64,000 nucleotides of DNA, from assembly GCA_964016885.1 (NCBI GenBank), contig OZ024743.1, positions 50,220,001 to 50,284,000 on the forward strand, given 5' to 3'. Source of the DNA: Eledone cirrhosa. Its lineage: Eukaryota. The translations under genes and the position numbers were made by a program. The notes under the pieces are model-generated. The model was given only the letters and a program-made list of their open reading frames with translations, searched no databases and had not been told where the DNA came from. The number at the start of each line of letters is the position of its first letter. Positions within the stretch are counted from its first letter, which is position 1. Positions 1-64,000 of the stretch are shown one piece after another.

Positions 1-1111
1 TATTATTATTATTATTATTATTATTATTCGGCGAGGAGACATTGCTAAACTTGATATCATTCAATAATAATTGCTGTTAATATTTATTTAGTAATAATTG
101 TTAATATAAATGAAATCTGTCAGAAACTGAACTGCGACACTGAACTGGGTAAAAATCACGAAAGACCATCACCGTTGACTTTATTGTAATCACCATCTTT
201 ACTTCGACTCTTACCAAACATCATTTCACTTTGCTGGCGTATTGTTCTCCCCAAAATAATGATTTCAACTAGATTTCTCTGCTTCTTAGCAACCATATTA
301 TTAACTTAAGCAGCCATTAAAACGACTTGTTCCTCTGTTCGTTGTTGAATCTGAGATGCTATTTTTAATTTAAGTTTAACGGAGGGAAGGCTGAAAAAAG
401 ACATTTTTACAGCCTGAAGTGAATTCATTAAAATATCGTAATTGAATTGTAAGAGTTTTGTTTCGTTAATCATCACAGCAATAATTAAGATGCGACTAAT
501 TTCTTACACTAAATGTTTTTACTGTTCAGTCGAGGCAGAAAAGGTCAGTAACCGTGACCCTTTCCAGGGCCTCTGAGACAAATAGGACAGAAGGAGATAT
601 GTTTAACCCTAGAACTCCAAAGTCTCTGAGACAAATAGGACGGAAGGAGATATTCTTAACCCTAGAGACAGGCGAAAATGTTTGCAGCCGACTGGACTCA
701 GCTAAAGGCACCCGAACGAGATGAATTAAGTCTACCACTCATGAAAAGGAACTGTCCCGCTAACGAACCTCCATATTTTACCCACAAGCTTTTAGTTGAT
801 TCGAGGCTATAATATAAATCCCTTTTTTTACTGCTTATTTAGTGAAATAAAACCCATACCCTTGAGTCTTTTCTGTGCCTCCTAGGTTTCTGTAAGGAAG
901 GATGGGAGGGAAGTATCCTCCGGAGACTGGAATTGAATATTTGCAAGAGAGTGGACTCTGCTTAAGATGGCAAAGGGACGGATTGTGGTCTTAAAATGGG
1001 CGACGGATTGGGTTTACCACTTATGTAGGCCAGAGTGTGATTTGGACTCAGAACATAATGTGTCGGAACAAATATAGCAAGACAACTCATCTGACGCTCT
1101 AATAATTCCAC

Positions 1112-1250
1112 AGACTGGCACTTTGTTTTTTAACCTTTCGAGGTCAATAAAATAGAGTTCACATCGACGGGATTTGAACTCAGGGCGCGGTCGGCTGGAG
1201 CAAGTACCGTAAGGTATTTTGGCCGACACTTAGACGATTCTGCCAATTTA
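1112..1250 (-). mobile_element. Diverged tRNA-derived SINE (Nin/Deu-core family)
   Basis: Reverse-complement B box GGGATTTGAACTCAG, reverse-complement A box GATTCTGCCAA and a degenerate core. Same layout as the other copies in the window. Confidence 0.6.
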
Positions 1251-1387
1251 CGTTCCTAGAAGCAACCAACCACTGACTCAGCCATTGTCAACAGAAACCG
1301 CTCATATCTGTATTGTCTCTAGGAACACTAAGGTATTAACTCTTTAACTAGGATAAAAATATCAACAGCAGCTTAACTTCATTTTAA

Positions 1388-1389
<2 letters not shown>

Positions 1390-1443
<54 letters not shown>

Positions 1444-1479
1444 ATATATATATATGTGTGTGTGTGTCTGTGTGTAGTG

Positions 1480-1526
<47 letters not shown>

Positions 1527-1542
1527 TGTATATATGTATATA

Positions 1543-1607
<65 letters not shown>

Positions 1608-1646
1608 ATACATATACATATATATATATATATGTGTATATATATG

Positions 1647-1739
<93 letters not shown>

Positions 1740-1748
1740 CATATATAT
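1390..1748. repeat. Compound microsatellite (CT)n/(TA)n/(TG)n
   Basis: Directly visible dinucleotide runs. Confidence 0.95.
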
Positions 1749-1971
1749 CTTGCATTTACTTATGCATTCTTCGTAGGCTAACACATGATGTAACATGATA
1801 CACAACTGGTTGCCATGACAACGGCAGGTGTTTCAATATTTACCGTTCTGTTGCTGCACATTTCGCTGGTAAATGGAATAAATAAATATCAAGCCGTACA
1901 ACTAGATTTCATTACTACTTCGCAATACAAAGCATATTAAATAAACACATAATTGTGTGTATATATATATG

Positions 1972-2039
<68 letters not shown>

Positions 2040-2046
<7 letters not shown>

Positions 2047-2740
2047 ATATTTGGGTGGGCCATCTCCTAATATTGACAAAAAACAGTAAAACACACTCAC
2101 TCTTTGGTTTTCGCTTCAGTATATTTACATAAACAATTTACCTGGCAATCAATGTTTATCATTGATTAACAAACAGTTAAAAATATAAATATTAATATAA
2201 TTTTTCAAAGTTCCTTCGTCACACATTTCTGTGACATCTTCATTGATTAACCAACAGTTAAAAATATAAATATTAATATAATTTTTCAAAGTTCTTTCGT
2301 CACACATTTCTGTGACATCTTCAGTGATTGTCGCTGTATTTCTTCCCGCTTTGTTTCTATAACGTTTTCTTTTCTTTTTTTTGTCTCTCTTTGCGCATGC
2401 GTTTGTGTGCTTGTATTATGTTTGGTGAGTGCTCGTGTGTTTCTGTCTGAATCTGTGTGTATTTATATTTTATATTTGGTCACTAGTCTGTGTTTTCTGT
2501 TCGGCCTTGATTTTCTTAATTCTATTTCTGTAGCCTCCCTAATTTGTCTAAGTGTCGAGTCATTCTTATGTTAAGATATTATTCTAACTTCTATGTTGTC
2601 TACTTTACCATGTTTTTATCTGGCATGTTCATATTGTACTGAATTGTCTTTTTGTCATTTTAGCTCATTCATGTTTTCATCCATCCTCTCACCTATGCTA
2701 CACGATGTCCCTCCTATGTATGCCGAAATTAATACCTTAC
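2040..2740 (-). mobile_element. Decayed Penelope-like element 3' end (GIY-YIG C-terminus plus pLTR)
   Basis: The minus strand of about 2480-2725 reads YIGGTSCSIGERMDE...SVQYEHAR..RIIS.HKNDSTLRQIREATEI, homologous to the 9480-9720 copy. It is followed by a pLTR with an HHR remnant and ends in (TA)n. Confidence 0.7.
2286..2327 (-). ncRNA. Decayed minimal type I hammerhead ribozyme
   Basis: Minus strand reads tca-CTGAAGA-t-gtcaca/gaaatg/tgtgac-GAA-AGAACT-T-tga. A broken duplicate lies 81 bp away (2205-2246). Confidence 0.5.
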
Positions 2741-2784
2741 GAGGGTGAATCGAGCGCCGTAATCACTAAGCCACGCGCCACACA

Positions 2785-2841
<57 letters not shown>

Positions 2842-2970
2842 GAAGGTGCATGGCTTAGTGGTTAGAACATTGGGCTTGCAATCGAAAGGTTGTGAGTTCG
2901 ATTCTCGGGCCAAGTGATGCGTTGTGTCCTTGAGCAAGACACTTTATTTCACGTTGCTCCAGTTCACTCA
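2842..2970 (+). mobile_element. tRNA-derived CORE-type SINE (truncated)
   Basis: A box TGGCTTAGTGG, B box GAGTTCGATTC, CORE-like TGTGTCCTTGAGCAAGACACTTT. Confidence 0.75.
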
Positions 2971-3050
2971 TATGTAATTCACAGAATAAACATATCCGGT
3001 CCTTCCTCTATCTCTTTCTAATTACTCTGTCAACACTCCTTCTTCTTCTG

Positions 3051-3225
3051 ACAGTATCAGTAGAGCATCGGACAACATGCTTTGTTGCATAGAATTACGG
3101 CCCTTTACGGTCTGAGTTCAAATCACATCGAGGTTAACTTTGCCTTTCATCCTTACGGGGTCGATAAAATAAAGTACCACACTGAGTAATTGCTAGCCTT
3201 GTGCCAAAAGTAGAAACAATTATTA
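3051..3225 (+). mobile_element. tRNA-derived SINE (Nin/Deu-core family)
   Basis: B box GAGTTCAAATC, core GCCTTTCATCCTTACGGGGTCGATAAAATAAAGTACCA, tail GCCTTGTGCCAAAAGTAGAAACAATTATT. Confidence 0.85.
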
Positions 3226-3544
3226 TTTTTGTTGTTGTTGTTGTTATGTTGTTGTTATTCTTGTAGCTGATGTTTTTCATCTTGTCTTTGTATTTTCTCC
3301 GGCTGATATTTCTTGTTAATGATCTCATGTTTTTAATATTTAATCTCATTCAATTCCTTGACGTCATAACGTTTGCTATTTGTTTTTTGACTTTTCTGTT
3401 GTGTTTTTTCGACAGCCAAAGGAAGGAACATAAAATTGTTGACAAGAAGACATTCCTCTGTACTGTTTCTCTTGTTATCTCATTATATCTATAGCGTTTA
3501 TATACCACCGCCATATTGTTTTGGGATGTGTGCCTCTGTTTAGC

Positions 3545-6500
3545 GATCATAGTATTGTGTGTTGTGAGGTGTTCATATTGTTGTTGGTTGTGTGGTTGTG
3601 CGGCGATCATATTGTTGTTGATTGTGTGGTGTTCTTATTGTTGTTGGTTGTGTGGCGTTCTTGTTGTTGTTAGTTGTGTGGTGTTCTTGTTGTTGGTTGT
3701 GAGGTGTTCTTGTTGTTGGTTGTGAGGTGTTCTTGTTGTTGGTTGTGAGGTGTTCTTGTTGTTGGTTGCGTGGTGTTCTTTTTGTTGGTTGTGAGGTGTT
3801 CTTGTTGGTGGCTGTGTGGTGTTCTTGTTGTTGGTTGTGAGATTTTCTTGTTGGTGGTTGTGTGGTGTTCTTGTTGTTGGTTGTGAGGTGTTCTTGTTGT
3901 TGGTTGTGTGGTGTTCTTGTTGTTGGTTGTGAGGTGTTCTTGTTGTTGGTTGTGAGGTGTTCATATTGTTGTTGGTTGTGAGGTGTTCTTGTTGTTGTTA
4001 GTTGTGTGGTGTAATTGTTGTTGGTTGCGTGGTGTTCTTGTTGTTGGTTGTGTGGTGTTCTTGTTGTTGGGTGTGTGGTGTTCTTGTTGTTGGTTGCGTG
4101 GTGTTCTTGTTGTTGTTGGTTGTGTGGTGTTCTTGTTGTTGGTTGTGTGGTATTCTTGTTGTTGTTAGTAGTGTGGTGTTCTTGTTGTTGGTTGTGTGGT
4201 GTTCTTGTTGGTTGTGTGGTGTTCTTGTTGTTGGTTGTGAGGTGTTCTTGTTGGTGGTTGTGTGGTGTTCTTGTTGTTGTTGGTTTGTGTGGTGTTCTTG
4301 TTGTTGTTAGTTGTGTGGTGTTCTTGTTGTTGGTTGTGTGGTGTTCTTGTTGTTGGTTGTGTGGTATTCTTGTTGTTGTTAGTTGTGTGGTGTTCTTGTT
4401 GTTGGTTGTGTGGTGTTCTTGTTGGTTGTGTGGTGTTCTTGTTGTTGGTTGTGAGGTGTTCTTGTTGGTGGTTGTGTGGTGTTCTGGTTGTTGTTGATTG
4501 TGAGGTGTTCTTGTTGTTGTTAGTTGTGTGGTGTTCTTGTTGTTGGTTGCGTGGTGTTCTTGTTGTTGGTTGTGTGGTGTTCTTGTTGTTGGTTACGTGG
4601 TGTTCTTGTTGTTGTTGGTTGTGTGGTGTTCTTGTTGTTGGTTGTGTGGTGTTCTTGTTGTTGGTTGTATGGTGTTCTTGTTGTTGGTTGCGTGGTGTTC
4701 ATGTTGTTGGATGTGAGGTGTTCTTGTTGTTGGTTGCGTGGCGTTCTTTTTGTTGGTTGTGAGGCGTTCTCGTTGGTGGCTGTGTGGTGTTCTTGTTGTT
4801 GGTTGTGTGGTGTTCTTGTTGTTGGTTGTGTGGTATTCTTGTTGTTGGTTGCGTGGTGTTCTTGTTGTTGGTTGTGAGGTGTTCTTGTTGGTGGTTGTGT
4901 GGTGTTCTTGTTGTTGGTTGTGTGGTGTTCTTGTTGTTGGGTTGGTTGTGTGGTGTTCTTTTTGTTGGTTGTGAGGTGTTCTTGTTGGTGGTTGTGTGGT
5001 GTTGTTGTTGTTGTTGGTTGTGTGGTGTTCTTGTTGTTAGTTGTGTGGTGTTCTTGTTGTTGGTTGCGTGGTGTTCTTGTTGTTGGTTGTGTGGTGTTCT
5101 TGTTGTTGGTTGCGTGGTGTTCTTGTTGTTGTTGGTTGTGTGGTGTTCTTGTTGTTGGTTGTGTGGTGTTCTTGTTGTTGGTTGTATGGTGTTCTTGTTG
5201 TTGGTTGCGTGGTGTTCATGTTGTTGGATGTGAGGTGTTCTTGTTGTTGGTTGCGTGGCGTTCTTTTTGTTGGTTGTGAGGTGTTCTTGTTGGTGGCTGT
5301 GTGGTGTTCTTGTTGTTGGTTGTGTGGTGCTCTTGTTGTTGGTTGTGTGGTATTCTTGTTGTTGGTTGCGTGGTGTTCTTGTTGTTGGTTGTGAGGTGTT
5401 CTTGTTGTTGGTTGTGAGGTGTTCATATTGTTGTTGGTTGTGAGGTGTTCTTGTTTATGTTAGTTGTGTGGTGTACTTGATGTTGGTTGCGTGGTGTTCT
5501 TGTTGTTGGTTGTGTGGTGTTCTTGTTGTTGGTTGTGTGGTGTTCTTGTTGTTGGTTGCGTGGTGTTCTTGTTGTTGTTGGTTGTGTGGTGTTCTTGTTG
5601 TTGGTTGTGTGGTATTCTTGTTGTTGTTAGTTGTGTGGTGTTCTTGTTGTTGGTTGTGTGGTGTTCTTGTTGGTTGTGTGGTGTTCTTGTTGTTGGTTGT
5701 GAGGTGTTCTTGTTGGTGGTTGTGTGGTGTTCTTGTTGTTGTTGGTTTGTGTGGTGTTCTTGTTGTTGTTAGTTGTGTGGTTTTCTTGTTGTTGGTTGTG
5801 TGGTGTTCTTGTTGTTGGTTGTGTGGTATTCTTGTTGTTGTTAGTTGTGTGGTGTTCTTGTTGTTGGTTGTGTGGTGTTCTTGTTGGTCGTGTGGTGTTC
5901 TTGTTGTTGGTTGTGAGGTGTTCTTGTTGTTGGTTGTGTGGTGTTCTTGTTGTTGTTGGTTGCGTGGTGTTCTTGTTGTTGGTTGTGTGGTGTTCTTGTT
6001 GTTGGTTGCGTGGTGTTCTTGTTGTTGTTGGTTGTGTGGTGTTCTTGTTGTTGGTTTTGTGGTGTTCTTGTTGTTGGTTGTATGGTGTTCTTGTTGTTGG
6101 TTGCGTGGTGTTCATGTTGTTGAATGTGAGGTCTTCTTGTTGTTGGTTGCCTGGCGTTCTTTTTGTTGGTTGTGAGGTGTTCTCGTTGGTGGCTGTGTGG
6201 TGTTCTTGTTGTTGGTTGTGTGGTGTTCTTGTTGTTGGTTGTGTGGTATTCTTGTTGTTGGTTGCGTGGTGTTCTTGTTGTTGGTTGTGAGGTGTTCTTG
6301 TTGGTGGTTGTGTGGTGTTCTTGTTGGTGGTTGTGTGGTGTTCTTGTTGTTGGTTGTGTGGTGTTCTTGTTGTTGGTTGCGTGGTGTTTTTGTTGTTGTT
6401 GGTTGTGTGGTGTTCTTGTTGTTGGTTGTGTGGTATTCTTGTTGTTGTTAGTTGTGTGGTGTTCTTGTTGTTGGTTGTGTGGTGTTCTTGTTGGTTGTGT

Positions 6501-7765
6501 GGTGTTCTTTTTGTTGGTTGTGAGGTGTTCTTGTTGGTGGTTGTGTGGTGTTCTTGTTGTTGTTGGTTCTGTGGTGTTCTTGTTGTTGTTAGTTGTGTGG
6601 TGTTCTTGTTGTTGGTTGTGTGGTGTTCTTGTTGTTGGTTGCGTGGTGTTCTTGTTGTTGGTTGTGTGGTGTTCTTGTTGTTGGTTGCGTGGTGTTCTTG
6701 TTGTTGTTGGTTGTGTGGTGTTCTTGTTGTTGGTTGTGAGGTGTTCTTGTTGGTGGTTGTGTGGTGTTCTTGTTGTTGGTTGTGAGGTGTTCTTGTTGGT
6801 TGTGTGGTGTTCTTTTTGTAGGTTGTATGGTGTTCTTGTTGTTGGTTGCGTGGTGTTCATGTTGTTGGATGTGAGGTGTTCTTGTTGTTGGTTGCGTGGC
6901 GTTCTTTTTGTTGGTTGTGAGGTGTTCTTGTTGGTGGCTGTGTGGTGTTCTTGTTGTTGGCTGTGTGGTGTTCTTGTTGTTGGTTGTGTGGTATTCTTGT
7001 TGTTGGTTGAGTGGTGTTCTTGTTGTTGGTTGTGAGGTGTTCTTGTTGGTGGTTGTGTGGTGTTCTTGTTGTTGGTTGTGAGGTGCTCTTGTTGGTGGTT
7101 GTGTGGTGTTCTTGTTGTTGGTTGTGAGGTGTTCTTGTTGTTGGTTGTGTGGTGTTCTTGTTGTTGGTTGTGAGGTGTTCTTGTTGTTGGTTGTGAGGTG
7201 TTCATATTGTTGTTGGTTGTGTGGTTGTGTGGCGATCATATTGTTGTTGACTGTGTGGTGTTCTTATTGTTGTTGGTTGTGATGTGTTCTTGTGGTTGGT
7301 TGTGAGGTGCTCTTGTTGTTGGTTGTGTGGTGTTCTTGTTGTTGGTTGTGTGGTGTTCTTGTTGTTGGTTGTGAGGTGTTCTTGTTGTTGGTTGTGTGGT
7401 GTGCTTGTTGTTGGTTGTGTGGTGTTCTTGTTGTTGGTTGTGAGGTGCTCTTGCTGTTGGTTATGAGGTGTTCTTGTTGTTGGTTGTGTGGTGTTCTTGT
7501 TGTTGGTTGTGTGGTGTTCTTGTTGTTGGTTGTGAGGTGTTCTTGTTGTTGGTTGTGTGGTGTTATTGTTGTTGGTTGTGTGGTGTTCTTGTTGTTGGTT
7601 GTGAGGTGTTCTTGTTGTTGGTTGTGTGGTGTTATTGTTGTTGGTTGTGAGGTGTTCTTGTTGTTGGTTGTGAGGTGCTCTTGTTGTTGGTTGTGTGGTG
7701 TTCTTGTTGTTGGGTGTGTGGTGTTCTTGTTGTTGGTTGTGTGGTTGTGTGGAGATCATATTATT
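3545..7765. repeat. Minisatellite, 23-bp unit GGTTGTGTGGTGTTCTTGTTGTT, with higher-order blocks
   Basis: About 4.2 kb of tandem units. The 23-aa periodicity in the ORF track matches a 23-bp unit. Variant blocks recur at offsets of about 517 and 1462 bp. Confidence 0.95.
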
Positions 7766-7924
7766 GTTGTTTGTATGTGCTATGCGGTGTTCATGTTGTT
7801 GTTGATTTGTGTATATATATTAGTGACATACGGCGTTTCTTGGGTGTTTTAATCTGCTTTGAATACAGTAGATTTCTTCCAGAGAAAGATAGAAAGTGAA
7901 AGAAAGATATAGAGGAAGATTCGA

Positions 7925-8080
7925 TCTCAGTAATAGACTGGTACCTTTTTATCGACCTCTAAAGGAGGAAGGGTAAAGCTGACCTTAGTGGGATTTGAAC
8001 TCAGAGCGCAGAGTCGAAACAAATATCGCAAAACATTCTATCCAACGTTCTAACAACTCTTTGCTACGTCGTCGCCTTAT
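7925..8080 (-). mobile_element. Diverged Nin/Deu-core SINE
   Basis: ACTGGTACCTTTTTATCGACC...GGGATTTGAACTCAG is the reverse complement of the family core and B box. Confidence 0.65.
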
Positions 8081-8103
8081 ATGCATATATATATGTATGT
8101 ATA

Positions 8104-8188
<85 letters not shown>

Positions 8189-8334
8189 AGGGTTTGAAGG
8201 ACCCAGCATATTTATCAATGCCAGTACCGGTTGTATCTCAGCGCACTCCATAGGCAATGTAAGATACATTACCAGAGTATACACATAGTTATTTGCATGA
8301 ACACAACACACGTAAAACGGGTGCCTATAAGGCT

Positions 8335-8444
8335 CCCGGATTCGAGTTACTGCCGCACTCATGCAGCAGTAAGGTGCACTGCACCATCTGTCTGCATATA
8401 TTATGCAACAATGCACAATCGGCTTATGCGGCTTCGTCAGCGGG
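8335..8444 (-). ncRNA. Degenerate type I hammerhead with long loop II
   Basis: Minus strand reads cccg-CTGACGA-agccgca...tgcggca-GTA(should be GAA)-ACTCGAAT-C-cggg. It has one core mutation and a near-palindromic stem III, and sits next to (TA)n. Confidence 0.4.
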
Positions 8445-8799
8445 TATCGCCTAATCAATAACTAATCGATCGACAGAATCGATCGACAGAATCCAAACAT
8501 GACTGGTTTGTGACAACCGACACGGTAAAGCTATTAGCAACTGGCACCCGATAGGAGTCTATCTCTCAACTAGCCACTGATTTACAAATTTTCCGTGGGG
8601 ACGGGAAGCTAAAAAGAATCAATCTTTTAGTTCCTGTCAGAAGCCCTCAGCCAACGTGACTCACACACAAATTCTCAATGGGTGAAAAGATGGCTATTAG
8701 AAATAGCAGTTCACATTGATATAAAATAGAATGGTAGCATTCAGTTCATATCTCCAAGCCCCATGGCTAGAGGAAATCGATGGTAACAATATATATATG

Positions 8800-8899
<100 letters not shown>

Positions 8900-8940
8900 T
8901 TTTGCGAGGTTTTTTATATGAAATCGTGTGTCGAAACAAA

Positions 8941-10114
8941 TATTGTTATACTTGGGTAGGGTCATATTTGTGTAATATTGCCAGAATTAATAACAGAACA
9001 CACTCACTGTTTGGTTGGTTTTCGCTTCTCGCTTCTGTGTCTTTTATATCGGTAATCTAACTTACTCGGTCCTCAATGTTGCCATTGACTGACCGACGGT
9101 CAAAAATAATACAGTTACAATATAGACACAAACACATATATATAGTTTATCATAAATCTTTCGTTGCACATCTGCAACATCGTCAGTGGTGTTATCGTTT
9201 CCTCCTGTTGTATTATATGTCTACACCATTTTTATTCAGTCTGTCTATATATTTATTTATTTATTTGCTTGTTTGTTTATTTTATTTTGTCTTCTTTGCG
9301 CATGCGTTGGCGTGTGTGTATAGCGTTTTGTTTGTGTGATGGGTGACTAGTGTGTGTTTATGTGCTTGTTGTTATTGTGTTTGTGTATGTATTTATTTAT
9401 TTATTTATTTTATTTTATTTACTTATTTATACTTCTCTTAGGTCAGTGTTGTTTGTTTGGGTGTTGTTGTTATTCCATTCATTCTTTCTGTTTAGTCTTG
9501 GCCTTCTAATTTCTATTTCACTGGCCTCTCTGATTTGCCTATCTGCTGGGTCATTTCTATGTTTAGATATTATTCTAATTTCTATGTTGTGTATGTTACC
9601 GTCATGTTGTTGTCTAGCATGTTCGTATAGTACTGACCCGTTTTTTTCGTCCTTTTAGTTCCCCCCAGTGTTGGTCTATCCTTTCACCTATGCTACGAGC
9701 TGTTTCACCTATGTATGTTGTTGTCATGTTTCTGCAAGTACCCTCTGTACATCTTATGCTATAGACTACGTTTCTAGTTTTACAGTTTATCCGGGGTTTA
9801 CCTTACATATGATACACTTCCTATTGGTACAGTGGGTTTCCTTAAAAGGGTAGATTTTGCTGGTGGTTCCTGGCTTTTCTACCACCTTAATTTTTAAGTG
9901 GGTCTTTCTCAGGGCCTTTCTACACTGGTTAGCTAATTTCCCTCCGGGGGTAGCGTCCACAAACATGACACTCTGGTATCTCTGGTTGTCGTACCATGAG
10001 GTGGCTTTCCCTATATAAAAGACACAGAAGCGAGAAGCGAAAACCAACCAAACAGTGAGTGTGTTCTGTTATTAATTCTGGCAATATTACACAAATATGA
10101 CCCTCCCCAAGTAT

Positions 10115-10120
<6 letters not shown>
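8941..10120 (-). mobile_element. 5'-truncated Penelope-like element (Naiad-like linker/GIY-YIG) with ~108-bp inverted terminal repeats
   Basis: Minus strand with 2 frameshifts reads VMFVDATPGGKLA..KVVEKPG..CTNRKCIICK..NCKTRNVVYSIRCTEGTC..YIGETARSIGERIDQH..SVLYEHARQQH. 8941-9049 is the reverse complement of 10012-10120. Confidence 0.85.
9149..9190 (-). ncRNA. Minimal type I hammerhead in PLE pLTR
   Basis: Minus strand reads acca-CTGACGA-t-gttgca/gatg/tgcaac-GAA-AGATTT-A-tgat. Together with the 2286 copy it implies a consensus stem I atca/tgat and a palindromic AGATCT. Confidence 0.65.
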
Positions 10121-10157
<37 letters not shown>

Positions 10158-10310
10158 ATATTTGAAACGGCTTGAGCTCTGCCGCCGCGGTCATACTTGT
10201 TCCTATATATATTATATATATATATATAATATATCCTCGAAGGGCGGTGCCCCAGCATGGCCTCAGCCGAATGGCTGGAACAGGTAAAAGAGTAAAAGAG
10301 TAATAAAAGA

Positions 10311-10367
<57 letters not shown>

Positions 10368-10399
10368 AGAGTTTTGAAGTTTTGAACTCATTATTAATA

Positions 10400-10442
<43 letters not shown>

Positions 10443-10638
10443 AGAAATTCTGAAGATTGGACGGATGGGCAGGGCGAAATCGGAAGAAATGTTTTTAAAG
10501 AAAAGCAACAGGTCCATTCCTGTTGCTATCTCTTGGAAAACTGTTTATGCTGGCGTTTTGTGTATGATATACTTTTTAGAAAGATGAATGATGGAAAAGA
10601 CCGTTTTGTATATAGAGCTATACGTGTGCGCGTGCATA

Positions 10639-10724
<86 letters not shown>

Positions 10725-10802
10725 CATATACCCTATATATATATACATATATAGGGTAAAGGAAAGGAGAGTGCTCTATGTATGCTACAGAGCTATTTAG
10801 TT

Positions 10803-11119
<317 letters not shown>

Positions 11120-11414
11120 GTGTGTGTAAAAGGGACTTGGTCAATGGAATCTTTTATGTGGAATTTCGTCAGTAAAGCAATTCGCTTTATTTGGCGGTAG
11201 TCTATGACCGTAATATTTATGACGGATCTTTACTTTCTGAGTTCACATCCAACCGCGGCCTACTTGAGAGGTAGCCTCCATCTCTTAGTTTAACTCCACG
11301 AAATTACACCTGTACCTAGATTTAATCAAATTTTTCTTTAGCAGGGTTTGAACCCATTCAAATATATCGCTGTACCCATACACACACACACACACACACA
11401 CACATACACATATA

Positions 11415-11571
11415 TAGCAAAGGAAGTGTGGTAAGGAACCAGGTGGACCATAACGCACCAGAGTACTCGATACTTTGGGTAGACCATAACGCCCCAGAGT
11501 ACTCGATACTTTGGGTCCAGAAATAGCTGTCGAAATGGCTTGAGCTCTGCCGTCGGGGTTCTGACTCTTTT

Positions 11572-11575
<4 letters not shown>
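11415..11575. mobile_element. pLTR fragment (family of 41695-41900) with inverted HHR 3' half
   Basis: AAGGAAGTGTGGTAAGGAACCAGGTGGACC head, a 36-bp tandem duplication, then GAAATGGCTTGAGCTCTGCCGTCGGGG on the + strand. Confidence 0.65.
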
Positions 11576-11601
<26 letters not shown>

Positions 11602-11605
<4 letters not shown>

Positions 11606-11727
11606 TATGTACGTATGTATACGTACAAACATATATGTATACAGACGTACAGTAGTATGTATATATATACATACTACTGTACGTCTGTATACATATATGT
11701 ATGTACGTATACATACATACATACTTA
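11602..11727. repeat. Near-perfect ~125-bp palindrome
   Basis: Arms ...ACAGACGTACAGTAGTATG / CATACTACTGTACGTCTGT... around a TA centre. Confidence 0.85.
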
Positions 11728-11787
11728 CATTTAAGTAAGTGCCGTACTAAATGTGAGAAATGAAATTTCGTTTCATTCTATTCCATT

Positions 11788-11847
<60 letters not shown>

Positions 11848-11849
<2 letters not shown>

Positions 11850-11966
11850 CGAAGGAAGTGTGGTAAGGAGACAGGTGGACCATAACGCACCAGAGTACTC
11901 AATACTTAGGGTAGTAGAGTGGGTAATAGGAAAATGTATAACTGCTATCGGGGTCATACATTTTCC

Positions 11967-11969
<3 letters not shown>
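11848..11969. mobile_element. pLTR fragment with terminal foldback (family of 41695-41900)
   Basis: Matches 41696-41790 and ends in the hairpin ATAGGAAAATGTAT...ATACATTTTCCTAT. Flanked by (TA)n. Confidence 0.7.
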
Positions 11970-12026
<57 letters not shown>

Positions 12027-12431
12027 TATATATACTGTACCACATAAAACATAGATAAAATATTTTCTGTCTCGATAATCTCCATACTGACGTTGACAAA
12101 ATTTACCGTAATGGGTAAAATCCTAAAGTCTATTATTGGATTCAATATAATTGCTGTTTGCTTCTCTACTAAAACAGATAAAAAATGATATAATATATAA
12201 AAAAAAAAAAACTCTTAATTTATTTTGTCTCACTTCATAAAATTCTTTGACGTAGTTTCTCTGTTTGTTTGGTTTTGTCGGAAGCTGATCAAAGAAACGC
12301 TTTTTAGAGGTGAATGGTTAAATCAAAGACTGCCTCGTAGAGTCCTCAAATAGATTTTATATTGCAGTTATAGAATTCTATACTCCCCCACATCAAACAT
12401 TAGCACGTAGGGGAATAGATATATATATATC

Positions 12432-12757
12432 TATGTATGTGTGTATGTGTGTGTGTATGTATGTGTGTATGTATGTATGTATGTATGTATGTATGTATGT
12501 ATGTGTGTATGTATGTGTGTGTATGTGTGTGTGTGTATGTATGTGTGTATGTATGTGTGTGTATGTGTGTGTGTATGTATGTGTGTATGTATGTGTGTAT
12601 GTATGTGTGTATGTATGTGTGTGTATGTGTGTGTGTATGTATGTGTGTATGTGTGTGTGTGTGTATGTATGTGTGTATGTCTGTGTGTGTGTGTGTGTCT
12701 GTATGTGTGTATGCATGTATGTGTATGTATGTATGTATGTATGTATGTATGTATGTA

Positions 12758-12788
<31 letters not shown>

Positions 12789-12950
12789 ATGTATGTATGT
12801 ATGTATGTATGTGTGTATGTATGTATGTGTGTGTGTGTGTGTATGTATCAATAAACAATTTCTTTCTTGATGTGCGTATATACATACATACATACATACA
12901 TACATACATACATACATACATACATACATAAATACGCATACATACACACA
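12432..12950. repeat. (TATG/TGTG)n and (TACA)n microsatellite
   Basis: Directly visible. Confidence 0.95.
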
Positions 12951-14129
12951 TACAATGTGCATGCATATATATATGAGTAATGTATCAATGTAAAATTGTT
13001 TATATCTATTTAAAAGAAATCTATTACGCGCGCACACACACACACACACTTAAGTGTAAAGTGAAAGGTGTGTGCTGACTGTTGATGTCTCGGTTGACAC
13101 TACGTCACACAGATCAATTAAAAATAAGTATAAAACATGAAAGGGGTAGGTGGTCAATTTTTTTTCCTTTTAACTATTTCGTTTAGAAATTCTTTGATAT
13201 AATGATGTCAGTAAATATAAGTATATAGTGGTGTTTGTGCTTGCATTCTAACCTCCAGTCTACACACCACACACCACACTGCCCACATCAGATGCTGTAC
13301 ACACCACGCACCATACATCACACACGACACCCCATTCCACACACTATACTCCAAAAGACACACCACACCACTCACAACACCACACTACACGCCGTCGTTT
13401 CTTACTACATTCAAATAGACAGTTAACTACTAAAGTTATTTGTCTCTTATCAAACTGTACTTTTAAAAAAATGCTCTTAAAAATTATTCATTGCTTAAAC
13501 AAACCGTTGCTTTTATTGATTTATCATTTATTTATTTATTATTTATTTATTTATTATTTATTTGTTTATTTATTTATGATTTATTTATTTATTTATTTAT
13601 TTATTATTTATTTATTCATTAATTTACCGTTATTTTTTAATATTTGTCCCACTTATTCTACGAAATGTAACGAAGTTCTGCTGTGTAGGGTCCATTGCTT
13701 CTTTTAATATCCGGATTTTGTGTTGAAAGTGAGAGAATTAACAGGAGAATTCTACTTCAAACGAAGCGTCATATTGACTTCCGGTGGAAATTAATTGATA
13801 GTAGATATTTTTTTCTCGTTTTTTTCCCCTTTGAAGTGAAAAAAGGCCGAGAATTGATTTTAAAACGAAGGTCAATGACTAGATTCAGAAACTGTCTGTG
13901 TTTAATCAACAAGGAAATTAAATGTTCGATAAGAAATAGATATATTAATGATCAACTCACATCTGTTAAATCACTGGTGACTTAATATTAGATCGATATC
14001 GATCTACGTTAACTATTAGTTTTTCATAAAGTGGTTTAAGTGTCGATAACATTTTATGATACAGTTGTTCGTTGCGGTAAACCATTGATACTTCCTACAC
14101 ACGTCACACCTTTTACCCAATACCTTCCC

Positions 14130-14725
14130 CCTACACATCTCCCCATTCACATTTCACTCTACACATCTCACCCTTCACATCTCACTCCACACATCTCACC
14201 ATTCACATCTCCCCATTCACATCTCACCATTCATATCTCACCATTTACATCTCACTCCACACATCTCACCATTCATATCTCACTCCACACATCTCACTCT
14301 TTACATCTCACTCCACACATCTCACCCTTCACATCTCACTCCACACATCTCACCATTCACATCTCACCATTCACGTCTCACCCTTCACATCTCACCCTTC
14401 ACATCTCACTCCACATCTCACTCCACACATCTCACTCCATACATCTCACTCCACACATCTCCCTCCACACATCTCATCCTCACATCTCACCATTCACATC
14501 TCACGCTACACATCTCACCATTCACATCTCACCAATCACATCTCACCATTCACATTTCACCAATCACATCTCACTCTTCACATCTCACGCTACACATCTC
14601 ACCATTCACATCTCACCATTCACATCTCACCAATCACATCTCACCATTCACATTTCACCAATCACATCTCACGCTACACATCTCACCATTCACATTTCAC
14701 CAATCACATCTCACGCTACCCACCT
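14130..14725. repeat. Degenerate minisatellite, ~14-bp unit CACATCTCACCATT / CACATCTCACTCCA
   Basis: Tandem CACATCTCAC motifs. Confidence 0.9.
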
Positions 14726-15177
14726 ATTCTACACATCTTTTTCTGATAGCATTCACCATTAAAAGAGTTAACACGACACAAGTCAACAATATACCATATG
14801 ATATAATATATACACTCACAGAGAAACTCTTACGTAAGACAAGCAGACAACTGCATCTCTACCTCGTCAGCCATCTTCCTGGCGTGCAATTTCGCGCATT
14901 AAGGTGGTATTGCACTTGCAATAGATTAGAGACCCGCTCTGATACTATGATGTATGTGAGACGATAACAAAGAATGGATAGGGAAATATACAGAAGTTTT
15001 TCTATAAAAACAAAGATAAATACATCAAAATATTGCTACCAGAATTAGACAAGAGTCTAAGAAAAAGATTAGACTTTCGTCATAAGAGATGGGTTAAAGG
15101 GGAAAGAAAGGGACGGAAACAGAGAGGGAGTGAGAGCGAGAGGGAGATGGGAGAAATATGCTAGAAAGGCCAGTTAA

Positions 15178-15284
<107 letters not shown>

Positions 15285-15425
15285 CTTCTAAAACTCTGTG
15301 ATTGTGTGCTTGTCTGTAATTTAATACACCCAAAACTATGTTTATTTAAACACATTTTGAAGACCATTCACTATGAATTTTAAAGTAGTGACTACGTCAC
15401 ATAGTCTCGGCAAAAGCAAAGCGAA

Positions 15426-15543
15426 GTAATCGATGATTTGATGATTTGATCAGAGACACACACTGTATTTAAGATCGAGTGACGCAATTTCGAGTGATCA
15501 GCGGCCTTTAGACCCACCTGATCAATGAAACAATTGTTAATAC
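15426..15543 (+). ncRNA. Degenerate type I hammerhead in probable PLE pLTR
   Basis: (C/T)GATGA-t-ttgatcag...ctgatcaa-t-GAA-ACAATTGT-T-aatac, with palindromic stem III and AATAAA just downstream. Upstream sequence (about 14980-15060) reads RKYTEVF..YIKILLPELDK, resembling a GIY-YIG C-terminus. Confidence 0.4.
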
Positions 15544-16408
15544 TGTAAATAAAACCCTTTTTGTACAGCCGACCATGTTATTCTTCACTCTTTCACTATT
15601 ATTACCCCAAGAATAACCTACATGGGAATTCTCGCAAACTCGCCACCTAACTAACGAAACCTCTTGTGGAGTCAAACAACGCCGTACGTTAAAACTATCT
15701 ATAGTACAGAGTACTCACATCCTCTAACTGGCTTACCTAAAATAATAACTTGTTATCCCATATATATATATACTTGAGGGCGACTGACCGAGGTGAAAAC
15801 AGCTAGTTGGTCAGTCGTCCTCTCTGTCTCTGATTTTCGGACCCATGGATTTTTATATATTCCTTTGTTATATTTCGAATACCTGATGATATCACCAGAT
15901 TCATACGGAACCAGGTCATTGAAATTATCATAGTATAATAAACTTTTCAAGGATTTACACCAGTCCAGCCTCCTGTTATTTTATTCATAATAATTAACTC
16001 CGTATTCGCACCACCAACTACACAAACGAAGACGGGTGAACTGCACTACATTGAGTACTTTCCATAATATTGCATCAAGATTGACCATACGGAATGATCA
16101 ATTCTATCCGGTGGTGAACCAACAAACCTAAATATATATATATGTAAAGAGCAGTGAGAATCGCATTTCGGCGGGCAGGAAAGGCGAAACGAAACGCAAA
16201 AATCAGAAATGACACTGGCAAAGTGCTTAATAGTTAAAAACCAGAGCTAAACAATGTGTTAAGAAGCCATACAAAACTGAAAAGGTGGTCAAGAAGGCAT
16301 TAACCACCCAAGCCAAAAAACCAAATCAAGCTAAACAGGTCAAAACAAAATAAATGATAAAAAATATATGATATATGCATATATGTATTTTTATTTATTT
16401 ATATATAT

Positions 16409-16787
16409 ATGGTGGCTGCCAACTCGTTTTCGAATACGGCCACTACTTTATATCCATGTAGGAGAACCCCTACCGATGCGCTGAACGAGTGTGACTTTTT
16501 AGTCCAGCCAGCGACTTGAAAACTCTAGTACAAACACTACACTTGTGACAATTATTGACACATAGTGCTGGGCCCATGGTACCATGTGACGACAAGTGCA
16601 GAGAGATCTCCAGATATAAAGCAATGCCTGTGCCATGAAGCTTTTATAGTGAGCAAAGGCACTGCACAAAGCCAGTCCCACTCTCTTAACCAAGATGATA
16701 TTTACCAAAAAGAAGAACAAGTCAACATCATTGGATACCATCAGGGTTGCAGGTGTTATATCAGAGTTTTCCTTCTCCTAGAATTCA
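16409..16787 (-). mobile_element. Non-autonomous RTE-derived element, 3' part (second copy of 50965-51573)
   Basis: Near-identical reverse complement of 51196-51573; the same ORF-track peptides appear at both loci. Confidence 0.85.
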
Positions 16788-16856
16788 GCCCTTTTGGGTG
16801 TATTACATTACAAACAAGCAAGCAACCAATCACAGAGCTTGCTTGTTTGTAATGTA

Positions 16857-17042
16857 ATTGTTTCTACTTTAGGCACAAGGCCAGCAATTACCCAGTGCAT
16901 TACTGGTACTTTATTTTATCGACCCCGTAAGGATGAAAGGCAAAGTCAACCTCGGCGGGATTTGAACTCAGATCGTAAAGGGACGTAACTATGCTGGAAA
17001 GCATGGCGTCCGACCCTCCACCGATACTGCCAATCCACCATC
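16857..17042 (-). mobile_element. Full-length Nin/Deu-core tRNA SINE
   Basis: Tail, core, B box and A box are all present in reverse complement. Confidence 0.9.
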
Positions 17043-17153
17043 TAAGAGAGAGAGAGAGAGGGAGAGAAAGAGAGAGAGATAGCCAGATGGGGCTATTAAG
17101 TTTGGCATGACCTGGGTCAATACTAGTTGAAACCTATCAAAGTTATCAAACAC

Positions 17154-17241
<88 letters not shown>

Positions 17242-17243
17242 GC

Positions 17244-17286
<43 letters not shown>

Positions 17287-17646
17287 TGTGAGAGTGATTC
17301 TACACACATCTACAGATTCCGACACTCCACAAACCTGCATTTCATGCATTATCTTAGATTAATTATGTTATAATTAACATTAGGTCGTTAGGACATTGTA
17401 TGTCATTTCTGCGGTTCGAATCCTGTATTGGTTTTTCACGAAGTAGGCAGAGCTGACATTATAATGGATGAGGTTAGAAAACTCTGGAAATCTCATTAAA
17501 ATTCCAGCAAAGGTGAACAGTGGTCACAAATCTAGAGTTTATTATGGCAACCATAGTATACTGTCTTAAATGATTAATTTCTAGTTGGTTTCTTTCTCAA
17601 TAGCAGAATCTCCAATTTAACTGAAACATATATATTTACTCTGCTC

Positions 17647-17679
<33 letters not shown>

Positions 17680-17810
17680 CGTGCATATGTGTGTGTGATG
17701 GGGGGGGGGGGGGTAGAGAGAGAGAGTGTGTGTGTGAGAGAGAGAGAGTGGGGGGAACGTGTGTGTGTGTGTGTGTGTGTGAGTGTGTGTGTGCGTGTTA
17801 GTGTATGTGA

Positions 17811-17866
<56 letters not shown>

Positions 17867-17937
17867 ATGTGAAGGCACATACACACACACACATATGTAT
17901 ATATATATATAAATAAATATATATGTATGTATGTATA

Positions 17938-17994
<57 letters not shown>

Positions 17995-17997
17995 AGT

Positions 17998-18073
17998 TAT
18001 GTAATAAACAACATAAATCAATTATTCCATTTACCAAAGGTTTCACGAAGACAGACGGGCTCAACACAAACGT
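17998..18073 (-). mobile_element. pLTR fragment with HHR 3' half (family of 10892), truncated by the satellite
   Basis: Reverse complement of about 10915-10990; it runs directly into the 33-bp array. Confidence 0.75.
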
Positions 18074-21000
18074 CCACTACACCACACCATCTAGTCCTGC
18101 CACTGTCCACTACACCACACCATCTAGTCCTACCACAGTCCACTACACCACACCATCTAGTCCTGCCACTGTCCACTACACCACACCATCTAGTCCTACC
18201 ACAGTCCACTACACCACACCATCTAGTCCTACCACTGTCCACTACACCACACCATCTAGTCCTACCACTGTCCACTACACCACACCATCTAGTCCTACCA
18301 CTGTCCACTACACCACACTATCTAGTCCTACCACTGTCCACTACACCACACTATCTAGTCCTACCACTGTCCACTACACCACACCATCTAGTCCTACCAC
18401 TGTCCACTACACCACACCATCTAGTCCTGCCACTGTCCACTACACCACACCATCTAGTCCTACCACAGTCCACTACACCACACCATCTAGTCCTACCACT
18501 GTCCACTACACCACACCATCTAGTCCTGCCACTGTCCACTACACCACACCATCTAGTCCTACCACAGTCCACTACACCACACCATCTAGCCCTACCACAG
18601 TCCACTACACCACACCATCTAGCCCTACCACTGTCCACTACACCACACCATCTAGTCCTACCACTGTCCACTACACCACACCATCTAGTCCTACCACAGT
18701 CCACTACACCACACCATCTAGTCCTACCACTGTCCACTACACCACACCACCTAGTCCTACCACTGTCCACTACACCACACCATCTAGTCCTACCACTGTC
18801 CACTACACCACACTATCTAGTCCTACCACTGTTCACTACACCACACCATCTAGTCCTACCACTGTCCACTACACCACACCATCTAGTCCTACCACAGTCC
18901 ACTACACCACACCATCTAGTCCTACAACTGTCCACTACACCACACCATCTAGTCCTACCACTGTCCACTACACCACACCATCTAGTCCTACCACTGTCCA
19001 CTACACCACACCATCTAGTCCTACCACTGTCCACTACACCACACCATCTAGTCCTACCACTGTCCACTACACCACACCATCTAGTCCTACCACTGTCCAC
19101 TACACCACACCATCTAGTCCTACCACTGTCCACTACACCACACCATCTAGTCCTACCACTGTCCACTATACCACACCATCTAGTCCTACCACTGTCCACT
19201 ACACCACACCATCTAGCCCTACCACTGTCCACTACACCACACCATCTAGTCCTACCACTGTTCACTACACCACACCATCTAGTCCTACCACTGTCCACTA
19301 CACCACACCATCTAGTCCTACCACTGTCCACTACACCACACCATCTAGTCCTACCACTGTCCACTACACCACACCATCTAGTCCTACCACTGTTCACTAC
19401 ACCACACCATCTAGTCCTACCACTGTCCACTACACCACACCATCTAGTCCTACCACTGTCCACTACACCACACCATCTCGTCCTACCACTGTCCCCTACA
19501 CCACACCATCTAGTCCTACCACTGTCCACTACACCACACCATCTAGTCCTACCACTGTCCACTACACCACACCATCTAGTCCTGCCACTGTCCACTACAC
19601 CACACCATCTAGTTCTACCACAGTCCACTACATCACAGCATCTAGTCCTACCACTGTCCACTACACCACACCATCTAGTCCTACCACTGTTCACTACACC
19701 ACACCATCTAGTCCTACCACTGTCCACTACACCACACCATCTAGTCCTACCACTGTCCACTACACCACACCATCTAGTCCTACCACTGTCCACTACACCA
19801 CACCATCTAGTCCTACCACTGTTCACTACACCACACCATCTAGTCCTACCACTGTCCACTACACCACACCATCTAGTCCTACCACTGTCCACTCCACCAC
19901 ACCATCTCGTCCTACCACTGTCCCCTACACCACACCATCTAGTCCTACCACTGTCCACTACACCACACCATCTAGTCCTACCACTGTCCACTACACCACA
20001 CCATCTAGTCCTGCCACTGTCCACTACACCACACCATCTAGTTCTACCACAGTCCACTACATCACAGCATCTAGTCCTACCACTGTCCACTACACCACAC
20101 CATCTAGTCCTACCACTGTTCACTACACCACACCATCTAGTCCTACCACTGTCCACTACACCACACCATCTAGTCCTACCACTGTCCACTACACCACACC
20201 ATCTCGTCCTACCACTGTCCCCTACACCACACCATCTAGTCCTACCACTGTTCACTACACCACACCATCTAATCCTACCACTGTCCACTACACCACACCA
20301 TCTAGTCCTACCACTGTCCACTACACCACACCATCTAGTCCTACCACTGTCCACTACACCACACCATCTAGTCCTACCACTGTCCACTACACCACACCAT
20401 CTAGTCCTACCACTGTCCACTACATCACAGCATCTAGTCCTGCCACTGTCCACTACACCACACCATCTAGTCCTGCCACTGTCCACTACACCACACCATC
20501 TAGTCCTGCCACTGTCCACTACACCACACCATCTAGTCCTGCCACTGTCCACTACACCACACCATCTAGTCCTACCACTGTCCACTACATCACAGCATCT
20601 AGTCCTACCACTGTCCACTACACCACACCATCTAGTCCTACCACTGTCCACTACACCACACCATCTAGTCCTGCCACTGTCCACTACACCACACCATCTA
20701 GTCCTACCACTGTCCCCTACACCACACCATCTAGTCCTACCACTGTCCACTACACCACACCATCTAGTCCTACCACTGTCCACTACACCACACCATCTAG
20801 TTCTACCACAGTCCACTACACCACACCATCTAGTCCTACCACTGTCCACTACACCATCTAGTCCTACCACTGTCCACTACACCATCTAGTCCTACCACTG
20901 TCCACTACACCACACCATCTAGTCCTACCACTGTTCACTACACCACACCATCTAGCCCTGCCATTGTCCACTACACCACACCATCTAGTCCTACCACAGT

Positions 21001-24000
21001 CCACTACACCACACCATCTAGTCCTACCACTGTCCACTACACCACACCATCTAGTCCTACCACTGTCCACTATACCACACCATCTAGTCCTACCACAGTC
21101 CACTACACCACACCATCTAGCCCTACCACTGTCCACTATACCACACCATCTAGCCCTACCACAGTCCACTACACCACACCATCTAGCCCTACCACTGTCC
21201 ACTATACCACACCATCTAGCCCTACCACAGTCCACTACACCACACCATCTAGCCCTACCACTGTCCACTACACCACACCATCTAGCCCTACCACTGTCCA
21301 CTACACCACACCATCTAGCCCTACCACAGTCCACTACACCACACCATCTAGTCCTACCACTGTCCACTATACCACACCATCTAGCCCTACCACTGTCCAC
21401 TACACCACACCATCTAGCCCTACCACAGTCCACTACACCACACCATCTAGTCCTACCACAGTCCACTACACCACACCATCTAGTCCTACCACTGTCCACT
21501 ACACCACACCATCTAGCCCTACCACTGTCCACTACACCACACCATCTAGCCCTACCACAGTCCACTACACCACACCATCTAGTCCTACCACTGTCCACTA
21601 CACCACACCATCTAGCCCTACCACAGTCCACTACACCACACCATCTAGTTCTACCACTGTCCCCTACACCACACCATCTAGCCCTACCACAGTCCACTAC
21701 ACCACACCATCTAGTCCTGCCACTGTCCACTATACCACACCATCTAGTCCTACCACTGTCCACTACACCACACCATCTAGTCCTACCACTGTCCACTACA
21801 CCACACCATCTAGTCCTACCACTGTCCACTACACCACACCATCTAGTCCTACCACTGTCCACTACACCACACCATCTAGTCCTACCACTGTCCACTATAC
21901 CACACCATCTAGTCCTACCACTGTCCACTACACCACACCATCTAGCCCTACCACTGTCCACTACACCACACCATCTAGTCCTACCACTGTCCACTACACC
22001 ACACCATCTAGTCCTGCCACTGTCCACTATACCACACCATCTAGTCCTACCACTGTCCACTACACCACACCATCTAGTCCTACCACTGTCCACTACACCA
22101 CACCATCTAGTCCTACCACTGTCCACTACACCACACCATCTAGTCCTACCACTGTCCATTACACCACACCATCTAGTCCTACCACTGTCCACTACACCAC
22201 ACCATCTAGTCCTACCACTGTCCACTACACCACACCATCTAGTCCTACCACTGTCCACTACACCACACCATCTAGTCCTACCACTGTCCACTACACCACA
22301 CCATCTAGTCCTACCACTGTCCACTACACCACACCATCTAGTCCTACCACTGTCCACTACACCACACCATCTAGTCCTACCACTGTCCACTACACCACAC
22401 CATCTAGTCCTACCACTGTCCACTACACCACACCATCTAGTCCTACCACTGTCCATTACACCACACCATCTAGTCCTACCACTGTCCACTACACCACACC
22501 ATCTAGTCCTACCACTGTCCACTACACCACACCATCTAGTCCTACCACTGTCCACTACACCACACCATCTAGTCCTACCACTGTCCACTACACCACACCA
22601 TCTAGTCCTACCACTGTCCACTACACCACACCATCTAGTCCTACCACTGTCCACTACACCACACCATCTAGTCCTACCACTGTCCACTACACCACACCAT
22701 CTAGTCCTGCCACTGTCCATTACACCACACCATCTAGTCCTACCACTGTCCACTACACCACACCATCTAGTCCTACCACTGTCCACTATACCACACCATC
22801 TAGCCCTACCACAGTCCACTACACCACACCATCTAGTTCTACCACTGTCCCCTACACCACACCATCTAGTCCTACCACTGTCCACTACACCACACCATCT
22901 AGTCCTGCCACTGTCCACTACACCACACCATCTAGTTCTACCACAGTCCACTACACCACACCATCTAGCCCTACCACAGTCCACTACACCACACCATCTA
23001 GTCCTGCCACTGTCCACTATACCACACCATCTAGCCCTACCACAGTCCACTACACCACACCATCTAGCCCTACCACTGTCCACTACACCACACCATCTAG
23101 TCCTACCACTGTCCACTACACCACACCATCTAGTCCTACCACTGTCCACTACACCACATCATCTAGTCCTACCACTGTCCACTACACCACACCATCTAGT
23201 CCTACCACTGTCCACTACACCACACCATCTAGTCCTACCACTGTCCACTACACCATCTAGTCCTACCAGTGTCCACTACACCACACCATCTAGTCCTGCC
23301 ACTGTCCACTACACCACATCATCTAGTCCTACCACTGTTCACTACACCACACCATCTAGTCCTGCCACTGTCCACTACACCACACTATCTAGTCCTACCA
23401 CTGTCCACTACACCACACCATCTAGTCCTGCCACTGTCCACTACACCACACTATCTAGTCCTACCACTGTCCACTACACCACACCATCTAGTCCTACCAC
23501 TGTCCACTACACCACACCATCTAGTCCTACCACTGTCCACTACACCATCTAGTCCTGCCACTGTCCACTACACCACATCATCTAGTCCTACCACTGTCCA
23601 CTACACCACACCATCTAGTCCTACCACTGTCCACTACACCACACCATCTAGTCCTGCCACTCTCCACTACACCACACCATCTAGTCCTGCCACTGTCCAC
23701 TATACCACACCATCTAGTCCTGCCATTGTCCACTACACTACACCATCTAGTGCTACCACTGTCCACTATACCACACCATCTAGTCCTACCACTGTCCACT
23801 ACACCACATCATCTAGTCCTACCACAGTCCACTACACCACACCATCTAGCCCTACCACTGTCCGCTACACCACACTATCTAGTCCTACCACTGTCCACTA
23901 TACCACACCATCTCGTCCTACCACTGTCCCCTACACCACACCATCTAGTCCTACCACTGTCCACTACACCACACCATCTAGTCCTACCACTGTCCAGTAC

Positions 24001-27000
24001 ACCACACCATCTAGTCCTACCACTGTCCACTACACCACACCATCTAGTCCTACCACTGTCCACTACACCACACCATCTAGTCCTACCACAGTCCACTACA
24101 CCACACCATCTAATCCTACCACTGTCCACTACACCACACCATCTAGCCCTACCACTGTCCGCTACACCACACTATCTAGTCCTACCACTGTCCACTACAC
24201 CACACCATCTAGTCCTACCACTGTCCACTACACCACACCATCTAGTCCTACCACTGTCCACTACACCACACCATCTAGTCCTACCACTGTCCACTACACC
24301 ACACCATCTAGTCCTACCACTGTCCCCTACACCACACCATCTAGTCCTACCACTGTCCACTACACCACACCATCTAGTCCTGCCACTCTCCACTACACCA
24401 CACCATCTAGTCCTGCCACTGTCCACTATACCACACCATCTAGTCCTACCACTGTCCACTACACCACACCATCTAGTCCTACCACTGTCCAGTACACCAC
24501 ACCATCTAGTCCTACCACTGTCCACTACACCACACCATCTAGTCCTACCACTGTCCACTACACCACACCATCTAGTCCTACCACTGTCCACTACACCACA
24601 CCATCTAATCCTACCACTGTCCACTACACCACACCATCTAGCCCTACCACTGTCCGCTACACCACACTATCTAGTCCTACCACTGTCCACTACACCACAC
24701 CATCTAGTCCTACCACTGTCCACTACACCACACCATCTAGTCCTACCACTGTCCACTACACCACACCATCTAGTCCTGCCACTGTCCACTACACCACACC
24801 ATCTAGTCCTACCACTGTCCAGTACACCACACCATCTAGTCCTACCACTGTCCACTACACCACACCATCTAGTCCTACCACTGTCCACTACACCACACCA
24901 TCTAGTCCTACCACTGTCCACTACACCACACCATCTAATCCTACCACTGTCCACTACACCACACCATCTAGCCCTACCACTGTCCGCTACACCACACTAT
25001 CTAGTCCTACCACTGTCCACTACACCACACCATCTAGTCCTACCACTGTCCACTACACCACACCATCTAGTCCTACCACTGTCCACTACACCACACCATC
25101 TAGTCCTGCCACTGTCCACTACACCACACCATCTAGCCCTACCTCTGTCCGCTACACCACACTATCTAGTCCTACCACTGTCCACTATACCACACCATCT
25201 CGTCCTACCACTGTCCCCTACACCACACCATCTAGTCCTACCACTGTCCACTACACCACACCATCTAGTCCTGCCACTCTCCACTACACCACACCATCTA
25301 GTCCTGCCACTGTCCACTATACCACACCATCTAGTCCTGCCATTGTCCACTACACTACACCATCTAGTGCTACCACTGTCCACTACACCACACCATCTAG
25401 TCCTGCCACTGTCCACTATACCACACCATCTAGTCCTGCCACTCTCCACTACACCACACCATCTAGTCCTACCACTGTCCACTATACCACACCATCTAGT
25501 CCTACCACTGTCCACTACACCACATCATCTAGTCCTACCACAGTCCACTACACCACACCATCTAGCCCTACCACTGTCCGCTACACCACACCATCTAGTC
25601 CTACCACTGTCCGCTACACCACACTATCTAGTCCTACCACTGTCCCCTACACCACACCATCTAGTCCTACCACTGTCCCCTACACCACACCATCTAGCCC
25701 TACCACAGTCCACTACATCACACCATCTAGTCCTGCCACAGTCCACTACATCACACCATCTAGTCCTGCCACTGTCCACTACACCACACCATCTAGTCCT
25801 ACCACTGTCCGCTACACCACACTATCTAGTCCTACCACTGTCCCCTACACCACACCATCTAGTCCTACCACTGTCCCCTACACCACACCATCTAGCCCTA
25901 CCACTGTCCACTACACCATCTAGTCCTACCACAGTCCACTACACCACACCATCTAGTCCTACCACTGTCCCCTACACCACACCATCTAGTCCTACCACTG
26001 TCCACTACACCACACCATCTAGTCCTACCACTGTCCACTACACCACACCATCTAGTCCTACCACAGTCCACTACATCACACCATCTAGTCCTGCCACTGT
26101 CCACTACACCACACCATCTAGTCCTACCACTGTCCCCTACACCACACCATCTAGTCCTACCACTGTCCATCCACTACACCACACCATCTAGTCCTACCAC
26201 TGTCCAGTACACCACACCATCTAGTCCTACCACTGTCCACTACACCACATCATCTAGTCCTACCACTGTCCACTACACCACATCATCTAGTCCTACCACT
26301 GTCCACTACACCACACCATCTAGTCCTGCCACTGTCCACTACACCACATCATCTAGTCCTGCCACTGTCCACTACACAATATCATCTAGTCCTGCCACTG
26401 TCCACTACACCACATCATCTAGTCCTGCCACTGTCCACTACACCACACCATCTAGTCCTACCACTGTCCACTACACCACATCATCTAGTCCTACCACTGT
26501 CCACTACACCACATCATCTAGTCCTACCACTGTCCACTACACCACACCATCTAGTCCTGCCACTGTCCACTACACCACATCATCTAGTCCTGCCACTGTC
26601 CACTACACAATATCATCTAGTCCTGCCACTGTCCACTACACCACATCATCTAGTCCTGCCACTGTCCACTACACCACACCATCTAGTCCTACCACTGTCC
26701 ACTACACCACATCATCTAGTCCTGCCACTGTCCACTACACCACACCATCTAGTCCTGCCACTGTCCACTACACCACATCATCTAGTCCTGCCACTGTCCA
26801 CTACACAATATCATCTAGTCCTGCCACTGTCCACTACACCACATCATCTAGTCCTGCCACTGTCCACTACACCACACCATCTAGTCCTACCACTGTCCAC
26901 TACACCACATCATCTAGTCCTACCACTGTCCACTACACCACACCATCTAGTCCTGCCACTGTCCACTACACCACATCATCTAACCTGCCACTGTCCACTA

Positions 27001-27107
27001 CACAATATCATCTAGTCCTGCCACTGTCCACTACACCACATCATCTAGTCCTGCCACTGTCCACTACACCACACCATCTAGTCCTCTCAGTGTCCACTAC
27101 ACCACAT
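18072..27107. repeat. Giant minisatellite, 33-bp unit CCACTACACCACACCATCTAGTCCTACCACTGT (~9 kb, ~270 units)
   Basis: 11-aa periodicity in the ORF track, occasional 5-bp deletions and regional variant domains. Confidence 0.97.
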
Positions 27108-27279
27108 CTTTAACTCTAGGCACATACAGGTCAGGCATAAGGACAGCAGTTTTGTGAGAGGGATAAGATGTTATCGATTCCGGAAGAATGGAAGGCAAAA
27201 TTGATGTTATTTCAACAGAGAATACGAGAACAAATATCGTAAAACATTTCATTCGCCGTTTTAACGATTCTATCAATAA

Positions 27280-27410
27280 CAGCACAAGGCCAGCAATGGA
27301 AGGTTATATTGACTACAGTACATAACTGGTACTTTATTTTACCAACCCCGGGAAGATTACAGGCAAAATTGACTTCGGTGGGATTTGAAGTCAGAATGTA
27401 AAGAATCCAA
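27280..27410 (-). mobile_element. Diverged Nin/Deu-core SINE
   Basis: CACAAGGCCAGC...ACTGGTACTTTATTTTA...GGGATTTGAAGTCAG. Confidence 0.6.
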
Positions 27411-27465
27411 CCTTCTAAAGCTGTTGATCATGTAGCTTGCTGGGAGATGACTTTCTTACGGCAGT

Positions 27466-30400
27466 AACAACAACACCAACACCTGCACTACTAACAACAA
27501 GAACACCAACATCTGCACTACTACCAACAACAACACCAACACCTGCAATACTAACGACAACAACACCAACACCTGCACTACTAAAGACAACAACACCAAC
27601 ACCTGCACTACTAACGACAACAGCACCAACACCTGCAATACTAACGACAACAACACCAACACCTGCAATACTAACGACAACAACACCAACACCTGCACTA
27701 ATAACGACAACAACACCAACACCTGCACTACTACCAACAACAACACCAACACCTGCAAAACTAACGACAACAACACCAACACCTGCAATACTAACGACAA
27801 CAACACCAACACCTGCACTACTAACAACAACAACACCAACACCTGCACTACTAACAACAACAACAACACCAACACCTACACTACTAACGACAACAACACC
27901 AACACCTGCACTACTAACAACACCAACACCAACACCTGCACTACTAACAACAACAACACCAACACCTGCACTACTAACGACAACAACACCAACACCTGCA
28001 CTACTAACAACAACAACACCAACACATGCACTACTAACAACAACAACACCAACACCTGCACTACTAACAACAACAACACCAACACCTGCAGTACTAACGA
28101 CAACAGCACCAACACCTGCACTACTAACAACAACAACACCAACACCTGCACTACTAACAACAACAACACCAACACATGCACTACTAACAACAACAACACC
28201 AACACCTGCACTACTACCAACAACAACACCAACACCTGCAGTACTAACGACAACAGCACCAACACCTGCACTACTAACAACAACAACACCAACACCTGCA
28301 CTACTAACAACAACAACACCAACACCTGCACTACTAACAACAACAGCACCAACACCTGCACTACTAACAACAACAACACCAACACCTGCACTACTAACAA
28401 CAACAACACCAACACCTGCACTACTAACAACAACAGCACCAACACCTTCACTACTAACAACAACAACACCAACATCTGCACTACTACCAACAACAACACC
28501 AACACCTGCACTACTAACGACAACAACACCAACACCTGCACTACTAACAACAACAACACCAACACATGCACTACTACCAACAACAACACCAACACCTGCA
28601 CTACTAACAACAACAACACCAACACCTGCACTACTAACAACAACAACACCAACACCTGCACTACTAACGACAACAACACCAACACCTGCACTACTACCAA
28701 CAACAACACCAACACCTGCAGTACTAACGACAACAGCACCAACACCTGCACTACTAACGACAACAGCACCAACACCTGCACTACTAACAACAACAGCACC
28801 AACATCTGCACTACTACCAACAACAACACCAACACATGCACTACTAACGACAATAACACCAACACCTGCACTACTAACAACAAGAACACCAACATCTGCA
28901 CTACTACCAACAACAAGACCAACACCTGCAATACTAACGACAACAACACCAACACCTGCACTACTAAAGACAACAACACCAACACCTGCACTACTAACGA
29001 CAACAGCACCAACACCTGCAATACTAACGACAACAACACCAACACCTGCAATACTAACGACAACAACACCAACACCTGCACTAATAACGACAACAACACC
29101 AACACCTGCACTACTACCAACAACAACACCAACACCTGCAAAACTAACGACAACAACACCAACACCTGCAATACTAACGACAACAACACCAACACCTGCA
29201 CTACTAACAACAACAACACCAACACCTGCACTACTAACAACAACAACAACACCAACACCTACACTACTAACGACAACAACACCAACACCTGCACTACTAA
29301 CAACACCAACACCAACACCTGCACTACTAACAACAACAACACCAACACCTGCACTACTAACGACAACAACACCAACACCTGCACTACTAACAACAACAAC
29401 ACCAACACATGCACTACTAACAACAACAACACCAACACCTGCACTACTAACAACAACAACACCAACACCTGCACTACTAACAACAACAACACCAACACCT
29501 GCACTACTAACGACAACAACACCAACACCTGCACTACTACCAGCAACAACACCAACACCTGCAGTACTAACGACAACAGCACCAACACCTGCACTACTAA
29601 CGACAACAGCACCAACACCTGCACTACTAACAACAACAGCACCAACATCTGCACTACTACCAACAACAACACCAACACATGCACTACTAACGACAATAAC
29701 ACCAACACCTGCACTACTAACGACAACAACACCAACACCTGCACTACTAAAAACAACAGCACCAACACCTGCACTACTATCAACAACAACACCAACACCT
29801 GCACTACCATCAACAACAACACCAACACCTGCACTACTAACAACAACAACACCAACACCTGCACTACTATCAACAACAACACCAACACCTGCACTACTAA
29901 CAACAACAAACCAACATCTGCACTACTACCAACAACAACACCAACACCTGCACTACTAACAACAACAACACCAACACCTGCACTACTAACAACAACAACA
30001 CCAACACATGCACTACTACCAACAACAACACCAACACATGCACTACTAACGACAACAACACCAACACCTGCACTACTAACAACAACAACACCAACACATG
30101 CACTACTAACAACAACAACACCAACACCTGCACTACTAACAACAACAACACCAACACCTGCACTACTACCAACAACAACACCAACACATGCACTACTATC
30201 AACAACAACACCAACACCTGCACTACTAACAACAACAAACCAACATCTGCACTACTACCAACAACAACACCAACACCTGCACTACCAACGACAACAGCAC
30301 CAACATCTGCACTACTACCAACAGCAACACCAACACATGCACTACTACCAACAACAACACAACACCTGCACTACTAACGACAACAGCACCAACACCTGCA

Positions 30401-33083
30401 CTACTACCAACAACAACACCAACAAATGCACTAATAACGACAACAGCACCAACATCTGCACTACTACCAACAACAACACCAACACATGCACTACTACCAA
30501 CAACAACACCAACACCTGCACTACTAACGACAACAACACCAACACCTGCACTACTAACAACAACAGCACCTACACATGCACTACTAACGACAACAGCACC
30601 AACACCTGCACTACTACCAACAACAACACCAACACCTGCACTACTACCAACAACAACACCAACACCTGCACTACTAACAACAACAACACCAACACCTGCA
30701 CTACTAACAACAACAACACCAACACCTGCACTACCAACGACAACACCACCAACATCTGCACTACTACCAACAACAACACCAACACCTGCACTACTAACAA
30801 CAACAGCATCAACACCTGCACTACTATCAACAACAACACCAACATCTGCACTACTAACGACAACAACACCAACACCTGCACTACTAACAACAACAACACC
30901 AACACCTGCACTACTACCAACAACAACACCAACACATGCACTACTATCAACAACAACACCAACACCTGCACTACTAACAACAACAACACCAACACTGCAC
31001 TACTAAAGACAACAACACCAACACCTGCACTACTAACAACAACAACACCAACACCTGCACTACTACCAACAACAACACCAACACCTGCACTACTAACAAC
31101 AACAACACCAACACCTGCACTACTAACAACAACAACACCAACACCTGCACTACTAACAACAGCAGCACCTACACCTGCACTACTAACAACAACACCAACA
31201 CCTGCACTACTACCAACAACAACACCAACACATGCACTACTATCAACAACAACACCAACACCTGCACTACTACCAACAACAACACCAACACCTGCACTAC
31301 TAACAACAACAACACCAACACCTGCACTACTACCAACAACAACACCAACACATGCACTACTATCAACAACAACACCAACACCTGCACTACTAACAATAAC
31401 AACACCAACACCTGCACTACTAACGACAACAACACCAACACCTGCACTACTACCAACAACAACACCAACACCTGCAGTACTAACGACAACAGCACCAACA
31501 CCTGCACTACTAACAACAACAACACCAACACCTGCACTACTAACAACAACAACACCAACACATGCACTACTAACAACAACAGCACCAACACCTGCACTAC
31601 TAACAACAACAACACCAACACCTGCACTACTAACAACAACAACACCAACACCTGCACTACTAACAACAACAGCACCAACACCTGCACTACTAACAACAAC
31701 AACACCAACACCTGCACTACTAACAACAGCAGCACCTACACCTGCACTACTAACAACAACAACACCAACACCTGCACTACTAACAACAGCAGCACCTACA
31801 CCTGCACTACTAACAACAACAACACCAACACCTGCACTACTAACAACAACACCAACATCTGCACTACTAACGACAACAACACCAACACCTGCACTACTAA
31901 CAACAACAATACCAACACCTGCACTACTACCAACAACAACACCAACACATGCACTACTATCAACAACAACACCAACACCTGCACTACTAACAACAACAGC
32001 TCCAACACCTGCACTACTAACGACAACAACACCAACACCTGCACTACTAACGACAACAACACCAACACCTGCACTACTACCAACAACAACACCAACACCT
32101 GCACTACTAACGACAACAACACCAACACCTGCACTACTACCAACAACAACACCAACACCTGCACTACTACCAACAACAACAACAACACCTGCACTACTAA
32201 CAACAACAACACCAACACCTGCACTACTACCAACAACAACACCAACATCTGCACTACTAACGACAACAACACCAACACCTGCACTACTAACAACAACAAT
32301 ACCAACACCTGCACTACTACCAACAACAACACCAACACATGCACTACTATCAACAACAACACCAACACCTGCACTACTACCAACAACAACACCAACACCT
32401 GCACTACTAACGACAACAACACCAACACCTGCACTACTACCAACAACAACACCAACACCTGCACTACTAACGACAACAACACCAACACCTGCACTACTAA
32501 CAACAACAACACCAACACCTGCACTACTAAAGACAACAGCACCAACACCTGCACTACTAACGACAACAACACCAACACCTGCACTACTACCAACAACAAC
32601 ACCAACACCTGCACTTCTAACAACAACAGCTCCAACACCTGCACTACTACCAACAGCAACACCAACACCTGCACTACTACCAACAACAACACCAACACCT
32701 GCACTACTAACAACAACAGCTCCAACACCTGCACTACTAACAACAGCAACACCAACACCTGCACTACTACCGACAACAACACCAACACAAACACCAACAC
32801 CACCAGCACCACGAATACCACCATCACCACCACCACTACACTACAACAACACCACCACCAACAACAGCAACAACAACAGCAGCACCACCACCAACAACAA
32901 CAACAACACAAACACCAATACCACCACCACCAGCATCAACACCAACAACAACAACAGCAACAACAACAGCAGCACCACCACCAACAACAACAACAACACA
33001 AACACCAATACCACCACCACCAGCATCAACACCAACAACAACAACACCACCAGCAACAACACCAATAATAACAACACCAACAA
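27466..33083. repeat. Minisatellite, 30-bp unit ACAACAACACCAACACCTGCACTACTAACA, decaying into (AAC/ACC)n
   Basis: About 5.3 kb tandem array. A higher-order duplication at offset 1383 bp repeats the same variant order. Confidence 0.97.
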
Positions 33084-33379
33084 AGAATTTCAGTGAAAAT
33101 GAGTGTTGTATGCCAAACTGTTGGTGCCTCTCTGACCAGTTGAGCAAATCGTGAGGAAATGTAGCGCAGTGAGAAGACTTGGATTTCTTGAGAAGGAAGA
33201 TGGCGACGGACCAGAAAACTGAGTCTCATTCATGGTTAGCCCCTCTCACCCTACTTGTAAATATAGATAAACACACACACACACACACACATACATATCC
33301 TCTGTGTGTATATATATATATATGTGTGTGTATATATATATATATTTGTGTGTATATATATATATGTGTGTGTGTGTGT

Positions 33380-33700
33380 GAAGACGCATGGCTTCGTGGT
33401 TAGAGCTTGCAATTGAAAGGTTGTGAGTTCGATTCTCGGACCGGGTGATGCGCTGTTTCCTTGAGTAAGACACTTTATTTCACGTTGCTCTAGTTTACTT
33501 AGCTGTAGAAATGAGTTGCGGCGTCACTGGTGCCAAGCTGTATCTGTCATTGCTTTTCCCTTGGACAACATTGGTGGCGTGGAGAGGGGAGACTGGTATG
33601 CATAGGCGACTGCTGCTCTTCCTTAAACAACCTTGCTCAGGCTTGTGCCTTGGGGGGAAACTTTCTAGGTGCAAAACCATGGTCATCCGTGACTGAGTGG
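33380..33700 (+). mobile_element. tRNA-derived CORE-type SINE, near full length
   Basis: A box TGGCTTCGTGG, B box GAGTTCGATTC, CCTTGAGTAAGACACTTT core and a 3' body. Confidence 0.8.
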
Positions 33701-33763
33701 GGCCAAAGCAAATATGTGTGTGTGGGGGGGGGGGTGCACGTGTGTGTAAATGTGTAGGTTCCC

Positions 33764-34051
<288 letters not shown>

Positions 34052-34282
34052 GAAACACACAGATACATGCGGACGCACACATATATACATGAATGCATCC
34101 GCACCCAACTGTGAGTTAAGGGTGCCAACTTCACCGATGTTGCTCAATGAATGACTGGGACAGACCAATTCAGTTTGAACCAGACTGAACCAGTATCAGA
34201 GTTAAAAATACATTATGAAGAGAGAAGAAACATTTAGATATAATTAGTAATAAAATGTATCATACCTAAACTGTTCCTAAAT

Positions 34283-34370
34283 TCCTCGACTACGTAGTTT
34301 CGTGGCATAAACAAAAACAATATATCAAAGATATAGAGTCCTTGCGAGGTCTGCCGACTTATCAAGAGGA
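34283..34370 (-). ncRNA. Type I hammerhead ribozyme, U3-A8 variant (copy 1)
   Basis: Minus strand: stem I tcctc/gagga, core TTGATAA, stem II gtcggca/tgccac with a branched loop, GAA, palindromic stem III ACTACGTAGT and a GUC triplet. Cut between 34288 and 34287. Confidence 0.8.
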
Positions 34371-34873
34371 TACCTCATTTTACTAGTCTCAAGAACGCGT
34401 CTACACGACGTGAGAAAGAATCCCAAAAGGCGGAGGGGGAGATAGTCACGCGATATAACGGTCGAGAAACAGAGCTAAGCCTCTTATAACCACGAAGAAA
34501 ATACCACGGAGGCGGAGGGGGTATTCATATCGAGGCCGTAGAAGAGGTAGTGAAGAAGGCGAGAAGTATGAGTAATGGAAGCCTTCCAGTTGTCCCCACA
34601 CCTCAAAGATTGCTCGACCAGAGGGAGTTATTAATATATTTAGAAACACACAGATACATGCGGACGCACACATATATACATGAATGCATCCGCACCCAAC
34701 TGTGAGTTAAGGGTGCCAACTTCACCGATGTTGCTCAATGAATGACTGGGACAGACCAATTCAGTTTGAACCAGACTGAACCAGTATCAGAGTTAAAAAT
34801 ACATTATGAAGAGAGAAGAAACATTTAGATATAATTAGTAATAAAATGTATCATACCTAAACTGTTCCTAAAT

Positions 34874-34961
34874 TCCTCGACTACGTAGTTTCGTGGCATA
34901 AACAAAAACAATATATCAAAGATATAGAGTCCTTGCGAGGTCTGCCGACTTATCAAGAGGA
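34874..34961 (-). ncRNA. Type I hammerhead ribozyme, U3-A8 variant (copy 2)
   Basis: Identical to copy 1, shifted by 591 bp. Confidence 0.8.
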
Positions 34962-35464
34962 TACCTCATTTTACTAGTCTCAAGAACGCGTCTACACGAC
35001 GTGAGAAAGAATCCCAAAAGGCGGAGGGGGAGATAGTCACGCGATATAACGGTCGAGAAACAGAGCTAAGCCTCTTATAACCACGAAGAAAATACCACGG
35101 AGGCGGAGGGGGTATTCATATCGAGGCCGTAGAAGAGGTAGTGAAGAAGGCGAGAAGTATGAGTAATGGAAGCCTTCCAGTTGTCCCCACACCTCAAAGA
35201 TTGCTCGACCAGAGGGAGTTATTAATATATTTAGAAACACACAGATACATGCGGACGCACACATATATACATGAATGCATCCGCACCCAACTGTGAGTTA
35301 AGGGTGCCAACTTCACCGATGTTGCTCAATGAATGACTGGGACAGACCAATTCAGTTTGAACCAGACTGAACCAGTATCAGAGTTAAAAATACATTATGA
35401 AGAGAGAAGAAACATTTAGATATAATTAGTAATAAAATGTATCATACCTAAACTGTTCCTAAAT

Positions 35465-35552
35465 TCCTCGACTACGTAGTTTCGTGGCATAAACAAAAAC
35501 AATATATCAAAGATATAGAGTCCTTGCGAGGTCTGCCGACTTATCAAGAGGA
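35465..35552 (-). ncRNA. Type I hammerhead ribozyme, U3-A8 variant (copy 3)
   Basis: Identical to copy 1, shifted by 1182 bp. Confidence 0.8.
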
Positions 35553-35957
35553 TACCTCATTTTACTAGTCTCAAGAACGCGTCTACACGACGTGAGAAAG
35601 AATCCCAAAAGGCGGAGGGGGAGATAGTCACGCGATATAACGGTCGAGAAACAGAGCTAAGCCTCTTATAACCACGAAGAAAATACCACGGAGGCGGAGG
35701 GGGTATTCATATCGAGGCCGTAGAAGAGGTAGTGAAGAAGGCGAGAAGTATGAGTAATGGAAGCCTTCCAGTTGTCCCCACACCTCAAAGATTGCTCGAC
35801 CAGAGGGAGTTATTAATATATTTAGAAACACACAGATACATGCGGACGCACACATATATACATGAATGCATCCGCACCCAACTGTGAGTTAAGGGTGCCA
35901 ACTTCACCGATGTTGCTCAATGATATATATATATTTATATATATATATATATATAAA

Positions 35958-36148
35958 GGGCTTCTACAGGACTAGAACAGTTTCATTTATATGAAGTCCT
36001 CATGACATTTCGGATGATTTCATACGAATGAAACAATTCTAGTCCTGTAGAAGCCATTTATAATAAAGATGCCTATACTCCTATCAATGTATTGAGTACC
36101 TTTTTTAACAGTGGTTACCTCCCACCCCCACCCCACCCGACACGACAC
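35958..36148. repeat. Right arm of ~190-bp inverted repeat
   Basis: Reverse complement of 33764-33953; it directly abuts the PLE RT fragment. Confidence 0.9.
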
Positions 36149-37859
36149 AAACAACTTTGACATCACGATGGGCTCCAGCGACTCAGCACAGGTAGCGGAC
36201 CTGGTTGGGCTCTACCTGCTGAAGCAGACAAAAGATGAAGTCCCCTGCCTGGGCGGTGGATTATATCGTGACGATGCTCTATTCACAGTATATGACCACA
36301 GCACCAATATGTTGGAGGGAATGAGGAGGCGTATTCGCCATTTCTTTAAGAACCAGGGGTTCAGTATAGAACTAGACCCAAATAGGAAGGTAGTTAACTT
36401 CCTAGACACCACCCTAAACCTGAACACCGAACAATACTACCCTACCACAAACTCAACGAGAAACTCGTATACGTTAACGCCAAATCAAACCACCCTAGAT
36501 CCATAACCAAGGCAGTGGCGAAGAGTGTCTCGGACAGGATCTCCAGCCTGTCCGCAAGTAAGGAAATATTCAATAACCACGCAGAATATTACAACGCAGC
36601 TCTAAATAAGGCGGCACATAGCCAAAATATAACATATAGTCCGAAACGCCGGGATGGGGATGGCCCAACGGACACCCACACCTGCGTTGCCCGGGGGGGG
36701 GCGAACCCTAACAATACAGGCAGAGCAGAAACAAATAGGCACCATGTTGCCGACACCACCACACGGGCGTTGGTGACTAGTACGCTTAACCACGAGATGA
36801 AACCCAATATGTTTAGCAGTCTCAGGGGTGACGCTAACCACCCCAGGACCGACGACCCCAACCGCAGGATACGTAGGGAGGGGACCACACCACGATAGAT
36901 CTCCCAGCGCGGGCAACGACCACCGCACAGATTCGGGCCGTGTAGATAACAAAAAGCATAGCGCCCAAAGGGGAAGCAACAGTGCGGGAACCACCAGCTA
37001 CCCAACAAATCTCCAACAAATCACGACGACCCCGACCCACACATATAGGAGGAGACACAGAAAAATCACGTGGTATAACCCACCCTACTCAGCGGCCCTA
37101 AAGAACAGCTTGGCCCGATCATTCTTTGGAGCACTTGATAAATGCTTCCCGAGGGACCATAGATACCACAGGATCTTCAAAAGACACACTGTGAAGTTCT
37201 CGTATTCCACCACGAGAAATCTGGCCCAACACATAGCTAGCATCAACAGGAGTAGGCTTAAAAACCACACACAACCAGAAGATGGCAATACAAGCACTCA
37301 GCTGAACCATGTGAAAGGAGGGAAGGGGGGACCCAGAGCCCACCCAAGAAACCCAAACAGACCCGGGGACCCCCCACCGTGCCTGGGGGAGGACCACCAT
37401 GTAACACCTAACGGGAACCCCAATCTAGACACGCAGAGGTCGACCACCCTCTGCAACTGCAGAAACCCCGAATCATGCCCCCTTGGTAATGAATGCCTTA
37501 AGAAGAACCTAGTATACGGTTGTAGGGTTAAAACCCCCAACTCCGAACACCTCTACATAGGAGCCACATCAACGAGCTTTAAAGACCGCTGGTACAACCA
37601 TCGCCATTCATTCAATAAGGAGGCCAAAAGGAAAAGCACGGCTCTCTCCGACCTGATCTGGAAGCTTAAGCTGGACAGGACCGCGTACTCTCTGGCCTGG
37701 TACATAACCAGGAAAGTACCACCCGATAAAGGGGGATCTGGCATATGCAAACTATGCCTGAACGAGACCCTCGAGATACTAAGAGGTGGAAGCGGCCTGA
37801 TAAACCTCAGAACCGACTTCTTCGGGACATGCAGACACCTCAAGATATATGGACAGTAG
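36149..37859 (+). pseudogene. PLE reverse transcriptase (C-terminal part) plus GIY-YIG endonuclease, frameshifted
   Basis: FDITMGSSDSAQVADLVG, GLYRDDAL, VNFLDTTLNL, ITWYNPPYS, VKFSYS, CNCRNPESCPL, NLVY..LYIGAT.SFKDRWYNH, CKLCLNE, TCRH. Confidence 0.9.
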
Positions 37860-39165
37860 CAACACAAGAAGATGTGAACTCCCCTCAAACTATAGGGACT
37901 TCTCCAGAACATGTAGACACCTCTCGGCCAGACCTCCCTCAAGCTATATGGGCAGTAACAACACCCTAGGTTGGGAACTCCCCTCAAGCCATAGGGAACA
38001 ACCCAGGCTGAGCAGACACCATGATAGCCTAGAGATTGAATCGGACACAGCCATTATAATTTGGCCAACATCTATATAACACAAACACATTTTAATTTAC
38101 CTGATTTCTGATTTTCAATTTCCAATTTTAAATCTTAATTTCTCTTTATTAATTTGTTATTTGTTTTCTGTTCTCTTCACTGTATCACCTTATATTTATT
38201 TTTAAGTTGAGATTGATTATAACACAAACACATTTTGTTTGATTATCTTATTATCTTATTCTTTTATTCTTTTATTATTTTAACATCTTGTTCCTCATAC
38301 CAATCTATCCAACATATTTCTGACCTTGAGATTGGTTATAGCACACACACACTTTATCCTACTTTATTTGAATCTTCATTTTATTTTTTACTTCTCCATA
38401 TTCATTTTCATTACTTTTTCACCAATTTTTCATTTATTCTTTATTCTTTATTCTTTATTCTCTATTTATTATTTATTTTCTGTTTTCTTCATTTATTGCC
38501 TTATATTTCTTCATATACATGGAAGAAACCCCACCACCACCACCACCACCACCACCACCATGGGAGATGGTGGCAGGAGGGATGAAGAAAAAACACACAC
38601 AGATACTTCTAAATTGTCAGCAGCAGCAAGACATAAGCTGACCACAATACCAACAACACTACCGAAATAATGGTAGAGGTCAAATGTACTTAACAATAGC
38701 AAACACAAACACTACAGGGAGCCTCACCCCAGAAAGAATTTCTATAGACTTCTGACTGAGGAATGCTCTCAAAACTGACCAATGGGAAGTTTGACATTGT
38801 CTTGTTATTCTGTTCCTTTACCACCTTGTTCCTTCTACCACTTTATCAATTTTTTAAGCTAACTCCAACAATAACAACACTACCAACACAAGAATTGAGG
38901 TCAGATGTACCTAACAATATCAAGAACAACAACTACAGATTGGCTTGCCTCAGAATGAACTTCTATATACTTTTGAATGAGGAATGTTCTAACAACTGAC
39001 GAATGAGAGAAGAGGCCCTTTGACACTGAAATTCGTTTGTTTCAATTCATATGATTCCAGTTCCTCAGTGAAATAACATCCCAACTAGGAACTGGGCATA
39101 TCAGAGTATTGACAAAATTATACACCTCAACAACATATGTACTTGTCTATACCACACTAATTCGG

Positions 39166-39220
39166 ACTGCCTGAAGAGGTCACAGCCAAAGATGGCTGTC
39201 ACCGAAATATATATAGCAGT
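39166..39220 (+). ncRNA. Minimal type I hammerhead ribozyme in PLE pLTR
   Basis: Stem I actgc/gcagt, CTGAAGA, stem II ggtcacagcc/ggctgtcacc, GAA, palindrome ATATATAT and an AUA triplet (cut after 39215). AATAAA follows immediately. Confidence 0.85.
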
Positions 39221-39261
39221 AATAAACGAAGCTAAATTTTAAACATTTGACTTTTTATTTT

Positions 39262-39330
<69 letters not shown>

Positions 39331-39333
<3 letters not shown>

Positions 39334-40438
39334 CAGGATCATCTGAAACAGAAAAATCAATCTGTAGACGCAGAAGTAAATATTTCAAAAACATTACGAC
39401 CAAATATTATCTTTAGAAAATGTATGGAAGGATAATTACACAATTTTTGTGGAACGAGAAGAACAAATTCTTGCTATAGAGAAAACATAAGAAAAATAGA
39501 TCTAGCGCATATAGATTGGCAGTATCGGTAGAGGGTCGGACGCCATGCTTTGACGCATAGAGTTACGGCCCTTGCCATTCTGTGTTCAAATCCCACCGAG
39601 GTTAACTTCGCCTTTCATCCTTACGGGGTCGATAAAATAAAGTACCAGTAATAAACTGGGACAATTGCTGGCCTTGTGCCAAAAATAGAAACAATTATAT
39701 GATGTGACACACAATATAATATGGAAGTGGCCACACCAATAGCTAAAGCTTTCCTTACATTAATTAGGAAGCATTTCCCCATACCAGATAAATATCACAA
39801 GATTTTTAATAGAAAACAGTTAAAATATCCTAATCGACAATTCCCAACCTCGCACACAACATCACTGCATCTTACTTAACTTCATTACCTAGCCGTAGTA
39901 ATATAAACATTCCTGGAATTAGTTCTAATAGGGACTACTACCCTCTAGCCGGGAAATCAAGCAATATAGTACAAATGTAAGGTTGATATACCCACTACTA
40001 GTAAGGCTTAGATAGGATTAACTGCCAGTAGATTTAAACAACGTCTGTACATGCACTCTCATTCATTCCGGAACCATTGAAGAAGGAATATGATTCACTT
40101 TCAGCCTATATCTGGAGTTTAAAAAACAATAATATCCGATATAGGTTTTCCATATATGGTTGCTGGAAACTATTCGGCTATTCTAAAAAGAACATTAGTC
40201 TTCTGATTTTTTTCATAACAAGTATATGTATTTTTTCTATAGCAAGATTTTGTTTTTCCCGCTTCACATAAAGACGTAAATATCTTTGCATATATTTCGC
40301 CCATCTCAAGACAACGTCTTCACGCACAATCGTTATGTCTTCCTGTTTTCTAAAGACAAGATTTGGTTGTAACGTTTTTTGAAATATTTACTTCTGCGTC
40401 TACAGATTGATTTTTCTCAGTTTCAGATGATCCCGCTT
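39331..40438 (+). mobile_element. Decayed PLE fragment bounded by ~75-bp inverted repeats, with an inserted SINE
   Basis: 39331-39405 is the reverse complement of about 40361-40438. The interior reads KYHKIFNRK..VKIS, IGLTASRFKQRLYMHSHSF and SLSAYIWSLK, homologous to the 37100-37700 region. Confidence 0.75.
39514..39698 (+). mobile_element. Full-length Nin/Deu-core tRNA SINE
   Basis: A box TGGCAGTATCGG, B box GTTCAAATCC, core and tail. Confidence 0.9.
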
Positions 40439-40522
40439 AGGGTGAAAGCAGAAATTTATTTCTGAAACTTTTAATCTGTACTAATGATAAATATTTTCTC
40501 TATCGGTTTATATACATATATA

Positions 40523-40639
<117 letters not shown>

Positions 40640-40673
40640 CTTATCACGATCTCTTTGGATTTAGTATTTATAT

Positions 40674-40710
<37 letters not shown>

Positions 40711-41345
40711 AAAATATATACATACACACGCACGTATTTGTGTGTGTGTGTGTGTGTGTGTGTGTAGCTCAACACTTATAGACAACATAAGGAAAGTATT
40801 CCAGCCATGACCATCTCGTCACTTTATAAATCTAGGCCTACATGATCTCATATGTTCTTCCTCTTCCGTTTCATTGTTAAGAAGTTATGAATTTTTGGTT
40901 GCTATTTCTAGCCGGTTGCAGCGACCACGGAGAAAGATGTTCCTTGGTTGACTTGGTTCACAGTCAAAGTAATGACGTCAGTTGTCAGATCGAGGCCAAT
41001 GTTTGTTGGAAAGAAAGACGAACGAAAGGAAATTTGCCAAGTTTGCTGAGTGGATGTAAAAGCTGTTGGCTGCGGAAGATCTTCAATATTTTGTGTCATC
41101 ATCAATCATAGAAATAATAATGAACATGAAAACTTAGCTACTTGCCATAATTCTATGGAAATACACCGTGCTACAATTCTAATAGACTTCTTCTAACTTT
41201 ATATCAAACGTGGTAAACAACAAATCAGGGTGCGGGAAAATAAAGATTGGACCAAAAAAACCATGATTCCTTTGGTTTTCCATTGCCGGCCACAACTCCT
41301 AGCAGAAGATATGTACACCACCAACACATATACACACATGTGAAT

Positions 41346-41388
<43 letters not shown>

Positions 41389-41433
41389 ATGGAATACTGT
41401 TAGCTTATCGCTAAAACAATTTCTATACCTTTC

Positions 41434-41468
<35 letters not shown>

Positions 41469-41511
41469 CTACTCAATACAAAGCAGAGTATAAATATTTA
41501 ATATAGAAAAG

Positions 41512-41560
41512 GCTTCTACAGGACTAGAACTGTTTCATTCCGGAGAAATCGTCAGGAAGC
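41512..41560 (-). ncRNA. Type I hammerhead ribozyme
   Basis: Minus strand: stem I gcttc/gaagc, CTGACGA, short stem II ttc-tccg-gaa, GAA, stem III ACAG-ttctagtc-CTGT and a GUA triplet. Confidence 0.75.
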
Positions 41561-41694
41561 AGCTGTCCAAGTAATATGGTGGTATTTATATCTTTTATGG
41601 TGGTAGGAGAGGGTGGTGATTGGGATGGGTGGAGGTCATTGGTTGATGGGTTTAAAGAAAATGCCATTCTTTAAAAACTATATATATATACATA

Positions 41695-42045
41695 TAACGA
41701 AGGAGTTGTGGTAAGGAACCAGATGGACCATAACGCACCAGAGTACTCAATACTTGGGGTAGTAGAGTGGGTAATAGGAAAAAGTATGACCCCGACGGCA
41801 GAGCTCAAGCCGTTTCGACGGCTATTTCTGGACTAAAGTAAAAGGTTTTTTTAGTCTGGTAAATAAATAGCCGAACTTTTCAAGAGGTACTTCCTTATAT
41901 GGGAAGATTGTAGTTGTCAAGAGGATTGATCAAAGTTTGTAGCAGACACAGAAAAGTCTATCATGGCAGTGGAGGCGGGGTGGGGGTGGCTGAACTTGCC
42001 TGTAGAACGATAGGGGAGTGGGTAGAGCCGGTCAAGCGTTGAAGG

Positions 42046-42050
<5 letters not shown>
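41695..42050 (-). mobile_element. PLE pLTR fragment between (TA)n tracts
   Basis: Shares its end with 11415 and 11848 and contains an HHR. Confidence 0.65.
41789..41888 (-). ncRNA. Type I hammerhead ribozyme, U3-A8 variant (second family)
   Basis: Minus strand: stem I acctc/ggggt, core TTGAAAA, long stem II cggctattt/aaatagccg with extension, GAA, stem III ACGGC-ttgagctct-GCCGT and a GUC triplet. Confidence 0.8.
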
Positions 42051-42089
<39 letters not shown>

Positions 42090-42099
42090 CATATATATT

Positions 42100-42130
<31 letters not shown>

Positions 42131-42659
42131 CGCCCCACGTGGGTTCAGATAACGGTCAGTTCCTTAGCTTTGCATAGAACTAAATGCCTGTTGAAAAAGT
42201 GACTTCCTTGTTCGATCATCATACCAAAAGCTTAACATTATTTGTTTAAGCAGACAGTACCTGATTCAGGAGTTGCAGAAACTCCATATTGGATTTTACC
42301 ACCGTTTCTGGGGTTCGGGTATAATTTTCAATCATATTTTGTTTGACCCGAATAGCTTGGTCGTTTCTATGGCTTTGCGGTTAATGGTTTAACCATCGTC
42401 TCAGTGTGTTTGGCCTTTTAACGTATGTTGTTGCTCTAGTTCACTAGTTTCTATGGAGCGCTTGCCACACATCTCGGAAGTTGTTTTTCGCTAATTTCCA
42501 ATAGCCGAAATGAGATTCTCGCTAATTTATATTTGTATATACATATCTATATATATGCGCACGTGTGTTTGTACATATGTATTTGTGTGTGTGTTTGTTT
42601 GTATGTATGTATGAATGGATGGATGGATGTTTGTATGTTCTCTCTTTTAATTTTAAGTT

Positions 42660-45185
42660 TATTTTTGACCGGCCACCTTCCCGGTGGCAAGGTTGTAAAG
42701 GAAGGAAATTGTCGTTGTCTCTTGTCTAAAAGTACATTCTTTGAGTCTTAAGAATATTTTACAAATTTTGAAGGTTTCAGATATCGCAGCCATTTGAAGC
42801 TTATGGATTAAGGAGCGACCTTCTTTCTCCACAAATCCAAGTTAAGTAAAATAAAATCTTCCAATGTTCCTGGGAGAGAGATTTGTATCAGGTTTTATTT
42901 CACGTCTCTCTTCTAGATCAGTTGCTATCCAAACAATATTATTATTTTTATGCTCATAAACCTGGGCAAGATGGTTGCTGCCCTATTTCTTCTGCTGAAC
43001 AGCTATGTTATTATCCTTGTCTTGTGTGGTATTAATATGAATTTTAGGCCCCAGCTCCATCCTTGCGTGAGAAATATAGCCTATCACCATTGATGTTAAA
43101 GTTTCTAGTAATACTGAGAAGCTTGATAGTCCTTATATCCATTTAGCACAGTTCTAGCAATGACCAATTCAGCTCGGCAAACGTTGGCGTTAGGATGGGC
43201 ACAGTAAAAGTATTATGGGTAATGTGCTTGTTGTACACTGAGAGTTCTGATGATCATCTTTATTCTCCTCGGTAATTCCTGGTCCTCTCCTTATGTATGG
43301 ATCCATCATATCTGACATTCTCATCTTATAATTGTTACCTGACTGTTGAGGTGGTATCGTCAAGCCGTTCATTTTTAGGTTTTCAAAGGAGGGCACAACT
43401 TTTCTACGTTTTATTGTACAAAAATGCACATTTGGACTCACCAAATTTCATTCCATTGTCTGTAGAAAATTGGGTAATGAGGTCCAATTGTTTTATGTGG
43501 TTGTTATTTGGTTCATATAATTCCAGCTCTTTGATAAAGAAAATATGGGAAATAGTTCTGGACGCATTCCTATGACCACTGAGTTTTGAGAGCTGGTATG
43601 ATATTGGGTTTAATGAAAGGACGAAGAGTAGCACTGATAAGCTAACGCCCTGAAAAATGCTTTTGTAATAGTGAACGCTATCAGACTCAGTTTGCTCCTT
43701 ATCACTCCTAAAGAGTAAAGTTGTGTACCAAGTTTTAGTGAGGTGTTCGATAGAAGCTACTAGTAGTTGTGGGACTTTGGTTAACTGTAAAGCCTTCATA
43801 AACAAACCATGTAGTATACTATCAAAGCCTTCTGGTAGTCCAGCCACACTACATGTTTGGTTATTTGAGGGGATGGGAGTAGTAATGGCAGTTGATAACC
43901 ATTGAGGCAGTTCTTGTGTGCTTTTGATACTTTCTCCATACTATATGAGATCTTTCTGATAAAAGGTGAAATTCTTCAGCCAGTAACTTGCTATGAGCTT
44001 TGGGCCTGGAGATTTCCTGTTTGAAATTTTCTGTGGAGTTGTTTCCAGTATTGCACCATCTATTCCATATTCCTTTTGCTGGACTTTATGGTAGTAGTCC
44101 TGCACCAGTTCTTTTAACTACAACTTGTTTGTTGAATTCATCATTTGTTTTCCATATATATCTCCAGTAGCTTTCAACCTGATCTTTTGTCGGGGTGTAT
44201 TTTACAGAGATTGAGCCTTTCACATTAAAGCTACAATTGACTGGGATCTCTGGCATATAATCTATTCATTTGCTGTTTATACGCTGTAGATTTATATTTT
44301 AGTTTTTTAGTTATAGCTGTGAGTTGTTGATTCAGCTGGTGTAGGTTGGAGTTTAAGATTTTAAATCCTGTATCTCCAAATCGCCTCACTAGTTATTATT
44401 TTTAGACCTTCTTGGTGTCGTGTGAAATTGTTCTCTGTGTTACATTCCATAACTACAGTGATCTGTGAGATACTTCTTTGCAGTAACATTTTATTTTTAA
44501 GTTATGTGCCCATGTTAGTACAGGCTTTCTGCTTGTATCTTGATTGCGTGGCTTCAGCTGTTTGTGATACGCTAGCAATGTAATAGATGAGACATATATC
44601 TAAAGCTTAATGATTTTGTATGTTATTTCATACCCATGGCCTTCAGAAATTGTCTACTAGTTTGTTTACTATTTCCAATTCTAATTTATTGGGTTCTTTA
44701 TTAATACTAGTGTTATATAGCCTGTCATTTAAATCAAGGTTGTGGACCTGTTGAAACATATCATCCCAGATCACTTGTAAAGTGTCCACAAGTTTTTGAT
44801 GTTCTTCTGTTTATACAGTAGTAGAGGTATGGATTTCAGCTAAATTGTTAGTGTGTAGTTTACTACTAGAGTTAACTGACCGTTCTATCTGTTCTGTGGA
44901 AGTGGGATTATCTTCAATGGCTGATTTTGTAGTGCCAGCCTGCTTTAGATCAGACAGTTCCGTTAAATGTATCAATTTACTAATGATACGTTTTGCTTGT
45001 TCCTTTATGTTTTAAGGATTATTTAATTCTGTGTGTTGGGAGTTCCACAAATATTTTAGCCTTAAAACCGAACGTTTTGGAGTCAGATTGTATATATGCT
45101 TCATATAATTCTAAGATTGTAGCTCCATTGTATACAATGATTGTAGGCACAATTTGGTTGAAGGAGACATTAGTTTAGCGAGGAT
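42660..45185 (-). mobile_element. Decayed R4/Dong-like non-LTR retrotransposon (3' part)
   Basis: Minus strand KSPGP...YWLK, LPQWL, FDSI.H, IFQGVSLSVLLFVLSLNPIS, ISHIFF...LELY, GMKFGESKCA are degenerate RT motifs with many stops. Confidence 0.7.
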
Positions 45186-45189
45186 GATT

Positions 45190-48100
45190 TTATCTATTCA
45201 CTGATAATAGTTTATGATAGTGCACATACTTAAATATGGAATGTTACGCGATGCCTCCCGCAGCCCCGGCGGACAGGATAGAGAAGGCGTTCCCCCAGAT
45301 GACGGCAAGGGAGACGCGCTGGAAAAGCCACTCCAACTCGCGGGTTCACACCTGCGGCTGGCCAGCTCAGCGCCTATGGTGGTGAGTAGGAAGGTATCCC
45401 TAGGGCCGAGGACACCAGAAGTCTCCACTGCCAGGGGTACAACCGCAAACCTGTCGGAGTGCGACCGGTATTTGAGGAGTTTGGCCTCCTCAGCCCGACG
45501 TGCAGCAGAACCTGGGTCAGTCGCAGACTGCACCAGGTTGCGGCTGCAGAAAGTGTTGGTGCAAGTAGCATCCCAGACGAGGGGTTTGCCACCGCGGAAC
45601 GGGAAGATGGTTATGCCATCTGGCCTTTTGCCGTCCCCTCGGTCCAGCCCCACCGGCTCAAGCTGGGAAGGGAAGCCCGCAGCGTCCAGGCCATACTTTA
45701 TGACCTCGTTGAGGGCAGCATGGCGTGGGAGGCGGCCAGCACTGTGGCGACAGGAAAGCGGGTGGAGGCCGAAAGAAGAGTCCACGGTGGATCCGCAGCA
45801 ACATTGGTGTGGCTCGCAGATCCGGAGGCTGAGCCTCAAAGAAACACCGATGCGCAGGCTATTGTTGTCTAGCTGCGTACGTGGAGAAGGAGGGTAGGGC
45901 ATGGAGCCAGGCACCACTGTGGGATTTGGAGGCCGCACGAAAGCAGGCGAGGCGGTGCTGGTCGAGTTGGGGCGTGAGCCTGTCTGAGGTCAGGCTGCAC
46001 TGGATGGCATCCCAAGTGCTTTGGGGGGTCGTGACGTCAACAGGGGGAGGGACGTCTACTGGGCTAAGTCTCAGCCGGTCCCACATCTCACATGCGGCCT
46101 CACATTCTCTGAACACAGGGTTCTATTGTGTTTTGAAGAACCCTGCTGACGAGGACGCGGCACGAGGTTACCGACACAAGATACACCGGCAAAGCCAGCG
46201 AGATCAGGGACCGGAGGGCAAGGCCGCCATACCTGACAGGTAAAGTGGCCTGTTGCCATCCAATGTCGTCAAACTTCATGTTGCATAAATCTTCGGCTGC
46301 TGCTCGGATACAAGTATCGAGGTCACCGATGTGGGTGTAGCACGGAGCGCTGCGAAGGGTATAGAGGAGCTTCGGCATGGCGAAGCAGTTCCTCAACAGA
46401 AAGAGAGCTGGGTGGCCGTCGATCAAGCCCAGTCGGCTCGCGAGAGTCTGGAAATGTTGAAGCCTGGACCTGATAGTGGAGCGGATGGCCGGCGGGTGGA
46501 TCGGTGACCCGAGGATGAGGACATCCTCTTTGGGGGCCACCTGTACCTGGTGGAGAATGGACCGCACGTCCGAGACGGAGGCTGCAAAGCTCTCAGCATC
46601 GTGGCTGACATTCACCACCTCCGACTTGGCCGAGATGATATGGAGGCCGATTCCCGCTAGGGCAGGAACACCGATTGAAGGTCATGGCAAACAGTCTGTA
46701 CGGGCCCGCCCAACGTAGCATCATCCAGATACCACAGGCTGAGATGGGCCGTGATACTCCGGGCGATGTGGTCTATACCAAGGGCAAACAGGAGGTGTCC
46801 CAAAGGGTCGCCTTGTTGGACCCCAGTAGCCGAAGGTATGACCGTATCTGCAGCAAGGAGCATGCTCGGGGCTCCATACGACAAGTAGGCCAGCGGATAG
46901 GCAGAGGGGGCTGGGCTGAGGCAGGCATCGATCAGATGGTCCCGGCGCAAGCAATTGAAGGTATTCCTCATGTCAAGCTTGACAATGAGGTGCCTGGAGT
47001 CCCTGGATGCTGGTTCCGGTGGGCAGCTGTTGAAGAACTGCCTGGTTGCATGTGCGGTCCCCTCACAGCCACCGGACACGCCGACACCCAGTTGCACCGG
47101 ACTGAACTCGTCACCCAGTTCGGGTGTTATGGACCTGCAGACCACCTTGGCAGCCAGCCTCCGGAAGACATTGCCCACAGCGATGGGGCGTATGCTACAC
47201 TCTTTCTTCCTGAGAGCGGTGAGGCTAGCCGAAAAAAAGAGGCTTCGGGCGTGAGGGTCCAGTGTGCCATGGATGAGCCTATTGGTGAGCCCCACAATTG
47301 CACTCAGAATGCGGCACCCCACCTCAGCGGAGAGGGGATAGCAACTTATTGAGGTGGCCTGGTCGGAGACCATCAGCACCTCCGCTGCTGCTAGCTGGGA
47401 AGGACTTGGTGACAGACATGATGTCTGCGTCGGAAGCCACATTGAGCAAGTTGGGGTCGGGTGGTGGTATGGGTCTGAGATCAGCGGGTGGCTCAGGGTT
47501 ATTGAGTCACAGGGCAACCAGGACCTCCTCGGTAGGTTGGAGGACAGTGTCCTCTGAGGCAACCACTCTGACTGCGGCCGAGACATCACCCATGATTAGT
47601 TTACCATTTACGCGGTCACGCAAACGCTTGGCGCTGGCCTCAGGAGTGGAGGATTGGGGGTACTAAATGGTGGGGTGTGCGGCGTCCCTAGGCACGCTTG
47701 GAATAGGCGCTTGCCCAAAGGACGAAACATTGGCCTTGCCGAAGGCTGCTGTCGACCGGCCGCCCCGGTCAGTGCCAGAGCTGGGGAGGCCGAGGGCGAG
47801 TGGGGCGAAATAAAAGAGTCGCTCCCAGTCGCTGGCTCGATTGGAGTCCAGGGCGCTCACAATCGAGGAAGCGATGGCATCGGCTACCGGCACCCGGGCC
47901 GCTCTAGGGATCCTGAGTGGAATCTTCCGGAGCCGCCTGAGCCGAGCGATGTTGACCAGCGACGCTTGGGCATCAGGCAAGCTCGCTGTCTCATCTGGTG
48001 GTGTGCCAGACGGCCGTGGCTGGGCAGACGAGGGGAAGAGGCAGTTCTTGCATCTCTACGCTGCGAGGACAGTGGAAGCTTGACGTGGCAAGCCAACACA

Positions 48101-48505
48101 GGTGAGGTGGTGGAAGCAGCCGCACCCCGAACAGTTCCGACCCCTCTTCCGTCTGTTAGTTGTGCTGCAAGTGTCGGCTTGGGGAGATGGGGCGTGGGAC
48201 CGGGGACTGGGGCACCGAGCGGCATCAGGGGTGAGTGGCTGGCGTGTGTGGGTGGAAGGGAAGGTGCTAGTAAGAGGGCCTCATAGCTCACCTACATCAG
48301 ATATAGAGGTGTCAGAAGACAAGAGAGAAAATAAGGGGTGCATGGCGGTGGACACACAAGAAGGTAGAATGTTAGCAAATGAATGAATGAATGGATGAAT
48401 GTACAAAAAAAAAAACAACCAAAGGTAGGGGAAGAGAGAAAACGGGGTTGTTCTCAGAGGAAAGACCCAGAGTTCAGCACGCACACATGCGAGCATGTTA
48501 GCAGC
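45190..48505 (-). mobile_element. CRE-clade non-LTR retrotransposon (RT plus restriction-like endonuclease), near full length, frameshifted
   Basis: RIPRAAR, IRPIAVGNVFRRLAAK, QLGVGVSGGCE, KLDMRNTFN, GVQQGDPLG, WYLDD, CCCG..HPLSC..RH, KRPDGIT..LVWDATC, AEEAK..KY, PLAVETSG. It is a GC-rich island with no clear TSD. Confidence 0.9.
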
Positions 48506-48509
48506 TTCT

Positions 48510-48870
48510 CATAGGATATTGTGGCTGGGGGTGAGTCATTCAATCCTGAAAACATATGTGTTGTTGTCACTGATGCTGGAGTTGGCTTCCTTTTGTTAAT
48601 GGTAGTGGTAGTGATTGCTGCTAAGATGTTGATGTTTAAACATGTGTTGTTGTTGTTAATGTCACAGTTATCGTTGCCTTCCTCTTGTTAATGGTGGTGG
48701 TAGATGAAACTGCTACCAATTCGGACTGCCAGGCAGTATGCTGACGCTCGAGTGCCTCCTTTTACCGAAGATGAGGTGTCGATGTTATTATCCTGTTGCT
48801 GTCGCCTCTTGACCGGAGATGCGGGTCAGTGGCTTTCGGCATCATTTGGCAGCACAACGGCAAATAAATA
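48510..48870 (-). mobile_element. Probable 5' remainder of the R4/Dong-like element interrupted by the CRE element
   Basis: Inferred from position and low-complexity N-terminal-like sequence; no diagnostic motif. Confidence 0.35.
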
Positions 48871-50498
48871 TATTCTCTATTTTTGTTTTGTTTTTTTCTT
48901 TCTCTCTGTCTAATCCGATTCAAATTATTTGGCAGTGAATTGGTGGTCGGTTTTGTTTTGTTTTGTTTTATGTTTCCATCTGTTTTTATTTATTGCTCTC
49001 GCTCTTCTCGTATGTTTCGGTGCGTTAAAATTGTAAGGTTCCTAGCAGTTATTATTTCAGGTTATATTTCCATTCTAGGATGTATTCCACCATAACAGTA
49101 CATACTGCTTCCCAGCATCATGGATTAAACTGTGAGTTAATGTCGGGAATGTTTGACTATTGGGTAATCAGATAATCCAAGCGTACAATCATCAATGTAG
49201 ATATGGATAGAGTCTAGTGGATTTGAGAATGTGTTAGAAGTGATGAAGCAGCGTGGTAAATATTTAAGATAAAAATTCATTAACTCAAGAGGGTTGGTAT
49301 CTGATGCAGGCAAATTTCCTTCATCAATGTCAGGATCAACATCTTTATGGACTTCGCGTGTTGAGTTACGTATGGCGAACTATAATGTTTAATAATTCGC
49401 GAGTAGTATAACAGCTCTGTTCGGCTCTCATTCAATGGGATGAAAAAGCCTGTAAATGGGTATGGTTACTCCAAGGAATGGCATAATATTAACATACCAC
49501 TTACATATATACACATACATGTATGCCCACGTATATATGTGTGTTGGTATGTCAAATACACACATATATATGTGTATATCCGTGTGGGGAGCAATACGTG
49601 TTGGTTTGTTTTTAATTTTTTTTCTTCTCTCTTTCTAATCCGATTCAAAAAATTATTTGGCAGTGAATTGATGGTCGTTTTTTTTGTTTTATTTTTGTCC
49701 CCCTTCTTTTTATTTTGTTTCTTTCTCTTTACTTTCAGCCACTCTCATATATAGGAGTTTTTCGGTGACAGCTCTCAGTTCTTGTTTGAGAATGGTAAAC
49801 TTCTTTAGAAGAGTTATGTTTGTACTGTTTTCACTCTTTGTGTGTGAAGAGTGTAGTTTTTGTTTTTATTTACAAGTGATAAGCATTATCCCATGGCCGA
49901 TAGTTTTCCGGAGGTCAGCGATCATTTTTCTCTTTTTGAAATGTACGATGGCATTTTTGAGTTGTTTTATTTCTACTAACATCTCTATTATCAGTAAGAT
50001 AATGTTTCACTGTCATTGCTACGGTATTTCGAGAGACGTTAATTTGCCAAAATGTAAAATCTTTAATTTGTCGTAAAATATTCACCTCCAAGTTTGTCGA
50101 TAGCCACAGCATTTCATTATTTGGTTTCTTGTTTAATATTGTCGTTTTATGTCTTTTATTGAGAGAAAGTTCCAAACACAAACTAATCTCTGTTTCGCTA
50201 AGGATATATTTTAACTTTCCCAGCTAATTATAGACTTATTAAGATTGTCAGTATTTAAATGTTGATGGTTAACGTGACTGCGAGATATAGCAATGGAGGT
50301 ATAACCTGTTGTGACGCCTGGTGTCAAATGTGTTGTCGGCATGGCTGTTTCAAGAGACTGTGTATTGCTGTTGTTTGTTGTTGATGGTTGGACAGTTAAC
50401 ATGGTGGTCTGTTGTGACATGTATTGATTGTATGTCTGATAAAGGAGACTGATCACTTAGTGTTGTTATTTGTAAGGGTTCCACACTTTCATTATTTT

Positions 50499-50657
50499 GG
50501 TCGGACGCCATGCTTTCCAGCATAGTTATGTACCTTTACGGTCTGAGTTCAAATTCAGCCGAGGTTAACTTTGCCTTTCATATGGGGTCGATAAAATAAA
50601 GTACCAGTAATACACTGGGATAATTGCTGGCCTTGTGCCAAAAGTAGAAACAATTAT
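50499..50657 (+). mobile_element. Nin/Deu-core SINE, 5'-truncated
   Basis: B box, core and tail present. Confidence 0.8.
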
Positions 50658-50964
50658 TTTGAATAATGTTTATGTTATTTTTACGCTCCATAAATGTTGT
50701 TTGGCTCTGCAATAATCTAGCTCTGGGTGAAGTTCGTTCTGGTGAATAACGGGGAAATATCCAGATATTTAATAGGGTTGGTAATTGTGGCATTGTTGTT
50801 TGAGATAGCGTTCCTCATAAATTTAATGAATAGTCTCCCACGCCATATGTCCTACTGTTCGCGTCGAGTTGTCACGTACGTATGTATGTATGTATGTATG
50901 TATGTATGTATGTATGTATGTATGTATGTATGTATGTATGTATGTATGTATGTATGTATGTGTG

Positions 50965-51573
50965 TCAGGTCACCAGTTGGTGCTACTGGTAACATGTATT
51001 CCAGTACAACCTGTCCCATGGTCGGGTCGTTGGCGACTAAACTGGCAACCCCACCAAAGTTTCTTGGTGAGGAGGGTGACTTTGGACATCCTGCAGGACT
51101 AAAAACAAAACCTGTCAAAGGGCAAAGGAGCTCTTAAGAGTCAATGGCCATCCAAAATCACCGGGAGAGATGACCCCTTAGCCATTGTTAAGGCAGAATT
51201 CTAGGAGAAGGAAAACTCTGATATAACACCTGCAACCCTGATGGTATCCAATGATGTTGACTTGTTCTTCTTTTTGGTAAATATCATCTTGGTTAAGAGA
51301 GTGGGACTGGCTTTGTGCAGTGCCTTTGCTCACTATAAAAGCTTCACGGCACAGGCATTGCTTTATATCTGGAGATCTCTCTGCACTTGTCGTCACATGG
51401 TACCATGGGCCCAGCACTATGTGTCAATAATTGTCACAAGTGTAGTGTTTGTACTAGAGTTTTCAAGTCGCTGTCTGGACTAAAAAGTCACACTCGTTCA
51501 GCGTATCGGTAGGGGTTCTCCTACATGGATATAAAGGGGTGGCCGTACTCGAAAACGAGTTGGCAGCCACCAT
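50965..51573 (+). mobile_element. Non-autonomous internally deleted RTE element (~610 bp) in (TATG)n
   Basis: RTE-type 5' UTR motif GGAGAAGGAAAACTCTGA fused to a C2H2 remnant HKCSVCTRVFKSLSGLKSHTRS. Its tail GGCCGTACTCGAAAACGAGTTGGCAGCCACCAT resembles the RTE tail at 52394. Confidence 0.75.
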
Positions 51574-51664
51574 GTATGTATGTATGTATGTATGTATGTA
51601 TGTATGTATGTATGTATAGATGTATGTCTGTATGTATGTATGTATGTATGTATGTATGTATATA

Positions 51665-52430
51665 GTATGTCGAGATTTTGGAAAGCTCTATGTGTGACAG
51701 TATAGAAGCTCTTGTGCTTAAGCAACGACTCCGCTGGAGTGGTTACCTTGCCAGGAGAAAGGTTTCTAGAATACCAAAACAACTCTTTTATGGAGAGTTA
51801 GTTAAAGGAAAACGACCTCCACATAAACCAAAAAAGAGGTATAAGGATTCGTTGAAAGCCTCTTTGAATGACGCTAACATCTCTGCTGATACATGGGAAA
51901 GTGTAGCTGCTGATCGTAATAAATGGAGAAAGACTGTATATGAGGGGAAAGTTGCCTTTGAAGCATCTCGAATCGCATATGAGAAAGTAAAAAGGGATGT
52001 GAGGACGGGCATTGCTATTGCATTTCCAGACGGCAAAGGTCCTCCTATGGCGCTGACATACAGTTTCTGTGCGAGATCCTGCTCCAGCAAAGCTGGACTC
52101 GAAAGTCATCTTCGCAGTCATAAAGTGAGACCAGTGGTTGAGTGCCAGGCTGCTGTTGGAGATGCTACTCATCATACTTGTCAAGCATGTGGAAGAGAGT
52201 GTAAATCAGCAGGAGGGCTCAAACGACATGCAAAAGTAGATGAAGACCAACCACAGCCAGCTACTGCCAGTGAATGCTTTGGTTCCCAACTCTGTGTAAG
52301 ATATTTTCGATCATTGGCTAGGATAAAAAGCCACATTCGATCGCAGCACCGTTAATTATTAATATATATGCGTGTTCTTTTTTATCGTGCAATGGCTATA
52401 CTCGATAACGAGGAGGCAGCCATCATCATG
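51665..52430 (+). mobile_element. RTE-clade LINE 3' fragment (RT C-terminus plus three C2H2 remnants)
   Basis: SIEAL..QRLRWSGYLAR..RIPKQLFYGEL..GKRP..KPKKRYKDSLK..WESVAADRNKWRK, then CSSKAGLESH, CQACGRECKSAGGLKRH and LCVRYFRSLARIKSH. Tail ends in (CAT)n. Confidence 0.9.
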
Positions 52431-52654
52431 TATGTATGTATGTGTAGGGGTGTGTATGTGCGTGCGTGTATGTGAAAGAGGCTGATCGTCAGATCAAACC
52501 AAGGAAACTGTTCCCATTTGGGCTTTACATTGCTGATACTGTCTGATAGAAAGTGGTGGGATTTGAACACAGAACACACAAAGCCGGATCAACTACCACA
52601 AAGCATCCCATTCGATTTAATAAGAATTTCTCCAAACCACCGCCTCTGTACTTG

Positions 52655-52856
52655 TACTTCCTTTATTGACTCCAGAAACGATAAAAGGTAGAGTTAACTT
52701 TGACGGGATTTGAACTCAGACTGCAGTGAGCTGGAACAAATATTGAAGTATTTAATTCGACTTTGCCAATTCGCAACCAGTTGAATTAATTGGAGAAACA
52801 GGAATTAAACTCACAACCTTACGATCGTGAGCCCAACACCTTTCACACTAAGTCAC
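52655..52856 (-). mobile_element. Diverged Nin/Deu SINE followed by a CORE-SINE head
   Basis: GGGATTTGAACTCAG at about 52705, then AACTCACAACCTTACGATCG...CGCCTTC. Confidence 0.55.
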
Positions 52857-53496
52857 ACGCCTTCACTATCTCTGTAGTAACATCTACTAAATTATACAGT
52901 CAGTTTCACCAAATATAGAAGAAATTTAAAAAAAATGTTTTATATATCTTCATTTCCATTGGCAGACCAACTGATATTAACCTAGCTCGGAGCACCATCT
53001 TTATGATCTTATCATTGCAACAGAGACATCCCTGCATCCCCTCAGAACGATGTGTTGTTATAAAGCAGATACAGACAGATAAGGATCTTACTTTAAAAAT
53101 AGCTCTGCAAAAGTCTCATGAAATTAAAGAAAGAAACAAAAGAAGAAAATCTATCTTGCTAATCTCGTGTCATAGCAAAAGTCTGCAACTATTCAAAACA
53201 CTGGCCAAACAATAAACAAACCAATATGTCAATTTTCTCACCAGTAAAATCAAAGAACATAAATATTCTAGTGCAAACAACGTTTATTTGCGAGGCAACA
53301 AACGAGACTACGCCAATGGGTTGAACTCCATGCTCCCCAGGGACATCTCAAAATATCTTATACTACCCAACTTGATATAAAAATAAATAAATAAAAAGGT
53401 TTAGCTAATAATTGTTTCTTGTCAGAATGACAAGGGCCGTAACTTTATGTGTCAAAGCATGCGTCCGACTCTAATAATACATATTATTATTATTAG

Positions 53497-54260
53497 TTAC
53501 GTCCCTTAACGATCTGAGTTCAAATCTCGCCGAGGTTGACTTTGCCTTTCATCCTTACGGGGTCGATAAAATAAAGTACCAGTAATACACTGGGATAATT
53601 GCTGGCCTTGTGCCAAAAGTAGAAACAATTATTATTATTATTAGGGCGGTGGATTGGCAGTATTGGTTGAGGGTCGAACGCCATGCTTTATAGCATAGAG
53701 TTACAACCCTTTATGATCTGAGTTCAAATCTCGCTGAGGTTAACTTTGCCTTTCATCCTTACAGAGTCGATAAAATAAAGTACCAGTAATTTACTGGGAT
53801 AATTGCTGGCCTTGTGCCAAAAGTAGAAACAATTATTATTATGCTTGTGCCTATAGTAGAAACAGTTATTATTATGCTTTCTAATGGCGGGGGTTGGCGG
53901 AGTCGGTAGAGTGTTGGACAACATGCTTTGTGGCATAGTGTGATGGCCCTTTACATCAAATCCCGCCAATGTTAGCTTTGCTTTTCATCCTTAGAGGGAC
54001 GATAAAATAAAGTACCAGTAATACACTGCGGTCGATATAATCGACTTTCGCCTCCTCTAAAATTGCTGGCCTTACTCCTACACCAGAAACCATTATTATA
54101 CTTTCTAATGGTGGGGGTTGGCAGTATCGGTAGAGCGTCAGACACCAGGCTTTATGGTATGAGTTCAAATCCCGCCGAGGTTAGCTTTGCCTTCCATACT
54201 TACGAGGTCGATAAAATAAAGTACCAGTAACGCACTGGAGTTGATTTAATAGACTTTCCA
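53497..54260 (+). mobile_element. Cluster of four head-to-tail Nin/Deu-core SINEs
   Basis: GTCGATAAAATAAAGTACCAGTAA-type cores at about 53562, 53767, 54000 and 54207, separated by (TTA)n tails. Confidence 0.85.
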
Positions 54261-54589
54261 TTATTATTGTTTCTAAATCAGACACAAGGGGAAAGTCGAT
54301 TATACCGACCCTCCTGTTTCACTGGTATTTTAACAACTCTGGAATGGTGAAAGACAAAGTTGCCTTCAACGGGATTGGAACTGAAAATAAAATAAAATCT
54401 GTCAATCTGCTCCTAAAGTGTATACTATAGTATAATATAGTAAAGTATGGTATAAAGTATAGTATAGTATAGTATAGTATGGTATAGTATAGTATAATAT
54501 GGTATAATCTGGTATGGTATAGTATATGTCGAAGTCATATAATGTTGTTATATAAGACTATTCAACAGAATTCGTAATATAATCGGCTT

Positions 54590-54788
54590 GTCTCCCCACA
54601 TCCCTGGCGGACAGAATGGAGTAGGCGTTTCCCCGGAGGACGGCAACGGAGACGCACTGGAAAAGCCACTCCAACTCAGGGGGCTCAAAGCTGCGGCTGG
54701 CCAGCTCAGCACCTATGGGGTGAGTAGGGAGGTAGCCCTAGGGCCGAGGACACCAGAGGTCTCCACTGCCAAGGGTACAACAGCAAAG
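54590..54788 (-). mobile_element. CRE-like element 3' (RLE) fragment
   Basis: Homologous to 45265-45450 (GGGCCGAGGACACCAGAGGTCTCCACTGCC). Confidence 0.8.
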
Positions 54789-55021
54789 TCCATTCTCACT
54801 TCACCTCATTATGTCTAAATTTCAAATCTCCCACTTCTACGTCCGTGAGACATTTTTCATACATGGCCACTGGATGTGCTAGAAACAGTGACTAAATCTC
54901 CCTGAAACCACGTCTTACCATCTTACATCGAGAAAGAAGATATTAGATAATATAATTTGCGACATAGCACTAAAATAAAAATAGGATGGTCGGGACTGAA
55001 TTTAGTTAAAACAAGCAACAT

Positions 55022-56037
55022 TATCACCACCACCACTACCACTACCACTACCACCAATACCACTACCACCAATACCACTACCACTACTACCACTACCACC
55101 ACTACCACTACCACCAATACCACTACCACCAATACCACCACCACCAATACCACTACCACCACTACCACCACCACCAATACCACTACCACCAATACCAATA
55201 CCACCAATACCACTACCACCAATACCACTACCACCACTACCACCACCACCAATACCACTACCACCAATACGACTACCACCAATACGACTACCACCAATAC
55301 CACTACCACCAATACCACCACCACCAATACCACTACCACCAATACCACCACTACCAATACCACTACCACCAATACCACCACCACCAATACCACTACCACT
55401 ACCACTAATACCACTACCACCAATACTACTACCACTACCACTACCACCACTACCACTACCACCAATACGACTACCACCAATACCACTACCACCGCTACCA
55501 CTACCACCAATACCACTACCACCAATACCACTACCACCAATACCACTACCACTACCACCACTACCACTACCACCACTACCACTACCACCAATACGACTAC
55601 CACCAATACCACTACCACCGCTACCACTACCACCAATACCACCTATACCACTACCACCTATACCACTACCACCACTACCACTACCACCAATACCACTAAC
55701 ACATACCGCAACTACCACCTCTACCATTACCACCCTATACCACTACCACCTATACCACTACCACCAATACCCCTACCACCAATACCACTACTACTACCAC
55801 CAATACCACTACCACCACTACCACTACCACCAATACCACCACCACCTATACCACTACCACCAATACCACCACCACCTATACCACTACCACCAATACCACT
55901 ACCACCACCACCACTACCACCACCACCACTACCACCACCACCACTACCACCACCACCACTACCACCACTACCACCACCACTACCACCAATACCACTACCA
56001 CTGCCACTATTATCACCACCACCAACAACAACAACAG
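55022..56037. repeat. (ACC/ACT)n with 15-bp unit ACCACTACCACCAAT
   Basis: Directly visible. Confidence 0.95.
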
Positions 56038-56096
56038 TGAAGTTTATTTCTCACGATAGCTTGTTTATTGTGGCGAAGCTAATCAGCAGTTTGCAC

Positions 56097-56660
56097 AATA
56101 CCACCACACCCCAGTACCACCACACCCCACCACCACAACACCCTACCCACAGTACCACCGCACCCCACCCCCACCACACCCTACCTCCAGTACCACCACA
56201 CCCCGATCCCTAGTACCCCTATCCCCAGTACCACCAGCCCTCGTACCCCCCCTGCCCCCCCGTATCCCCCCTATCCCCAGTAGCCCCACATCTTACCCCC
56301 AGTATCACCACACCCGACCCGCAGTACCACCACACCCTACCCCCAGTACCACCCAACACCCCAACACCCCCGTACCACCAGACCCTACCACCACACCCTG
56401 TCCCCCCAGAATCCCACACCCTATCCCCAGTAGCCCCACATCTTACCCCCAGTACCACCACACCCTACCCCCAGTACCACCACACCCTGCCCCCAGTATC
56501 TCACACCCTACCCCCAGTAGGCCCACACCTTACCCCAGTACCACCACCCCCAATAACCCCCCCACACACACACACACACACCGAGCCCCCCTACGCCCAG
56601 TACCCCCACCACCAGTACCACCGCATCCTACCCCCAGTACCACCACCACCCCACCATCAA
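56097..56660. repeat. C-rich degenerate minisatellite (CCCCAGTACCACCACACCCTA)
   Basis: Recurring CCCCAGTA motif. Confidence 0.85.
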
Positions 56661-56814
56661 CTGAAGGTCAGGTAGAAAGAAAACCTCTTTCACAGAAATT
56701 CTTTTTCCTCCGGAGAGAAAATATTTTCTTTTGTTGTGAAACTATAAATGTCCGCCTCCTGCAGTAGGTCTGTTGCTGAGCGGTTCTTTATTTGGTGTCA
56801 CATATCTACCGCCT

Positions 56815-57743
56815 GCACACACACACTCACACACACACTCACAAACACACACACTCACACACATACTCGCACACACACTCACAAACACACACACTCGCAC
56901 ACACTCACAAACACACGCACTCACACACATACTCGCACACACACAGATAAACAGTCACACACAAACCCAAATACACTTACGCACACATATACACCCACAA
57001 ACGCTCACACAGTCACACTCACACTCACAGACCCCCAAACATACACACATGATCACATATGCACACACATATTACATACATACACATACACACACATGCA
57101 CACACGTGCACACACATACACACACATGCACACACACACACACACATGCACACACATACACACACATACACACACATACACACACAGGCACACACATACA
57201 CACACATGATATTACAGACATACACATACACACCCGTGCAAACACATGCACATACATACACACACATGCACACACATACACACACATACACACACGTACA
57301 CACATGCACACATATGCACACACATACACACACGTACACACATGTACACATATGCACACACATACACACACATACACACACATACACACACATACACACA
57401 TATACACACACATACACACATACACACACATGCACACACATACACACGTACACACATGCACACACGTACACACACATACAGACACGTACACACATACGCA
57501 CACATGCACACACATACACACTCATACACACACATGCAAACACACACCCCGACTCTATTACTACGGCGGTATTCACTACAGAATGAGACATAAGTGTTGC
57601 ATAAAAGAATAAAGGAATAAAGACAAAACAGCCGGAGATAGTTGTAAGGTAAGCTGTAAATATATAGTGGAGGTATTTTTGTACACACACATACACACAC
57701 ACGCACACGCACAGACACACATACACACACACATATACACGCA

Positions 57744-57775
<32 letters not shown>

Positions 57776-57791
57776 CACATACATACATACA

Positions 57792-57823
<32 letters not shown>

Positions 57824-57851
57824 CACATACATACATACATACATACATACA

Positions 57852-57940
<89 letters not shown>
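56815..57940. repeat. CA-rich, (TACA)n and (TA)n microsatellites
   Basis: Directly visible. Confidence 0.9.
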
Positions 57941-57943
<3 letters not shown>

Positions 57944-58613
57944 CATTATCGGAGAAAGCTTTTAGCGATACTCCGGCCAAATTCCAACTCACTCAACAAA
58001 CATTATGAAATAAGTGAGTATATTCCTAATTAAACGTTCGGGGTGCTAACTAAATGTATTGTGCGGAAAATTGGCTGTATTATTTCATTGAGACATATCG
58101 AATATATCTCTTCCCAGACGGATGTCTCGTTTCATTATAAGATTCCTACAATTTGGGTAGGAATTTATGTAGGAGATTGTATAAGATCAACAGATACATA
58201 TTCAAGTGGGCTCTTATAATTCTTCAGTGGGTGCCCAATAATACTAATATTGATAATCAAATCAATATCAGTATTTAGCGATAATCACCATCAGTGCCTG
58301 AGGTATCTGCTAGGTTGCTACTCCAGCAGTTCTAAAGAAATACTCAAACTGATTAAAAAATGAGGAAGTATATTACCGCAAAAAAAAAACAATACATGCA
58401 CAGGACAATGAATTCTAAAAGGAATTCAGAACACGTGCTACAACTCAATTGGAATTTGAAAAAATATCCATTTGTGTACATCGTTTGATGACACAGATAT
58501 TTTCTCGGGCAAAATAACAGAATGAGATACAAGAAACAATCAATATTCATATATAAAAAAATTATATATATATATAAGAATAAATTAAAAGATGGTTAAA
58601 AAAGTTACATGTA

Positions 58614-58680
58614 TTTTATTATGCGCATTTCTAAAACAAATATCATCCTGGGACGATATTTGCGTTCTCATCAGATAAAA
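58614..58680 (-). ncRNA. Type I hammerhead ribozyme
   Basis: Minus strand: stem I ttttat/ataaaa, CTGATGA, stem II gcaaatatcgtc/gatgatatttgt, GAA, palindrome ATGCGCAT and an AUA triplet. Confidence 0.75.
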
Positions 58681-58771
58681 TAGGGAGACATGATATGAAG
58701 CTTAAAAAAAAACACTTGTGAGCAAAGTAGTGTCTAAACAACATATGTTGTTTAGACACTACCTTGCTAAC

Positions 58772-58835
58772 TATCTGATGAGAACGCAAATATCGTCCCA
58801 GGATGATATTTGTTTTTGAAATGCGTATAATAAAA
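58772..58835 (+). ncRNA. Type I hammerhead ribozyme (inverted copy, short stem I)
   Basis: tat-CTGATGA-gaacgcaaatatcgtc-ccag-gatgatatttgttttt-GAA-ATGCGTAT-A-ata. Confidence 0.65.
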
Positions 58836-58987
58836 TACATGGAACTTTTTTAACCATCTTTTAATTTCTTCTTATATATACTCCAGTCCAATAAACTGTT
58901 GAGTGCTACTTATCCGATATTTGCATTGCTTTATTGTGCTACAATAAAACTCACCTCCTACATATATATATATATATGTAGGAGGTG

Positions 58988-59085
58988 AGGTTGACTTTGC
59001 CTTTCATCCTTACGGGGTCGATAAAATAAAGTACCAGTAATACACTGGATAATTGCTGGCCTTGTGCATAAAGTAGAAACAATTA
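58988..59085 (+). mobile_element. Nin/Deu-core SINE 3' half
   Basis: Core and tail only. Confidence 0.8.
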
Positions 59086-59123
59086 CATATATTTATTATT
59101 GTGTGTATACATATATACATACA

Positions 59124-59164
<41 letters not shown>

Positions 59165-59184
59165 ACATACATATGTATACATAC

Positions 59185-59223
<39 letters not shown>

Positions 59224-59399
59224 ATAGATAATGCTTATCTGTGAAAGTTACGTTACATCACGAAGATAATGAGGTTGAAGTAATTAACTGCACTCCTCGA
59301 CAGTCCTATATATCCCGCATTGTGACGGCGATTAACCGTGACAGAGTTCTCATGTACCAAGACAGATGTTAAATTTATATAATTGTCTTTATTATATTA

Positions 59400-59856
59400 T
59401 ACGTATTTCAATAGGAGTTTCCAGCGATCACACAGCCCGGTTGGCTGAGGGCAGTTTCTAGGTGAGATTGGCTACCCTGTGTCGCTGAAAAATTACTCAC
59501 ACATCTGCTTTGAATCGAGTAGTGTGCGTCCGTTGTCATCCGCCAAAGATAGATTGTAGCTTTATTGCCACGCCACGCCTCAGCCATTCGGGTCCATCGA
59601 ACTGCTTTGATCTCCTAGTGTCTAGGAGTACGCGCCTTAGCTCTGACAATGAATTGAAGAATTCGTCGAGTGCCAATCTCGTTGCAAGTACGTCAGCTGT
59701 GGTACCTTCTCTAACGGCTTCTTCTAGCTTTCTAACTAGTTTTCTTTCTAGTCTAGTTTTTTCTATCACTACTCCTTTACTAAACGTTATTGATTCTACT
59801 CTAATCGCCCTTTTCAGGACAAACCACCATCTGTTGGTAACGAATGCCCACGTCAA
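59400..59856 (-). mobile_element. Decayed Tx1/L1-like LINE ORF2 fragment
   Basis: RWWFVLKRAIRVESITFSK...LERKLVRKLEE resembles the post-endonuclease linker of L1/Tx1 ORF2; no catalytic motif seen. Confidence 0.45.
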
Positions 59857-60069
59857 ATAATACAGTACAGATAAATTGTAAATAAAATAAAAAAAATATA
59901 GTGAAATATAAAGATGAAATATATATTAAGTTATAGTAACACTATTAGTCTTCTATGTGGTGTGGTAAATAAATATATACATATACATCAGGTCCGAACA
60001 CAATGGAACCAAACTCCTACTGTCTCTGCCTCCGTCTCCCACGCTCTCCCCATCTCTCACTATTATAAA

Positions 60070-60580
60070 CAAATGGGGGCCCATGCGCGTTGGTTGTCCC
60101 GTGGCCCTGGCAGACAGAAGAGAGAAAGCGTTTTTCCGGAGGATCGTGAAGGAGACGCACTGGAAGAGGTATTCCAGCCCACTAGGCTCACTCCTGCGGG
60201 TAGCCAACTCTGTACCGGTTGTGATGAGCAAGGAGGTAGCCCCAGGGCCAAGGACACCAGAAGTCTCCACTGCTACTAATAGCCAACTCTGTGCCGATGG
60301 TGGGGGGCAGGGAGGTGACCCTAGGGCCAAGGACACCAGAAGTCTCAACTGCTACTAATAGCCAACTCTGTGCCGATTGTGGGGGGGGGGGGGGTGACCC
60401 TAGGGCCAAGGACACCAGAAGTCTCCACTGCTACTAATAGCCAACTCTGTGCCGATTGTGGGGGGCAGGGAGGTGACCCTAGGGCCAAGGACACCAGAAG
60501 TCTCCACTGTTACGGGCTCAATTGCAAACCTTTCGGAGAGCGATCTATATCTGGAGAGTTTATCCTCCTGGTTACTTAGT
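60070..60580 (-). mobile_element. CRE-like 3' fragment containing a 79-bp tandem repeat (4 copies)
   Basis: VAVETSGVLGP motif repeated, with GCCAACTCTG at 60203, 60282, 60361 and 60440. Confidence 0.8.
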
Positions 60581-60999
60581 CCTTTGATGTTGAGACGTTA
60601 CCAAGAACAATAGAGAGGAGGGGGAATAAAGAAAGGAAGGAAACGGAAGGGAAAAGAATGTAGAGGAAAGAAAGATGAACGGAAGAAATAAATGGAAGTA
60701 AAGAGAAGAAGAGAAGAGAGAAGATATGAAATATATAATTATGTCTATAATATAATGGAGGATAAGATTAGGATAAATATAATTATATTTAATAATTAGT
60801 TTGAAATTACAAGCTAATGAAATAATGAAAAATGTAAAAATGTTTAAAAAGTATAAAATAAAGAATATGGAATAAAGAATAAAAAATAAAGATTAAGAAT
60901 AATGGAGTGTGTTGCAGAAATCACGTGACTGACAGTGTACACAATATATAGGATCTAAGGCACACATTATAGATGATGTATGTATAAACATAAAAATAT

Positions 61000-61178
61000 A
61001 ATTGCTTCTACTTTTGGCACAAGGCCAGCAATTATCCCAGTGTATTACTGGTACTTTATTTCATCGACCCCGTAAAGATGAAAGGCAAAGTCAACCTCGG
61101 CAGGATTTGAACTCAAACCATAAAGGGCCGTAACTTTATGCTTAACGTCCGACTCTCTACCGATACTGCCAATCCACA
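61000..61178 (-). mobile_element. Nin/Deu-core tRNA SINE
   Basis: Tail, core, B box and A box in reverse complement. Confidence 0.85.
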
Positions 61179-62089
61179 TAAAAATATAATAATATATATC
61201 ACGTAGATATAGGATATAGGTAATATAAACATACATATAAATAAATAAAGATTGTAAAAATAATATAAAGATATATTTAACTTCACAGAAAATATTAGTA
61301 ACTAGCACGTGGTTATGTCAGTGAGATATGTGTGTAATGTGCAAAAAATAAGTACTTAGTATTTTTACCTATAGCTACTCACCATGTATCTGCAGGAAAG
61401 TTTTGACTAGTCTATGAGGGCAAATGTTGAATAAGCCCCACCTTCTATTGATAACTAGGGCGTTCCTTCATGTTTTCTCCATGGACTCTTAAATACACAA
61501 GAAACGGGAATCGGAGTGCCCCCTGTATGGTGGTGCAGATTGAATTTTAGACCAGGAAAGGGAATATTTTGTCTTATTAATCTTAAACCTCTACCTCAGT
61601 TTTGAGAGGGCCGTGCTATTTCTCTTATCTAGTCTTATAAATGTGTGACAGTGGGTGTACCATATCTCCTTAAATTTCGTTGCTGTTGCATTAACGTATA
61701 TATCTACTTGGGATATACTATAGTTACACATTTCGCTAAAGCAATGGGCTTTATTCTATATAGCAGTGGCGTGCCAAAAACACAAATAGCAGCAACAATT
61801 GGGAATAATGGTATATGATGCCCAGGCACAATTGGCGACAGCAGACAATACTTAACTGGTTGTGAGAGCGAGGTAATAATTTTATATTTTACACTATGTA
61901 ACAAGGAGCATGTGGCAATTCAGACAAACCTTGTTAACTGTGTGTGACAGCTCACACCTATATGTGTGTGTATGTGTGTGACAGCTCACACCTATGTGTG
62001 TGTGTGTATGTGTGTGTGTGTATGTGTGTGTGTGTATGTGTGTGTGTGTATGTGTGTGACAGCTCACACCTATGCAGGTTTAGCTGGCC

Positions 62090-62300
62090 TCCGCCAAGGT
62101 ATATCTCGTTAGACGTGTCTTGGGTAATTTAATGATAGAGACCTCAGTCCTATCATCTCATTTCTACAGCTGAGTAAACTGGAGCAACGTGATATAAAGT
62201 GTCTTGCTCAAGAAAACAACACATCACTCGGTCCGAGAACTGAACTCACAACCTTTCGATTGCAAGCCCAATGCCCTAACCACTTAGCCATACGCCTTCA
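62090..62300 (-). mobile_element. CORE-type tRNA SINE
   Basis: Reverse complement of the 2842-2970 family (AAAGTGTCTTGCTCAAG...CACTTAGCCATACGCCTTC). Confidence 0.8.
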
Positions 62301-62797
62301 CTTATTAACTGACAACACTAGAATTAATGAACAGATTCCACCAATCAGAAAATAGATACTTCTATCACACAAACACTAAGGAGAAACTATATTCGTAGAC
62401 GATACTGTAATATTTGTATTCATAAGTGGTTTTCTGCTAGCATGTGTAGTGTGTATATTGATATTATACGGAAGTATATATACATGTAGATATGATACGT
62501 CAAATAACATCGTAATTGACAATATAAATAGAAATTGAACGAAGGCTGCGTTACACTGTTTTATGTAATCAGTAACGTAATCCATGATACATTTAAAAAA
62601 AGACGATATTATATATAAACTGCATTAGGAGAAAATTAGTGACAGAAATATATGAATGTTTATTTAAGCGATAGCTAATCGGAAGTGTTGACATTTGAAA
62701 ATTTTAAAGAAGTGAATCTTAAAATAAGCAAGAAAATTATTTTTATTTAATCAAGAATAACGAAATTAACCATTGTATTTTCTATATTCTGTATCTA

Positions 62798-62888
62798 TAT
62801 GTGCATGTGTGTGTGCATGTATGTGTATGTGTATGTGTGTGTGTGTGTGTTCGCGTGTGTGTGTATGTATGTGTGTCTGTGTGTGTGT

Positions 62889-62945
<57 letters not shown>

Positions 62946-63124
62946 TGTGTGTGTCTGTGTGTGTTCGTCTGTGTGTGTGTGTATGTGTGTGTATGTGTGT
63001 GTGTTCGTGTGTGTTTGTGTGTGCATGTGTGTGTCTGTGTGTGTGTGTGTGTGTGTGTATGTCTGTGTGTATTTGTGTGTGTGTGTGTCGGTGTGTGTTC
63101 GTATATGTGTGTCTGTGTGTGTTC

Positions 63125-63155
<31 letters not shown>

Positions 63156-63198
63156 TGTGTTTGTATGTATGCGTGTGTGTCTGTGTGCGTGTGTGTGT
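62798..63198. repeat. Degenerate (TG)n microsatellite
   Basis: Directly visible. Confidence 0.95.
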
Positions 63199-63879
63199 AA
63201 GGTGATTTGTGAAATAAAAAGTTTAGCAGTTGCATCAAGAAAGTTCCAATGATGTTTTTAAAATCCATTATTGGAAATAGTTTTTGAATATTCCACCAGG
63301 AAGTTGCCAAAATGAAGTAGCAATTATGTCTAACATATTTATTGTTTTCACAGAGGAATCTTTTAAAAGACATCTGCATACTTCAGGAGAAGAATTTTCT
63401 GGTGTTCATTGAAAACTGTATTAATTAGAAGAGAAATGATTGTTTAACGAAATTCTGACTTACCACATCAAGTACTTCAATTATTTTAAACTCTACAGTT
63501 GGCAGTAGCACGTGATTGATAAGAGTGTATATGAAAGCAAGTATCTGTAAATATATATAATTCTCACTACGGTGTTTTTAATCTATAATCCACCATTATC
63601 TCAGCCGTGTAAAAAGGCCAGACATTAATGTTTCAGGATTTTTTTATTTATCACCAGTGTCGTTTACACACTCGGTATTGAGACTAAAATGAACTACAGC
63701 TTATATAAAATATCTGCTGGAGAATTCATTTGCATATAGTGTATGTTTGACCTGGCAACTAAGGTTATATACAGTAAGTGACTTTTCTGTATTTAGTTCT
63801 GTTCATTACACCATTATGTATAATGTGATAATAGCCAACATGGCAGGTTGTTAGTCAGTCTGGTGTGGTGTGACAAAAA

Positions 63880-64000
63880 TAATTGTTTCTACTTTTGGCA
63901 CAAGGCCAGCAATTACCCAGTGTATTACTGGTACTTTATTTTATCGACGCCGTAAGGATGAAAGGCAAAGTTAACCTCGGCGGGATTTGAACTCAGAATG
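63880..64000 (-). mobile_element. Nin/Deu-core SINE (runs off the window)
   Basis: Tail, core and B box in reverse complement. Confidence 0.85.

What the first reader, a model, noticed from the sequence alone, without database searches (positions are those of the whole stretch)
34283..34370. Non-canonical HHR core (U3-A8) with a multi-branched loop II
Seen: the core reads UUGAUAA instead of CUGANGA, so both members of the C3-G8 pair changed to U3-A8. Loop II is about 45 nt and contains two extra hairpins (CCT-cgca-AGG and TATATC-ttt-GATATA). Known: 3-8 is a Watson-Crick tertiary pair and U3-A8 is a rare, tolerated covariation, so standard CUGANGA searches would miss it. Inference: the compensatory change indicates selection for activity, and the extra domain may tune cleavage or bind a protein.
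Basis: partly seen in the sequence, partly recalled or inferred. Interest (0 to 1): 0.75.

Follow-up and report, generated by a model that had tools for sequence, protein, structure and literature searches.

The report
Hammerhead ribozyme in Penelope-riding repeat
This is a predicted self-cutting RNA (hammerhead ribozyme) carried by a protein-free repeat present thousands of times in this animal genome; its odd core letters are a variant already in print, its long loop is predicted to be one hairpin rather than several branches, and it likely cuts only when two copies pair up.

Summary
The motif is real. It lies on the minus strand (34370 to 34283): a type I hammerhead with a U3-A8 core, one in each of three identical 591-bp tandem units inserted in a (TA)n run. 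A 24-mer of it has 7,444 exact genome matches. Core and helices I-III are unchanged at 42 of 42 sites against older subfamilies (372 of 494 elsewhere), and the helices show compensatory changes.

The multi-branched loop II is not supported: the CCT/AGG hairpin pairs in 53.5% of cells, one 15-pair hairpin in 90%. Helix III is a 10-nt palindrome, and two copies are predicted to fold as a double hammerhead. A 6-bp pseudoknot (5' flank to loop II) is plausible but barely covaries.

U3-A8 is fixed in the family (6,216 vs 13 matches, none C3-G8), so selection shows in the stems, not in a 3-8 swap seen here. U3-A8 is published for Schistosoma Penelope hammerheads. Insertion ends mirror this genome's Hydra-like Penelope elements, the likely mobiliser. 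Cleavage and expression are untested. The scan noted this family before elsewhere in this genome.

The parts
34283..34370 (-). Type I hammerhead ribozyme, copy 1 (identical copies at 34874-34961 and 35465-35552)
   Evidence: Descriptor scan; covariance model R1 finds only these three matches in the window
34359..34365 (-). Core box UUGAUAA: U3 (34365) and A8 (34360) in place of C3-G8
   Evidence: Sequence; U-A in 43 of 43 aligned copies; 6,216 matches with U3 vs 13 without
34366..34370 (-). Helix I 5' strand (pairs with 34287-34283)
   Evidence: 97.2% of cells paired, one C-G to U-A double change in 7 rows
34302..34358 (-). Helix II arm: 5-bp basal helix with one bulge (34358-34353 with 34306-34302), an internal loop, then one long distal hairpin (34344-34312)
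   Evidence: Basal helix 99.1% paired, distal hairpin 90.0% paired with a double change; energies
34345..34350 (-). ACCUCG in the internal loop of helix II: 3' strand of the predicted pseudoknot
   Evidence: 97.7% of cells paired with the 5' flank; U-A/U-G change between subfamilies; duplex -8.0 kcal/mol
34372..34377 (-). UGAGGU just 5' of helix I: 5' strand of the predicted pseudoknot; it can instead pair with the helix I 5' strand (inactive fold)
   Evidence: unchanged at 6 of 6 sites against older subfamilies
34289..34298 (-). 10-nt palindrome forming helix III, predicted to pair between two copies (double hammerhead)
   Evidence: Palindrome kept in three different sequences across subfamilies (double changes in 11 and 4 rows); co-fold minimum is the double hammerhead
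34287..34288 (-). Predicted cleavage site, after GUC (C17 = 34288); equivalent sites at 34879 and 35470 give 591-nt monomers
   Evidence: Hammerhead consensus; coordinates
34214..34287 (-). Hairpin predicted right after the cut, which would sequester the helix I 3' strand in the circular monomer; the family's 'short' insertion end (unit base 431 = window 34208) lies just beyond it
   Evidence: Circular fold; ends mapped
34048..35923 (-). Tandem array of a non-coding 591-bp unit (three full units plus a 103-bp 5'-truncated one), single arm, ending at the 'long' end against (TA)n
   Evidence: units identical; no ORF over 86 aa in the unit
33954..34047 (.). (TA)n target run left of the array; a second TA run lies at 35923-35955
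36150..39266 (+). Neighbouring 5'-truncated, frameshifted Penelope-like element with Hydra-clade motifs (RT, CxCX5C linker, GIY-YIG-type endonuclease) and its own canonical hammerhead at 39166-39220; a separate element, representing the candidate mobilising family
   Evidence: motifs in the full-length genomic copy L112; clade definition in PMC8557442 section 11

Best explanation
The motif is a type I hammerhead ribozyme with a U3-A8 core, one per unit of a young, protein-free 591-bp tandem repeat, and it likely cuts read-through RNA of the array into unit-length pieces that a Penelope-type (likely Hydra-clade) reverse transcriptase copies into (TA)n runs. SHOWN from sequence and comparison: the core, helices I-III, the palindromic helix III, one long hairpin extending helix II, constraint on the motif, high copy number, TA targeting and two fixed insertion ends. 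PREDICTED by folding: a single copy prefers an inactive fold; two copies swap strands through the 10-bp palindrome to build a double hammerhead in which each core cuts the other copy's GUC; after cutting and joining, the 591-nt monomer folds into a stable shape that hides the helix I strand. INFERRED: a 6-bp pseudoknot between the 5' flank and the internal loop of helix II docks helices I and II and frees helix I from a competing hairpin; cutting is slow or incomplete, so multimers as well as monomers serve as templates; U3-A8 is an inherited, tolerated variant rather than a recent compensatory event.
For: Constraint: core and helices I-III unchanged at 42 of 42 sites vs 372 of 494 non-ribozyme sites against older subfamilies picked by a tail motif. 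Covariation on 43 rows: helix I 97.2%, II 99.1%, III 98.1% paired, each with double changes; slid controls 33-50%. Core point mutants are sporadic: 35 G5 mutants and 13 U3 mutants, none shared between units of an array, against 2 of 9 loci at a control site (p = 0.02). Dimer: the co-fold minimum of two copies is the double hammerhead, -57.3 vs 2 x -21.8 kcal/mol; Penelope hammerheads with palindromic helix III are described as dimer-acting (PMC4209133). Strand: the circular monomer folds at -174.9 kcal/mol (z = -4.65, 40 shuffles) on the ribozyme strand and -133.6 on the other. Mobiliser: 22 of 22 scorable two-armed insertions among 40 loci have one short and one long end in TA runs; 8 of 8 scorable two-armed insertions of the genome's Hydra-like element show the same asymmetry; Hydra elements target (TA)n (PMC8557442 section 11). 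Multimer template: in L167 both arms share private markers unit by unit for the last two units.
Against: No cleavage, transcript or circle was observed. The monomer hammerhead fold is not the minimum-energy fold (helix I pair probability about 0.01 with flanks). Double changes are few independent events (about one per pair), and the young-family rows were picked by exact matches inside the motif. Pseudoknot: 0 of 44 mutants of its first G and 1 of 33 mutants of its middle G are compensated, and its conservation alone is not significant (11 of 12 sites, p = 0.16). A within-family test of shared versus private changes was not significant (p = 0.23). No autonomous element sharing the unit's sequence was found: no hit in 29 other Hydra-like loci or three long copies, so the mobilising family rests on insertion anatomy only. 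Eight of nine Xenopus retrozyme dimers did not cleave in vitro (bioRxiv 10.64898/2026.07.22.740005), so an intact motif need not cut efficiently.
Confidence: 0.7

Rival explanations
1. The ribozyme works as a monomer: the pseudoknot and a 3-bp helix III with a tetraloop are enough, and the palindrome is incidental.
For: A monomer fold with A15.1-U16.1, C-G and U-A pairs and a 4-nt loop can be drawn (-16.1 kcal/mol). Pseudoknots between stems I and II give fast monomeric hammerheads (PMC3088659). Invertebrate retrozyme hammerheads cut as monomers (coral about 0.8/min, mussel about 0.1/min; PMC7229834).
Against: The four central bases change in pairs and stay self-complementary in three different sequences (double changes in 11 and 4 rows), which a mere loop would not require. 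The monomer fold is 5.7 kcal/mol above the minimum.
Confidence: 0.15
2. The unit is the pseudo-LTR end of an autonomous Penelope element not sampled here, and the arrays are its truncated by-products rather than a self-standing retrozyme.
For: Xenopus retrozymes are homologous to Penelope pLTRs (bioRxiv 10.64898/2026.07.22.740005). Only about 150 loci were read. In L101 a unit fragment is joined without a TA run to the 3' region of a Penelope-like ORF.
Against: In the loci read, units are preceded by other units or by inverted unit fragments, not by a shared ORF. Head-to-tail arrays of up to about 8 whole 591-bp units occur. The hammerheads seen next to Penelope-like ORFs had C3-G8 cores and unrelated stems.
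Confidence: 0.1
3. The motif is kept for a structural role (recognition by the reverse transcriptase, dimerisation, or a promoter part) and rarely or never cleaves.
For: Low in vitro activity of Penelope hammerheads (PMC4209133) and of 8 of 9 Xenopus dimers (bioRxiv 10.64898/2026.07.22.740005). L167 shows a template that was continuous across two ribozyme sites.
Against: All 13 core nucleotides, including the GUC site, are unchanged across subfamilies that differ by 25% elsewhere. U3-A8 cores are reported active in vitro (PMC3088659 section 8).
Confidence: 0.05

Closest known systems
Penelope-element hammerheads, including the U3-A8 variant of Schistosoma mansoni Cercyon elements and the Drosophila virilis variant (Cervera and de la Pena 2014, PMC4209133; parts 1-2 of 4 read)
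   Same: Type I; U3-A8 core; short helix I (5 bp); enlarged helix II; bulge within helix II and small palindromic helix III as in the D. virilis form; G10.1-C11.1 kept; predicted dimer action.
   Different: The helix II arm is 57 nt with a 15-pair distal hairpin, against 7-8 bp described there. No unpaired base between positions 9 and 10.1. A base-paired contact between the 5' flank and loop II is predicted here. It sits in whole-unit non-coding arrays rather than at ORF ends.
Animal non-LTR retrozymes (Cervera and de la Pena 2020, PMC7229834, passages read; Li, Clavereau and Pollet 2026, bioRxiv 10.64898/2026.07.22.740005, parts 1-3 of 5 read)
   Same: Non-coding tandem units, one type I hammerhead per unit, GC below 50% (42%), thousands of copies, well-folded predicted circle, co-occurrence with Penelope elements.
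   Different: Unit of 591-595 bp (150-450 typical in the 2020 paper, within the 51-972 range of the 2026 preprint). Non-canonical core. Penelope-style inverted arms and a one-sided 160-bp tail. No autonomous element with the same end found. Expression untested.
Pseudoknotted hammerheads and U3-A8 core variants of bacteria, phages and the human C10orf118 intron (Perreault et al. 2011, PMC3088659; passages and section 8 read)
   Same: U3-A8 covariation; a helix (pseudoknot) docking stems I and II, predicted in about 40% of hammerheads there.
   Different: Here the partner strand lies in an internal loop of a long helix II in a repetitive animal retroelement, and the pseudoknot has little covariation support.
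Hydra clade of Penelope-like elements (Craig et al. 2021, PMC8557442; passages and section 11 read)
   Same: (TA)n targeting, inverted 5'-truncated arm, a tail on one end only. The neighbouring element has the RWK, DKT, CxCX5C, CxxC and CxH motifs.
   Different: The repeat encodes no protein and shares no detected sequence with the Hydra-like family sampled. Its tail is about 160 bp against the 30-40 bp described.

Membership tests
Hammerhead ribozyme, type I | Core boxes (3-9, 12-15.1) and UH cleavage site, with a Watson-Crick 3-8 pair | tested here: met
   UUGAUAA, GAAA, GUC; U3-A8 in 43 of 43 rows; published variant (PMC3088659, PMC4209133)
Hammerhead ribozyme, type I | Helices I, II and III around the core, with the ends in helix I | tested here: met
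   97-99% paired, with double changes in each helix
Hammerhead ribozyme, type I | Tertiary contact between helices I and II | tested here: inconclusive
   6-bp pseudoknot 97.7% paired, but one subfamily-level U-A/U-G change only; 0 of 44 and 1 of 33 mutants compensated
Hammerhead ribozyme, type I | Self-cleavage | not testable with these tools
   Needs in vitro transcription
Penelope-associated dimeric hammerhead | Short palindromic helix III allowing a double-hammerhead fold | tested here: met
   Palindrome kept across three sequences; co-fold minimum is the double hammerhead
Animal non-LTR retrozyme | Non-coding tandem repeats with a type I hammerhead in every unit | tested here: met
Animal non-LTR retrozyme | Dispersed, high-copy, mobile | tested here: met
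   7,444 matches; dispersed insertions in TA runs
Animal non-LTR retrozyme | Expressed as linear and circular unit-length RNA | not testable with these tools
   No run on record as RNA was listed
Pseudo-LTR of an autonomous Penelope-like element | Same sequence at the end of an RT/GIY-YIG ORF | tested here: inconclusive
   No unit match in 29 other Hydra-like loci or three long copies; other Penelope families were not surveyed genome-wide
   CCT/AGG helix 53.5% paired; -3.2 vs -11.0 kcal/mol

The most novel reading that the evidence does not exclude
The long hairpin is a strut that presents a pseudoknot strand, making this a switchable, deliberately slow double hammerhead. The 5' flank toggles between blocking helix I and docking onto loop II, the weaker U3-A8 pair lowers the cut rate further, and as a result Penelope reverse transcriptase is fed multimeric RNAs that it primes at two fixed sites, writing both arms of an insertion from one RNA molecule. 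Thousands of young copies would then be a readable record of ribozyme-gated Penelope retrotransposition.
Probability: 0.25. Interest if true: 0.55.

Novelty: new variant of a known kind. Interest (0 to 1): 0.3.

Why it matters
On its own the U3-A8 core is a known, tolerated variant, so the headline is modest. The value is as a test system. What hammerheads do in Penelope elements is still described as unclear (PMC8557442), and this family offers thousands of near-identical copies, several subfamilies with covarying stems, and insertions whose two arms can be compared base by base. It also shows that animal hammerhead counts based on CUGANGA with a short loop II miss whole families of this size.

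Tried and rejected
Multi-branched loop II: rejected.

A C3-G8 ancestor or sister subfamily: none among 13 non-U3 matches. The two matches to a looser C3-G8 pattern have no hammerhead second half or real similarity to the unit.

Idea that breaking the pseudoknot leaves a site uncut and yields dimer templates: two arrays (L107, L113) carry a mutation of its first G in alternate units. A control site also gave an alternating array with no ribozyme defect (L133), and the L107 pattern is not strictly periodic, so the test is inconclusive and DNA-level duplication is not excluded.

Shared-versus-private change test within the young family: p = 0.23. Its per-site form gave p = 0.03 but is biased, because loci were picked by matches inside the motif.

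Expression: no RNA holder listed. Two runs of unrecorded kind gave a single 620-621-nt contig closing on itself after 591 bases; a collapsed DNA repeat does the same, so it was not used.

DNA search of the genome with the motif returned nothing; the tool skips very common words, so this is uninformative. A covariance-model search of the whole genome was not available, so distant families were not reached. Rfam: no hammerhead hit. Pfam on the neighbour's three frames: one sub-threshold maturase hit. The about 0.9-kb insert shared by L076 and L079 was considered as an autonomous partner; no match to the Penelope-like protein was found there.

Lunse et al. 2017 and Przybilski and Hammann 2007 are not held; they were seen only as references. 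Supplements of the cited papers were not read and may show similar long-helix-II variants.

Full report
Observation. The motif is on the minus strand, 34370 to 34283. A descriptor scan of both strands of the 64-kb window that allowed any Watson-Crick 3-8 pair gave seven rows: three identical U3-A8 copies (34283-34370, 34874-34961, 35465-35552), two convincing canonical hammerheads (10892-10962 and 39166-39220, plus strand) and two weak rows. The anatomy is helix I of 5 bp, core UUGAUAA, a 57-nt helix II arm, GAAA, a 10-nt palindrome and GUC, with the predicted cut after 34288. Rfam lists no hammerhead in the window at E up to 1 or locally at E up to 10; it also misses the two canonical ones.

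Context. The three copies lie in identical 591-bp head-to-tail units (34048-35923) between (TA)n runs. The unit has no ORF over 86 aa. The genome is a 3.0-Gb animal assembly. A 24-mer from the 3' half of the motif has 7,444 exact matches, against 0 for the reversed control. The first 30 matches were fetched (overlapping loci); they are single, tandem or back-to-back inverted copies at 87-100% identity. A tail motif from a diverged fragment gave 141 matches and led to older subfamilies 69-81% identical to the unit.

The core variant. With fixed flanks, 6,216 matches have U3 (99 of the first 100 listed have A8) and 13 have another base at 3. All 13 keep A8: 7 C, 4 G, 2 A. A looser C3-G8 pattern gave 2 matches, neither a relative. 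U3-A8 is therefore fixed in this lineage, and the swap cannot be seen happening here. It is in print. Perreault et al. report natural U3-A8 hammerheads and cite in vitro activity (PMC3088659, section 8 read). Cervera and de la Pena report about 1,300 U3-A8 minimal hammerheads related to Cercyon Penelope elements in Schistosoma mansoni (PMC4209133, parts 1-2 of 4 read).

Selection on the ribozyme. I aligned 43 of 66 distinct motif sequences. I dropped chimeric or truncated rows, rows that had been picked for a mutated core, and near-duplicates. Helix I is paired in 97.2% of cells (C-G to U-A in 7 rows), helix II in 99.1% (U-A to C-G in 4 rows) and the helix III palindrome in 98.1% (double changes in 11 and 4 rows); slid controls give 33-50%. 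These are few independent events, roughly one per pair, and the young rows were found by exact matches inside the motif. A less biased test used 77 alignment pieces from 42 loci picked by the tail motif. The majority base equals the window base at 42 of 42 core and helix I-III sites against 372 of 494 sites outside the ribozyme (Fisher p = 2e-5). Core point mutants are scattered singles: none of 35 G5 mutants or 13 U3 mutants is shared within an array, against 2 of 9 loci at one control site (p = 0.02; small numbers). A shared-versus-private test in 34 young loci was not significant (p = 0.23).

Loop II. The 46 nt inside the basal helix II fold as one hairpin (-11.0 kcal/mol) rather than two (-3.2). 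In the window copy its 13 pairs have probabilities 0.98-1.00. Across the alignment the 15-pair hairpin is 90.0% paired, with one double change and eight one-sided changes. Several other hammerhead families met in the fetched loci also have extended helix II arms, of 13-36 nt in that scan, so this is a long case of a local habit.

Possible pseudoknot. The same flank can pair with the helix I 5' strand (-4.4), as in the minimum-energy fold with flanks, so the pseudoknot would also free helix I. Against it: 0 of 44 and 1 of 33 genome-wide mutants at two of its positions are compensated, and 11 of 12 conserved sites is not significant (p = 0.16). Such pseudoknots are common in hammerheads generally (PMC3088659 passages). 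Two searches showed no report of one in an animal Penelope hammerhead, but Lunse et al. 2017 was not held and supplements were not read.

Dimer and circle (predicted). A single 88-nt copy folds at -21.8 kcal/mol in an inactive register; the monomer hammerhead is -16.1. Two copies co-fold at -57.3, and the minimum is exactly the double hammerhead, with the 10-bp palindrome paired between copies and helix I strands exchanged. The cut-to-cut 591-nt monomer, folded as a circle, gives -174.9 kcal/mol (z = -4.65 against 40 shuffles) and -133.6 on the opposite strand. In it the helix I 3' strand is held in a hairpin ending just before the family's short insertion end. Expression could not be tested.

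How it moves (inferred). Of 40 young loci, 22 have two arms on opposite strands ending in TA runs, and all 22 have one short end (unit base 431) and one long end (base 591). Seventeen show one end and one is compound (L024 and L027 lie close together and may be a local duplication). The window's array is single-armed with the long end. The neighbour at 36150-39266 is a truncated copy of an abundant Penelope-like family (142 scored of 67,793 candidates). A full-length copy has the RWK, DKT, CxCX5C, CxxC and CxH motifs that define the TA-targeting Hydra clade (PMC8557442 section 11). Its two-armed insertions show the same asymmetry in 8 of 8 scorable cases, and one more had a single arm scored. 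No sequence is shared between that family and the unit in the loci read, so Hydra-type machinery is the likely but unproven mobiliser. In L167 the last unit of both arms shares one private change and the second-last shares four. That fits both arms being copied from one RNA that was continuous across two ribozyme sites; conversion between inverted repeats is the alternative. Alternating units in L107, L113 and L133 hint at dimer templates but are not clean.

Comparison and verdict. It works like, and by every feature testable here is, a Penelope-type type I hammerhead in an animal non-LTR retrozyme (PMC7229834 passages; bioRxiv 10.64898/2026.07.22.740005 parts 1-3 of 5). New in degree: a 57-nt helix II arm with a possible pseudoknot, combined with U3-A8. 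Earlier notes of this scan describe the same family, the two ends and the pseudoknot at other places in this genome. I had reached these readings before those look-ups (note; ends), and I do not count them as support. Interest 0.3.

Noticed in passing
window 10892-10962 (+): Canonical C3-G8 type I hammerhead with a 39-nt helix II arm, ending about 25 bases before a TA run; relatives in L106 and L147 suggest another Penelope-type family.
   Followed up: partly
window 39166-39220 (+): Canonical minimal hammerhead with a TA-palindromic helix III at the 3' end of the Hydra-like element.
   Followed up: partly
window 33764-33960 and 35949-36148: A 198-bp inverted duplication (4 differences) brackets the array; each copy starts at the TA run and holds a fold-back and a degenerate hammerhead-like motif of another repeat family. 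It is more alike than the adjacent Penelope copy is to its relatives; origin unexplained.
   Followed up: partly
L167 (G000:C4:237895500-237904500): Two-armed insertion whose arms share private markers unit by unit from the 3' end for two units, then diverge; suggests one multimeric RNA template and later template switching.
   Followed up: partly
L107, L113, L133: Arrays with markers in alternate units (1182-1190-bp period): dimer template or later two-unit duplication.
   Followed up: partly
L076:538-1437 and L079: The same about 0.9-kb element is inserted at the short-end TA site of older unit copies at two loci.
   Followed up: no
L101:4200-4610 and L014:775-1170: Chimeric insertions: an older unit fragment joined without a TA run to the 3' region of a Penelope-like ORF (L101), and an older-subfamily tail joined to young units (L014); possible template switches.
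   Followed up: no
window unit bases about 118-130 and 199-210 (34521-34509, 34440-34429): A GC-box-like 12-mer occurs twice in the unit and, with the stretch between, is conserved in older subfamilies; possible internal promoter.
   Followed up: no
window 45198-47595 (-): Fragmented non-LTR retrotransposon ORFs (RT motifs) in a GC-rich stretch.
   Followed up: no
loci L001-L152: At least ten further hammerhead families, nearly all C3-G8 with palindromic helix III, turned up in the flanks of the fetched loci; this genome is rich in Penelope-type hammerheads.
   Followed up: no
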